Positions 1 to 51,019 of a stretch of DNA of 51,019 bases are shown here, in pieces. The notes beneath the pieces are model-generated. The model did not search any database. It was given only the letters and a program-made list of their open reading frames with translations, and was not told the origin of the DNA. Where the stretch lies: the IMG/VR virus record IMGVR_UViG_3300037264_001118, positions 1-51,019 of that record. One strand, written 5' to 3'. The stretch comes from a virus. Lineage: Duplodnaviria > Caudoviricetes. Both the position numbers and the translations under genes were made by a program. Within the stretch, counting starts at the first letter, position 1. Each line of letters opens with the position of its first letter.

Positions 1-245
1 TTCACGGCGGTTGACACGACCGCCGCGCACGTTACCGCAACGTGGAAAGAGAACCGCGCGGGCAACGCCCGGGGCGCAACCCTGAAGTTGCTTTCTTCCA
101 CCCAAGTTCGGATGGAGTGGGACGGCGCGCTTGTCGCCGCCGAAACCCTTACGGGGGAATTCGAAGTCGTGGAACACAAGCCCCGACGCGGGGCCTTCAT
201 GCGGCTACTGAACGCGACGACCGTTCGCTTGGAATGGGACGGCGC
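1..245. repeat. Terminal direct repeat, left copy (matches 50775-51019); circular assembly overlap
   Basis: 245 bp identical to the window end except at positions 128, 129 and 134. It lies inside a CDS, which suggests a circular or permuted genome. Confidence 0.95.
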
Positions 246-600
246 GCTTGTCGCCGGGGAAACCATTGAAGCCCACTACGAAGCCTTTGACCTTGAGAAC
301 TTGGGCGACGACGTGAAGGAAACCCTTTTCCGGCTCCAAAGGATGTTGGCCTACTTGGGCGAAAATCTTTTGCAAGACGTTATCGTTTACGACGACGCGG
401 GCAACATGGTTTCTTACCGCCTTCGCCTGTTCAATTCCAAGGTCAACGCGGAAGCGGCCACGGTCGATACCCCGGGCGGGCTGGAAACGGGCGAGTTGTC
501 GCGGCAAACCGTTACGCAAGATATCAACTTCGCCAAGAACGACCGCCTTTCCCTTATCCGCGTCCTTACTGATTTGCTTGCAACGCCGGGGGTAAATTAA
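1..600 (+). CDS. 3' part of the junction-spanning putative tail protein
   Basis: Frame 1 is open from base 1 to TAA at 598-600. The track ORF 88..600 is its C-terminal part. Confidence 0.8.
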   Translation, partial: FTAVDTTAAHVTATWKENRAGNARGATLKLLSSTQVRMEWDGALVAAETLTGEFEVVEHKPRRGAFMRLLNATTVRLEWDGALVAGETIEAHYEAFDLENLGDDVKETLFRLQRMLAYLGENLLQDVIVYDDAGNMVSYRLRLFNSKVNAEAATVDTPGGLETGELSRQTVTQDINFAKNDRLSLIRVLTDLLATPGVN

Positions 601-603
601 CTT

Positions 604-759
604 GTGCGACTTAGTGAACGGGACTTCCGCCGGGCTGTCCGGTTATTCATGGTCAAATGGCGGCGGGGCTACTTCAACGAACATGAAGGACGGCAATTCG
701 AAGACCAGTTGGAACGGCTGTTCGAACTTTACCACGGCATGAAGTCGAAAAAGGATTGA
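604..759 (+). CDS. Small hypothetical protein (51 aa, GTG start)
   Basis: Fills the gap between neighbouring genes (VRLSERDFRRAVRLF...KSKKD). Below the ORF track cutoff. Confidence 0.45.
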   Translation: MRLSERDFRRAVRLFMVKWRRGYFNEHEGRQFEDQLERLFELYHGMKSKKD

Positions 760-761
760 CG

Positions 762-1355
762 ATGGACGAAGCAACGCAAGGTTATACGCCGACATACTGG
801 AACGCGCCTTATGATCCGTTCGGCCCGTGGCATCGGGTCGCGGCTCATAAGAAGGACGCGCGGCTATGCCCTTCGTTTGGCGGCGGTCGCCGGATGCGGC
901 ATCCGTTCTTGGACCCCATCGTTTACCCCCGGACGCCGGATCGTACCTTGAATTATGGCTTCGACCGTTTGCGGAAAGTCCGTAGCGTGGTTATTAAGAC
1001 GATGGATTCTTCGGCGGTCGCCAAGTTCCCCGAAGTCGCGGAAGACGTGATTATCCGCGAACTATGGTTGGCCGACACGCTTTCAACCTTCACGGACCTA
1101 TTCCACCAATTCCATACTTACCTTCGGGAAATCCTCCCGCCGGGAAGGTTCATCGGCTGGCAACCCAAAGACCTTTCGGCCAAGAACTACTTCGTTGAAT
1201 TGTTAGATGTTCAATGCGGGACGCCGGACGATTACCGGATTGAAGAATTGGGCGACGACCGACCGTACTACATGCGCGAACAGCTTTCGATTTCATTTAA
1301 GCTGATTCGGGAAATCCAAGCCCCGGCGGGCGTGGTAAACGTGGTGGGGTTCTAG
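762..1355 (+). CDS. Putative tail protein (distal-tail position)
   Basis: Tightly packed ORF downstream of the tape measure gene. The function is inferred from position only. Confidence 0.55.
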   Translation: MDEATQGYTPTYWNAPYDPFGPWHRVAAHKKDARLCPSFGGGRRMRHPFLDPIVYPRTPDRTLNYGFDRLRKVRSVVIKTMDSSAVAKFPEVAEDVIIRELWLADTLSTFTDLFHQFHTYLREILPPGRFIGWQPKDLSAKNYFVELLDVQCGTPDDYRIEELGDDRPYYMREQLSISFKLIREIQAPAGVVNVVGF

Positions 1356-1356
1356 T

Positions 1357-2763
1357 ATGGCTTTGCAAAGTCACGGCAACATTCCCGTTCAGGACTTCGA
1401 CCGGGTACACCGTGCGAACGAACCCCGGTTGCGCCAGCCCATCCCGGCTTTGAATGCGTCCTTGGAGAACGCTAACCAAACGCTGGACAAGGTAGTTGCC
1501 ACGCTGAACCGGGCGGGCTCCAACAACCGGAACCCCATCATTGCGGGCCTTGGCGGGCAATTCCAATTCGGCCTTTCGACGCTGGACAACTTGAAGGCGG
1601 CTTTCATCTTTCAGGATAGGGCCAACCTTGGTTCGAATCTGAAGCCCGCGACCGTGGTTCTTGCGCCCGGAATCTACGGACTTAATCACGTATACGGGGC
1701 CGGGCAATCATTGGCCGGAAGCCCGGTCACGGGCGCGCGGAAGAACTTCCTTCGGGTCCAATCCGCTTTCGGCACGATTGAAAAGGAATTTTGGGTCAAG
1801 ACGAAGGACGCCGATATTGTCGCCCTGTCGGGCGTCCCCGTGCTGGACCCTGTTACCTTGCTTCCGGTCGTGCTGGATTACTTCATTGTGGACGCTTCCC
1901 GGCCTTGGCTTCAAATCCCCATAGACTTTTTCGTTTCGTGGAATGACGAATTCCAAGTCCTGCATAATGCCAAGAACCCTTACCTTGACCCGGGGTTCCT
2001 GAAGTCCTACGGCGGGGCCAAGTTCGTTTCGTTCTTCGACACGACCCCGGGAACCGAAGGCGTGGGCGTCGAAGTGAACCCCGTTAACCAAGCCCCCATC
2101 GAAGATAAACACTTGATCGAAATTCAGAATACGGCGGGGTTGAAGGAAGTTACCGTCCGGTTCCGGTCCAAGATGGGTTCGCCCTACTTCGTGGACGTTC
2201 CGCTAATCGTCAACGTGATTCAACCGCCCATCGTGGATTGTAACGTCCCGGTTATGGGACCGCCTGAAACGTGTACGGCGGTCCTTCTCCCGGTCGGAAC
2301 CCCGCTTCCGGCGGGGGCTCCCGCCGTTCCTTCCGTGTCGGGCGTCCCGGTCGTGGCCGGGACCACGGGTTCCCCCATGGCCCAAGACCTTTTGGTTTTG
2401 ACCATTAGGGCGGCGGTAACTTCCGCGTCGTGTACGATCCGGGTTCGGCGTTGGAAATACGTAACGTCCGGCGTGGACCTAGGCGGCGTGTATACCGAAA
2501 TCGTTTCGGAAATCGGCAACTATATTCCGCTTGTGTCCGCATCGGCCACGCCCGCCCCCGGGGGTCCGTACAACCCGGGGAAGAAACTTATGATTGCGAC
2601 GGCGGTTCTTCAGGACAAGGCCGACCTTGTGGCCTACTACACAATTGAAGTTGTGGACGCTGAAGGCTTGGGCGGTCCCCCTATGCTGGTCGTCGGGCCG
2701 ACCGCGCGGGATATCCAATTCACGCCCCCCGGCGGAACGGGCGGGGAAGGACTTTGCTACTAA
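1357..2763 (+). CDS. Putative virion structural/tail protein (468 aa)
   Basis: Long Pro/Val/Gly-rich, beta-like ORF in the tail module. Confidence 0.6.
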   Translation: MALQSHGNIPVQDFDRVHRANEPRLRQPIPALNASLENANQTLDKVVATLNRAGSNNRNPIIAGLGGQFQFGLSTLDNLKAAFIFQDRANLGSNLKPATVVLAPGIYGLNHVYGAGQSLAGSPVTGARKNFLRVQSAFGTIEKEFWVKTKDADIVALSGVPVLDPVTLLPVVLDYFIVDASRPWLQIPIDFFVSWNDEFQVLHNAKNPYLDPGFLKSYGGAKFVSFFDTTPGTEGVGVEVNPVNQAPIEDKHLIEIQNTAGLKEVTVRFRSKMGSPYFVDVPLIVNVIQPPIVDCNVPVMGPPETCTAVLLPVGTPLPAGAPAVPSVSGVPVVAGTTGSPMAQDLLVLTIRAAVTSASCTIRVRRWKYVTSGVDLGGVYTEIVSEIGNYIPLVSASATPAPGGPYNPGKKLMIATAVLQDKADLVAYYTIEVVDAEGLGGPPMLVVGPTARDIQFTPPGGTGGEGLCY

Positions 2764-3476
2764 TGCCGACGAAGCAAGCCCCCTTGGTTTCGGCGGTTAT
2801 GCCGACGTACAACCGACCGGAGTTCGTCCGCCATGCGTTCGGCCAGTTTATTACGCAAACCTATCCTTGCAAGGAACTGGTTATCATAGACGACGGGGAA
2901 ATACCCATCCCCCAATCAATCGCCAAGCATCCTTGGGTTAAATATATTCGGCTTGGCGAACGGCTGTCCCTTGGGGAGAAACACAACATAGGGACGTTGC
3001 AAGCCCAAGGGGAATACATTATCCATTGGGACGACGACGATTGGTTCAACCATCATAGGATTGGCGTTCAAATGGAATCCTTGATGCTTGGGGAAGCGGA
3101 CTTCAGCGGGATTTTGACCCAATATATTTTGTCCGTCCCTGATTGTTCTTTCGTTGCGTGGCGTCGGGGATACCCGAAGGGCGCGCGAGTGGTCCGCTAT
3201 CAAGGCCATGATGGGACAATGGCTTTTCATCGGAAATGGTTTGACCGGGGAATTAGATACCCGGACCTTTTGGTTGCCCAAAAACTTGAATTCATACACT
3301 TAGCCATGGACGCCGGGGCCAAGGTCGTTCCCCTGCCCAACCGGGGAATGTTTGTCTATATCCGCCACGCCACGAACACTTGGAAGTTTCCCCGATTCTG
3401 GTTGGCGGACGTGAAAACCCCTACGTTCTTCCCCCAATCTTCTTTGGAATTTTACCGGGGGTCCGTGCATGTCTAG
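2763..3476 (+). CDS. Glycosyltransferase family 2 (GT-A fold)
   Basis: PLVSAVMPTYNR, ELVIIDDG and GEYIIHWDDDD motifs. TAATG coupling with the upstream gene. Confidence 0.9.
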   Translation: MPTKQAPLVSAVMPTYNRPEFVRHAFGQFITQTYPCKELVIIDDGEIPIPQSIAKHPWVKYIRLGERLSLGEKHNIGTLQAQGEYIIHWDDDDWFNHHRIGVQMESLMLGEADFSGILTQYILSVPDCSFVAWRRGYPKGARVVRYQGHDGTMAFHRKWFDRGIRYPDLLVAQKLEFIHLAMDAGAKVVPLPNRGMFVYIRHATNTWKFPRFWLADVKTPTFFPQSSLEFYRGSVHV

Positions 3477-5130
3477 GTTCATTCTCCCCGGGTCACGTCT
3501 AAACGAAATCGCCGGGTCTTCGATCCGATATCCGGGTTGGAAGGTTTACATTTGGAACCCGCGTTGCGTGACCATGAACCAAGTTGCTTCGGGGAATACG
3601 CCCGAACCGCCGGAAGACCTTACGCCGTTTGTCGAAGCCGTGGATTACAGCGAAAATATCGGCTTTGAAAACGGCGACAACCCGACCACGCCCCAAGCAA
3701 CCTTCAGTTTCAGGAGGAACCCCAACCCCGGGAAGAACATCCGGCGCGGCTGGATTGAAGACGGGGTTATAGTCCAAATCCGCCAAGGGGACTTGAGGAT
3801 TGCCCCGTCCGATTGGATTCCGATTTTTACCGGGACGTTCCGGGGTCGGCCCGGGGACAACCCCGGCGTTCCCTCCGACTTGTCGGAAGGGTTTAACGCC
3901 ACGGCTTACGGGCGCGAAGAACGGTTCTTGAACCTATCCGTAACAACGGACAAGTTCCCGCAAAACGTGGACCTTGGGGACATGCTGGTTGCCATTGCCC
4001 AAAACCATATGGGGTTGGGTCAAAACGAAATCCTGATTGGAAGCCAAGGCTTCGAATCCAAACACCTAACCAATCAGATTGTCGAACACCCCGCCCTTAC
4101 GACCCTTTGGGAACTGCTGTTCCCCGTGGGCAAAAAACCCAAGTTCGATTCGATGGGGCGTCTTGTCGCCGTGGACGTGAACCTTAACAAACCCGCAACC
4201 CGGATTTACACGGACGGCAATACCCTAATCATGTCCAAGGTCAACAACCCCAACGAAGTTGAAGTTAATAATTCCGTGGTCCTCCGGGGGCTGGAACACA
4301 ACCTTAGTAAGTCCATTCAAGAACAACAGTTGCTAACCGAATTCGAAGCCGTTACGGGGTTCTTCGATGAATCTTACGACGAACAGATTTATTACAGCCA
4401 AGACCGTTCGCAACGCGCGGACGATACGTTCCTAGTCACTAAGAAAAAAATTAAGTGGTCGTCCGCCGACTGGTCGGAAACGGACGAATTTTCCGGCCAC
4501 GTTTCCATTGATACGCATTACCTAGCGGACGCCCGAACGATCATCTTTGTAACCTACGTGGTTTCTGAAGTCTTTGTCGCCCTGTTAGATTTCCTTATGC
4601 AAACCTTCGGAACGACGGTTGCGAACTTTGTAATTATTCCCCCGTCAACGACGGTCGCCACGCTCCGCGAAATCATCCACGTTATAGCCGTGCTTGCCAT
4701 GGCTGGCCTGATTTGGGCAATGCAGTTTGTGGGCCGGGGCAAGTACGAAGTCCACGGGAAGCCCTTTGAATACGTTTACCGCGAACTTGTGTCGCGGCAT
4801 CAATTGACCGGGCTTGAACCGGAGCAAGTACGCGAAACGGAATACCGAAACGACTTCGTTTCCGATATGGTCACGCTGGACACGCTGGCCGAAGAACACT
4901 TGCGCCGGGAATTGGTCAAGGACCAGATTGTTACAATTACCCTTGTGGACGATCCGGTTTTGGAAGTGGACGACGTTATAGAAACGGCGGAAGGGGACCG
5001 CTTCTATATCGTGTCCGTGAAGAAGGAACTTCGCCGGGAAGGGCGTCCGACCATGACCCTTTCTTGCTGGCAAATCGCCAGCGGGAAAACCGCCCCGATT
5101 GAAGCGTTGGAACTGGCCCACGAAGGATAA
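3469..5130 (+). CDS. Putative tail-tip/baseplate hub protein with an internal hydrophobic hairpin
   Basis: 553 aa. The C-terminal DPVLEVDDVIE...FYIVSVKKEL...MTL pattern resembles hub proteins. Lies in the tail module. Confidence 0.6.
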   Translation: MSRFILPGSRLNEIAGSSIRYPGWKVYIWNPRCVTMNQVASGNTPEPPEDLTPFVEAVDYSENIGFENGDNPTTPQATFSFRRNPNPGKNIRRGWIEDGVIVQIRQGDLRIAPSDWIPIFTGTFRGRPGDNPGVPSDLSEGFNATAYGREERFLNLSVTTDKFPQNVDLGDMLVAIAQNHMGLGQNEILIGSQGFESKHLTNQIVEHPALTTLWELLFPVGKKPKFDSMGRLVAVDVNLNKPATRIYTDGNTLIMSKVNNPNEVEVNNSVVLRGLEHNLSKSIQEQQLLTEFEAVTGFFDESYDEQIYYSQDRSQRADDTFLVTKKKIKWSSADWSETDEFSGHVSIDTHYLADARTIIFVTYVVSEVFVALLDFLMQTFGTTVANFVIIPPSTTVATLREIIHVIAVLAMAGLIWAMQFVGRGKYEVHGKPFEYVYRELVSRHQLTGLEPEQVRETEYRNDFVSDMVTLDTLAEEHLRRELVKDQIVTITLVDDPVLEVDDVIETAEGDRFYIVSVKKELRREGRPTMTLSCWQIASGKTAPIEALELAHEG

Positions 5131-5133
5131 AGC

Positions 5134-5829
5134 ATGGCCCGTAATATTGCCGTCTTCAGCCGCCGCGAGTTAGACGCCCAACGCCAGTTCGTTTCAGGGG
5201 TGACGGCCAGTTCCCCCCGATACGAAGCCATTGACGGGGCCGGAAACAAGGAATGGGTCGTTGACGTTTACATTGGTCCCTTGGAAGTCCAAGCCGCCGA
5301 AGGGCTGGCAAACGTTGTTCGGAACGTCCCCGTTGCGCCCTACGCGCGCCAGCGCGTGACGGACATTCGCCAGCCTATTACGATGGAGCGTTCCAAGCAA
5401 GGCAAGTATACGGTCGTCGGAAGGTCCAAGATTCTTCCCGCCGGAACGCAACTTCAAGACGAATCAATTTTCGAACCGACTTACCATGAAGTGAAGCACA
5501 ACCTTTCCGACTTGAAATTGCTTTGGGTTGCCGACCTTGATTTCGAATTAGAACCCCTGCAACTAACCGTTGCGACCCCGCTTCAGGCCAGCCCTACCGA
5601 ACCCCTGCAAGTCGTGAAGGCATACGACGGCTTCGGCAAGCAAGCCTTGGGGCCGGGGGCGAGTTGTGAAAGCGCGGTCCTTTCCCCCGTTGGCGGGTCC
5701 ACGACAACGACCCGGCATATTCGAATTACCCCGGCCAAGTTCGGGCCGAAGGGGGACGCGCTGGCTATGGATTGGGGCGTTGGCCCCCTGCAACCGTTCT
5801 TCCAAGAGATTGTGGAATTGACCGTTTAA
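5134..5829 (+). CDS. Putative tail-tip protein
   Basis: Tightly packed ORF after the hub gene. Confidence 0.55.
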   Translation: MARNIAVFSRRELDAQRQFVSGVTASSPRYEAIDGAGNKEWVVDVYIGPLEVQAAEGLANVVRNVPVAPYARQRVTDIRQPITMERSKQGKYTVVGRSKILPAGTQLQDESIFEPTYHEVKHNLSDLKLLWVADLDFELEPLQLTVATPLQASPTEPLQVVKAYDGFGKQALGPGASCESAVLSPVGGSTTTTRHIRITPAKFGPKGDALAMDWGVGPLQPFFQEIVELTV

Positions 5830-5846
5830 GATGGAGGGTTTAGACC

Positions 5847-6872
5847 ATGCCGCCCCTTAGCCTAACCGACTTCAACGCTTCAGATTTGGATTACGTCCAA
5901 AAGCTGAACAACAACAATACGGCTATCGAAGCCGCAATCAACACGCTTCAAGCCCAAGTCCTAGCGTCCGTGGGCGAAGGCGTGGACTTGATCCTTGATA
6001 CCTACGACCGGGACGGCATCGTTGGTTCCACGTCCTACGTTTTGGACTTGGACAACTACCCCGGCGGTTCCCAAATCACTATCGGGCGGCGTCCGGGTCC
6101 GTCCTTCGTCGGGGAAATCGACAAGTCGATTGCTTGGGGGACTTACTCCGGGGAAAGGTTCCGCGTTTCCATGTCGGGGGATTTGGTCCTTGACGCAATC
6201 TCCATCGTGTCGGGACTTCCCAAAACGATTTACGTTGGCATTCCGTCAAGCGGCGTCCCGCAACTGTTCGAATCGGGAATCGTTATCAACGTCCTTTATG
6301 CCTATAGCATGACTTGGGACGGTTACAGCCTGAAGGACTTTAAGCGGCTGGCCCCCATCCTGCCCGCTTATTCCACCATTCAGGCAATCGCCGGGGCTCC
6401 CCATTTCTTCCCCCTGTTCGATACCGAAACCGACTGGCTTTCGGAAATCGTGGGGTCGTGCGAAATCACGTTGCCCGGCGCGCAAGACGACAACGAAATT
6501 TTGGTTGATGGGTCGGTCGAAGTCTTGGGCTTCTTTATGACGGCTGGCAAGGCCGGGCCGGACGGGTTCGCGGCCAGCGGGGTTACGCCCGAAGACAACT
6601 TGGTTTCGGTCAAGGTCGTTTCGGAACTGGAAGACTGGACCGAAACGCCGTTCGAATTCGACGCTTCGAACGTGCCGGACACGATCTTTAAGAAGATCAA
6701 CCCGGCCTTGGGCGTGAAGAAGTTCATTACCGAAGTTCAACGCTTCACGTTGGAACGGGTCGCGTTGGGGTCGTTCGTCACGTCGGCCCGCGCCTTTACG
6801 TGGGGAATCATCTATCGCCCGTTGATTGGCATTGCCATTCCCAAGGATCAAACCAAAGTGGTTTTGATCTAG
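5847..6872 (+). CDS. Putative tail/structural protein (341 aa)
   Basis: GGAGG RBS. N-terminal coiled-coil-like KLNNNNTAIEAAINTLQ. Confidence 0.55.
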   Translation: MPPLSLTDFNASDLDYVQKLNNNNTAIEAAINTLQAQVLASVGEGVDLILDTYDRDGIVGSTSYVLDLDNYPGGSQITIGRRPGPSFVGEIDKSIAWGTYSGERFRVSMSGDLVLDAISIVSGLPKTIYVGIPSSGVPQLFESGIVINVLYAYSMTWDGYSLKDFKRLAPILPAYSTIQAIAGAPHFFPLFDTETDWLSEIVGSCEITLPGAQDDNEILVDGSVEVLGFFMTAGKAGPDGFAASGVTPEDNLVSVKVVSELEDWTETPFEFDASNVPDTIFKKINPALGVKKFITEVQRFTLERVALGSFVTSARAFTWGIIYRPLIGIAIPKDQTKVVLI

Positions 6873-6884
6873 GGCCAAAGTCGT

Positions 6885-7208
6885 TTGGAGGGTTTCAACT
6901 TGGAAGAAGAGTTGCGCGAAGTTTTGGAGTCCATGAAGTCCGCCAACGAACGCGGAATGTCCCGGCTTGAAGGGAAAATGGAAGCCATGGGCGGCGGACT
7001 CCAAGCGCATATGCTGGAATCGGCAACGCGACACGTTGACGTTTCAGCGTCCGTGAAGGCGTCCCATCGTCGCATGGACGAACATGTTGACGACCATAAG
7101 ACCAGTTCCGGCAAGCGTTGGGAATTGACGGTCGCCCTTATCGTGGCCGGGCTGTCCGGCCTTGGAACGCTTGTCATGGTTCTTTATCAGTTAGTGAAGA
7201 AGACCTAG
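6885..7208 (+). CDS. Holin/XhlA-like membrane protein
   Basis: Coiled-coil N-terminus, one C-terminal TM segment (WELTVALIVAGLSGLGTLVMVLY) and a basic tail, at the end of the late operon. Start uncertain. Confidence 0.55.
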   Translation: MEGFNLEEELREVLESMKSANERGMSRLEGKMEAMGGGLQAHMLESATRHVDVSASVKASHRRMDEHVDDHKTSSGKRWELTVALIVAGLSGLGTLVMVLYQLVKKT

Positions 7209-7230
7209 CCCTTTTTGGAGGATAGCGAAC

Positions 7231-7887
7231 ATGCGTTGGATTCTCGCGGCGTTCTTGCTGGTCATGTTCACGGGCGCGGGGTGCGCGTCCAAAGATAGGG
7301 TCACGGAAGGGGACCGGGAACTTTCGGACCAAAACGCAAAAGCGGCCAAGGTCATTCAGGGCAAGACCACGGACCCGGCGGTTGTGATTCCGGCAAAGGA
7401 CATTCAGGCGAACAGCGAACAGCAATTGGAGAATTGGGGACCGCCCAAGGAACCGAAGCCGTATAGTCCGGCGGTTTCAAAAGAAACCCGGGACAAGGCC
7501 AAGGAAGAACACAAGGAAAGCCCGTTTTGGCCCATCGTCGGCGGCATCGCGGGCGCGGCCCTGTCGTGGTTCCTGAAGTCAACCGGGTTCGGCGGAATCC
7601 CTTTCATCGGCCAAGCAATCGCGGCCTTGTCGCCCAAGCTGGCGAACGGGGCAAACAAAAACGAAGCGGTTGCGGTCGGGCTCCAAGTCGCGTTGGACTT
7701 GGGCCGGGACAAGCTGGACAAGCTGGCGGCGGAACTGCGGGTCAAGCTGGCCGACAAGCCGGAACTTGCGGCGTTGATTCCGACCGGGCATATGCTGGTC
7801 GATCTTGTCCGAAACACGTTGGGCGACCGTGGATTGCTGGACGCCAACACGCGCCTTTACGACAGGAACAGCACGGGCGTTGCGTAA
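7231..7887 (+). CDS. Lipoprotein with an internal hydrophobic segment (possible spanin-like lysis protein)
   Basis: Signal peptide and lipobox MRWILAAFLLVMFTGAG-C. Second hydrophobic stretch FWPIVGGIAGAALSWFL. Confidence 0.6.
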   Translation: MRWILAAFLLVMFTGAGCASKDRVTEGDRELSDQNAKAAKVIQGKTTDPAVVIPAKDIQANSEQQLENWGPPKEPKPYSPAVSKETRDKAKEEHKESPFWPIVGGIAGAALSWFLKSTGFGGIPFIGQAIAALSPKLANGANKNEAVAVGLQVALDLGRDKLDKLAAELRVKLADKPELAALIPTGHMLVDLVRNTLGDRGLLDANTRLYDRNSTGVA

Positions 7888-7954
7888 TCCTTTTCGATAC
7901 TACCCCGGAGCCCTGCCCCGGGATTAGTTAGGTCCGCTCCATCCGGGCCGACTG

Positions 7955-7986
7955 GAAGGCTTCCCGAAAGGGGAGCCTTTCTTTTT
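7955..7986 (+). terminator. Intrinsic terminator ending the late arm
   Basis: gaaggcttccc-gaaag-gggagcctttc hairpin followed by a T-run. Confidence 0.85.
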
Positions 7987-7996
7987 GCCCGGGGTT

Positions 7997-8123
7997 CCTG
8001 CATGTCAACGGGAGTACCCCCCAACGGGGGTCGCTTCTTCGTGTAAGTAATATTATTATTATTTATATATTAACTATACCCTTCCCCTTCCCCCTCCCCC
8101 TAGGGGGATACCCCTTTGCCATG
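7997..8123. other. AT-core element flanked by inverted repeats, copy A (origin or packaging-site candidate)
   Basis: ~30-bp imperfect IR arms (catgtcaa...ttgccatg) around an AT-rich core that is shared with 28771-28903. Confidence 0.6.
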
Positions 8124-8149
8124 GTGTTAATCGTAATTGTCGATTGTTG

Positions 8150-8178
8150 TTGCTTTCGTGGGTTAGACGCATTACTAT
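8150..8178 (+). promoter_or_regulatory. Sigma70-like early promoter
   Basis: TTGCTT-N17-TACTAT upstream of the first early gene. Confidence 0.5.
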
Positions 8179-8193
8179 AGGGGTGTCGTAATC

Positions 8194-8206
8194 GTTCTTT
8201 GAAAAC
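8194..8206 (+). promoter_or_regulatory. boxA-like antitermination element
   Basis: GTTCTTTGAAAAC resembles the boxA of many bacterial rRNA leaders. Lies just after the predicted promoter. Confidence 0.55.
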
Positions 8207-8347
8207 AGGGCCGGGCCAGTACGGACGGGGCGGACCCAAACCCTTCCAGCGTGGGGGGACCGGGCGAAGGATGCGAAGAACCCGGACGCCAAAGGGAACA
8301 GTAACCGAACAAGTGTAAGGATGGATTTTTAAGGAAAGGGAAAGACT

Positions 8348-8785
8348 ATGGCGGACACGATGGAAGTTCGGCTTTCGATCTTCAACGGGAAATACACCAT
8401 TCAGAATCGGGCCACGGGGGAGCATCGGACCTTCTACGTTCGGACCCAAAAGGCCGACGCGAAGTTTGCGCCCGGCGCGCGGGTCGCGGCCCTTCTCACG
8501 GGCTCCGACAACGATTCCGATTCCAGCTATCAGGGCTTCGGGTTCGTGAACAACGACGGTATCCGGGTTTGGAGTTCCAAGCGCGGCACGGTCGCCGGGA
8601 AGAAGTCGTCTTGGGAGTGGTACGCGGAAATGTTGTGGAGTCTCGCCGTTGACGGCGGGGCGTCGGAGTTCGCGGAAAAATATAGCCTTCTCATGGAAGG
8701 CCGTTGCGTGAAGTGCAACCGGACGTTGACGGAGCCCGAAAGCATCCGAACCGGAATCGGCCCGGTTTGCGACGGGCGGAAGTAA
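8348..8785 (+). CDS. DUF6011-like zinc-finger protein
   Basis: C-terminal GRCVKCNRTLTEPESIRTGIGPVC motif. Good RBS. Confidence 0.75.
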   Translation: MADTMEVRLSIFNGKYTIQNRATGEHRTFYVRTQKADAKFAPGARVAALLTGSDNDSDSSYQGFGFVNNDGIRVWSSKRGTVAGKKSSWEWYAEMLWSLAVDGGASEFAEKYSLLMEGRCVKCNRTLTEPESIRTGIGPVCDGRK

Positions 8786-8853
8786 CCACGGGGACGCCCC
8801 CCGGCCCCAATGTCGGGGCCGGGGACTGAAGACGGGTTGGAGGAACAAGGGCA

Positions 8854-9063
8854 ATGCGGATTGTGAAGTTGGAAACGTTGGGCTTGGTTCGGGGCTTGCT
8901 CCGAATGCGGGCCGTGGTGGAGTCGGACACGGAACCCCCCGTCAACGAAGTTGCGACCTTGGCCGGGTATCATCCGGCGGGGTACGGCTGTTACGACGTG
9001 TCGGCCCGGGAGTCCGGCCCGGCGTGGGTCGTGGAGTGGTCGCGCGGTTCGACGTGCGACTAG
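8854..9063 (+). CDS. Hypothetical protein
   Basis: GGAGG upstream; compact 69-aa ORF. Confidence 0.55.
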   Translation: MRIVKLETLGLVRGLLRMRAVVESDTEPPVNEVATLAGYHPAGYGCYDVSARESGPAWVVEWSRGSTCD

Positions 9064-9151
9064 GGGGGACGCATGAAGGGGAAACGGAACGCGGTCCTTG
9101 TGTTGTTGGTTTTGCTGGTCCCAAGTGATTTACTTTTTGGAGGGTTAGCCC

Positions 9152-9922
9152 ATGTTCACTATCACGGAAGGCGCGGCCATTTCGCGGAAAGCCCTTGTCG
9201 GAATCGCGGTCACGCCGCGCGGCAAGGGGGAAGTCACGGAGCGTTGGAAGGGCGTTGCCCATTCGGAGTTGGCGGACACGGTTGTTGACCGCGTGGAAAA
9301 CGCCGGGTTCAAAATCAAGTCGGAGCGTTGGGGAACGGCCATGAACAACGCGGCCCTTTACGGGACGTTGGACCTTCTCCCCCTGCCCGAAATGAAGATC
9401 GAACTTCCCCGGGGCGTCGGGCTGTCCTTGGGGCTCCGTCACTCCAACAACGGACGCCACGCGCTTACGTTCTTCGCCGGGGTCCGGGTCTTCGTTTGCT
9501 CCAACGGGATGATTTCGGAACGCTTCACGCCCGGGGAGCGGAAGCGGCATACCATGAACTTGAACCTTTCCGACACGGTGGACGCCGGGCTTGTCCAGTT
9601 CGCGGACGGCGCGCGGGCCAATCTCGCGGCGGAAATCAAGGCCCTTCAGGGCATGGACTACACGAACGAACTGAAGGTCCACAACGTCCTTTGCAGGACG
9701 GGCGCGGAAGGGCTGGTCCCGTGGTCCCAACTTGGCAAGGTCGAACAGGCGTGGAGAACGCCCCCGCATCCCGAATTCAAGGACCGGAACGGCTGGTCCC
9801 TTTACAATGCCTTTACCGAAGTCGCCAAATCGTTTTCGCCCACGAATCAGGCGCGGGCAATCGGCGGGCTTCGGGGCATCTTTCAGGAAGTCGCCCGGGA
9901 CGCGCGCTTCAAGTCCAACTAG
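9152..9922 (+). CDS. DUF932-family protein
   Basis: LRHSNNG...GVRVFVCSNGMI and WSLYNAFTE motifs. GGAGG RBS. Confidence 0.75.
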   Translation: MFTITEGAAISRKALVGIAVTPRGKGEVTERWKGVAHSELADTVVDRVENAGFKIKSERWGTAMNNAALYGTLDLLPLPEMKIELPRGVGLSLGLRHSNNGRHALTFFAGVRVFVCSNGMISERFTPGERKRHTMNLNLSDTVDAGLVQFADGARANLAAEIKALQGMDYTNELKVHNVLCRTGAEGLVPWSQLGKVEQAWRTPPHPEFKDRNGWSLYNAFTEVAKSFSPTNQARAIGGLRGIFQEVARDARFKSN

Positions 9923-10035
9923 GAACTAGGCCAGTCGAGCAACCCGGCCCCGCCAGTACGGGGGGCCGGGCTTTCGAAGGGCCTTTACGTCCTTCGGGGT
10001 CGCCCGGAACCGCTCCGGGTTAGAGGGTAACTTCT

Positions 10036-10404
10036 ATGGGTATCACGGCGCGAAAGCTGGCAAACCCCATGCGCGGCGTTTCGGAGTTGTCGCGTTCCAA
10101 GCTGTCCGGCGGCGGTTCGTCGTTCATTACGTGCGTTTGTGGGCGCATCGTGGAACCGACCGAAGCGGGCGTCAAGCCCCACCGTCCCCGCCACGCGGTC
10201 AAGGACGGCGTTCCCATGACCCGCAAGGCGCGTAAGGCGTCGTGGTGCGAAGCCCCGGCCCCGGTCAAGGCGGCGGTCGTGGTCCCGCCCACGGTGACGG
10301 AGCCGCCCACGGAGCCCGCCACGGCCCCGGAGCCGACGACGGAGCCCACGGAGCCCAAGACGGCCCCGGAGCCCGTCACGGAGCCGCCCACGGCGTCCAA
10401 CTAG
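10036..10404 (+). CDS. Hypothetical protein with Cys/His motif and a PTEP low-complexity tail
   Basis: CVCG..H..H..C pattern and a repetitive TEP/APE C-terminus. Confidence 0.6.
   Translation: MGITARKLANPMRGVSELSRSKLSGGGSSFITCVCGRIVEPTEAGVKPHRPRHAVKDGVPMTRKARKASWCEAPAPVKAAVVVPPTVTEPPTEPATAPEPTTEPTEPKTAPEPVTEPPTASN
10297..10394 (+). repeat. Coding tandem repeat (acggagcc-type units encoding TEP/APEP)
   Basis: Multiple degenerate acggagccc / acggccccggagcc units. Confidence 0.7.
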
Positions 10405-10417
10405 GGTTGGAATTCCC

Positions 10418-10445
10418 TTGACTGTATCCCCTGTCGGGGTATAGT
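10418..10445 (+). promoter_or_regulatory. Promoter TTGACT-N16-TATAGT
   Basis: Same -35 and 16-bp spacer as the promoters at 22999, 23755, 24359 and 26040. Heads the replication operon. Confidence 0.7.
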
Positions 10446-10573
10446 TGGAACTTCAAGGCGAAGGGCCGGGGTCCGGGCGACCCGTCCGAAAGGGCGGAAA
10501 CGACGGACCCCGGCCCCAAGCCGACCGCGACCGGACGGGATTCCGGCGACTTGTAAATATAGGGATTGCGACC

Positions 10574-10855
10574 ATGCCGAAGCCCAACAACGTTCGGGCG
10601 GCGTTCGACGCCGGGTACTGTTCCGGTAAGTATTGCCGGGACTTGGTAGGGTCCGGCGAAGGAATCCAAGACTACACGGACCCCGAACACCCCAAGCGGT
10701 TTTGCTGGTTTTGTTACCGGAAGTTGGAAGCCGCCAAGGACGCCAGCCCCAAGGCCCCGCCCGCGCCCGCGACGGCCCCGCCGCCGGACGCTACGCCCCC
10801 GACCCTGCCCCCGACCCTGCCCCGCCGCGTCGTCGTCGTGCGGAGGAATACCTAG
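10574..10855 (+). CDS. Small Cys4 zinc-finger-like protein
   Basis: CSGKYC...CWFC, a Pro-rich linker and C-terminal RRVVVVRR. Confidence 0.6.
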   Translation: MPKPNNVRAAFDAGYCSGKYCRDLVGSGEGIQDYTDPEHPKRFCWFCYRKLEAAKDASPKAPPAPATAPPPDATPPTLPPTLPRRVVVVRRNT

Positions 10856-10858
10856 GCC

Positions 10859-12277
10859 ATGCGTTCCGCCCTTCCCCATCAAGTCCAAGGCATCGGTTAC
10901 TGTTCCCGGTTTGAACATCCCGCGTTGTTTATGGAAATGCGGCTTGGGAAAACCTTAGTCACAATCCGCGCCTGTCAACGTTGGGGGGTCAAGGCCGTTT
11001 TGGTCTTGGCCCCCCTTTCTGTTTTAAAGTCGTGGGAAACGGAGTTGCGGGAGGAAGGGCAATCGTGGATCGTGTACCCGGAAACGGATCAACGGGATTT
11101 GGAATGCCCGCCGCCGGGCAAAGTCGTTTGGGTCTTGGTCAACTTCGAAAGGTTAATAGCGTCGTTTAAGTCGTGCGGTAATGCGGACTTCAAGACTTTA
11201 CTAGCACGATTCAAGCGTTGCGATTACCGCGACGACCCGGACCTTGCCGCGTGGACCGCGTGGGCCGACCAGTTCGACGCCGTGATTGTGGATGAGTCAA
11301 GCCGGATTAAAAACCCGAAGGCCATGATTACGAAGCTGGTTACGACCGCGTTTCGTCGGGCCGATCATCGGGCGATTCTGTCCGGCCTTCCCGCCCCCGA
11401 AAGTCCGTTGGACTACGTGGAACAATTCCGGTTCTTGTATGGCCGCTTCATGGGGGCCAAAAACTTTTGGGTTTATCGTTCCCGGTTTTTTCAAGCCGTC
11501 GATTATGAATGGGTTCCCAACCCCGGGACGCGCCAGCAAATCAAAAAGGAAGTCGCGCGGCTGGCGTTCGTCATGTCCCGCCGGGAAGCGGGCATCGGGT
11601 CGAAGAAGGTTTATTCGCGCCGATACATCGAACCGACTACGGCCCAAGTCCGATTGGCCGACGAAGTGGAAGGCGAATTCCGATTGGGCCAAAACGAAAC
11701 GAAGTTTTCGCTTGTAATCCATAACTGGTTGGGTAGGATAGCCGGGGGACATGGCGACGGATGGGCCGTCGTGTCCGACAGGAAGGGAAAGGAAATCGTG
11801 GAGTTGTTGCAGGGGGAATTACGGAACGAACCCGCGTTGGTTTTGTTCCGCTTCAACGCCGAACTTCGGTTGGTCGCGTCCATGCTTCGTCGGGCGCGCA
11901 TCCCCTTTGTTTGGATTACGGGCGAAACCAGCCCCGACGAACGCCACGCCCGCCGACTTCTCTTTCAGAAAGGCCGCGCCCGGGTCGCCCTGTTGCAAAT
12001 CAAAGTTTGCAAATACGGGTTGGACTTCTCCCGGTCGTCCACGTCGATTTATTATTCCAATTCGTTTTCGTTGGACGAACGGAAGCAAAGCGAAGACCGG
12101 ATCATACATCCCCTGAAGAAAGAACCCCTGTTGTATATCGACTTGATAACCCGGGACTCCGTGGACGAATCCGTTTCGGAAGCGTTGCGGGTCAAGGAAG
12201 CCGACGCGCGTTGGTTCTTGCGTAAGTTCTTCCAGCTTGAAAGGGAACGACTTGTCCGCCGTATTCGTAACGCTTGA
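10859..12277 (+). CDS. SNF2-like/SF2 helicase
   Basis: LPHQ Q-motif, MRLGKT Walker A, IVDES Walker B, LSGLP and QSEDRI motif VI. Confidence 0.9.
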   Translation: MRSALPHQVQGIGYCSRFEHPALFMEMRLGKTLVTIRACQRWGVKAVLVLAPLSVLKSWETELREEGQSWIVYPETDQRDLECPPPGKVVWVLVNFERLIASFKSCGNADFKTLLARFKRCDYRDDPDLAAWTAWADQFDAVIVDESSRIKNPKAMITKLVTTAFRRADHRAILSGLPAPESPLDYVEQFRFLYGRFMGAKNFWVYRSRFFQAVDYEWVPNPGTRQQIKKEVARLAFVMSRREAGIGSKKVYSRRYIEPTTAQVRLADEVEGEFRLGQNETKFSLVIHNWLGRIAGGHGDGWAVVSDRKGKEIVELLQGELRNEPALVLFRFNAELRLVASMLRRARIPFVWITGETSPDERHARRLLFQKGRARVALLQIKVCKYGLDFSRSSTSIYYSNSFSLDERKQSEDRIIHPLKKEPLLYIDLITRDSVDESVSEALRVKEADARWFLRKFFQLERERLVRRIRNA

Positions 12278-12752
12278 CCCCGGCCAGCGAACGGGCGTTG
12301 CAGTTTGGGACGCCGACACGTTCAACGAACGGGTCCGCCCGGTTTCGGTTTCCATGTTGACCGTTGGGCCGGGTCGCCGGGAATGGCCGTGGGCGGAACG
12401 TTGCAAGGCCCTAGGGGATAAGTTCGCGGGCCTGTTCAAGTGGCAAACGGTCGTCCGGGTTTATTGCGAACTGCCCGCCTTCTTCGAAGGGGCGACGGGT
12501 CACGCGGCGGCGGCAAAGGGCGACGTTGTAAAGCTGGCGTATTTGGTGGGGGTATATGCCGGAATATGTCACGCCCGGGGGGTAGTATTCTCCCCGGTTC
12601 CCGTAATCGAATGGAAAGGGCAGTTGTCCAAAGAGATTGTCGCGCGCCGGATCGTGAAGAAGATTGGAAGGACGGCGCAAGACGGACAGGAGTTCCACGC
12701 GGATATATGGGACGCCGTGGGAATCGGCCTTTACGTGAAGGGACTTTTTTAA
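12252..12752 (+). CDS. ruvC: RuvC-like Holliday junction resolvase
   Basis: LDPGQRTGVA, YCE, PVIEWK and DIWDAVGIG catalytic pattern. Start is TTG 12252 or 12237. Confidence 0.8.
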   Translation: MSAVFVTLDPGQRTGVAVWDADTFNERVRPVSVSMLTVGPGRREWPWAERCKALGDKFAGLFKWQTVVRVYCELPAFFEGATGHAAAAKGDVVKLAYLVGVYAGICHARGVVFSPVPVIEWKGQLSKEIVARRIVKKIGRTAQDGQEFHADIWDAVGIGLYVKGLF

Positions 12753-13300
12753 TGGACGCCCAAAAGGAATTGGCGGACTGGCTTTCGTGCCGGAAGTGCG
12801 CCTTGGGCGAACGCGCCAAGTTGCACGTCCTAGGCCGTGGAGTCCTGCCCGCCCAAGTCCTGTTCATTGGGGAAGCCCCCGGCAAGTCCGAAGACGTGTT
12901 GGGGGAAGCGTTCGTCGGGCGGGCCGGGCGGTTGCTGGACAAGGCCGTTGCCGTCGCCAACAAAAAGGGCGTCCCGGTCTACTTCACGAACTTGGTTGCT
13001 TGCCGCCCGTGCGACAGGATCGGAGCCCCCAACCGCCAGCCCCTAGGCTTGGAAGTCCTGTCATGCCTTCCCCGGTTGCAAAAGACAATCGAACTTTCCG
13101 GCGCGCATGGGATCGTCGTTTGCGGTCGGCTTGCCCAAGTGGTCTTCGCCCGGTACTTGCCCGGCCCCGGGTTGCCTAATCCTATCCGCCTTGAAATTCC
13201 CCAACCCGCTTGGATACTTCGTCGCGGCGGGGAAGCGTCCGCCGACTGGCCCGATTATGTTTGTAAGTTGGTTTCATTTTTTGAAAGGGTCACGACATGA
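12752..13300 (+). CDS. Uracil-DNA glycosylase family 4-like (Fe-S)
   Basis: CRKC, FIGEAPG, FVGRAG and TNLVACRP motifs. Motif B reads QPAW rather than HP. Confidence 0.85.
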   Translation: MDAQKELADWLSCRKCALGERAKLHVLGRGVLPAQVLFIGEAPGKSEDVLGEAFVGRAGRLLDKAVAVANKKGVPVYFTNLVACRPCDRIGAPNRQPLGLEVLSCLPRLQKTIELSGAHGIVVCGRLAQVVFARYLPGPGLPNPIRLEIPQPAWILRRGGEASADWPDYVCKLVSFFERVTT

Positions 13301-14283
13301 ACAAGGCCGCGCCCCCCAAGCCCTACAACATGGCGGAAGACGGCGTTACCCAATCCCTGTTGGGTATGTTCTTCGAATGCCGGAAGAAGGCCGGAACGTA
13401 CCTTGAACGCTGGTCCCCGCTAAAGGTCGGCCAACCTTTGCTTCACGGAATCCTTGTCCACCGTGTCCTTGAAACCGTCCACGAAACCCAACGGAAAACG
13501 AAGAAGACCCCGGGCCGGGAAGCCGTCGTCGCCGTGGTGGAAGCCGTCGTTAAGGCCCACGAAAAGGAAGAAGGCGGGCGTTGGTCCGCCGAAGAAACGG
13601 AGAAGTTCGAAACCGTGACGGCGCAAATGCTGGCGGTCCTGCCTGAATATTTCCAGTATTGGGACCGGAAGCCCCTTGCATGGGTGGACGTGGAAGGCGT
13701 GTTCCGCGTCCCGTTCAAGTTCGGCCCCAACATGTCGAACCGTGTTTCTTCGACGTGGTTAATGGGCCGCATGGACGGCGTTTATAGGTCGTCCAAGACC
13801 AAGACCCTTTGGTTGTTCGACGCCAAGAACAAATCGCAAATCGTGGAAGAACAGCTTGGGGAAACGCTGTTGCGGGATTTCCAAATCAACTTTTACTTGC
13901 TGGCCGTTCGTCTTCTCACGGGCGAAATTCCGGCGGGCTTCCTTTACAACGTGCTTCGTCGCCCCAACCTGAAGGTCGGCAAGGCGGAATCGTTGGCGCA
14001 ATACGCCGACAGGATCAAGGAACATATCAAGGAAGACCCGGAACACTACTTCAAGCGGTACGAAGTTTGCGTTACGAACGAAGACCTTGACCAGTTCGAA
14101 CGCGAGTTGGTCGAAGTCCTTTGGGAGTTCGAAAGCTGGAACAAGGCCGGGCGTCCGGGCCGGATGTTCGGCCAGCCCTGCATTAGCAAATACGGAATGT
14201 GCGCCAACATTCCCATTTGTTACAACGACAACCGCGCGTCGTTTTACCAACGGCCTTCTATCTTCAGGGAGTTGGACGAATAG
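13297..14283 (+). CDS. PD-(D/E)XK (RecB/Cas4-like) exonuclease
   Basis: GILVH, GRMDG, LFDAK and QINFY motifs with terminal Cys residues. Next to the AAA and SSB genes. Confidence 0.8.
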   Translation: MNKAAPPKPYNMAEDGVTQSLLGMFFECRKKAGTYLERWSPLKVGQPLLHGILVHRVLETVHETQRKTKKTPGREAVVAVVEAVVKAHEKEEGGRWSAEETEKFETVTAQMLAVLPEYFQYWDRKPLAWVDVEGVFRVPFKFGPNMSNRVSSTWLMGRMDGVYRSSKTKTLWLFDAKNKSQIVEEQLGETLLRDFQINFYLLAVRLLTGEIPAGFLYNVLRRPNLKVGKAESLAQYADRIKEHIKEDPEHYFKRYEVCVTNEDLDQFERELVEVLWEFESWNKAGRPGRMFGQPCISKYGMCANIPICYNDNRASFYQRPSIFRELDE

Positions 14284-14309
14284 CGTTTGGATTTGATGGA
14301 GGATTGGCA

Positions 14310-15116
14310 ATGATTGTTAAGCGTAAACCCGCGCCGGAAGGTCCGGTCCTGTCCCTGCCCACGGAGCCTAGCACCCCCGTAACGGACTTGGGCCGTTACT
14401 CCATGCTTCTTTACGGGTTGGAGAAGATCGGCAAAACGACCTTGGCCGCAATGTTCCCCGACGCTTTCTTCCTGTTGTGCGAACCGGGCGGCAAAGCCCT
14501 TTCGATCTACGGGCGGGAAGTGAAGACGTGGGCCGACTTCAAGGGGTACTTGTCTTTGTTGGACCGGAGCCCCGGCAAGTTCAAAACCGTAGTCGTGGAT
14601 ACCGTGGACCTTGCCTTTAAGTTTTGCGAAGAACATATGCTTAGGAAGATGGGCATAACGCACGAATCCGACGAAGAATGGGGCAAGGGGTGGGCCTTGG
14701 TCCGTAACGAATTCGCCTTGGCTATGGCCCGGATCATTAACGGGCCGCGCGGAACGATCTTCATTTCCCATGCGACGGAAAAGAAAACGAAGCGTCGGGA
14801 CGGGGGTTCGTCGGATAGGGTCGTCCCGACCATGCCTTCCCAAGCCCGCGCCGTGTTGGAACCCATGGTCGATATCTGGTCCTATTACCAGTACGACGAA
14901 AAGGGCGGGCGCGTCCTTACGATTCGGGGGGACGAAGACGTTGCCGCCGGGCATCGTTGTAAGGGTCACTTCGTCGGGGTTTCCCAAGTCGATATGGGAA
15001 CTTCCCCGGAACAGGGATATAAAAACTACGTTGCGGCTTTCGAAAAGACCGCGACTTCCCCGGCGACCGGGGAGAAGGGAGGAACGCCGAAGCGCGTTGT
15101 TCGCATCAATCGTTAG
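14310..15116 (+). CDS. AAA_24/Sak4-like ATPase (recombinase)
   Basis: YGLEKIGKTT Walker A, VVVDT Walker B and FISH motif. GGAGG RBS. Confidence 0.85.
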   Translation: MIVKRKPAPEGPVLSLPTEPSTPVTDLGRYSMLLYGLEKIGKTTLAAMFPDAFFLLCEPGGKALSIYGREVKTWADFKGYLSLLDRSPGKFKTVVVDTVDLAFKFCEEHMLRKMGITHESDEEWGKGWALVRNEFALAMARIINGPRGTIFISHATEKKTKRRDGGSSDRVVPTMPSQARAVLEPMVDIWSYYQYDEKGGRVLTIRGDEDVAAGHRCKGHFVGVSQVDMGTSPEQGYKNYVAAFEKTATSPATGEKGGTPKRVVRINR

Positions 15117-15165
15117 TGGTGTTTAAGTTGGAACGACTTTGACTTTCTATTTGAAAGGGCAAGCC

Positions 15166-16050
15166 ATGGGTTCGGAGTTTTCAAACAGGCTGAAGAAGTT
15201 GGGCGGTAACTGGAAGAAGGCGTCGAAGCGCGACCCTTCGGAGTTCGGCGGTTCGGCAATCGAAGACGGGATTTACCGCCTTCGTATCACGGGATGCGAA
15301 TTGACGGAAAGCGTTTCGTCCGGTCGGCTCCAAATCCATTGGGAGTTCACCGTTGCCGAAGGCGAAAGCAAGGGCGAACAAGTCCACGATTACGACGGCT
15401 TGGAGTCGGAAGACAACCTTTTCTTCCTTCAGCGGAAACTTGCCCGCTTGGGCAAGGAAGTTCCCGAAGACGTTTCGACTATCGAAACGGTCTTGCAGGA
15501 AATCGAAAAGGAAAGGCCGTTGATCCGGGCGCGGGTCAAGACCAAGGACGACTTCACGCACGTTTACATTAACAAGATGTTGGACGACGCGGGCAAAGAC
15601 GTTGACATGCCGGAACCGGACGGCGCGGAGCCCGAAGCGGAGGAAGGCGGCGAAGCCCCGGAGGAACCCGCCGTCGAAGAAGCGGCCCCGGAGGAAGTCG
15701 CGCCGGAAGCCGAAGCGGAGCCCGAAGCGGAGCCCGAAGCCGGGGACGCGCTGGAAGAAGGAATGCGCGTCACGTTCAAGAGCAAGGGCGCGGACGTGGA
15801 AGGCGAAATCGTGGAGTTCACGGACAACGACAGTAAGGCGCGCGTGAAGACCGACGCCGGGGTTTACAAGGTCGCCGTTGAAGCCTTGTTCCCCGTGAAG
15901 GGCGAAACGGAGCCCGCCGACGCGGAGCCCGAACCCGAACCGGAGCCCGCCCCGAAGCGTGGCCCCGGGCGTCCGGCCAAGGCCCCGGCGAAGCCCGCCA
16001 CGGCCCCCGCCAAGACCACGGGCAAGGTTTCTAAGGTCAAGCGTACCTAG
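15166..16050 (+). CDS. DUF669-like ssDNA-binding protein with acidic linker and a C-terminal SH3/KOW-like domain
   Basis: DGIYRLRITGCE...WEFTVAEG OB-type N-terminus, position after Sak4, and a long E/P/A linker. Confidence 0.7.
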   Translation: MGSEFSNRLKKLGGNWKKASKRDPSEFGGSAIEDGIYRLRITGCELTESVSSGRLQIHWEFTVAEGESKGEQVHDYDGLESEDNLFFLQRKLARLGKEVPEDVSTIETVLQEIEKERPLIRARVKTKDDFTHVYINKMLDDAGKDVDMPEPDGAEPEAEEGGEAPEEPAVEEAAPEEVAPEAEAEPEAEPEAGDALEEGMRVTFKSKGADVEGEIVEFTDNDSKARVKTDAGVYKVAVEALFPVKGETEPADAEPEPEPEPAPKRGPGRPAKAPAKPATAPAKTTGKVSKVKRT

Positions 16051-16102
16051 ACCCTTCTCCGGGGCCGGGGCGCGGCCTGTTGTCGCGTCCCGGCCCCATC
16101 CT

Positions 16103-16176
16103 TGGCCCGTCGTCTAATGGTAGGACCGGGGACTTTGAATCCCCGTATCTAGGTTCGAATCCTAGCGGGCCAGCCA
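16103..16176 (+). tRNA. trnQ: tRNA-Gln(UUG)
   Basis: Acceptor tggcccg/cgggcca, anticodon arm gggga-ctTTGaa-tcccc, T-loop ttcgaat, encoded CCA. Confidence 0.95.
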
Positions 16177-16204
16177 AGCGCGGTTGATGGATGGAGCGTC
16201 GGCC

Positions 16205-18328
16205 ATGGGCGTTTTGCGGCAGTACCTAGCGTCCCTCCCCCCGGCGGTTAAGACCGTCCAAGAGATTGTGGGGGACCACGATACCCTAATTGCTTTGAAG
16301 TCCCCCGTTGCTTGCGACACGGAAACGACCGGGCTTAATCCGTGGTTGGGCGACCGCCCTTATGCCTTTAGTTTTTGTGACGCTGAAGGCCGAAAGGCGT
16401 TCGTCCGTGGCCGGGTTAATCCCGCAACTAGGGAAGTGGAAATACCCAAACGCCCTTGGCGTTCGCTGGTCAACTTCTTCAGCAACGCCAGCGTTACCAA
16501 GGTCTTTCACCATGCCAAGTTCGATATTCGGATGCTTGAATCCATCGGGGCCAGCGTCCGGGGTCGCATCGAAGAAACGATCTTCGCCCTTCACGCGCTA
16601 AACAACATGGAACCTAGTTTCAAGCTGAAGCGGCTTGGGGCCAAGTATGTTGAAATCCCCGACGACGACGAAAAGGAATTGAGGAAGGCCACGTCGAAAG
16701 CCCGGCTTGCGGCGAAGAAGAAGGGTTGGAAGATTGCGGAAAAGTTGTCCAGTAGTGACGACCCTATAGCCGCCGACTATTGGCTTGCGCCGGAAGAGTT
16801 GTTGAAGCGGTACGCGGTCACGGACGCGGAGCGGACCATATTGCTTTGGCTTATGGCCCACGGGGTCATGGACGAAGAAGGCGTCCGCGATACCTACGAA
16901 ATGGAATTGAAGTTATTCCCCCGGACCTACGCCATGGAAACCCGGGGCGTTAAGATCGAACCCGCCGTCGTGGACGCGGAGATTGTCAACCACAACGGCG
17001 CGTTGAAGAAGTCCCTTGCCGAAGTCCAGAAATGGAAGCCGGGCATAAACCTTAATTCCCCTGTCCAGCTTCAGCGGTTTCTATACGGGACCAAGGATTG
17101 CGGCGGGCTTGGGGTTGCCCCTATTTACGACAAGGACACGGGGAACCCGACGACCGACGCCGAAGCCCTGCAATCCATCCAACACCCCTTCGCCCGGCTT
17201 ATCTCCCGGGTCCGCGCGCACGAAAAAGCCTTGTCGTCCTTCTTCGTCAAATACAAAAGGCTTTCGATTCCCGACCCGCTTAACCCGGGCGGGCGGGCGT
17301 TGCATCCCGACTTCCAACAAGTCGGACCCGTAACCGGGCGGTTCGCGTGTCGGACGCCCAACCTTCAGAATGTCGCGGACTCTTCCGGCGCGGGCTTCAC
17401 CACGGAGCCTATCCAAGCCCGAACGCCCTTCGGCCCCCGGCCCGGGTTCGTTTGGTATCACTTCGATTTTTCCCAACTTGAACTTCGTATCTTCGCGGAC
17501 GTGGCCCAAGAACCTAACATGCTTGCCGCCATTCACGAAGGCGGCGACATTCACGGCAACACGGCCCGGAAGATTTGGGGGGACAAGCGGCCCGACGCGG
17601 CAATCAAGGCGGCGGTATCCGCCCTTGGGCTGGACGGCAAGGAAGCGGAGAACACGCCCAAGGCCATTTCGGAAGTCGCCCGGCTCCGTAAACGTGAAGG
17701 CAAGGCCAGCCCGGAAACGCTGGCGACCGCTTGGCTTGATGAACACGGATGGGATATCAATAAAGCCGAATCGTCTATCGACAAAAAGAACAGCCGGAAG
17801 AAGGCGAAGATTATCAACTTCCTAACCATTTACGGCGGTTGGGCGGACGCCGTGGCGTCCAAGCTGGTTTGTTCCAAGCGTGAAGCCGAAGACCTTTTGG
17901 AAGAGTACCACGCGACCTTTAACCGGATTCGGGCCTACTCCGAAGAACTTTCTTCGCTTGTATACCGGGACGGTTTTATCCGAAACCGTTTCAACCGGAA
18001 ACTTTGGGTCGATCCTGATTACGCATACCGGGCCGTTAACTACATGGTCCAAGGGTCGGCGGCGGACTTGCTGAAAGATCGAATGTTGGCCGTGTCCGAC
18101 TACTTAGAAAAGATGCGGGCGCGTGGCGTCGAAGCGTATTTGGTCCTTACCATTCACGACGAAATCGTTATCGAAGTCCGATTGGGCCAAGGGTTCCCTT
18201 GGTTCCTTCGGAGAATCCGGCGCATCATGGAAGACCACGGCGGACGGTTCGGGCTTCCGCTCCCCGTGGACTTGGCGAAGACCGTAACACGATGGAACGA
18301 AAAGAAGGAATTGAAGGACTTTAGATAG
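16205..18328 (+). CDS. polA: DNA polymerase family A with 3'-5' exonuclease
   Basis: Exo motifs DTETTG, HAKFD and YAVTD. Polymerase motifs DFSQLELR, RKKAKIINF..IYG and IHDE. Confidence 0.95.
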   Translation: MGVLRQYLASLPPAVKTVQEIVGDHDTLIALKSPVACDTETTGLNPWLGDRPYAFSFCDAEGRKAFVRGRVNPATREVEIPKRPWRSLVNFFSNASVTKVFHHAKFDIRMLESIGASVRGRIEETIFALHALNNMEPSFKLKRLGAKYVEIPDDDEKELRKATSKARLAAKKKGWKIAEKLSSSDDPIAADYWLAPEELLKRYAVTDAERTILLWLMAHGVMDEEGVRDTYEMELKLFPRTYAMETRGVKIEPAVVDAEIVNHNGALKKSLAEVQKWKPGINLNSPVQLQRFLYGTKDCGGLGVAPIYDKDTGNPTTDAEALQSIQHPFARLISRVRAHEKALSSFFVKYKRLSIPDPLNPGGRALHPDFQQVGPVTGRFACRTPNLQNVADSSGAGFTTEPIQARTPFGPRPGFVWYHFDFSQLELRIFADVAQEPNMLAAIHEGGDIHGNTARKIWGDKRPDAAIKAAVSALGLDGKEAENTPKAISEVARLRKREGKASPETLATAWLDEHGWDINKAESSIDKKNSRKKAKIINFLTIYGGWADAVASKLVCSKREAEDLLEEYHATFNRIRAYSEELSSLVYRDGFIRNRFNRKLWVDPDYAYRAVNYMVQGSAADLLKDRMLAVSDYLEKMRARGVEAYLVLTIHDEIVIEVRLGQGFPWFLRRIRRIMEDHGGRFGLPLPVDLAKTVTRWNEKKELKDFR

Positions 18329-18343
18329 GGAGAAGGGGCGCGC

Positions 18344-20413
18344 ATGATTACCGAAGAAGCGGCGAAAGCCGTAAGGGGCTTTGTTGTCCACGGCGTCACG
18401 TTCGAAGACATGGCGGGCGACCAAGTAATAGGGGATTGCCCGTTCAGCGGAACACCCAAAAAGTTCTATGTCAACTTCAAGAACAAACTTTGGGATTCCA
18501 AAACGGCGGGCTTGTCCGGCAACTTCCAAAAGTTCTTGGAGATTGTCGCCAAGGAAAACGCCGACGCTTTCCGGGCAACCCCTGAAGCCCAAAAGGTCTT
18601 GGCTATCTCCCGCCAGCTTCCCAAGTCCGCCTTTGAAAAGTGGGGCATCGGCTTTGACGGCGGCAACTTCACCATTCCGGTTCGGAATGAAAAAGGGAAG
18701 ATCGTAGACCTTCGGACGTGGCGACCGAAGCGCAAATCCATGTCCACGCCCGGCGTTCAAACCGGGATGTTCGGGCATGAACAGTTGCACGACCCCGCGC
18801 GGAAATCGGAGCCTGTTTATATTTGTGAAGGCGAGTGGGACGCTATCGCCCTTGATTGGCTGTTGCGTCTTCTTCAGAAACCCGGAATCGTCGTCGGGCT
18901 CCCCGGGGCCAACACGTTGAAAACCGAATGGGTTCCGTCCTTCAATGGCCGGGACGTTCGGGCCATGTACGACGCCGACGACGCCGGGGCGCAAGGCGAA
19001 GCGCGCTGTTATGAACTGTTGTCGGCGGCGGCGAAGTCCCTTCGGTTCGTGGAGTGGCCCCCCGCTTCGCCGGACGGCTTCGACGTGCGGGACTGGATCG
19101 TTGCCGGGGCCGTCAAGGGGAAGAAGCCCCGGGCGTGTCTGTTCGCGCTGGAAGCCATGATCCGGGGGACCAAGCCCCGGACCAAGCAAGGCGCGGGGGC
19201 CGACAAGGAAGAAGAAGGCGGCGAACCCAAGCCCGAATTGAAACCGATTACGCGCCAAGAACTTTTCATGGAATATAAGAAATGGCTTCATATGCGCGAC
19301 GACGAACCCCTTGCGGTCATGTTCGGAACGTGCTTCGCCAACCGTCTTCAGGGCGACCCGCTTTGGTTGTTCTTCGTGGCCCCGCCCGGCGGCATGAAGT
19401 CGGAACTTCTTATGACTCTGAATCTGTCGCCCGAAACCTATTCCGTTTCGACCCTTACGCCCCATGCCCTAGTGTCCGGCGCGTCGTGGGTCGGGGGCGA
19501 AGACCCGTCGTTGATTCCGAAGCTGGACGGAAAGGTTTTGATTATCAAGGACTTTACGACCACGCTTCAAATGAACCCGTTAGCCCGGGATGAAATCTTC
19601 GGGCAGTTGCGGGACGCTTACGACGGCAAGTTCGAAAAGGTTTTCGGTAACGGCATCGTCCGGCGGTACGAATCCACGTTCGGAATCATCGCGGGCGTTA
19701 CGCCGAACATTGACGCTTTCTCTTCGCTCCATTCCGGGTTGGGCGAAAGGTTCTTGAAGTATAGGCTTGAAGGCAATACGGTACACCTTGACGAAAAGGA
19801 AAGAATCTTGCGGGCAATCGGGAACATCAACCAAGAAAACAAGATGCGCGACGGCTTGAAGGACGCCGCCGCCCGGTTCCTTTCCCAAAAAATGCCCGAC
19901 CCGGAACCCAAGGTTTCGCCGGGCATGGCTTCACGGATTGCCGACCTTGCCATGCTTGCCGCACGTATGCGCGGCGTGGTGAACCGGGATAAGTACGACT
20001 ATAGGCTTATGACGAACAAGGCCAGCTTTGAAATCGGAACCCGGTTGGGCAAACAGATTTCCAAACTGGCGATAGGCGTAGCCGTGTATTACGGCGAGAA
20101 AGTCCCAAGCGAAAGGACTTACAAATTGGTGACGCGCGTTACCATGTCCACGGTCCCCGACAAAGTGGAAGAAGTCGTCCACGGGCTTTGGAAGCTATGC
20201 CCCAACCCGAACAGCGCGGCCCCGACGCCCGCCATTAACAAGGCATGTTCCCGCCTTACGCCGTCAACGATCTTCCGAACCCTTCAGGACTTGGCCGTTA
20301 TCGGCATGGTCCACCAAATCGGGAGCGGGAACAAGTACCAATGGCAATTGGACGAATCCATTAAGAACTTAATTAAGGGGGCGAATGCTTATGGCGTGGC
20401 AAGGCTCAATTAA
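18344..20413 (+). CDS. TOPRIM primase fused to an AAA+ (MCM-like) helicase
   Basis: ICEGEWDA and YDADDAG TOPRIM motifs. APPGGMKS Walker A, IIKDF Walker B, LRDAYDG and ERFL. wHTH-like C-terminus. Confidence 0.8.
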   Translation: MITEEAAKAVRGFVVHGVTFEDMAGDQVIGDCPFSGTPKKFYVNFKNKLWDSKTAGLSGNFQKFLEIVAKENADAFRATPEAQKVLAISRQLPKSAFEKWGIGFDGGNFTIPVRNEKGKIVDLRTWRPKRKSMSTPGVQTGMFGHEQLHDPARKSEPVYICEGEWDAIALDWLLRLLQKPGIVVGLPGANTLKTEWVPSFNGRDVRAMYDADDAGAQGEARCYELLSAAAKSLRFVEWPPASPDGFDVRDWIVAGAVKGKKPRACLFALEAMIRGTKPRTKQGAGADKEEEGGEPKPELKPITRQELFMEYKKWLHMRDDEPLAVMFGTCFANRLQGDPLWLFFVAPPGGMKSELLMTLNLSPETYSVSTLTPHALVSGASWVGGEDPSLIPKLDGKVLIIKDFTTTLQMNPLARDEIFGQLRDAYDGKFEKVFGNGIVRRYESTFGIIAGVTPNIDAFSSLHSGLGERFLKYRLEGNTVHLDEKERILRAIGNINQENKMRDGLKDAAARFLSQKMPDPEPKVSPGMASRIADLAMLAARMRGVVNRDKYDYRLMTNKASFEIGTRLGKQISKLAIGVAVYYGEKVPSERTYKLVTRVTMSTVPDKVEEVVHGLWKLCPNPNSAAPTPAINKACSRLTPSTIFRTLQDLAVIGMVHQIGSGNKYQWQLDESIKNLIKGANAYGVARLN

Positions 20414-20696
20414 GATTGGGGCGTCCGAAGGCGGGCGCGTCCTGATTATGTATCGTGGGGAATTCCGGGTCTACGACGTGGGGACCGCCGACGCCGTGGA
20501 CAAGTTGCGCCGTATTGCTTCAACAAGTCACGTTGCCGCAATGCAGTTCGTCGCGCGTTTCCCCCGGGTTCCCGAAGCGGAAAAGGCCCATGTTGAATCC
20601 CTGAAGGCGGGGCAAGCCGCCGAATTCAAGGCCATACTTGAAGCGGTCCAACAGCCTTTGAAGGTCCGGCCCGACAAGAAAGGCAAAGGGAAATGA
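20391..20696 (+). CDS. Hypothetical protein
   Basis: Purine-rich RBS; coupled to neighbouring genes. Confidence 0.6.
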   Translation: MAWQGSIKIGASEGGRVLIMYRGEFRVYDVGTADAVDKLRRIASTSHVAAMQFVARFPRVPEAEKAHVESLKAGQAAEFKAILEAVQQPLKVRPDKKGKGK

Positions 20697-21040
20697 TGGA
20701 CGACAAGTTGCCCGACCAACTGAACATGGACAAGGCTTCTTCGGCCTTCAAGAACCTTGCCGCCCGCACGTCCTATAAGAAACTCCTGAAGACCTTGGAC
20801 GGTCGGCGGGGCGTGTTCCGTGGCGGGTACAACCCGACCCGGGAAGACGACCGCGACCGCGTGGCCCGGGAGCGGGAACGCGAAGTCGCCCGGCTCCGGT
20901 CGGAAGAATTCGATTGCGAACGGCTGGCCCGGGAGTCCGACAGGGCCGGGGACTTCAAACGCTTTGCCCGCTTTTGGAACCGCATGGACGCGGCCCGGCG
21001 GGACTTGGTACGGCTTGGGGCGGCGGGTCCGGGGGCCTAG
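20693..21040 (+). CDS. Hypothetical charged helical protein
   Basis: ATGA overlap with the upstream gene. Confidence 0.55.
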   Translation: MMDDKLPDQLNMDKASSAFKNLAARTSYKKLLKTLDGRRGVFRGGYNPTREDDRDRVAREREREVARLRSEEFDCERLARESDRAGDFKRFARFWNRMDAARRDLVRLGAAGPGA

Positions 21041-21043
21041 GCC

Positions 21044-21295
21044 GTGGCCCGAAGGGACCGGGTTAGGGCTTACTTCAGGCGATTGGAGTTGGTCAAGACA
21101 CTTGGGGGAAAATGCGTCGATTGTAAAACCAAGGGGACCGTTCGAAACGGACTTCAAATCGACCACGTTAACGGACGTAATTACGACGTGCGAAAAATGG
21201 ACCCTTCTTGGCGCGTTATAAAGTATTGGCAAGAGTACAACGCGGGGGTTCCGTTGGCCGTTCGTTGCAAGAGTTGTAACAGCCGAAAGCATTAG
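21044..21295 (+). CDS. HNH endonuclease
   Basis: LGGKCVDC...LQIDHVNG...CKSCN motif. Confidence 0.8.
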   Translation: MARRDRVRAYFRRLELVKTLGGKCVDCKTKGTVRNGLQIDHVNGRNYDVRKMDPSWRVIKYWQEYNAGVPLAVRCKSCNSRKH

Positions 21296-21303
21296 GGGGG
21301 ACC

Positions 21304-21594
21304 ATGGAACTAATCCACAAGGAAGGGCCTTTCCATTTCAGCACTAGCAGGGACGGTAAAATCCAAATCGAATTGCCGGACGGCCACGGCCCGGGGTTGA
21401 CTTACGAAGAGTTGAAGCAACTTGCCCACGGAGCCCGCCACGTAACGGGACTGATTACCAACGGGCTTCCGGTCCCGACTCCGATTTGTCGGCATCGTTG
21501 CCGGACGTGCGACGAAGTTTGGTCCCACGACCCGTTGAAGCTGGAATGCGTTTGGGCTTACGATGAACTTTGCGGCGAATGCGCCGGGAAATGA
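21304..21594 (+). CDS. Hypothetical protein with Cys/His-rich C-terminus
   Basis: GGGGG RBS; HRCRTC..H..C..CGEC. Confidence 0.6.
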   Translation: MELIHKEGPFHFSTSRDGKIQIELPDGHGPGLTYEELKQLAHGARHVTGLITNGLPVPTPICRHRCRTCDEVWSHDPLKLECVWAYDELCGECAGK

Positions 21595-22037
21595 AAGGGT
21601 TTAGAATGCGGCATATGTCCGATATGGAATTGGTGGACGCGGAACGCGCGTGGATTCTATACGCGGGGGCCAACAGTATTAAGGTTGATGATACCAAAGT
21701 ATCCGTTAAGCAACGGCGCGCGTTCATGGCCGGACTTGAAATCGCGTTGGGCATGGTGGACGGGGCCAAGGCCCGGGAGCGTTTCCAAACGGAACGGTTC
21801 GCCCGTGCGTTCATGCTGGCCGGACAGCTTTACAAGTTGTTGACCCAATGCCTTATGGTCCTGAACAACATTCGGAAACGGATTGTCGTAGGGCCGGAAG
21901 AGAAGCCCGCCGACACCTTGGGCATTGGGCAAACTATCGAAGTTGTGGCGTCCGCGCTGAAGTCGGCCAAGACCATTCTATTGACGTTGGACGCCGTACA
22001 ACCCGACGCGAACGGGAACCCCACAAATGAACGTTGA
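21591..22037 (+). CDS. Hypothetical protein
   Basis: ATGA coupling. Start may be 21606. Confidence 0.6.
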   Translation: MKGFRMRHMSDMELVDAERAWILYAGANSIKVDDTKVSVKQRRAFMAGLEIALGMVDGAKARERFQTERFARAFMLAGQLYKLLTQCLMVLNNIRKRIVVGPEEKPADTLGIGQTIEVVASALKSAKTILLTLDAVQPDANGNPTNER

Positions 22038-22302
22038 AGACGAACCCCCTATCATGGTCGTTGCGCGGGGCGCGGTCTATTGGGGGTACGCGGTCGAACG
22101 CCGGGGCAAGCGCGAAGCGTGGTTGCTCCGTTCCCCGACCGGGGGTTTCCGGTATGCGTCCATACACGCGGCTTTGTATCACTACACGCCGGAAGCGTTC
22201 GCCAAGTTGTCCGCGCTGTTCGGCTCCAAGGACAATTCGGACGACACTTTCCAAAGCGATTGGGAAGCCATAGTCGCTTCGCTCAAAGCGTTTACGGGTT
22301 GA
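22027..22302 (+). CDS. Hypothetical protein
   Basis: Overlaps the upstream stop; typical codon usage for this genome. Confidence 0.55.
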   Translation: MNVEDEPPIMVVARGAVYWGYAVERRGKREAWLLRSPTGGFRYASIHAALYHYTPEAFAKLSALFGSKDNSDDTFQSDWEAIVASLKAFTG

Positions 22303-22328
22303 CATATAGGGGGAACGGGAGTCATTCT

Positions 22329-22610
22329 ATGGACACCATGACGGCGGAAGAGTACCAAGAGAACTTGAAAACGTGCGGACTTGCGGCCATGTTCCTTGAA
22401 AGAGTGGACGTTTCCGACATGCTGGCCCGGATCGAAAAGGCCGACAGCTTGGGGGCCGTGCTGGACCCCACGCTTTACCGGGAGAAGCGCGAAGCCATGA
22501 TGGAAGACAAGGAACTTTTGGAAGCCGCCAAGCCCCTTTGGGATTATGCCCGGAAGGTCCGGGCCTTGCGTATCAATCAGCTTCAGAAAAACCGACAGGA
22601 CGAAACCTAG
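22329..22610 (+). CDS. Hypothetical protein
   Basis: GGAG RBS, then MDTMTAEEY... (C-terminal part of track ORF 22080..22610). Confidence 0.65.
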   Translation: MDTMTAEEYQENLKTCGLAAMFLERVDVSDMLARIEKADSLGAVLDPTLYREKREAMMEDKELLEAAKPLWDYARKVRALRINQLQKNRQDET

Positions 22611-22636
22611 TTTTCAACTTCATTGGAGGATTGACC

Positions 22637-22915
22637 ATGGCGCGTAAGTTCCCCGTATTCGAAGTGTTCTTCGGAAACCGTTCGGGCGAATTCCGTTGGC
22701 GGCTCCGATCCAAGAACGGTTTGATTATCGCGTCTTCCGGCGAAGGCTACAAACAGCGCGCCGGAATCGTGAACGCCATTCGAGCGGTCAAGCTGGCCGC
22801 TTCCCGGGGCGTGGTGGAAGCCGTCAAGGTCGTTCCCGCCCGGCTGTTGAAGAAGGCCAAGCCCAAGGCGAAGCCCAAGCCCAAGGCGAAAGCCCCGGCC
22901 AAGGTTCCCGCGTAA
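22637..22915 (+). CDS. YegP/DUF1508-family protein with Lys/Pro/Ala tail
   Basis: FEVF..GEFRWRLRSKNGLIIASSGEGYK..NAIRAVK signature. GGAGG RBS. Confidence 0.85.
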   Translation: MARKFPVFEVFFGNRSGEFRWRLRSKNGLIIASSGEGYKQRAGIVNAIRAVKLAASRGVVEAVKVVPARLLKKAKPKAKPKPKAKAPAKVPA

Positions 22916-22936
22916 CTGCCTTTTCCTCCCTCTCTC

Positions 22937-22987
22937 GAAAGCCCCCCGGGTCGGTCGCAAAGACTCCCCGGGGGGCTTTTCTTTTTT
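22937..22987 (+). terminator. Intrinsic terminator
   Basis: aaagccccccggg...cccggggggcttt stem followed by a long T-run. Confidence 0.85.
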
Positions 22988-22998
22988 ACGAACGCCTA

Positions 22999-23026
22999 TT
23001 GACTTTATGCCATAAAGTGCGATACT
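22999..23026 (+). promoter_or_regulatory. Promoter TTGACT-N16-GATACT overlapping palindromic operator CTTTATGCCATAAAG
   Basis: Copy 1 of the repeated cassette. Confidence 0.8.
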
Positions 23027-23032
23027 TGAAGC

Positions 23033-23347
23033 ATGGAAACCAACGGCGCGGACACTTTGGACGCGCGGGGTATTTCCAGTCGAAAGGGGCAAGCCATGAA
23101 AAAGCGCAACGCGAACACGATCATTCGGGCCGAAATGCTCGCCAACGAACGGGTTTTCTTTTCCATGGTCCGCGAAGCCAACAAAGACGGCAAGCGTTAT
23201 CAGCCTTCGGTATGGCTTAACAAGTCTTCCCACAACGCGCTTACGCGGCTGGAACGCAAGGGCCGAATCGTGTTCATTGCCGGGACCGTGCTTGGCCGTA
23301 AGGGGTGGGCTCCGTCCGGTTATGTCGTCGTGAACAAGGCCAAGTAA
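23033..23347 (+). CDS. Small basic protein, possible winged helix (second start at 23096)
   Basis: SHNALTRLERKGRIVF...GYVV resembles a wHTH helix plus wing. Two in-frame ATGs. Confidence 0.6.
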   Translation: METNGADTLDARGISSRKGQAMKKRNANTIIRAEMLANERVFFSMVREANKDGKRYQPSVWLNKSSHNALTRLERKGRIVFIAGTVLGRKGWAPSGYVVVNKAK

Positions 23348-23374
23348 CCCCAACCCCCATTGAAAGGAACAGCC

Positions 23375-23671
23375 GTGAAGAACACTTGTGAACAGCGCGT
23401 CGGGTCGATAATGACGGGACGCCACGTTTGCGGGAAGCCCGCGACCATGACCCACGAAGACCGGGCCTATTGCGGCATCCATGACCCCGTGAAGCGGAAG
23501 GACAAGGCCGACGCCCGCTATGCGGAAGCCCGCGCCCTTGACCAGCACCGTTTCGAAGTTCAGGAAGCCAAGGGCGACCTTGTGCGGGCCGCGTTGGACG
23601 CCGCCCCGGAGTCCCTGCCCCCCGCCCTTCGGGAAGCGGTCGCGGCCTATCGGTCCATGATCGGCAAATAA
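23375..23671 (+). CDS. Hypothetical protein with C..C..CxxH zinc motif
   Basis: gaaagga RBS with GTG start; YCGIHDP. Confidence 0.6.
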   Translation: MKNTCEQRVGSIMTGRHVCGKPATMTHEDRAYCGIHDPVKRKDKADARYAEARALDQHRFEVQEAKGDLVRAALDAAPESLPPALREAVAAYRSMIGK

Positions 23672-23692
23672 CCCCCCCCCCCCCCGGTCAAG

Positions 23693-23733
23693 GAAAGGCT
23701 CCCCACCCCCCAAAAGGGGGGCCTTTTTCTTTT
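23693..23733 (+). terminator. Intrinsic terminator
   Basis: GC-rich hairpin (aaaggctcccc...ggggggccttt) followed by a T-run, just before the next promoter. Confidence 0.7.
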
Positions 23734-23754
23734 CCCCCCATGTCGCTTTGGGCG

Positions 23755-23782
23755 TTGACTTTATGCCATAAAGGGGTATGAT
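23755..23782 (+). promoter_or_regulatory. Promoter TTGACT-N16-TATGAT with operator
   Basis: Copy 2 of the cassette. Confidence 0.85.
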
Positions 23783-23788
23783 TTGGGT

Positions 23789-24286
23789 ATGAAGAACAAC
23801 GACGCGGCGACCACTACGGGAGCCGGGGTTTCTTCGAACGGAAAGGGGCTTACCATGGCGGGCAAAATGAAAAAGGGAACCCCGGTTGTGCAAATCAACT
23901 TTTGGAACGGGGGGCTTACTGGCGACACGTTCACGATTAGTACCCGGAAAATGGTTCTCAAGAGCATGGGGGCCAAACAGGGAACGGCAACGGTTGTGTC
24001 TAGCGGGGAAATGGCCCTGCATAGGTTTTACGCGGAACAGATTGGAAAAACGATTTTCGCGGAAAGCGAACTGTCCGAAGCCCGGATTATGGAAATCGCC
24101 AAGGCCATGCAGGACGCCACAATCAAGGCCGAAACGGATACCCTTAATTGGCGCGTGGAGAACTGGGGCGAAGCCGAAGGCCGTTACTACGAAAAGTTCG
24201 TCAACAACGCTAAGAAGCCGCTTCGGGTCGCTTCATACGAAACCCTTTGCGCGGAAGTAAAAACCGAAGTCCAAGGCATGAAGTAG
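23789..24286 (+). CDS. Hypothetical early protein (second start at 23855)
   Basis: Single-gene cassette between a promoter and a terminator. Confidence 0.7.
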   Translation: MKNNDAATTTGAGVSSNGKGLTMAGKMKKGTPVVQINFWNGGLTGDTFTISTRKMVLKSMGAKQGTATVVSSGEMALHRFYAEQIGKTIFAESELSEARIMEIAKAMQDATIKAETDTLNWRVENWGEAEGRYYEKFVNNAKKPLRVASYETLCAEVKTEVQGMK

Positions 24287-24304
24287 CCCCCGACCCCGGC
24301 CAGT

Positions 24305-24336
24305 AGAAAGGCCCCCGAAAGGGGGCTTTTTTATTT
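24305..24336 (+). terminator. Intrinsic terminator
   Basis: gccccc-gaaa-gggggc followed by tttttt. Confidence 0.9.
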
Positions 24337-24358
24337 GCTTCGAATCGTATTTGGACCG

Positions 24359-24386
24359 TTGACTTTATGCCATAAAAGGATACGAT
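24359..24386 (+). promoter_or_regulatory. Promoter TTGACT-N16-TACGAT with operator
   Basis: Copy 3 of the cassette. Confidence 0.85.
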
Positions 24387-24392
24387 TTAGGT

Positions 24393-24785
24393 ATGAAGAA
24401 CCACGCGGCGGGCCTTTCGCGCGCCGGGGTTTCTTCGATGAAGGGTTCCACCATGATGCACGGAAACGAACTTCCCATCCGGCGGACGATCTACGTTAAG
24501 CCCTGCCCCGACTTCGTGGCGGCGGTTGTGAACATGGAAGCCCGCATCAAGCAAGGCGCGAAGACCCCCCGGACTTGCGCCGAAGTCCGCAAGTTCGTGG
24601 GCGAGTTCGGCGGCATCAAGGAATGGACCTTGCGCCGACACCCCACGGGTTACTTTTACGTGACGGGGTACGAAGCGGACGGCAAGCCCTTTTCCACGTC
24701 CAGCATTTGCATTCATGCGCTACGTCAAACCACGTTGGCGGACTGGCGCGAAATCGTGGAACGGAACATCGTGGAAGCCCTTTAG
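24393..24785 (+). CDS. Hypothetical early protein (second start at 24453)
   Basis: First gene after promoter copy 3. Confidence 0.65.
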   Translation: MKNHAAGLSRAGVSSMKGSTMMHGNELPIRRTIYVKPCPDFVAAVVNMEARIKQGAKTPRTCAEVRKFVGEFGGIKEWTLRRHPTGYFYVTGYEADGKPFSTSSICIHALRQTTLADWREIVERNIVEAL

Positions 24786-24791
24786 GGAGGA

Positions 24792-25196
24792 ATGGACATG
24801 GACAAGATGGAAAAGGGCGGCTTGGTCCGGGTCAAGGCTGGTCGGCTGGCTGGCCGGGAAGCCACGGTCTATTGGGTGTCCGGCGACGGCTCCCGCATCG
24901 GCGCGAAGTTCGGACACGCGACGGCGGCGGACGGCCCCAAGTTCCTTGACACTATGTTTTGGTTCAGCATGGCGGACGTGGAAGCCGTGTCTTGGGGCTA
25001 CGAACGCGACGGCATGGAGGAAGTCCACCGTTGCGCGCGTTGCGCCGGAACGGGCGCGTTCATTACGTGCGTGGTCAACGGCCAGCCGTCCGGCCCCGGC
25101 GGGTCGTGCTTCCGTTGCGGCGGCAAGGGCCGCGTGAACGGGGAAGACCGGGAACGGAATTGGGGCTTTGATATGTTCGGTCGGAGGGTCCGCTAG
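24792..25196 (+). CDS. Hypothetical protein with a DnaJ-type CxxCxGxG zinc finger
   Basis: CARCAGTG...CFRCGGKG; GGAGG RBS. Confidence 0.7.
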   Translation: MDMDKMEKGGLVRVKAGRLAGREATVYWVSGDGSRIGAKFGHATAADGPKFLDTMFWFSMADVEAVSWGYERDGMEEVHRCARCAGTGAFITCVVNGQPSGPGGSCFRCGGKGRVNGEDRERNWGFDMFGRRVR

Positions 25197-25231
25197 ACTT
25201 TATGCCATAACGTCCCTTTATGCCGTAAAGT
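25197..25231. promoter_or_regulatory. Tandem degenerate operator copies
   Basis: ctttatgccataacg and ctttatgccgtaaag, 18 bp apart. Confidence 0.7.
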
Positions 25232-25356
25232 GTAAACGCTTTACGTAAATTGTCACAACCGAACCCCGATTCCCAATCGGAATTGGCTTGGCATGGCGTT
25301 TGCGTGTAGTACCGTGGTTGTTGGTTCTTTGAAATTCTGTTTGGAGGAAAGGCGCA

Positions 25357-25875
25357 ATGTCTGATCCACAACGGCGGCGGGTCTACGCGGCGGAAAAGTA
25401 CATCCCCCAAGGGCGCACGTTGGCGGAAGTCCCCGACGTTCAAGCCTACGTTGATAGGCTGGTCCGTGAACCGTGGTTCCGGTATTACTGGAAGCTGAAC
25501 CGAATCACGGTCAAGGACGGGCGGCGGCGGTCTTCGGGCTATGCGAACAGTTGGGGCGACGTTATCGGGCTCCCCCGGTCAACCCGGTTTGAACGGTACG
25601 TCTTGCACGAAGTCGCCCATTTGGTGTCCGTGGGGGACAACCACGGCCCCCGGTACTGTCGGAACTTCGTCCGGCTGGTTGATGGGGTGTTCGGGCGGCA
25701 TACCGCTATGCTGTTGGAAGGGGCCTTCCGTGGGAAGGGGTGCGAATTCGCCCCCGAAACGGTGACGGCCAAGGACGCCGGGGCTAGGCTTCAGGAGCCC
25801 GCCAAGGCGGTTCCTAGGCCCGAAGTCCGGGCGGCTGGCCCCAAGTGCTGTCCGACGTGCAAGCGCGCGTTGTAG
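25357..25875 (+). CDS. HEXXH metallohydrolase (SprT-like / Rv0185-like)
   Basis: DPQRRRVYAAE N-terminus and LHEVAH...HGPRY. Confidence 0.8.
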   Translation: MSDPQRRRVYAAEKYIPQGRTLAEVPDVQAYVDRLVREPWFRYYWKLNRITVKDGRRRSSGYANSWGDVIGLPRSTRFERYVLHEVAHLVSVGDNHGPRYCRNFVRLVDGVFGRHTAMLLEGAFRGKGCEFAPETVTAKDAGARLQEPAKAVPRPEVRAAGPKCCPTCKRAL

Positions 25876-25941
25876 GGCCTTAGAGGGGGTGGGGAAAGGG
25901 CTAGGGGGTTCGACTCCCCTTAGCCCCGGTAATATTCGCAA

Positions 25942-26012
25942 GGGCCTAGTTTGGTAGCATCGTCGGGACGTGGAACCCGGCGATTGGGGTTCAATCCCCC
26001 ATAGGTCCACCA
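25942..26012 (+). tRNA. Atypical tRNA-like RNA (reduced D arm, non-canonical 8-nt anticodon loop)
   Basis: Acceptor gggccta/taggtcc plus ACCA, T arm tgggg-ttcaatc-cccca, and stem tcggg/cccgg around acgtggaa. Confidence 0.55.
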
Positions 26013-26039
26013 ATCTTATTTGGGTCAATCGGATTTGGA

Positions 26040-26067
26040 TTGACTTTATGGCATGGTGGGATAGAAT
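26040..26067 (+). promoter_or_regulatory. Promoter TTGACT-N16-TAGAAT with partial operator
   Basis: Copy 4. ctttatggcat is the first 11 nt of the operator in the opposite orientation. Confidence 0.75.
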
Positions 26068-26116
26068 CCTAGTGGTGATTGACGAAGGACGGACCCTTTT
26101 TTATGGAGGAAAGCGC

Positions 26117-27049
26117 ATGGAAACCCGGAACGATGTTCACGCGCCAAGCCGGATCAACCCCGCCGATTATGAATACGTCGCGCAAGAGCATGTCAAATCC
26201 GAAGGCTTCGGGGGCTGTTTCTTCATGCTTCAGGAACGTAAGGTCTTCGAAATGCACAAGGCCAAGACGGGCGGCAACTGGTCCCACCACGCCCACGGCG
26301 GCAACTGCATGATTTGCGGATCGGTCAACGCTCTTTACACGGTGATTTATTACCACGCCCCGACCAATTCCTACATTCGCACGGGGCAAGATTGCGCGTC
26401 GAAGTTCGACACGGAACACGCGGACGCTTTCCGCATCTTCCGCGAAGCGTCCTTGGCCGCGACCCACGCGAAGGCGGGCAAGGCCAAGGCCCAAGGGCTG
26501 TTGAACGAACGCGGCTTGGGGGCCGCGTGGACGATTTATACCCTTATGGAAGAACTGAACCCCGAAGGCCCGCGCGTCCCGTGGGAAGAAACCACGATTA
26601 CCAACATTGTTGGGAAGCTGGTCAAGTACGGGTCGGCGTCCGACAAGCAATTTGATTTCGTCGGGGTGCTGTTGGGTAAGATCAACAACCGCGCGGCGTT
26701 GGCGGCGAAGAAGGCGGCGGACACGGCCCATATCAAGGATTGCCCCGAAGGTCGGATCGTCATTCGGGGCCGGGTTCTCACGGTCAAGCATCAAGAATCC
26801 GCTTTCAACGTGGACGGCATTTATAAAATGCTGGTCCAGCACGGGGACGGCTGGAAGGTTTGGGGCTCCGTGCCTAGCGCGCTGAACGTGGGCCGGGGCG
26901 ACGTGGTGGAGTTCAAGGGGACCGTGGAGCGGAGCAAGGACGACCCCAAGTTTGGCTTCTTCAAGCGTCCGGCTTGCGCGTCCGTGGTGGAAGCGGCCCC
27001 GGCTCCGGTTGCGGCGGCGGTTGTGGAAGGGGTGTCCAGCAATGGCTAA
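26117..27049 (+). CDS. Hypothetical protein with zinc motif and C-terminal OB-fold-like domain
   Basis: GGAGG RBS; CMICG...GQDC; GRVLTVK...GDVVEFKGTV..KRP. Confidence 0.7.
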   Translation: METRNDVHAPSRINPADYEYVAQEHVKSEGFGGCFFMLQERKVFEMHKAKTGGNWSHHAHGGNCMICGSVNALYTVIYYHAPTNSYIRTGQDCASKFDTEHADAFRIFREASLAATHAKAGKAKAQGLLNERGLGAAWTIYTLMEELNPEGPRVPWEETTITNIVGKLVKYGSASDKQFDFVGVLLGKINNRAALAAKKAADTAHIKDCPEGRIVIRGRVLTVKHQESAFNVDGIYKMLVQHGDGWKVWGSVPSALNVGRGDVVEFKGTVERSKDDPKFGFFKRPACASVVEAAPAPVAAAVVEGVSSNG

Positions 27050-27392
27050 ATCCCGAATCGAATTCGTGGCGGTCGTGGGGTCCGGCAACTTCCCTTGGGA
27101 CGGGCTCCGGTACGACTTCAGTTCCCCGGCGTCGGAGTTGGACACGCATAACATTATCGGCCCGGAACGCGGGTCGGACGCTTGGCTAGAAACCCGCGTT
27201 GTGGTCGTCAAGCGGATCGTCGCGCGGGACGTTGTGGGCGGGGACTGGACGCCCGCGCGTTGGGAGTCCTTCGGCTGGCGAATGGTTTTCGGCGGAACCA
27301 AAAACGGCTTCGACAACGAACACGACGCGCGCCGGGCGGGGGGTTTTCACGCGACCATGGAAACCATGAAAGCGAAAGGGTCGAAGTCGTGA
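27042..27392 (+). CDS. Hypothetical protein
   Basis: Overlap-coupled; GSGNFPWDGLRYD. Confidence 0.65.
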   Translation: MAKSRIEFVAVVGSGNFPWDGLRYDFSSPASELDTHNIIGPERGSDAWLETRVVVVKRIVARDVVGGDWTPARWESFGWRMVFGGTKNGFDNEHDARRAGGFHATMETMKAKGSKS

Positions 27393-27667
27393 TACCCGAA
27401 GAACTGGAAGCCTTGGTCCAAGGGGCCTTGTACCGCCCGAAACGGCGGTTCGTCGGAGTTCGCGGGAAAGTTTACCGCCACGCTTGCCGCGCGGAGATAT
27501 CCCGCCCCCTGTCGTGGGCCGTGTCCAATCAATGTTCGAACCGGATTACCCACAAGATCGGCGGGCGGGGATTCTGCAAGGTCCATTACGACCAGATTCT
27601 AAACGCTTACAAGGTTTCGCTTGTGCTGTTGGCCGAAGCCTATTCGTCCTTCGAAGTCGATTATTAG
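27389..27667 (+). CDS. Hypothetical zinc-finger-like protein
   Basis: GTGA overlap; C..QC..FCKVH. Confidence 0.55.
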   Translation: MIPEELEALVQGALYRPKRRFVGVRGKVYRHACRAEISRPLSWAVSNQCSNRITHKIGGRGFCKVHYDQILNAYKVSLVLLAEAYSSFEVDY

Positions 27668-27679
27668 GGAGCAACCGCC

Positions 27680-27841
27680 ATGCTTTGCGTGAACGTCAAT
27701 TGCACCACGGGCAAGGGCAAGCGGAAGGGGCGGCGGGCTACCTTCAGGAAGGCGAAGCCTTGGGCCAAATACTGTTCGCCCGCTTGCGGGTACGCCGTCC
27801 GGCAACTGGCCTATTATCATCGTGCGGCGAAGAATGGCTAA
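27680..27841 (+). CDS. Small basic Cys4 protein (53 aa)
   Basis: GGAG RBS; MLCVNVNC...KYCSPAC. Below the ORF track cutoff. Confidence 0.6.
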   Translation: MLCVNVNCTTGKGKRKGRRATFRKAKPWAKYCSPACGYAVRQLAYYHRAAKNG

Positions 27842-28208
27842 GACCCGATACGGCGTCGAAGTCAAGACGACACGCAAGCCCGGGGGCCATGAGTGGTTCA
27901 AATGCCCCGACGTGTCCGGCGAGTCTCACCGTACCCCATGCCGCTTTTGCGACGGGGGCCTTGGTTGGTGTATCCGTTGCGACGGGGCCGAAATCGAATT
28001 GACCAAGACTTGCCCCGGGCGTAAGTTGACACGGGAGGAACGCGCGGCAATCACGGACGGGCGGCTTAACTTCGTCAACGGTCGTTGGATTCGAAAGACT
28101 GTTGGGGCGCGTGGCGGAACGGCATACGCGGCGGTTTCAAAAACCGTTGGGCTTAACGCCCGTGGGGGTTCGAATCCCCCCGCGCCCACCAAACAGAAAA
28201 GGGATTGA
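27834..28208 (+). CDS. Cys-rich hypothetical protein; its 3' end reads through tRNA-Leu
   Basis: CRFCDGGLGWCIRCDGAE..CPGR; no stop before the tRNA. Confidence 0.6.
   Translation: MAKTRYGVEVKTTRKPGGHEWFKCPDVSGESHRTPCRFCDGGLGWCIRCDGAEIELTKTCPGRKLTREERAAITDGRLNFVNGRWIRKTVGARGGTAYAAVSKTVGLNARGGSNPPAPTKQKRD
28105..28191 (+). tRNA. trnL: tRNA-Leu(CAA)
   Basis: Acceptor gggcgcg/cgcgccc, anticodon arm gcggt-ttCAAaa-accgt, long variable arm, CCA. Confidence 0.95.
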
Positions 28209-28220
28209 TAGTAGGACCAT

Positions 28221-28296
28221 GGCCCCATCGTCTAGTGGACTAGGACGACGGCTTTTCAAGCCGTTAACCGGGGTTCGAATCCCCGTGGGGCTACCA
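28221..28296 (+). tRNA. trnE: tRNA-Glu(UUC)
   Basis: Acceptor ggcccca/tggggct, anticodon arm acggc-ttTTCaa-gccgt, T-loop ttcgaat, CCA. Confidence 0.95.
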
Positions 28297-28317
28297 ATTA
28301 TTTTTGGAGGGTAAAGC

Positions 28318-28575
28318 ATGAACGAAGACCAGTTCCGCGCGGAGTTGTTAGCCCGGTTTGATTTGATGATCGAAGGGCTAAAGACGGTCGTTGGGTATCT
28401 CCATTGCATTGATGCGAAGTTGCATGGGGCGATTGTCCCCACCCCGGAACACAAGGACGCGGTTCCGGCCATGGCTGTTCGCGTCGTGCAGGGGAAGGAA
28501 GACAAGGCCCGGCGGTTCGTCGGACACGCCGACCCGCTCCCCGTTCCCGATCCGGGGAAGAAAGGGAAGGGCTAG
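28318..28575 (+). CDS. Hypothetical protein
   Basis: GGAGG RBS. Confidence 0.6.
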   Translation: MNEDQFRAELLARFDLMIEGLKTVVGYLHCIDAKLHGAIVPTPEHKDAVPAMAVRVVQGKEDKARRFVGHADPLPVPDPGKKGKG

Positions 28576-28578
28576 GCC

Positions 28579-28770
28579 GTGGACCTTCCCCCCGTTAATT
28601 GCCCGCTTTGCGGGAAGCGAACAACCGAATACTGTTCGACGCTGGCTTGCCGGGCGTGTCACAAGTCGTTGACCTTGGAGAAATGCCTAGACGACGCGGA
28701 CGCTTATTTCAGAAAGCGGGAACCGGAGTTGTGGGCCTTGAACCAAGCCCGTTTGAAGGGGAAAACCTAG
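28579..28770 (+). CDS. Small Cys-rich protein
   Basis: CPLC...C...CRAC; tight packing. Confidence 0.55.
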   Translation: MDLPPVNCPLCGKRTTEYCSTLACRACHKSLTLEKCLDDADAYFRKREPELWALNQARLKGKT

Positions 28771-28903
28771 TCCTGCATGTCATTAGGGTAAGGGGTGTAT
28801 GGGGGTGGGTTGCTTCGTGTATAAATACATTTATTATTTAATATAATTACTATATTCCTTGACCCTTGATCCACCCCCCTATACCCTCCCCCTTTGTGAC
28901 ATG
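28771..28903. other. AT-core element flanked by inverted repeats, copy B
   Basis: catgtca...tgacatg ends, complementary G-rich and C-rich arms, and a core shared with copy A. Confidence 0.6.
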
Positions 28904-28929
28904 GGCATTTTAATAGGAAAGGAAATCGT

Positions 28930-29181
28930 ATGGCCCGGCCCAAAGGTTCTTCTTCGGTAGGGGTTGCCCTGCCTTGCGGTTGTTGCGCGACGGTCAATCC
29001 CAAAACGTATTGGAAGGTTCGTCGTATGCCCGCCGGGGCTAGGTTATGCTTGGTCCATAACCGCGTGTTCGTGTTGACGTGGCGCGAAGTATCGTTCAAG
29101 GACTTGGGGCGCATCGTGGAAGGGGCCAACCGTGGCGAAACCAAAAGGCGGGTCGTCGTGCGTCGGCCCGTTTCGTCTTGA
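28930..29181 (+). CDS. Hypothetical protein
   Basis: aaagga RBS; LPCGC..CLVH; C-terminal KRRVVVRR. Confidence 0.55.
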   Translation: MARPKGSSSVGVALPCGCCATVNPKTYWKVRRMPAGARLCLVHNRVFVLTWREVSFKDLGRIVEGANRGETKRRVVVRRPVSS

Positions 29182-29365
29182 GTTTATCGCGCACAAGGGC
29201 GGAAGCGACTTTAATACCCTGTTCCGTTGCCTTCAACCCGGATGCGGTAACAGGGTCCAAATCCCTTTGGCCCGGGACACGGGATACCCCACGCCCCCGC
29301 TTGGCCGCATGTACTGGCTACGGATGAAAGGGGACGAACTGGAAATCATGGAAGCCTATACCTAG
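29132..29365 (+). CDS. Hypothetical protein
   Basis: GTG start with a purine-rich RBS; overlaps the upstream gene. Confidence 0.4.
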   Translation: MAKPKGGSSCVGPFRLEFIAHKGGSDFNTLFRCLQPGCGNRVQIPLARDTGYPTPPLGRMYWLRMKGDELEIMEAYT

Positions 29366-29476
29366 TTAATGGCATGGTTGGGCAATCCCGACTAATAACC
29401 ACGGATGGGGGGTCCAAGGCCCTAAATCGCCGGAAATCACTTGCTTTGACGCCGACGCGCGCGCCATACTAGGGAT

Positions 29477-29953
29477 ATGGCTTCGTCCAACGCGGCCCGG
29501 CGGCTTCCTTCAGAGAAGGGGCCTACGGTTGTTGAGCAACCGAAGGAACAATCCCGCATAGCGAACTTGAAGGGGCATGGTTTCAAGCCGGGTCAATCGG
29601 GCAATCCCAACGGTAGACCCAAAGGGAGTACGACCCGGGAACTAATCGTCCGGTCCTTCTTCGATCTACTGCTACAAAAAGCCCACGGCGCGGACGTGCC
29701 TTACCTTGAAGTAATGATGCAAAAGGTAATGCAATCCGAACACTTGCTTTCAAAGTTCTTAGACAAGCTGTTGCCTAGCATGACCACGGACCAAACAAGT
29801 TTGGTTTTCAACAACTTCGAAAGCATATTGGCCCAAGTCAACGCGCAACGGTCGGCCTTGGGCGTCGTGCAATCCCCGCCCCCGCTCCCGGTCGTGGACA
29901 TGACCACGCCCGAACCGGAGTTGGAGCCCCTTACCCGTAAGGGAGGGGGATAG
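29477..29953 (+). CDS. terS: Terminase small subunit (DUF5681-type)
   Basis: NLK..FKPGQSGNPNGRPKG motif, directly upstream of TerL. Confidence 0.75.
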   Translation: MASSNAARRLPSEKGPTVVEQPKEQSRIANLKGHGFKPGQSGNPNGRPKGSTTRELIVRSFFDLLLQKAHGADVPYLEVMMQKVMQSEHLLSKFLDKLLPSMTTDQTSLVFNNFESILAQVNAQRSALGVVQSPPPLPVVDMTTPEPELEPLTRKGGG

Positions 29954-29959
29954 CGTTAA

Positions 29960-31717
29960 ATGGAACAGGGGGGAACGGTCAAGCGTCGGGTCGTGGTACG
30001 TCGGGGCGTTCGTCCCATCGTCCCCGCCCCTGTCCCCATCGTTCCACAAATCCGGGGCATGGTGGACCCTAACTTCGTAGAGAACTTGACCCACGAAGGC
30101 AAGTACATAGAGCGTTTACTAATGATCCGTGATAAGCGTGGGTCGGTAATCCAATTCAATTTGAATCCGGTTCAACGCCGGATCATGGAAGTAAGAAAAC
30201 AGATTCGCGCATCCGGTAAACGCATCCGGCTTTTGATTCTCAAGTCCCGGCGACAGGGCGTAACGACTTTGGAGCAAGCCCTATCGTTCAAGGGCGTTGC
30301 GTCGGAGAACAACTATCAAGCCTTGACGCTGGCCCACAACGACAAGGCCACGGAAAAGATTTTCCGAATCGCAAACATGTTTTACGAATTCCTTCGGGAA
30401 GACTATAAGCCCCGTCGCTTGACCGCATCGAACAAGCGCGACCTAAACTTCCCCGACCTTCATTCCCTGTTCAGCATTGGGACGGCTGGCGGTCGTGGTA
30501 CTGGTCGAAGCGAAACCCTAAACAAGTTCCATTGGTCCGAAGTGGCATGGAGCCCGGGGACCAAGGAAGACCAGCGCGAACTACTGGCCGGACTCACGGA
30601 AGCCGCATCCCACGGCGAAGGCACGTTGGAAACGACGGCCAACGGCGTTGGGGATTTGTTCCATGAAAAGTTCGTTGAAGCCATGCGGGGCGGCAACGAA
30701 TGGACGGCCTTGTTTTTCCCGTGGTGGGCCGACCCCACGTACCGGGAGCCCGCCAAGCCCGAAGAATGCGCGTACATCATGGCGAACCTAACCGAAGAAG
30801 AAGCCCGGTTGGTTAGTCGCCATGGCTTAGACGCGCTCCAAATCAAATGGCGTCGGGCTCAAATGCGGGAACTTGGACGGCTGTTCCAACAGGAGTACCC
30901 GGAGGATTGGGAAACCTGTTTCATTGTGTCCGGCCAATCCTTTTTCGAAAAAGCAATCATCAACGACCTATTCCAGTCGGCGCGCGACCCCATCGAAGAA
31001 CGTTGGAACGGCGACCTTCGTATATGGACGCGGCCCATTCCCGGTCGTCGCTATATCATCGGCGCGGACGTGGCCGAAGGCATCAAGGGCGGCAATTGGT
31101 CCATGGCCGGATTCTTGGACGCCGAATCAGGGGAGCAAGTCGCGGCCTTGCGTGGGCATTGGACCCCGGAAGAGTTCGCCCGGCGCATGGTGTTAATCGC
31201 CCATGAGTACAGCGGCGAGAATAACGCCGAATACCCCTTGCTTGCCGTCGAACGAAACAACCACGGCCATTCCTGCCTAAACACTTTGGCGAACACGTAC
31301 AATTACCCCAACCTTTACTATCATCGGGAGTACGACGCCCGGGGCAAGGAAGCCCCCACGCTTGGCTTTCCCACCACGCCCAAGACCCGGCCTATCATGC
31401 TGGACGATCTACGGGAAGCCGTCGAAAAGCGGTACATGGTCGCCCATGATCGGATCATGCTTGACGAATGCCGGACGTTCGGCCCCAACGACCGGGGCAA
31501 GTATGAAGCCCTGAACGACGCCGAAGACGATACGATTTTCGGTTGGGGCATTGCTTGGCAAATCCGGCAAGCGTCCGTCCGCCGTGGGGAAGCGTCAATA
31601 TCCCCGTCCTATGAAGCGTCCATGCAAGCCGCGCAATCCGCGCGGGTCTTCCCGTCCGGGGGGATGGAACCTATGACGGTTGGTTCCCTTAACCAAACGC
31701 CCGGGAGGATTTTCTAA
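29960..31717 (+). CDS. terL: Terminase large subunit
   Basis: LNPVQ, ILKSRRQGVTT, HWSE and ETTANG ATPase motifs. GADVAEG, VERNNHG and DDTI nuclease motifs. Confidence 0.95.
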   Translation: MEQGGTVKRRVVVRRGVRPIVPAPVPIVPQIRGMVDPNFVENLTHEGKYIERLLMIRDKRGSVIQFNLNPVQRRIMEVRKQIRASGKRIRLLILKSRRQGVTTLEQALSFKGVASENNYQALTLAHNDKATEKIFRIANMFYEFLREDYKPRRLTASNKRDLNFPDLHSLFSIGTAGGRGTGRSETLNKFHWSEVAWSPGTKEDQRELLAGLTEAASHGEGTLETTANGVGDLFHEKFVEAMRGGNEWTALFFPWWADPTYREPAKPEECAYIMANLTEEEARLVSRHGLDALQIKWRRAQMRELGRLFQQEYPEDWETCFIVSGQSFFEKAIINDLFQSARDPIEERWNGDLRIWTRPIPGRRYIIGADVAEGIKGGNWSMAGFLDAESGEQVAALRGHWTPEEFARRMVLIAHEYSGENNAEYPLLAVERNNHGHSCLNTLANTYNYPNLYYHREYDARGKEAPTLGFPTTPKTRPIMLDDLREAVEKRYMVAHDRIMLDECRTFGPNDRGKYEALNDAEDDTIFGWGIAWQIRQASVRRGEASISPSYEASMQAAQSARVFPSGGMEPMTVGSLNQTPGRIF

Positions 31718-31718
31718 G

Positions 31719-33227
31719 ATGGGTCTTCGAAACTGGCTTGGATTTGGTAGCGGTACGGCCCTTGCCCATACGCCGGACGCACTAACCCCCGCCCCCGCCG
31801 AAGGTTCGTTGCTCCATCAATTCTTCGGGGATTCAAAAGTCTTAGGGGACGCAATCAAGTTGTTGGGCGTCTTCAATCCGCGCGAAGTGGGAACGCGGAC
31901 GCGGTTGTTGATGCGTTGTGACCCCGACGTTGCCTTTGGGCTGGCAATCCTCCGGGCTCCGATCATCAACATGAACTATGCCGTTGAATCCAACGACCCG
32001 GAAATTGCGGCGTTCGTCAAGGCCGCGCTTCGTCCCGTCTATCGCAAATTGGCGACGGGTCAAAGCATGTCGTTACACTTCGGACGCCAGCTATCCGAAA
32101 AGGTTTGGGAAACGGGGCCGTTCACCGTCACGGATCAAAGCGACGTGACCGGGGATAAGACGACCAAGACTTACCCGAACGCTTGGACCTATCACGACTT
32201 CAAGGCGATTGATCCGCGTTCCTACGTCCTGTTGATTGACAGGGAAAAGGACCAGTTCGGGGGCGTCCAACAGAATACGCCCAAGGTCGGCGCGGAAGCA
32301 CGTCCCCCGGTCGGGCCGGAAAAGGTCGTCCTATGGTCCTTCCGCAAGGAAGAAGTTTGGGGACACTTGGACGGCTTCCCCATGTCCGATCAATGTTATG
32401 AACCGTGGTGGGGCAAAGCGGCCACGAACCTTTTTTGTAATCGGTACTTCGAACGCAAGGCCGACCCCGCATACAAGGCAATCGCGGATTCCCAAATCCA
32501 ATTGGGTAACGGGCAAAAGGGCGACGGCTTCGCGTTCATCATGCAAGCCATTCTTGGCTTGAAGGGCGGCGGGGTAATCGCGCTTCCCAACAAACGCGAC
32601 CAAGTAGGCAACCTATTGTTTGACGTTCAACCCTTGGCCGACGACAAACGCGGCGACATGTTCCAACAGCGGTTGGACGGCTTTTCCCAACAAATCCTTC
32701 GGGGCCTTTGGATTACGGACAAGGCCGGAACGTCGGACGGGACGGGCTCCCTTGCCATGGCGGAAGTCCACGCCGAAACCATGTCGTCCATGATGCAAGG
32801 CATCCTTAACGAATGGTTGGACGACGTGGTTAACCCGCAAGTCGTCAACCCCTTGGTCCTATACAACTTCGGACCCGAAGCCCTGAAGAACAGCCAAACC
32901 CGGTTGGTTTCCGGCGGGCTGTCGTCCGGTACGAAAGACCTTTTCAAAACCCTGTTGGTTCAGTTGCTCCAATCGGAACAGTTGACGGACGGGGGCGGCA
33001 AGGTCACGTTGGCCGACCGGATCGACGGCGTTTCTTTGCTTCAGGAATTGGGCGTCAAGATGCGTAGCGCGGAAGAACTGGAAGAGATATCCAAGGCGAA
33101 GGCGGCACGGGTTCCCGACATTGACCCGGGCGCGCCCGCGCGCGAGAGTGACGAAGAACCCAACGACGAAGAGATTGCGGACGAACTGATTAAGAAGGGC
33201 GTGATGGAGGGGGACGAAGTGGAATAG
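31719..33227 (+). CDS. Portal protein (DUF935/Mu gp29-like)
   Basis: Follows TerL; ~500 aa; GSLAMAEVH..VVNPLVLYNFG pattern. Confidence 0.85.
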   Translation: MGLRNWLGFGSGTALAHTPDALTPAPAEGSLLHQFFGDSKVLGDAIKLLGVFNPREVGTRTRLLMRCDPDVAFGLAILRAPIINMNYAVESNDPEIAAFVKAALRPVYRKLATGQSMSLHFGRQLSEKVWETGPFTVTDQSDVTGDKTTKTYPNAWTYHDFKAIDPRSYVLLIDREKDQFGGVQQNTPKVGAEARPPVGPEKVVLWSFRKEEVWGHLDGFPMSDQCYEPWWGKAATNLFCNRYFERKADPAYKAIADSQIQLGNGQKGDGFAFIMQAILGLKGGGVIALPNKRDQVGNLLFDVQPLADDKRGDMFQQRLDGFSQQILRGLWITDKAGTSDGTGSLAMAEVHAETMSSMMQGILNEWLDDVVNPQVVNPLVLYNFGPEALKNSQTRLVSGGLSSGTKDLFKTLLVQLLQSEQLTDGGGKVTLADRIDGVSLLQELGVKMRSAEELEEISKAKAARVPDIDPGAPARESDEEPNDEEIADELIKKGVMEGDEVE

Positions 33228-33394
33228 CGATTCGCTTAGACCCCTGCCCATGTCCCACAATTGGGATACTGCCCTACTTATCCGCCAGCCGGATAGGGCG
33301 TAACAAACATTACGGGACCGGACAGGGGTTTAAGCGGATCGGGCAACCTTCGGCCTTGTGGCCGGAAAGAGTTGCAGTATTAGGGCGAAAGCCC
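33228..33394 (+). ncRNA. Putative structured RNA in the intergenic region after the portal gene
   Basis: ~22-bp closing stem with G-U pairs enclosing three hairpins, then two more hairpins. Confidence 0.5.
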
Positions 33395-33424
33395 AACGAT
33401 CCGACGATTGGAAAGGCGGCAACC

Positions 33425-34066
33425 ATGGGTCGCGTCAAATTCTTGGGGCTCCGCGCGGTCGGGGCCATTCGCTTGAATGCGAATCCGGCGGACGGCGAAA
33501 CCGTGACCATTGGCCCGGTCCCGGCGGTCGGCGGCGTGACCGGAAAGCGTTTTGAGTTCGACAACAACGCGGCGGTTACGGCTGGCAACATCCTTGTTAC
33601 CATTGGCGGTTCGGCGGCTTTGTCCGCTATCGCCCTTCGGGACAAGATCAACACGAACAAGCCGACCCCCGTTGGCATCACGGCGGAAATCGACCCCGTG
33701 GATACGTCCACGGTTCGCTTGTACGCCGACGCTCCGGGCGCGGGCGGCAATCTCGCGCTGGCGGACACGGGCGCGGCCATTGACGTTTCTTCCGCCGTTA
33801 TGACGGGCGGCGAAGGGTCCGGCAACCAGACGTTGCATCGTGGCGAACACGTCGTTACGGCGTTGGACGTGGCGGCGGGTAACGTGATGATTGACACGGG
33901 CCTTTCGGGTCCGCGATTCCCGCAAGTCGATTGCTTCAGCGCGGCGGGCCTTCAGAAAGCCCTTACGTCGTTGGTTATCGTCGTCGGTTCGAAAATCCAA
34001 CTGGACTTCGACGGGGCCACGAACCCCGTTGCGGGCGACAAGATTTCGTGGGGAGCCTACGAATAA
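33425..34066 (+). CDS. Putative virion structural/decoration protein
   Basis: Ala/Gly/Thr-rich; NPADGETVTIG...FEFD. Confidence 0.65.
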   Translation: MGRVKFLGLRAVGAIRLNANPADGETVTIGPVPAVGGVTGKRFEFDNNAAVTAGNILVTIGGSAALSAIALRDKINTNKPTPVGITAEIDPVDTSTVRLYADAPGAGGNLALADTGAAIDVSSAVMTGGEGSGNQTLHRGEHVVTALDVAAGNVMIDTGLSGPRFPQVDCFSAAGLQKALTSLVIVVGSKIQLDFDGATNPVAGDKISWGAYE

Positions 34067-34145
34067 GGTTTGGGTGGCGCGGGGGGCTAACGGCCTAGGC
34101 TTGTTAAACCGAAGGCCGTTGGCCCCCTGTTGTAGGGCTTAAAAC

Positions 34146-34604
34146 ATGGGCCAAGACCAGTCACTTGAACGCGGCGTCGAAAGTGTCGGGGAAATGCGGA
34201 AGGTTTCGTATCCCCAACATAGAGATACCCTGTTTGCCCATTTCAACCAGTTCGTCTATCGGTTCAACGTGGGTTCGAACGGGGCCGACGATGGGGATAC
34301 GGTCGTCAAGCCGGACACAACCCACCCCTTGCAACCCGGACGGTGGGAAAAGACGCCCATTGGGGCGGCTGGCGGGGGAGGGGGCGGAACCTTTGTCGAA
34401 AACGAATTCACGGCAACCGCCGCGCAAACCGTGTTCACTTTGTCGCAAGCCTTCGCGCTTGCGGGTTTGTCCATCTTGTTTATCAACGGCGTAGGGTACG
34501 CGGAGGGTGCGGAGTACACGATTGCCGGGACCACGCTTACTTGGTTGGATGTTCCCTTCGCTTTGGAAGCGGGGGACCGTGTTGTTGTGAAATTCCAAAC
34601 GTAA
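34146..34604 (+). CDS. Fibre/adaptor protein
   Basis: Tailspike-like N-terminal DDGDTVV..GRW domain, poly-Gly linker and a TATAAQTVFTL..INGV domain. Confidence 0.65.
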   Translation: MGQDQSLERGVESVGEMRKVSYPQHRDTLFAHFNQFVYRFNVGSNGADDGDTVVKPDTTHPLQPGRWEKTPIGAAGGGGGGTFVENEFTATAAQTVFTLSQAFALAGLSILFINGVGYAEGAEYTIAGTTLTWLDVPFALEAGDRVVVKFQT

Positions 34605-34622
34605 TAGGAAAGGGCTGAACGA

Positions 34623-35924
34623 ATGTCACAAATCAAGGGCAAACAACTTGCCGACGCGCCTAACGGCGTGACTACGGGCAAGATCAACGACCTTGCGGTT
34701 ACGACCGCGAAGATTGCCGACGCCAACGTTACGACCGTCAAGATTCTGGACGCCAATATCACGACCGCGAAGTTGGCGGCGGGCGTCCTTTCGGCGGACG
34801 CGGCGGGACGCGCGAAAATGGCGGCGGGTTATTTCGACTTGGCGCAAGTCGGAACGACTTTCGCGGCGGCGGCTATCGCCCTTTCGAAGCTGGAAGAAGC
34901 CGTCATTCAGGCGGACGGCGGGCAAGCGCACACGGCCAATCAGTCCATGGGCGGATTCAAGTTGACCAACGTTGGGACGCCGACCGTTGGGACCGACGCG
35001 GCCAACAAGGACTATGTGGACAACGCGATTGCGGGGCTGGCGTGGAAGGATTCCGTCCGGGTCGCCACGACCGCGAACACGGCCCTTACGGGATTGCTCA
35101 CGATTGACGGGGTTACGCTGGTCGCCAACGACCGAATCCTTGTCAAGAACAACACGGCCCCGGCGGAAAACGGAATTTGGGTTGCGGCGTCCGGCGCATG
35201 GACGCGGGCGACCGACTTTGACACACAAAACGAAGCCCTTTCGGGAACGGTCTTTGTTGAAGAAGGGTCAACCCAAGCGAACACGTCTTGGACCATGACC
35301 ACGGACGCGCCTATCACGATTGGAACCACGGGTCTTACGTGGGTTCAGTTCGCGGCGTCCGTTGCCCTTGTCGCGGGCGCGGGCTTGCTTGCCACGGGCA
35401 ACACTTGGTCCGTGGAACTGGCCCCCCTTGTTGCTGGACTTGAGTTCGACGCGGGCGGCGACGGTGGAAGGCTGAAGATCAAGATTCCGGCGGTTGCAAG
35501 CGTTCTACTGTTGAACGGCTCCGGGGAAATCACGGTCCAGAAAGACGGAAAGACGATTTCCGGGGCCTCAAACGGAATCCTTCGCGCGGCCCATCCTGTC
35601 GGCTTGAACAAGTTCCAAACCCCTTCGGTTGCGGCTGGCGAAGGTTCAACCACGGGCCTTACGCTTGGCGCATCCCCCGCCGAAGCCGTGGGTTCGGGCG
35701 GACCCATTCCGCACGTTCGGGTATTGGTCAACGGCATCGGTCAACGCTTGGGCAACGGCACGAAGACGGGCGTTGATTGCTACTTCAGCGCGGACGGCGG
35801 CACGACGGCGCGGACGTATACCGCCACGGTTGCCGGGGATACCCTTTATTGGAACGCGACGACGGCGGGTTTCGGGCTGGACGCAACCGACGTTGTGGAC
35901 ATGGATTACAACAGCATTTCCTAA
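34623..35924 (+). CDS. Fibre / head-decoration protein
   Basis: VTTAKIAD repeats, DAANKDYVD and KDSVRVATT..DGVTL..DRILVKN..NGIW motifs typical of phage fibres. Confidence 0.75.
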   Translation: MSQIKGKQLADAPNGVTTGKINDLAVTTAKIADANVTTVKILDANITTAKLAAGVLSADAAGRAKMAAGYFDLAQVGTTFAAAAIALSKLEEAVIQADGGQAHTANQSMGGFKLTNVGTPTVGTDAANKDYVDNAIAGLAWKDSVRVATTANTALTGLLTIDGVTLVANDRILVKNNTAPAENGIWVAASGAWTRATDFDTQNEALSGTVFVEEGSTQANTSWTMTTDAPITIGTTGLTWVQFAASVALVAGAGLLATGNTWSVELAPLVAGLEFDAGGDGGRLKIKIPAVASVLLLNGSGEITVQKDGKTISGASNGILRAAHPVGLNKFQTPSVAAGEGSTTGLTLGASPAEAVGSGGPIPHVRVLVNGIGQRLGNGTKTGVDCYFSADGGTTARTYTATVAGDTLYWNATTAGFGLDATDVVDMDYNSIS

Positions 35925-35984
35925 TGGTTTAACCCCGGCCCTTCCCGGGAAACCGGGGAGGGTCGTTTTAAGGGATTAGGAAAA

Positions 35985-36743
35985 ATGAAGACTAGAGTAA
36001 AGCAACTGGAACCCGGGGCTAACGGGGAATTCCTTCAGACTTCCGGCGGCGTTCCGGTTTGGGGCGCGGCCCCGGGCGGGTCCGGCGTAACCGCCGTGGG
36101 CTCCCCGTCTATCACGAAGATGGAACCGATTTCCCTTACGGGTCCGGCGTCCTACGTGGCGGGCGGATTTACGGCCACGTTCGGCAACCTTGCCGCGCTG
36201 GTCCGGGCCATCGTTTGCCTAGTCTCTTCCGCGACCTATTACCATTTCAAGATAACGGCCAAGTCGTCCAATCAAGTTACGATCAAAGCGTTTCGGAACG
36301 TCAACGCGCATACGCATACGTTCACGGGGACGACGCATACCCATTCGTTGACGATGAACGCGCATACGCATACGTTCACGGGGACCGCGCACGGGCATAC
36401 TTTGACCATGAACGCCCACGGGCATACTTTGGTTGCGACGGGCAACAGCACGGGCGTTCTTACGGCTGGTATGTCCACGACGGGCTTTCATATCCCGGTG
36501 GGCAACCCGACCCGTACCGTTGCGGCGGGTTCCGCGTCGGGCGTCGGGAACACCACGGACACGGGTACGGTTGCGAACACCACGGCGGCGGGAACCAACG
36601 CGAATACGGTTGATACCGGGACCGTGGGTAACACGGTCGCGGCGGGGACCAACGCGAGTACGTCGGCGGACGCGCTGGAAGAACTTGGGGCGGGCGTAAA
36701 CTTGTCGGCTGTTACGTTGGAACTTTTGGGCTTTGGTACTTAA
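35985..36743 (+). CDS. Fibre protein with HxH metal-binding needle repeats
   Basis: Five HTH/HGH motifs followed by mirrored NTT/GT repeats. Confidence 0.7.
   Translation: MKTRVKQLEPGANGEFLQTSGGVPVWGAAPGGSGVTAVGSPSITKMEPISLTGPASYVAGGFTATFGNLAALVRAIVCLVSSATYYHFKITAKSSNQVTIKAFRNVNAHTHTFTGTTHTHSLTMNAHTHTFTGTAHGHTLTMNAHGHTLVATGNSTGVLTAGMSTTGFHIPVGNPTRTVAAGSASGVGNTTDTGTVANTTAAGTNANTVDTGTVGNTVAAGTNASTSADALEELGAGVNLSAVTLELLGFGT
36303..36385 (+). repeat. 29-bp exact direct repeat (54-bp period) in the needle region
   Basis: aacgcgcatacgcatacgttcacggggac at 36303 and 36357. Confidence 0.85.
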
Positions 36744-36755
36744 ACGGGGGACCAA

Positions 36756-37475
36756 ATGAGCGAAGCGCATAAGATTGTCGAAACCATTACGGAACTTCGT
36801 AAGGTTTCGGACCACGCGGGGAAAGATCGAATCATGGTTCGGCCTTCCCGCGACTTCTACATTTACGAAGCCAACAACCTTTCGGCGGACGACGGGAACC
36901 TTGTCATAAAGCCCGACAACATCCTACCCGCGCAAGCGGGGCGGTTCGTTCGGGAAGTCCAAGACCCTTCGGACTTGTCGCAACCGCTGGCCCGGCACGT
37001 CGTTTCCGCCGACCAGTTCCTTGACGTGGGGCCGACTGATTGGGCGGTCAACGCCCCGGCTCCCCTGTCGTCGGATTCCATCGTCCCGGCCCTGCCCGTC
37101 CGTCGCTTTGACGACACGGCGGAAGAAGGCGTTGGGTTCTTGACCACGGTTCCCACGGGCGCGGGAAGCGTTCGGATTTCGTTCAAGCATCGCGCGCAAA
37201 CGGCCCCCGGCGGGGCTACGACGGTCGCGCCGAAGGTCTATTCCAGAAATCTCCCCCACAATGCCGCCCCCGGCGCGTGGTCGGCTGGCGTGGCCCTTGC
37301 GACCCTTCCCGTTCCCGCCAACGCTCAAATCCAGTACGGGGCCGCGCAAGTGTTCACGCTTGCGGCCTTGGGGCTGGTCGCCGGGGAACTGGCGTTGCTG
37401 GAAATGACGCGCGTTACCGGGGGGCTGGTTGGGGACTGGACGGTTTCCGAAGTCCTGTTGGAGTTCCTGAACTAA
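36756..37475 (+). CDS. Fibre/adaptor protein, N-terminus paralogous to 34146..34604
   Basis: VETITELRKVS...ADDGNLVIKPD..GRF. Confidence 0.65.
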   Translation: MSEAHKIVETITELRKVSDHAGKDRIMVRPSRDFYIYEANNLSADDGNLVIKPDNILPAQAGRFVREVQDPSDLSQPLARHVVSADQFLDVGPTDWAVNAPAPLSSDSIVPALPVRRFDDTAEEGVGFLTTVPTGAGSVRISFKHRAQTAPGGATTVAPKVYSRNLPHNAAPGAWSAGVALATLPVPANAQIQYGAAQVFTLAALGLVAGELALLEMTRVTGGLVGDWTVSEVLLEFLN

Positions 37476-38152
37476 TGGCTATGGAATTCGCCAACAACGG
37501 GGGCGCGAACGTCATAGCGTCGGACGCGGCGTTCCTTCCCCCGACCCCGTTTTCGTCCATTTCGTTTTGGGTGAAAATGGTTTCGCTGGTCCCCGCGCTT
37601 CAACGGTTTTTCGGGAACGCGACCAATTGGGAAGTACGGGTCAACAGCGCGGGGGTAGTCGTCACCGACGTATACAATCCTTCGGACGGGGCCGCGTCCG
37701 TGTCGGTTCTAGTCGCGGGCGCGTGGGCGCATGTCGCTTGCAACGCCGAAGACAACGGGGTTGACTCGATTACGGACATGCACTTGAACGGAGTTTTTCA
37801 AGCTGTCCGAACTGTCCCCCGTTCGGCGGTCGCGTCCATTGTCCAAACGATAGGGAACCGAACGGGCATGGCGTCCGCCCAAGGATTGAACGCGGTCCTT
37901 GACGATTTCCGGGTTTATAATCGCAAGCTGTCCGCTTCCGAAATCCAAAGCATTTTCGCGGCCCGTGGCCGGGATTCGATCCGTCAAGGGTTGTTGTCGC
38001 GCGTCCTGTTCAATGGGGGAGCCCCGGGAACTTCGCCCGTGGGCGTGGGCTCCGTCAAGGACCACGGCCCGAACGGGGTTCATTACGGGCCTTCGGGCGC
38101 GCCCGTGTACGCGGAAAAGTTCGTAAGCGGAAGTCGTCGGAGAAGCGCATAG
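37475..38152 (+). CDS. LamG/concanavalin-like domain protein
   Basis: SISFWVK, WAHVA and LDDFRVYNRKLSASEI motifs. Confidence 0.85.
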   Translation: MAMEFANNGGANVIASDAAFLPPTPFSSISFWVKMVSLVPALQRFFGNATNWEVRVNSAGVVVTDVYNPSDGAASVSVLVAGAWAHVACNAEDNGVDSITDMHLNGVFQAVRTVPRSAVASIVQTIGNRTGMASAQGLNAVLDDFRVYNRKLSASEIQSIFAARGRDSIRQGLLSRVLFNGGAPGTSPVGVGSVKDHGPNGVHYGPSGAPVYAEKFVSGSRRRSA

Positions 38153-38153
38153 C

Positions 38154-38879
38154 ATGGCCGTTGAATTTGTCGCGGCGTCTTCGCAACGGGCGAACTTGGG
38201 TCTTTCCCTGCCCTTCCTGAACGGTAAGCCGGGCGGCTCCGTTATGGCTTGGGTCAAAATGACTTCGCTTTCGGGAACCCGATCCTTGACCGAACAGGCC
38301 ATAGGCCCGCCCCCGGGGACTAGCGCGACTTCCCGGTTGTTCTTGGGGGTGCTTGGGAGCGGCGTACTTGAGTTGGGAGCCCGTGACGCGGACGGCGGCG
38401 GGTCGTTCGTCAACACGGGTACGCTTTCCATCGGTACGGGGGTTTGGGCGCATGTCGCGGGCGTGGTGGACATTGCCGGGGACGCATCGCATATTTACAT
38501 CAATGGGGCCTTGCATAAAACGCAAGCGTTCGCGTTCCCCAACGCCAGCTTCCCCGCCACGAATTCCAAGAACGGCCATGTTGGGTCCAATGACGACGGC
38601 GGGGCGCAGTTCTTCGACGGGCTGATTTCTGATTTCAGAATGTACGACCGGGCGTTGAAGGCTGAAGAAATCCAAACCATTTTCGCGGCACGGGGTCGGG
38701 ATACGATCATTGCCGGAATGGTCTTGAATCATCGCATGGCGGGCCGTCCGCCCGGGGCTGTCGCGTCCGTGGTCGGGGAATTGAAAGACGTTTCGATTTC
38801 ACAACGTAACGCCGACCCGGTAAATGGTCCGGTCTATCGGGAATCTTTTGTTTCTGGTTATCGGAGAAGGAGCGCATAA
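38154..38879 (+). CDS. LamG/concanavalin-like domain protein (paralog)
   Basis: SVMAWVK, WAHVAGV, IYING and ISDFRMYDRALKAEEI motifs. Confidence 0.85.
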   Translation: MAVEFVAASSQRANLGLSLPFLNGKPGGSVMAWVKMTSLSGTRSLTEQAIGPPPGTSATSRLFLGVLGSGVLELGARDADGGGSFVNTGTLSIGTGVWAHVAGVVDIAGDASHIYINGALHKTQAFAFPNASFPATNSKNGHVGSNDDGGAQFFDGLISDFRMYDRALKAEEIQTIFAARGRDTIIAGMVLNHRMAGRPPGAVASVVGELKDVSISQRNADPVNGPVYRESFVSGYRRRSA

Positions 38880-38880
38880 C

Positions 38881-39402
38881 ATGGCAAACTTTTTCAACAA
38901 TGCGACCAAGGAACTTCGTCTTAGCGGGCATTCCCCCGACTTCGGGGCGGGCTGGACCAAGAACCCGGCGGGGCTGGCCGCGCTGGTTGCGGCTGGCGTC
39001 CCGTCTTCGGAGTGGGTCGAAGCCCCGGCGGGGACCGTCCGCGAAATGACGGCGGCGGAAAAGGACGCCGGGCTTTTGGGCGCGCGGAAGCTGTCCAAAA
39101 TCATTTCGATGAAGAACGCCGTTTCGGTCTACATCGAATCGAAGTACGACCTTCCGCAACAAATCGCCATTCTTTCCCTTTACGCGGAAGGCATCGACAA
39201 GAACAAGAACAACCGAAAGGCGTTGGTCCAAAGCATCGTGGACTGGATGAATTCCGTACTTGGGGAATTCTACACGCGCAAGAACGCCGTCCTTGCCGCT
39301 ACCACGGTCGCGGCGGTCAATGCCCAATCGCACGACTTCACGGCCTTTGATGCGACGGTCCCGGCTACCACGGTCGAACAAATCAAGAACACGGGGAACT
39401 AA
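38881..39402 (+). CDS. Putative fibre assembly chaperone
   Basis: VREMTAAE then a helical domain, following the fibre genes. Confidence 0.5.
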   Translation: MANFFNNATKELRLSGHSPDFGAGWTKNPAGLAALVAAGVPSSEWVEAPAGTVREMTAAEKDAGLLGARKLSKIISMKNAVSVYIESKYDLPQQIAILSLYAEGIDKNKNNRKALVQSIVDWMNSVLGEFYTRKNAVLAATTVAAVNAQSHDFTAFDATVPATTVEQIKNTGN

Positions 39403-39403
39403 C

Positions 39404-39748
39404 ATGTTCGAATATACGGCCTTCGTTTCCCGGGTCTTGGACGGCGACACGCTGGAAGTTGAAATCGACTTGGGTTTCAACGTCAACGTTGAAGGCGTCC
39501 GGCTCCGTATTCGTGGCATCAACGCGCCGGAACTGGACAAGGACGGGGAGAAGGCGGCGGGGCAAGAGTCTAAGAAGTTCCTTGCCCTGTTGATCGAAGG
39601 CCAAATCGTTGAAGTGAAGACCTACAAAACCAAGACCGGACGGGACCGAAAGACCTTTGAACGGTACGTCGCGGACGTGTTTGTTGACGGAAAGAGCGTG
39701 GCGGACACCATGGTTGACGCGGGCCACGCGGTTATTGCGAAGGGTTAG
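39404..39748 (+). CDS. Thermonuclease (SNase-like)
   Basis: RVLDGDT..IDLGF..RIRGINAPE..ERYVADV..GHA; no signal peptide. Confidence 0.9.
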   Translation: MFEYTAFVSRVLDGDTLEVEIDLGFNVNVEGVRLRIRGINAPELDKDGEKAAGQESKKFLALLIEGQIVEVKTYKTKTGRDRKTFERYVADVFVDGKSVADTMVDAGHAVIAKG

Positions 39749-39749
39749 A

Positions 39750-40838
39750 ATGGCGGCGGACAGGGAACTAAGGGGCTTCCTGAACCAAGCCAACGTGGTT
39801 TCGGCTTTGGACGCGCACTATCAGCGCATCCTTGACCGAATCTTGCGGGAGTTGGCGGCGGGAGTCTCACGCCCCGGGGCCGCGCGGACGGCTGAACTTG
39901 TCCGCAATATACGCCAGTTGGTCCGGCAACTGGACCCCAAGCGGGATACGTTCGTCCGTAATTGGATTAGGAAAAACATCCCCCGGGCCTTCGTGCTTGG
40001 GGACCGGGCCGCGACCCGTGACCTTCAACGCCAGTTGCAAGCGGCCACGGAAGACCGGGCGGCGGAAGCTGGCCCCGTTAGAAGCGCGTTTACCGCCGTT
40101 AATCAAACTTCCATGAAGGCCATTACCGCCGCCATGGAAGAAACCCTTGGGCGCGCGGCGGACGAAATGCGGGCCAACCTTGGCTTGTTCATTCGCCGGA
40201 CCCAACAGGTTTTGGTTTCCGAACCCGCAATCCGCAACGTGACGGTTCAAGGAATCATCCGGGGAAGCACGTTCCGCCAGCGCGCGGACGAAATCGCGGC
40301 CCTGTTGTTGGGTAAGAAGGTCACGCCCCAAATCAAAAAGGATTTGGAATCAATCGGCTTCCGGGCCGAACACTTCAACGACTTCGAACGCATCGCGCGC
40401 GGGGAAATGATTACCGCCGGGGCGCGTCGGTTCAACGTCCGCGACTATGCGAACTTGGTAGCCCGGACGCAAACGCGCGAAGCCCACAAGGTCGGGACCG
40501 TGGCCCGGCTTCAGCAAAACAACATTGACCATGTTAGGGTTTCGGTCCACGCCCAAGGCGCATCGTTCCCCGACGAATGTACCCCGTTTGCGGGGCGCGT
40601 CTTCTACGTTGGGCCGTTGGCCGTGGACCCGTTGGGCTTCCCGTCCTTGAAGCGGACGCCGAACGGCGGTCCCCCCTTTCATCCCAATTGCAAGCATTCA
40701 CTCCAACCCTACGTGGTCCCGTTCAAGACCCAAGAGCAATTGGAAAAGGACCGCGTGGAAGCCCAATCAATCCCCAAGGTTCTTTTCGGCAAGACGGGAA
40801 GCGACGTTCGGAAGTTAGTCAATGCGGGGGCCGCATAA
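39750..40838 (+). CDS. Minor capsid / head morphogenesis protein
   Basis: YANLVART and C..F.GR..PPFHPNCKH motifs. Confidence 0.8.
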   Translation: MAADRELRGFLNQANVVSALDAHYQRILDRILRELAAGVSRPGAARTAELVRNIRQLVRQLDPKRDTFVRNWIRKNIPRAFVLGDRAATRDLQRQLQAATEDRAAEAGPVRSAFTAVNQTSMKAITAAMEETLGRAADEMRANLGLFIRRTQQVLVSEPAIRNVTVQGIIRGSTFRQRADEIAALLLGKKVTPQIKKDLESIGFRAEHFNDFERIARGEMITAGARRFNVRDYANLVARTQTREAHKVGTVARLQQNNIDHVRVSVHAQGASFPDECTPFAGRVFYVGPLAVDPLGFPSLKRTPNGGPPFHPNCKHSLQPYVVPFKTQEQLEKDRVEAQSIPKVLFGKTGSDVRKLVNAGAA

Positions 40839-41461
40839 TGACTATTCGCGGAATGATGGAAGACCGGGCGTTCCACGAAGAGATATTACGGAACTTGAAC
40901 CCGGATCATGTCAACGAACGTTGGTCCCAAGTTAGGCATTTGGGCAACGTTGCTTCCGTTGAACTGGAAATCGGGGAACTGTTGTATTCCCTTATCCGGT
41001 CCCTGAAACCCGAAGTCGTTTTGGAAACCGGAACCAATCGGGGCTTCTCCGGGGCCATGATTGCCCAAGCCCTTAGAGCAAACAACCACGGGCATTTGTA
41101 TACGGTGGACGTTAAGGACTACGGGGCGGCGTCCCTGTTTAATCGCTTCAATCTGTCCGGGCGGATTACTTGTCTAACGGGTTGGTCCGTCCCGGCAATC
41201 CAAAAACTAAGGTACAAACTGAAGGCCGTTGACTTCCTTTGGCTGGATTCGGGACACGACGTTGCGACCGTCCTTGGGGAATTCGAAGCGGCATTACCCT
41301 TGCTGAAGCCCGGAAGTTATGTTGCCTTTCACGACGCCGGACATATCGCCACGGAGGAACAAGCCGTTAAGGAAATCCGGCGAAGATATCCCGCTTGGGA
41401 ATACATCCGTTTTTCATCGTCGCGCGGACTGGACCTAATGAGATTTCAACAGGGGGGTTAA
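40838..41461 (+). CDS. Class I SAM-dependent methyltransferase (Methyltransf_24-like)
   Basis: VLETGTNRGFS, DFLWLDSGH and LKPGSYVAFHD motifs. Confidence 0.85.
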   Translation: MTIRGMMEDRAFHEEILRNLNPDHVNERWSQVRHLGNVASVELEIGELLYSLIRSLKPEVVLETGTNRGFSGAMIAQALRANNHGHLYTVDVKDYGAASLFNRFNLSGRITCLTGWSVPAIQKLRYKLKAVDFLWLDSGHDVATVLGEFEAALPLLKPGSYVAFHDAGHIATEEQAVKEIRRRYPAWEYIRFSSSRGLDLMRFQQGG

Positions 41462-42244
41462 ATGCCGAAACATACGGACGCGGAAAAGAAGAAGAAGTTG
41501 GAAGAAGAAGCGCGGAAGCGGCGTAAGGTCGCCATTGTGCATCAAGGCGAAGCGTTCGCTTCGCAAGGCTTGGGCAAGTTCGCTAAGGATGTTGTCCGGG
41601 TCGGGAAGTGGATTCATCCGGCTAACGGGCGGGAAGTCGCGTTCGACCAAGCCCGCCTTCAACGGCTGGCGGAAAACACCCAAAGCTATTTGGCGAACGG
41701 GAACAAAATCCCTTACCCGGACGGGCATTCGTTGAAGGTCAAGGACAACATGGGCTTTTGGCCCGGCCCCTTTATCGTCCATCGGGACGCGCTGGTTGCC
41801 GTCGTGGAGCCCACGGACGAAGACGCAAAGAAGGGAATGTTGGACGGGTCCATTGACGCCGTTTCGGTCTACATAGATACGGACGTTGTGGACCCCAAGG
41901 GGAACAAATACCCCGAAGTTATAACGCACGTTTGCGCGACCAATTACCCCGTCCTTACGGGGCAAGGCGAGTTCTTGAAGCTGGACCAATTGGCGGCGGA
42001 CGCGCTGGAATCCGAAGGAATGGGGCTTGACATATACTTCCCCACGGCCTTAGCATCGAAGATACGCCACCCCAAGGGAGATTCTACGGATAATCCCGAC
42101 CACGGGGCCGCGCTTTCGAAACTGGCCGACGCCGTTTCTTCCTTCAGGAAGACGGCCCCGGCCCTTTCCCTGTCCCGGGAAGAAAACATCGCTTCCGCGT
42201 TTCTTGGCCTATCCCGGGGAATCAAGAAAGGGGGGAACGCTTAG
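41462..42244 (+). CDS. Prohead protease (Mu gpI-like)
   Basis: DGH, VS and HVCATNYPV motifs; upstream of the scaffold and capsid genes. Confidence 0.7.
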   Translation: MPKHTDAEKKKKLEEEARKRRKVAIVHQGEAFASQGLGKFAKDVVRVGKWIHPANGREVAFDQARLQRLAENTQSYLANGNKIPYPDGHSLKVKDNMGFWPGPFIVHRDALVAVVEPTDEDAKKGMLDGSIDAVSVYIDTDVVDPKGNKYPEVITHVCATNYPVLTGQGEFLKLDQLAADALESEGMGLDIYFPTALASKIRHPKGDSTDNPDHGAALSKLADAVSSFRKTAPALSLSREENIASAFLGLSRGIKKGGNA

Positions 42245-42295
42245 AGCGTAACACGTAGCCTAAACGGTTTTAGAATAGTTTTTGGAGGAACAAGC

Positions 42296-42919
42296 ATGGA
42301 CCTTGAGAAGTTGGCGGAAGCCTTGGGGCTTCCGAAGGACAGCCCCGCCGACAAGGTTTATTCGGCGGCGGCGTCCGTTGTGCTGGACGGGAAGAAAGCG
42401 AAGGACAGTCTTTCGGCTTTCTCCGACCAGCTTTCCGGTCACGGCCTGAAGTTGGACCAAGGGAAGTTGGTCAAGGTTGCGGCTTCCACCACGCCCCCGG
42501 CGGACGAACAGCCCCGGGAAAAGGAACTGCGGGAACGGCTGGCGGCAATGGAAGGCGAGTCCGCCCGCGCCAAGCTGTCTTTCGCCAAGGCGGAAGCGGA
42601 ACGCATGGTCAAGGAAGGGCGCGTCCCCCCGGCCTTCGCGGAGAAGCTGTCAAAGGTCTTCGCCACGGTGGGCAAAATGGAAGCGTTGTCCCTGTCGTCG
42701 GACGGTTCCGCCGTTATCAAGCAAGCCGTGGACGGCGTGGAGTTGCTGAAGGAAATTCTTTCGGCCCTTCCCACGATCAAGGACGGCGGGCTTTCCCAAC
42801 TGTCGCCCATGTCGGACGACGTGAAGAAGAAGTCGGAAGCCCTGTCCGCCAAGGGCCGCGAAGTTGCCGCGCGGGTTTCCGGGCGGAAGCCCGAAACCGC
42901 CGGGTCCGAAAAGAAGTAG
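42296..42919 (+). CDS. Capsid scaffolding protein
   Basis: LAEALGLP; helical and charged; position between protease and decoration genes. Confidence 0.65.
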   Translation: MDLEKLAEALGLPKDSPADKVYSAAASVVLDGKKAKDSLSAFSDQLSGHGLKLDQGKLVKVAASTTPPADEQPREKELRERLAAMEGESARAKLSFAKAEAERMVKEGRVPPAFAEKLSKVFATVGKMEALSLSSDGSAVIKQAVDGVELLKEILSALPTIKDGGLSQLSPMSDDVKKKSEALSAKGREVAARVSGRKPETAGSEKK

Positions 42920-42997
42920 GACGCCGGGATTGTTCTTTGAGCGTTCCCGGCTGTCCCGGGTCGCGTTAGTCGAAAGGTCTTTCGGAGGAATAAAGCC

Positions 42998-43444
42998 ATG
43001 AACGACCATGTTGCATCCCTTCCGGGGATGGGTCCGAAGCGCGAGTTGGAAACGGTCGCGTTTCTGTTGGACAACAACCATTTGATGCGGCGGGGAATTC
43101 GCATCCACAAGGATACCGACGATATCGTTAACGTCGGCAAAGAGTACAAGTTGACGGCGGGCCTTGCGTTGGTCCGCGTCGAAGTCGGCGCGAACAAGGA
43201 CCGTTACGTTGACGCGGGCCATGTGGACGCGCCCGTTGCGGCGTCGGTCGTGGAAGCCGTGTTGCTCATGGAATCCCTGTCGTTGTTCGACGCGGACGCC
43301 GTGCGCGAAGACAAGAACGCTTCCGGTTTGATCCATGGTCGCGTGGACGAATCCAAGGTCCGCTTCGGCACGGGCGACCCGGCGTACATCAACGCGATCA
43401 AGGCCGCGCTGAAGTTGGTGGAGTTCGAAAAGCCCGCCCCCTAG
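42998..43444 (+). CDS. Head decoration protein
   Basis: ~150 aa, immediately before the major capsid gene. Confidence 0.65.
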   Translation: MNDHVASLPGMGPKRELETVAFLLDNNHLMRRGIRIHKDTDDIVNVGKEYKLTAGLALVRVEVGANKDRYVDAGHVDAPVAASVVEAVLLMESLSLFDADAVREDKNASGLIHGRVDESKVRFGTGDPAYINAIKAALKLVEFEKPAP

Positions 43445-43523
43445 TTCGTAGGGCTTTTCAGGTTTCTAAGATGGGCGTTCCGTGCAGGTTGTTTGAAATG
43501 GTTTTCGGTCGGAGGGACCAACG

Positions 43524-44534
43524 ATGATTGACGTAGAACTGCTGAAGCTGGAATCGTTGATCGGCATGATTAACGATTTCCGGCCCGGCGACCTTCGGCT
43601 TTCGGCTTCGGGCATTTTGCCCGAACAGTCGGGGCCGGGCCAGTCGTTCAATTGGGACATCTTGGGCATTCAACGCGACGTGGACACGTTCGAAGGCCGC
43701 ATGTCCCCGGCGGGTATCCGCAAACTTACCGTCCTGAAGAATCAGTCGGCGGTTTTGGCGCGGACTTTCAAATCCACGTTCGTTCCGGGGGCCGTGCTGA
43801 TCGACCTTCGGAACTTCGGTTCAGAGTCCCGCCAGCGCATCGCGGAAGACACGGTTGGGCGTGAACTTCAGTCGCTTTCGCGGTTGATCGACCGCCAAAA
43901 CGAATTCATGTATTCCCAAGCCCTGCAAGGTTCGCTTGCCATGACGATTGACGGCGTTCCGCATACCGTGAATTACGGTTTCAGCGGTTCGCACGTTCTC
44001 ACGGTCGGCGGCGGCATTCCGGCGTCGTGGGCCTTGCCCGCGTCGGATATCGTCGCGGATATCCGCAACATGAAGGTTCGGATTGCGGAAGACTCCGGGT
44101 TCCAAGCCGCGACGGTTTGGACTTCGACGGAGGTTATCGAATACCTTATCAAAAACGACTTCGTGAATTCCTACTTCGCTTCGACGCCCGCCGGGGTTCA
44201 GGCGTTGACGGAAGGCACGATTGGCCGTTTCATGGGGTTGAACTGGATTGCCTACGACGGCACGTACAAGGACGCGGCGGGGGCCGTGCAACGGTTCATC
44301 CCGAAAAACAAGTTGATCGTGACCCCCGGCCCCGACGCTGAATGGGGCTTCTTCCGCAAGGGTTCGGACGCGGTTCCCACGGACGACGGACGCGACATGC
44401 AGGAAGTCATTGGGCGTTACGCCTATTCCGACTTGTCGAAGAACCCGGCTTCCATCGGGCTTTACGCGGGCGAAGTCCGCTTGCCCATCATTCGCATTCC
44501 CGACGCGCTGGTTGTGGCGACGGTGACGCCGTAA
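43524..44534 (+). CDS. Major capsid protein (lambda gpE-like)
   Basis: 336 aa; IDRQNEFMYSQALQG..VNYG..W and C-terminal LPII..PDALVVATV. Confidence 0.85.
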   Translation: MIDVELLKLESLIGMINDFRPGDLRLSASGILPEQSGPGQSFNWDILGIQRDVDTFEGRMSPAGIRKLTVLKNQSAVLARTFKSTFVPGAVLIDLRNFGSESRQRIAEDTVGRELQSLSRLIDRQNEFMYSQALQGSLAMTIDGVPHTVNYGFSGSHVLTVGGGIPASWALPASDIVADIRNMKVRIAEDSGFQAATVWTSTEVIEYLIKNDFVNSYFASTPAGVQALTEGTIGRFMGLNWIAYDGTYKDAAGAVQRFIPKNKLIVTPGPDAEWGFFRKGSDAVPTDDGRDMQEVIGRYAYSDLSKNPASIGLYAGEVRLPIIRIPDALVVATVTP

Positions 44535-44558
44535 CGGAGTAGTTCCAACTTCACGGGC

Positions 44559-44586
44559 GGGGCGGGGGTCGAAAGGCCCCCGCCCC
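44559..44586 (+). terminator. GC hairpin after the capsid gene (terminator or stabiliser)
   Basis: ggggcgggggtc-gaaa-ggcccccgcccc; no strong U-tract. Confidence 0.5.
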
Positions 44587-44609
44587 ATCCCCCTTGAAAG
44601 GGAATTCGA

Positions 44610-45104
44610 ATGGTGACGGTCAACGCGACCCCTTCCGACCCGGCGGCGAATTCGTATTTAACGCCGACCGAAGCCGACGCCCTTTTCGAAGGGTTTTCGG
44701 GTCAAGACGCTTGGGACGAACTGGACGAAGATACCCAATGCCAACTTTTGTTGGAGGGTACGCGCCTTGTCGATTCGTACAAGCGTTGGGGTCCGGTTCG
44801 TGTTGAAGGGCAACGGCTGGCGTTCCCCCGGGTCATGGACGCCGAAGCCGTAATCCCCGAACCCGTCCGCCTTGCCCTTGTGGAGTTCCTGAATTACAAA
44901 GTTGACGGCCAGCTTGAACCCTTGAAGAAACTTCAGGCCGAAGGCGTAACGTCGGCTTCCATCTTGGGCCAGTCTTCCAATTTCAAAGAAGACCCTTCGC
45001 GGCTCCCCGCGCCCGCCCGAAACATGTTGGACGAACTTTGGTTTTCCCATTGGCCGAAGTCGGTTGGGAATCGTGACGCGACCGACTGTTCCTTTTTCGG
45101 ATAG
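44610..45104 (+). CDS. Head-tail adaptor (DnaT-like family)
   Basis: ANSYLT..EAD..QRLAFPR..IPEPV motif, after the capsid gene. Confidence 0.75.
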   Translation: MVTVNATPSDPAANSYLTPTEADALFEGFSGQDAWDELDEDTQCQLLLEGTRLVDSYKRWGPVRVEGQRLAFPRVMDAEAVIPEPVRLALVEFLNYKVDGQLEPLKKLQAEGVTSASILGQSSNFKEDPSRLPAPARNMLDELWFSHWPKSVGNRDATDCSFFG

Positions 45105-45107
45105 ACC

Positions 45108-45494
45108 ATGCTTGATGTTACTTTCAACGAATCCGTAACGGTACGGCGGATAAAACCGCAAACCCGTACCGCTACGAATTCAGTTGAATATGAGGAACTG
45201 AAGGACGAAGGCGGGTTCCCCATCCCCGTTCGTTGCCGGATCGAACGGCGCAAGCGGCGGGTCCATGGTCTTGAAGGCGTGGAGTTGGACGCCGACGCGA
45301 CCCTTGTTTATCGCGTTGACAAGTCGCCGGAAATCAAACCGGAAGACCTAATCTATTTGGGCCGGACCAAGGAAGTTTGGCGGGTCTTGACCCACGAAAC
45401 GGCGGACTTGCTTTTCTGTTCCAAGGCCAATTATGGACGGCTGGCGTTGCAGTTCTCGCGCCAAACCGTCCCGGGGGATTGGCCGAATGCCTAA
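45108..45494 (+). CDS. Head closure protein
   Basis: Size and synteny. Confidence 0.6.
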   Translation: MLDVTFNESVTVRRIKPQTRTATNSVEYEELKDEGGFPIPVRCRIERRKRRVHGLEGVELDADATLVYRVDKSPEIKPEDLIYLGRTKEVWRVLTHETADLLFCSKANYGRLALQFSRQTVPGDWPNA

Positions 45495-46014
45495 GAAGCC
45501 TTTTATTTCAATCGACGTTGGGCGCGTCAAGGCCGACCTTGTGAAAGCCGGGAAGGTTCTTGAAGGGCTGGACGAATCCATTGAACGGGCTTTGCGGCAA
45601 GCCATGGTCGAATATATGAACGACGTTCAGGCCGACGCCCAACAGAAAGCCCCCATCGGGGATACGGGCGACCTTCGCGCCAGCGCGACCACGACCGACC
45701 CGATAGAAGAAGGAAACGGCGTGGTCGTGTTTACGGCCTTCAACTTGGTTTACGCGGCCCTTCGGGACCAAGGGACCAAGGGCTTACCCGGGGGAGTTAT
45801 TCGCCCGGTTAGGGCCAAGCGGCTATTTATCCCGCTTCGAAAGGGAGTTCGTCCCGGCGACCCGAACTTGATTCGGGGCGTGGACTTCGTGCTTGCCAAG
45901 GAAGTTCGGCAACAGGGCAACGGTTACTTAACGGCGACCTTCAACGAACGTAAGGTTAATGCCGCGCAACTTATCGGGCAACGCATCTTCGAACTTGTAA
46001 GGGCTGGCGCATGA
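45487..46014 (+). CDS. HK97 gp10-like neck/tail completion protein
   Basis: AQQKAPIGDTGDLRAS..YA..GT..YL motif. Confidence 0.75.
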   Translation: MPKKPFISIDVGRVKADLVKAGKVLEGLDESIERALRQAMVEYMNDVQADAQQKAPIGDTGDLRASATTTDPIEEGNGVVVFTAFNLVYAALRDQGTKGLPGGVIRPVRAKRLFIPLRKGVRPGDPNLIRGVDFVLAKEVRQQGNGYLTATFNERKVNAAQLIGQRIFELVRAGA

Positions 46015-46490
46015 AGACTAATTCGCGCGTCACTCTGTCCGGGTTCGAACTGGCTTTGGTCGATTGGATTTCGTCCAACGTGCTTTGTTCTTGCGGTTCC
46101 CCGGCTCCGGGCCGAAACCTTTTCGTTTCGGATATGCCCGAATCGGAAGACCTAGCGCACGACTTCCCCGACTTCGACAACAACAAAGAAGTTACGTTGG
46201 CGGTCTACACGGACCCCGGCCTTGGGGTCCAGCCCGGCCCGGGTCGCGGCTCCCGCATGGAATGGAACGTCCGGCTTGTTCTCCGGTTCGGCATCGTTCC
46301 CGAAAACGCGAAGCGCGAGTTGGAAGAAGTCATTTCCCAAATCTTGAAGAAGAGTCCCGGTCAAAAAATGGGAGGGTTCATAGCAAAGGGGGTGAACATT
46401 AATTCCCGTCCTACGGTCTTCGCGCGTCAAGGGGACGGCCACGCTTACACGACTTGCGCCTTAAAGTTTTTCGTCGTCACGGTTGGATAA
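46011..46490 (+). CDS. Tail terminator protein
   Basis: Synteny before the tail tube gene; NLFVSDMP. Confidence 0.6.
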   Translation: MKTNSRVTLSGFELALVDWISSNVLCSCGSPAPGRNLFVSDMPESEDLAHDFPDFDNNKEVTLAVYTDPGLGVQPGPGRGSRMEWNVRLVLRFGIVPENAKRELEEVISQILKKSPGQKMGGFIAKGVNINSRPTVFARQGDGHAYTTCALKFFVVTVG

Positions 46491-46505
46491 TTTGGAGGAA
46501 TGCCC

Positions 46506-47321
46506 ATGGCGGATCGGAACATCAAGCCTTCGGACCCGCGCAACTATCAGTTGCCCGGTTCCGTTTGTCTCTTCTTCAGGAAGAAGGGGAGTTCGTCCTA
46601 TGCCGATTGGAAGTCGGTTGGCAACATCATTGACCCGGCCATTGCCGCCGAAATCGAACGGTTGGAACACTTCAGCCAACGGCGCGGGCTCCGGGCCAAG
46701 GACCGGGAAGTTGTGTCGGAGCGTTCGGCAACGCTGAACTTCAGCATTGACGAAATCTCCCGCGACACGCTGGAATTTATGTTCGGCACGGAAGACGCCC
46801 ATTCCGATTCAACGGTCAACGTTCCCAACGAAGGTATCTTCACGAACCCGGGCGGCGGTTTTACAATCGACCTTGGGCCGAACGCGGACGGCCTGATTGC
46901 CGCGTCCGTCGTGGTTCGTAGTATCAACCTTGAACCCGCCGCCGGGCCTACGATCTTCGCCACGCCCGCCGCTTACACGATTGACGCCCCTAACGGGGAA
47001 CTGGACATCGTGGCGGCTGGCCCGTTGGACCCCGGCCCGTCCGAAGTCCACGTCTTTTGGGAAAAGACCGTCAATACCCAAAAGTTCGAAATCTTCCCCG
47101 GCTCCAACGTCGAAGGGGAAGCCAAGTTCGGCGTTATGACGCCGGGCGGAATCCAATACATTTTGGAAATGAAGTCCGTTTCTATCACGAACAACGGGGA
47201 TATCACGATTGGCGACGGCACGGCTTTTCAGGAAGTCGCCCTTTCGCTGAACATCCTTGCGGACGTGAACGGCGAACTTGGTACGTTGCATATTGTGGAC
47301 GACGCGGATTCGTTCGCTTAG
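46506..47321 (+). CDS. Major tail (tube) protein
   Basis: Position, acidic beta-rich sequence, and no sheath gene (non-contractile tail). Confidence 0.75.
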   Translation: MADRNIKPSDPRNYQLPGSVCLFFRKKGSSSYADWKSVGNIIDPAIAAEIERLEHFSQRRGLRAKDREVVSERSATLNFSIDEISRDTLEFMFGTEDAHSDSTVNVPNEGIFTNPGGGFTIDLGPNADGLIAASVVVRSINLEPAAGPTIFATPAAYTIDAPNGELDIVAAGPLDPGPSEVHVFWEKTVNTQKFEIFPGSNVEGEAKFGVMTPGGIQYILEMKSVSITNNGDITIGDGTAFQEVALSLNILADVNGELGTLHIVDDADSFA

Positions 47322-47371
47322 TCCGGGGTCTATTGATGGGCAGGGCATAGACAAAGAAAGGGGGGCGTTAG

Positions 47372-47836
47372 ATGGAAACGCCCATGCTAAAAAATGCCGA
47401 AGGCGAAAAGGGACAGGGCTTCGGGCTTTTGCCTGAAGCCCTGTCCAACCGCCGGAAGGTAGTCAAGGCCGGGGAAAGTACGGTTGTTGTTGAAAAGTGG
47501 TCGGCTCAAAAGCTGATCCTTATTATCAACTACGTATCCGGCGCAATCGCGGGCCTTTCGGATTCGACGTTGCGGAGCATCGGCACGGATGCGCGAACCG
47601 CCGCAACGTCCATGATTTCCGTTCTTGGCGAAAAGGTTTTGGGCCTTGTGGAACTGTCCGTCCGGCTGGAAGACCGGGCCAAGATCAAGGACATGGACGG
47701 CGAAGAGTTCTTGGACGTGTTAGAAGCCGTAATGGATTTGAACCTTACGGAGAGTTTCATAAAAAAAGTAAAGGGGCTCATGGCAAAGTTAAAGCCGTTG
47801 TCAACGGGCAACGGGCCGAATACCCAATCGAAGTAG
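47372..47836 (+). CDS. Tail assembly chaperone (gpG-like)
   Basis: Between tail tube and tape measure; contains a slippery site. Confidence 0.75.
   Translation: METPMLKNAEGEKGQGFGLLPEALSNRRKVVKAGESTVVVEKWSAQKLILIINYVSGAIAGLSDSTLRSIGTDARTAATSMISVLGEKVLGLVELSVRLEDRAKIKDMDGEEFLDVLEAVMDLNLTESFIKKVKGLMAKLKPLSTGNGPNTQSK
47761..47767 (+). other. -1 programmed frameshift site A AAA AAA
   Basis: In-frame heptamer; the -1 frame stays open to 48231. Confidence 0.75.
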
Positions 47837-48231
47837 CCATGGGCCTTTTGTGTAAGTCGGGTATCGCTTCGATGGGTGATTTGTTGGACCTTGACGGAGT
47901 TTGGGACGAACAGTTGATGGGCCTTATGCTCCCCGTAGCCATGGAACTTCAAGCGGACGACGCCCAAATACAGTTCGGGGCCGTGTCCGCCGCCGTGTCG
48001 CAACTGGCCGGGGGCAAAGCCGCCCGGGAGTTCAGGGCGGGCCTTGGCCGTATCCGTGACCAAGCCCGTAAGTCCATGCGCGCGGCCCGGGGCTTGGATA
48101 ACACGGACGAACGGATTACGTCCGCCGCCGATTCCATGTTGGAACTTGCGAAGCGGTTAAAGATACGGGTTCCCATCAAGAAAAAGTCCGCCCCGTCCGC
48201 GCCCACTAAAATACATGGGGGGCCTAAATAA
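47761..48231 (+). CDS. Frameshift extension of the tail chaperone (gpGT-like)
   Basis: -1 frame ORF ending at the TAATG overlap with the tape measure gene. Confidence 0.7.
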   Translation, partial: KKSKGAHGKVKAVVNGQRAEYPIEVAMGLLCKSGIASMGDLLDLDGVWDEQLMGLMLPVAMELQADDAQIQFGAVSAAVSQLAGGKAAREFRAGLGRIRDQARKSMRAARGLDNTDERITSAADSMLELAKRLKIRVPIKKKSAPSAPTKIHGGPK

Positions 48232-50552
48232 TGGCGGGTCCGCCGTTTGAAGCTGGTTCGATCCTGATTGCCCTTCGTGCAAGCGCGGAGAATTTGCAAA
48301 AGGAAATCGGGAAGGCGAATCAAACCCTTCAACAGTTTGGAAAGGAAGTCCAAACCGTCGCCACAAAGACGGAGCAAACTACTTCCAAGGTCGTTGACGG
48401 TTTCTCCGCGATAGACCGGAAGACCCTTCAGCTTACGGCGAGAATCGCGCAATTCTCCCAAAGGCTGTTGGGTCTTCAGTTTATCCTACAATCGTTCGCG
48501 GCTTCGTCGGGGCAAAGCGGCGAAGGGCTGGACAAGTTCAGGGAGAAGACCCAAGGCGCGGTTGCCGCCCTTACGACGTTCGCGGGAATCGTGACCCTGT
48601 TTCCGAACAAGATTGGTTTGATCGTCGGGGCTATTGCCGCGCTTGCAATCCTGATAGCCGACTTGGTTAAGCAATTCAACCAAGCAAGTGAAGCCGTAAA
48701 GCGCGTGGAGCAAGCCGCCGCCGACATTGACAAATTGCGCGCCGACCGACTTAAAAAACAGTCCGAAGAAGAAATCCGAATCAACCAACTTCGTTTGGCC
48801 GGGGTCAAGGACGCGGGCAACGCGGAGCAACGGCTTACTTCTATCATCGAATCCCAAAAGGCTTTGGCGGAAGAGATAACCAAGACCGAAGCCGCACGAC
48901 TTCAGGCCGTCAAGGACCGGGCGGAAGTTGAAGCCCGCATAACCGAAGACATTAGGCGCAATCCCACGCGGGTTATTTCGGCGGACGAATTCGGCAACGT
49001 GGTTGAAGTGGCCCGCAACTTGGGCGAAGAACTGGCGGACAACAAAGAAATTTCCCGCTTAACTCAAGAGTCCACGAAGCTAGGGGCCGCGCTTGGTAAG
49101 GCGCGCGAAGAATTCATCAAGTTCGGCAAGGAAGCGGAAGACATTCAAAACAAAGTCAAACTTGACGAAAAGTTTGACGACGCCATTAAAGCCTTTATCG
49201 GGTTCGGAAGCCAAGCGGCCCGGGTCAAGGTCCAGCTTGAACAGGGGTTGCTTACCCCGGCGGAAGCGGCGTCGGCACAACTAAGCATTGCCCGCGCGGA
49301 ACTGGAAACGTTTATCGCGCTTGGGGCCAACGCTTCAAAGCGGATCGGCGCAACCCTTATCGACACGAAGCCCGGAGAATCGGCGTTTGACGCCCTTACC
49401 CGAAGGGTTTTGGAGTTGCAAGCGGCGGCTAAGGGAATTGAAATCAAGGCCCTGTCCGAAACGGAGTTGCGGAAATCCATTGAAGCCTTCCGGCAAATTG
49501 GCGTCGAACTGGATAAGGTCGGGCGCGACGTGGGGGCCGGGTTGCTCACGCCCGCGCAAGGCGTAGAAGCCGCGTTGACCAACGCCCGGGACCAATTGCG
49601 GGCGTTCTTGGATGCAACCCAAGACCAGCAATTACAAATTGCCGTGGAAGTCTTGGGCGTGGATTCGGCGGAAGAAGCAATCCAGCGGTTGACCGTTTCC
49701 CTTCAGGAAGCGGAAGAAGCGGCCAAGCAAATTAAGTTGGACGAACAACAAGCGGAGAGTTTCCGCGAGTTCCAACGGGTTGTGGAAGCCACGCCCGAAG
49801 CCTTGGGCGAAGTCGAAGCCCGTTTGAAAAAGGGTTTTATTACACCCCTGCAAGCCGCCGAACAACGCGCCCGGTTGCTGGAAGACGCCATAATCCGGGT
49901 CGGGGAAGCGGCGTCCAAGGTCGAAGGGCCTAGGCTGTCCGAAGCCTTGGAAGAAGCGTCGGTCGAAGTGGACCGCTTGCTTTCGGAGTTGGAGAAGGAC
50001 CGACAGATTATCGCGGACGTACAAATCCGCCAAGACTTCCAAGAATCTTTCGCGGAGCCCTTTAGCGCGGCTGTCGGGGACGCCATTACGCGGGGCATTC
50101 TTGAAGGCCAAGACGCTATGGAAGTATTGGCGAACGTGGGCGAAAACCTGTTCACCAACTTCTTAAATGACGCCGTGGCCGGGTTTCAAAAGGGCATGAC
50201 GGCGGCTTTAACCGCCGTCGCGGGCGCGGGCGGGGAAGCCCTAGGGGGCCTACTTAGCGCGGCGGTCGGCATTGCCGGGTTTTTCCTTTCAGGAAGGGAC
50301 GACCAAGATACCAACCAATCCTTCAACGACGTGAACGGCCAAGTTGAATCAACCCAAGCGGTACGCGGGGTCGTTGCCGGGCCGGAATCGGTTTCAATCG
50401 CGGCGGTCGGGGAAAACTTGCGGCGGGCCATGGTCGGGGTCGAAGCCCGGTTGGACGCGCTTATCCGTGTTTCTGTTCAGATTAGGGACGGTCAAGGGGT
50501 TGGGGGTACGTCGGACGGTACGCCTTACGCCGGGTCCGTTCCGACTTCGTAG
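48231..50552 (+). CDS. Tape measure protein (773 aa)
   Basis: AGSILIALRA N-terminus, long helical repeats, hydrophobic segments, after the chaperone pair. Confidence 0.85.
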   Translation: MAGPPFEAGSILIALRASAENLQKEIGKANQTLQQFGKEVQTVATKTEQTTSKVVDGFSAIDRKTLQLTARIAQFSQRLLGLQFILQSFAASSGQSGEGLDKFREKTQGAVAALTTFAGIVTLFPNKIGLIVGAIAALAILIADLVKQFNQASEAVKRVEQAAADIDKLRADRLKKQSEEEIRINQLRLAGVKDAGNAEQRLTSIIESQKALAEEITKTEAARLQAVKDRAEVEARITEDIRRNPTRVISADEFGNVVEVARNLGEELADNKEISRLTQESTKLGAALGKAREEFIKFGKEAEDIQNKVKLDEKFDDAIKAFIGFGSQAARVKVQLEQGLLTPAEAASAQLSIARAELETFIALGANASKRIGATLIDTKPGESAFDALTRRVLELQAAAKGIEIKALSETELRKSIEAFRQIGVELDKVGRDVGAGLLTPAQGVEAALTNARDQLRAFLDATQDQQLQIAVEVLGVDSAEEAIQRLTVSLQEAEEAAKQIKLDEQQAESFREFQRVVEATPEALGEVEARLKKGFITPLQAAEQRARLLEDAIIRVGEAASKVEGPRLSEALEEASVEVDRLLSELEKDRQIIADVQIRQDFQESFAEPFSAAVGDAITRGILEGQDAMEVLANVGENLFTNFLNDAVAGFQKGMTAALTAVAGAGGEALGGLLSAAVGIAGFFLSGRDDQDTNQSFNDVNGQVESTQAVRGVVAGPESVSIAAVGENLRRAMVGVEARLDALIRVSVQIRDGQGVGGTSDGTPYAGSVPTS

Positions 50553-50564
50553 AAAGGAAAAGCC

Positions 50565-51019
50565 ATGTCGGATTATTCGCTTGTGCAACGTGGCCTAATC
50601 AGCGCGACCAGCGCGGACGGGGCCGGGCCGAAGGACGCAACGCTTGCGTCGGCTGTCAAGCCCGCGTCAACGTTCGTCGTGGGGTTCGTGCGCGACCGTC
50701 GCCGGAACACGTTCGTTCAGCGCGGGCAAATCGCGGCGGCGAACCCCGACGTTTCCCCCAAGGATTCCGCCGCGTTCACGGCGGTTGACACGACCGCCGC
50801 GCACGTTACCGCAACGTGGAAAGAGAACCGCGCGGGCAACGCCCGGGGCGCAACCCTGAAGTTGCTTTCTTCCACCCAAGTTCGGATGGAGTGGGACGGC
50901 GTTCTTGCCGCCGCCGAAACCCTTACGGGGGAATTCGAAGTCGTGGAACACAAGCCCCGACGCGGGGCCTTCATGCGGCTACTGAACGCGACGACCGTTC
51001 GCTTGGAATGGGACGGCGC
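50565..51019 (+). CDS. 5' part of a putative tail protein spanning the junction (50565..50774 joined to 1..600, ~269 aa)
   Basis: RBS gaaagga then ATG at 50565 (MSDYSLVQRG...), open to the end and in frame with position 1. Directly follows the tape measure gene. Confidence 0.8.
   Translation, partial: MSDYSLVQRGLISATSADGAGPKDATLASAVKPASTFVVGFVRDRRRNTFVQRGQIAAANPDVSPKDSAAFTAVDTTAAHVTATWKENRAGNARGATLKLLSSTQVRMEWDGVLAAAETLTGEFEVVEHKPRRGAFMRLLNATTVRLEWDG
50775..51019. repeat. Terminal direct repeat, right copy
   Basis: Starts ttcacggcggttgacacg at 50775 and ends ggacggcgc, as does 1-245. Confidence 0.95.

What the first reader, a model, noticed from the sequence alone, without database searches (positions are those of the whole stretch)
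22999..24455. Repeated early cassette: AUG at the predicted TSS opens a hairpin leader that stays in frame with a second, RBS-led AUG
Seen: three cassettes share TTGACT-N16-[-10 box]-N6-ATG, with the ATG at 23033, 23789 and 24393, i.e. at the expected +1. Each leader folds into a similar stem-loop: gaagaa/ttcttc in two copies and the compensatory tggaaa/tttcca in the other, with inner stems cggc/gccg, cggcg/cgccg and gcgcg/cgcgc. An RBS and a second ATG follow at 23096, 23855 and 24453. Leader lengths are 63, 66 and 60 nt, all multiples of 3 with no stop. They encode similar peptides in front of unrelated proteins: METNGADTLDARGISSRKGQA, MKNNDAATTTGAGVSSNGKGLT and MKNHAAGLSRAGVSSMKGST. A fourth promoter (26040) has GTG near +1, also in frame with its gene (42 nt). 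Inference: a portable dual-initiation module (leaderless plus SD-led) that could make tagged isoforms, keep translation going during host shut-off, or act as a ribosome-unfolded switch.
Basis: partly seen in the sequence, partly recalled or inferred. Interest (0 to 1): 0.8.

Follow-up and report, generated by a model that had tools for sequence, protein, structure and literature searches.

The report
Portable phage promoter with hairpin leader
Three small phage genes of unknown function each sit behind a copy of one control unit (terminator, promoter with a repressor-type site, an RNA hairpin at the start of the message, ribosome site), which is a known way for phages to shuffle genes, here with a possible second, upstream start codon.

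Summary
Three cassettes share TTGACT-N16-(-10)-N6-ATG, a 42-45 nt stem-loop starting at +2/+3 of the predicted transcript, an SD, and a second ATG 63, 66 and 60 nt downstream in frame.

The hairpin is kept at the RNA level: 5 of 15 pairs changed on both sides, and 4 of 500 shuffles did as well. The "peptide" shows no coding-type constraint.

Each cassette follows an intrinsic terminator, carries a palindromic operator in the promoter spacer, and drives ORFan genes. The whole 2.26-kb block replaces a single promoter plus one small gene in the closest relative. This matches PeSL/moron-type modular shuffling (PMC2839356).

My best reading is a portable early-expression cassette whose 5'-terminal stem-loop protects or regulates the mRNA, with the SD-led ATG as the main start.

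Dual initiation is neither shown nor excluded. Against it, the AUG's G is paired (P at least 0.95) and the frame statistics are weak. For it, two natural homologues of the second cassette's protein begin MKNN..., fused directly to the protein body.

No homologous leader was found elsewhere, so the proposed frame test could not be run.

The parts
22944..22990 (+). Intrinsic terminator-like hairpin (C/G tracts) plus T-run, ending the upstream DUF1508 gene unit
   Evidence: Sequence. RNA-library contigs of X2, X4 and X5 end at 22967, 22973 and 22982 (a weak hint only).
22999..23026 (+). Promoter 1: TTGACT-16-GATACT with TG at -15/-14. The palindromic operator CTTTATG-C-CATAAAG (23003-23017) lies in the spacer.
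23033..23095 (+). Leader 1 (63 nt): ATG at the predicted +1, stem-loop 23034-23078, SD GAAAGGGG 23082-23089
23096..23671 (+). Two ORFan genes of unit 1 (23096-23347, 83 aa; 23375-23671, 98 aa, GTG start)
   Evidence: no Pfam or PHROG family; no homologue besides the window's own protein
23706..23735 (+). Intrinsic terminator (CCCCCC-AAAA-GGGGGG plus T-run)
23755..23782 (+). Promoter 2: TTGACT-16-TATGAT, operator 23759-23773
23789..23854 (+). Leader 2 (66 nt): ATG at the predicted +1, stem-loop 23791-23835, SD GGAAAGGGG 23840-23848
23855..24286 (+). Gene of unit 2 (143 aa from the SD-led ATG). Homologues in metagenomes carry three kinds of N-terminus.
24311..24337 (+). Intrinsic terminator (GCCCCC-GAAA-GGGGGC plus T-run)
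24359..24386 (+). Promoter 3: TTGACT-16-TACGAT, operator 24363-24377
24393..24452 (+). Leader 3 (60 nt): ATG at the predicted +1, stem-loop 24395-24436, SD GAAGGG 24440-24445
24453..25196 (+). Two genes of unit 3 (24453-24785, 110 aa ORFan; 24792-25196, 134 aa with Cys-rich motifs)
25194..25269 (+). Cluster of operator-like copies that closes the variable block. It is the best-conserved stretch versus the relative L008 (86%).
26040..26067 (+). Fourth promoter of the same family (TTGACT-16-TAGAAT, half operator). Its leader is short and unstructured, with no ATG at +1.

Best explanation
The three elements are copies of one portable early-expression cassette in a hypervariable part of a 51-kb phage genome.

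Each unit reads, in order:
- an intrinsic terminator;
- a sigma-70-type promoter whose spacer holds a 15-bp palindromic operator;
- a transcript that starts (predicted) 1-2 nt before a 42-45 nt stem-loop;
- an unpaired Shine-Dalgarno sequence and an ATG;
- one or two ORFan genes.

The cassette acts as a self-contained transcription unit of the moron / PeSL type. It probably also offers homology for recombination that swaps ORFans in and out.

The stem-loop is an RNA element anchored to the 5' end. Its most likely role is to leave too few unpaired 5' nucleotides for 5'-end-dependent decay (RppH/RNase E-type or RNase J-type) and so stabilise short early mRNAs. A second possible role is as a handle for a regulator.

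The SD-led ATG is the principal start. The +1 AUG is an in-frame, largely sequestered codon that may give a minor extended isoform, or may be a relic of a leaderless start.

Shown: the anatomy, the covariation, and the module boundaries against a relative. Inferred: the TSS, mRNA stabilisation, recombination, and which start is used.
For: Repeat and promoter statistics: (families D5, D7, D9).

Hairpin:
- 15 pairs, 95.6% of cells paired against 82.9% in shuffles.
- 5 pairs changed on both sides against 1.6 in shuffles; 4 of 500 shuffles reached this.
- Slid controls gave 0-1 such pairs.
- The stem starts at +2 (copy 1) or +3 (copies 2 and 3) in all three copies.
- A1 is free, U2 has P(unpaired) 0.2-0.9, and G3 at most 0.05.
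- A base-paired 5' end slows RNase E (PMC3997798, passage).

SD: mostly unpaired.

Loop sequences: they differ between copies, which fits a structural role rather than a loop-specific one.

Module boundary: leader homology stops at the second ATG, and the downstream proteins are unrelated ORFans.

Synteny: window 22938-25197 (3 cassettes, 5 genes) stands where the 83%-primase relative L008 has 312 bp with one same-operator promoter and a 77-aa gene. The flanks are conserved.

Precedent: PeSLs are described as sigma-70 promoter plus terminator stem-loop plus SD/start, about 100 bp, flanking ORFans, with one phage carrying a cassette where its relative has a single PeSL (PMC2839356, passages; PMC4122927, abstract).

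A fifth promoter (10418) is also followed by a 5'-proximal hairpin (-51.4 kcal/mol, z -4.7). The structure is kept in L008 with a different inner sequence.
Against: - The TSS is only predicted.
- RNA-library contigs span promoters 1 and 3 (22948-23164, 24338-24592). So read-through RNA (or DNA in the libraries) exists, and in such RNA the hairpin would be internal.
- Single-sequence fold z-scores are modest (-1.6 to -2.0).
- The evidence comes from three paralogues in one genome, and no orthologous leader was found.
- The closest relative's same-operator promoters do without a hairpin, so the element is dispensable.
- The reading does not by itself explain ATG at +1 in 3 of 3 copies, or net leader lengths of 63, 66 and 60 nt.
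- Homologues P0005 and P0008 start with the first residues of the 'leader peptide'. That argues ATG1 is more than a bystander.
Confidence: 0.55

Rival explanations
1. Dual-initiation module. The mRNA starts with AUG and is translated both as a leaderless message from +1 and from the SD-led AUG. This gives two isoforms, one carrying a 20-22 residue N-terminal tag. The frame is kept so that ribosomes from +1 make a product rather than run through the main start out of frame.
For: - ATG sits exactly 7 nt after the -10 with Y(-1)R(+1) in 3 of 3 copies.
- Net lengths are 63, 66 and 60 nt with frame 0 open.
- Copies 2 and 3 differ by two 3-nt gaps.
- Homologues of the cassette-2 protein come in three forms. 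MAGKM-KKG occurs in the window's own P0002, P0003 and P0004; MSQM-KKG in P0006; and MKNNDAAPAIL-KKG (P0008, contigs up to 50,424 nt) and MKNNETRPAL-KKG (P0005).
- In the last two, ATG1 and the 5'-arm codons are fused to the body without the 3' arm, SD or second ATG.
- The bodies of P0004, P0005 and P0008 are 90-95% identical to each other.
- Precedents: 5'-terminal AUGs on SD-led E. coli mRNAs bind 70S ribosomes and are translated (PMC4965119, abstract and passages). Leaderless 'isoform ORFs' occur in M. tuberculosis, and a 5' AUG/GUG is sufficient in mycobacteria (PMC9094748, passages).
Against: - G3 is paired with P at least 0.95 in a -20 to -25 kcal/mol hairpin, leaving only 1-2 free nt.
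- There is no third-position excess of substitutions (6/4/4 and 8/10/7).
- Frames 0 and 2 are both open in all three leaders, so openness is uninformative.
- Copy 1 versus copies 2 and 3 needs offsetting 1-3 nt gaps, so part of the 'conserved' G[IV]SS is read in a shifted register.
- The chance of three in-frame lengths is about 1/27 if independent, and about 1/9 allowing shared descent of copies 2 and 3.
- The fourth promoter and both same-operator promoters of L008 have no +1 start codon.
- The DNA upstream of P0005 and P0008 could not be seen, so their MKNN start may be SD-led or a gene-caller extension.
- The host is unknown, so its proficiency in leaderless translation is unknown.
Confidence: 0.25
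2. The hairpin is a recognition site for a trans-acting factor and not a passive cap. Candidates are a put/nut-type antitermination signal that lets RNA polymerase read through the terminators between the units, an RNase III-type processing site in read-through transcripts, or the operator of a translational repressor.
For: - Each unit ends in a terminator directly before the next promoter.
- RNA-library contigs bridge the terminator-promoter junctions.
- Internal-loop nucleotides (ACG on the 5' side, GGGG(U) on the 3' side) are invariant in the three copies.
Against: - No Rfam family matches the leader at E up to 1.
- Apical loops are not conserved.
- The stem has only 15 interrupted pairs, which by my recollection is short for RNase III.
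- Each unit has its own promoter, so antitermination is not needed for expression.
- Invariant positions among recent paralogues may simply be unmutated.
Confidence: 0.1
3. ATG1 is the only true start. Under this reading the cassette is a leaderless promoter plus a 20-residue coding 'tag', and the SD-like word and second ATG are incidental.
For: - Gene callers chose ATG1 for all three window genes (P0002, P0007, P0009).
- P0005 and P0008 have only the MKNN start.
- A distant homologue, P0012, also begins MKN...AAAIKKG.
Against: - AAGGG lies 7-9 nt before ATG2 and is invariant in 3 of 3 copies, and homology ends at ATG2.
- P0004 and P0006, and 6 of 8 distant homologues, start 3-8 residues before the conserved (K/Q)KG.
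- The peptide is unconstrained.
- The AUG is sequestered.
Confidence: 0.05

Closest known systems
PeSLs (promoter-early stem-loop cassettes) of T4-type phages (Arbiol et al. 2010, PMC2839356; Comeau et al. 2014, PMC4122927)
   Same: - A repeated composite motif of about 100 bp: terminator stem-loop with C/G tracts, strong sigma-70-type promoter, then SD and start codon at the 3' edge.
- It clusters in a hyperplastic region and flanks ORFans.
- One phage carries cassette-plus-ORFan units where its close relative has a single promoter element.
   Different: - This is a 51-kb phage, not a T4-type myovirus.
- The cassette has two extra parts: a palindromic operator in the spacer and a second stem-loop inside the transcript, starting at +2/+3.
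- ATG sits at +1.
- Mini-circles and recombination were not tested.
Morons of lambdoid phages (gene with its own promoter and terminator inserted between conserved genes; recalled, and mentioned in PMC2839356)
   Same: Each unit is promoter, gene(s), then factor-independent terminator, lying between genes that are adjacent in a relative.
   Different: Classical morons do not share conserved flanking cassettes. Here all three share promoter, operator and leader.
5'-terminal stem-loop mRNA stabilisers (ompA, papA, B. subtilis aprE leaders). I saw the titles in the reference list of PMC3997798. The T7 phi10 leader hairpin is recalled only.
   Same: A hairpin within 1-2 nt of the predicted 5' end, followed by an open SD.
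   Different: Function was not measured. The element is repeated as part of a mobile cassette, and it begins with AUG.
5'-uAUGs on SD-led mRNAs (Beck, Fleming & Janssen 2016, PMC4965119) and leaderless isoform ORFs in M. tuberculosis (Smith et al. 2022, PMC9094748)
   Same: An AUG at the transcript's 5' end on an mRNA that also has an SD-led start. In the M. tuberculosis case the two starts share a frame and a stop.
   Different: - The tabulated E. coli uORFs I saw end before, or overlap out of frame with, the downstream gene.
- Here the AUG is in frame, buried in a hairpin, and repeated before unrelated genes.
- Translation has not been shown.

Membership tests
PeSL-type promoter/terminator cassette | Strong sigma-70-consensus promoter repeated in intergenic regions | tested here: met
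   TTGACT-16-(GATACT/TATGAT/TACGAT). 3 exact 18-mers were found against 0.03 expected.
PeSL-type promoter/terminator cassette | Adjacent stem-loop that terminates upstream transcription | tested here: inconclusive
   GC hairpins plus T-runs lie 8-22 nt upstream of each -35. Terminator activity was not measured, and RNA-library contigs cross two of them.
PeSL-type promoter/terminator cassette | SD and start codon of the downstream gene at the 3' edge; cassettes flank ORFans in a hyperplastic region that differs between close relatives | tested here: met
PeSL-type promoter/terminator cassette | Occurs in T4-type myoviruses; mediates recombination and mini-circles | not testable with these tools
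   The phage is 51 kb and not T4-like in size. I did not type its taxonomy, and there is no recombination assay. It is therefore filed as 'works like', not as a member.
5'-terminal stem-loop mRNA stabiliser | Stem begins within about 2 nt of the 5' end | tested here: inconclusive
   Met for the predicted TSS (1-2 free nt), but the TSS is not mapped.
5'-terminal stem-loop mRNA stabiliser | Lengthens mRNA half-life | not testable with these tools
   Needs rifampicin chase or reporter assays.
Leaderless / 5'-uAUG initiation | AUG at the very 5' end of the transcript | tested here: inconclusive
   ATG lies 7 nt after the -10 in 3 of 3 copies. No raw-read 5' ends were available.
Leaderless / 5'-uAUG initiation | Accessible 5' terminus that a 70S ribosome can load | tested here: not met
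   G3 has P(unpaired) at most 0.05, and the hairpins are -20 to -25 kcal/mol. This is prediction only.
Leaderless / 5'-uAUG initiation | Ribosome binding and translation from the 5' AUG | not testable with these tools
   The only indirect hint is homologues P0005 and P0008, which start MKNN....
Curated RNA families (Rfam 15) | Match to any covariance model | tested here: not met
   No hit overlaps the leaders at E up to 1.

The most novel reading that the evidence does not exclude
A mobile 'start module' that gives any ORF recombined behind it two starts on one mRNA: a leaderless AUG at +1 and an SD-led AUG, kept in frame. Early proteins are then made in two forms, with and without a common 20-residue N-terminal tag, and a 5' hairpin sets the ratio. 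The natural short forms (MKNN... fused to the protein body) would be the same module collapsed to its leaderless half.
Probability: 0.25. Interest if true: 0.7.

Novelty: new variant of a known kind. Interest (0 to 1): 0.45.

Why it matters
Three points would follow if the main reading holds.
- PeSL-style cassette shuffling of ORFans would not be confined to T4-type phages. An uncultured 51-kb sediment phage would use the same approach.
- That cassette would have been extended by an operator and a 5' RNA structure. This would make it a compact natural expression part: terminator, repressible promoter, stabilising leader and RBS.

The dual-start reading would matter more. It would be a portable device for making N-terminal proteoforms in a phage, and a natural test bed for how 5' structure balances leaderless against SD-led initiation.

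The finding also flags an annotation hazard. Gene callers took the +1 ATG for all three window genes.

Tried and rejected
1. Homologous leaders were sought and not found.
- Covariance model R1 hit only the 3 window copies (E about 1e-21) among 39 sources (737,102 bases). The next best hit had E 0.23.
- It found 0 matches in 5 whole relative records.
- It found nothing relevant in 100 of the 120 metagenome promoter-pattern loci. The best E there was 0.042, on four AT-rich look-alike loci.
- It found nothing in the other 20 loci plus 18 further loci (best E 0.051).
- A gapped leader pattern gave 0 hits in viral contigs.

2. The promoter/operator 18-mer in viral contigs gave 3 and 2 hits. All were AT-rich chance matches except the relative L008.

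None has ATG at +1 (0 of 120).

4. blastn of 22900-25300 and tblastn of P0008 against GenBank phages gave no match.

5. The cassette-2 protein has no relative in viral contigs, either as a single sequence or as an alignment.

6. Host: the primase profile in genome contigs gave 72% on a 3.6-kb contig binned as Nitrospirota and 35% on a contig binned as Planctomycetota. Neither is trusted as a host call.

7. A wHTH regulator encoded next to the bacterial operator copies has no homologue in the phage (tblastn best E 0.74).

8. Metatranscriptome runs X2-X5 are all one study and are held as contigs only.
- They hold the region but cannot show starts, strand or level.
- Contig ends near 22967-22982, the twofold higher contig depth after promoter 1 in X4, and the uncovered parts are not used as evidence.

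9. The 'switch' idea (hairpin masks the SD) is rejected, because the SD is mostly unpaired.

10. Supplementary tables of the papers were closed. S1/S2 of PMC4965119 may list in-frame 5'-uAUG cases that I could not see.
Full report
WHAT IS THERE. The window is a complete virus record of 51,019 bases. Its GC content is 58%. The ends repeat over 245 nt, and all long ORFs lie on the + strand. TTGACT lies at 22999, 23755 and 24359, followed by a 16-nt spacer and the -10 boxes GATACT, TATGAT and TACGAT. Six nt later comes ATG at 23033, 23789 and 24393. The 18-mer TTGACTTTATGCCATAAA is exact in all three copies. A fourth match with two mismatches lies at 25194. Only 0.03 matches are expected by chance, and 0 of 100 shuffles gave 4 or more. 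The second ATGs (23096, 23855, 24453) follow GAAAGGGG, GGAAAGGGG and GAAGGG. The leaders are 63, 66 and 60 nt long, and the quoted peptides are correct.

THE HAIRPIN. Each leader folds into one stem-loop that starts at +2 (copy 1) or +3 (copies 2 and 3) of the predicted transcript. The energies are -22.2, -19.8 and -25.3 kcal/mol, with z-scores of -1.98, -1.62 and -1.88. Of 200 shuffles, 7, 15 and 12 fold at least as well, so taken singly the folds are only modestly better than chance. The comparison between copies is stronger. RNAalifold gives 17 pairs, 5 of them with changes on both sides. On the 15-pair hairpin, 95.6% of cells pair against 82.9% in shuffles. Five pairs are changed on both sides against 1.6 in shuffles, and 4 of 500 shuffles reach that. 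Sliding the 3' partners by 1-3 columns leaves 0-1 such pairs. This rests on three sequences, so it is suggestive rather than proof. Apical loops differ between copies. The SD is mostly unpaired. No Rfam family matches the leaders.

First, each cassette sits 8-22 nt after a GC hairpin plus T-run at 22944-22990, 23706-23735 and 24311-24337. Repeat family D7 covers terminator, promoter and leader over 100 nt at 75% identity. Second, the promoter spacer holds a dyad, CTTTATG-C-CATAAAG, which overlaps the -35 box. Further copies cluster at 25194-25269, and a half copy lies at 26040. Another note of this scan on the same genome flagged this operator. Third, the genes behind the cassettes have no Pfam or PHROG family. 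Fourth, I compared the window with the closest relative, L008, whose primase is 83% identical. Window 22938-25197, holding three cassettes and five genes, stands in place of 312 bp of L008. Those 312 bp hold one same-operator promoter with a 23-nt unstructured leader and a 77-aa gene. The flanks are conserved: the DUF1508 gene on the left and the operator cluster on the right at 86%.

This anatomy is that of PeSLs in T4-type phages. Those are described as a sigma-70 promoter plus a terminator stem-loop with G/C tracts plus SD and start codon. They span about 100 bp and flank ORFans in hyperplastic regions, and one phage carries a cassette-plus-ORFan where its relative has a single PeSL (PMC2839356, passages read; PMC4122927, abstract). 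Each unit also fits the definition of a moron.

IS THE LEADER TRANSLATED?

Evidence against:
- In predicted ensembles A1 is free and U2 is partly free (P 0.2-0.9). G3 is paired with P at least 0.95.
- Frames 0 and 2 are open in all three leaders, so 'no stop' says little.
- Substitutions fall 6/4/4 (copy 2 versus 3) and 8/10/7 (copy 1 versus 3) over codon positions, with no third-position excess.
- Peptide similarity is confined to MK(N) and G(V/I)SS, which the two stem arms encode, and to KG, which the SD encodes.
- Copy 1 aligns to copies 2 and 3 only with several 1-3 nt gaps that cancel out. So the indels are not each multiples of three; only the net lengths are.
- The chance of three in-frame leaders is 1/27 if they are independent, and about 1/9 if copies 2 and 3 share their frame by descent. 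The pattern was also noticed after the fact.
- The fourth promoter has GTGs at -2 and +2, not at +1, and no hairpin.
- L008's two same-operator promoters have no +1 start codon.

Evidence for:
- ATG sits at the canonical distance, with a pyrimidine at -1, in 3 of 3 copies.
- Copies 2 and 3 differ by two 3-nt gaps.
- The cassette-2 protein has homologues in the large protein set, and they carry three kinds of N-terminus. MAGKM-KKGTPVV occurs in P0004 and, behind the same leader peptide, in the window's own P0002 and in the variant strain P0003. MSQM-KKG occurs in P0006. MKNNDAAPAIL-KKG occurs in P0008, on contigs up to 50,424 nt, and MKNNETRPAL-KKG in P0005.
- P0005 and P0008 keep the first 4-7 codons of the 'leader' but have 30-33 nt instead of 81 before KKG. 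They therefore lack the 3' arm, the SD and the second ATG.
- The bodies of P0004, P0005 and P0008 are 90-95% identical to each other, so both forms exist among close relatives.
- If the promoter abuts MKNN in those contigs, these are leaderless genes and ATG1 is a working start codon in this phage group.

I could not see that DNA. Distant homologues (9 proteins with E at most 1e-3) mostly begin 3-8 residues before the conserved (K/Q)KG, and one begins MKNLKEYTAAAIKKG.

Precedents for the concept exist. 5'-terminal AUGs on SD-led E. coli mRNAs bind 70S ribosomes and are translated (PMC4965119, abstract and passages). Leaderless in-frame 'isoform ORFs' occur in M. tuberculosis (PMC9094748, passages).

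MECHANISM I COMMIT TO (0.55). The element is a portable early-expression cassette. The terminator insulates the unit, and the operator-bearing promoter fires it. The transcript begins 1-2 nt before a stem-loop. That leaves fewer free 5' nucleotides than RppH and RNase E prefer: 'at least two ... prefer three or more' (PMC8833179, passage). A base-paired 5' end is also cut more slowly by RNase E (PMC3997798, passage). The open SD then drives translation from the second ATG. A fifth promoter at 10418 is likewise followed by a 5'-proximal hairpin (-51.4 kcal/mol, z -4.7). That structure is kept in L008 with a different inner sequence, so structured 5' leaders look like a habit of this phage lineage. 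The anatomy, the covariation and the module boundaries are shown. The TSS, the stabilisation, recombination at the cassettes and the choice of start are inferred.

Rivals: dual initiation (0.25); a factor-binding, antitermination or processing site (0.10); ATG1 as the sole start (0.05). The remainder is for no function beyond recent duplication.

RNA DATA. One DNA run and four metatranscriptome runs of one study hold the stretch, but only as contigs. These show that a variant strain exists. Its cassette 2 is identical over 23676-23890. Its gene then differs at 44 positions in 23891-24118, and an 82-nt piece is replaced by 73 other letters. After 24201 only 6 differences follow. This is a mosaic edge close behind the cassette. 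Contigs cross promoters 1 and 3, so read-through RNA or contaminating DNA is present. Nothing can be said about the TSS.

HOST. The host is unknown. The best genome-contig matches to the primase are short or phage-like contigs binned as Nitrospirota (72%) and Planctomycetota (35%). The exact promoter/operator 18-mer also occurs in 61 high-GC metagenome loci out of 120 hits. In 60 of those it is in tandem, upstream of a membrane protein and a winged-helix regulator. The phage has no homologue of that regulator.

VERDICT. The element is a new variant of a known kind: a PeSL/moron-type cassette with an added operator and a 5' stem-loop. The open and testable question is whether its +1 AUG is used.

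Noticed in passing
window 23003-23017, 23759-23773, 24363-24377, 25194-25269, 26044-26056; loci L046-L165: The spacer palindrome CTTTATG-C-CATAAAG looks like a repressor operator. The same 18-mer (-35 box plus operator) occurs in 61 high-GC (at least 0.60) metagenome loci out of 120 hits. In 60 of those 61 there is a second operator-like copy within 40 nt, upstream of a membrane protein followed by a small winged-helix regulator. The phage encodes no homologue of that regulator.
   Followed up: partly
window 25942-26012 and 25897-25925: A tRNA-like gene with a 7-bp acceptor stem, T arm and ACCA but an 8-nt anticodon loop. ARAGORN missed it, and the only Rfam hit is a weak one to the tRNA-like mascRNA model (E 0.045). 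Just upstream lies an acceptor/T-arm-like minihelix. Another note of this scan also flagged the tRNA-like gene.
   Followed up: no
window 10418-10575; L008 1205-1310: A fifth TTGACT-16-TATAGT promoter is followed by a very stable 5'-proximal hairpin (-51.4 kcal/mol, z -4.7) in a leader of about 125 nt. The relative keeps the structure with a different inner sequence (-51.4 kcal/mol, z -5.2).
   Followed up: partly
window 23891-24201: A variant strain in a metatranscriptome contig is identical over cassette 2. It then differs at 44 positions in 23891-24118 and replaces 82 nt by 73 other letters. After 24201 it is near-identical again. This is a mosaic patch inside the cassette-2 gene.
   Followed up: partly
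window 23671-23686: A long run of C directly after the stop of gene 23375-23671 and before the terminator. RNA-library contigs break there (23662 / 23676).
   Followed up: no
window 24372: One contig of run X4 carries adapter-like letters followed by GGGAG, joined at 24372, which is 21 nt upstream of the predicted +1 of cassette 3. This could be a fragment end or an RNA 5' end, and a contig cannot tell which.
   Followed up: no
window 1-245 and 50775-51019: A 245-nt direct repeat at the two ends (99% identical). The record is classed linear, while the close relative's record has direct terminal repeats.
   Followed up: no
window 26056-27041 vs L008 17028-17067: The gene behind the fourth promoter (26117-27049, 310 aa, PHROG families of unknown function) has no blastn match in the relative at this position. 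So this promoter also marks an edge of variable content.
   Followed up: no
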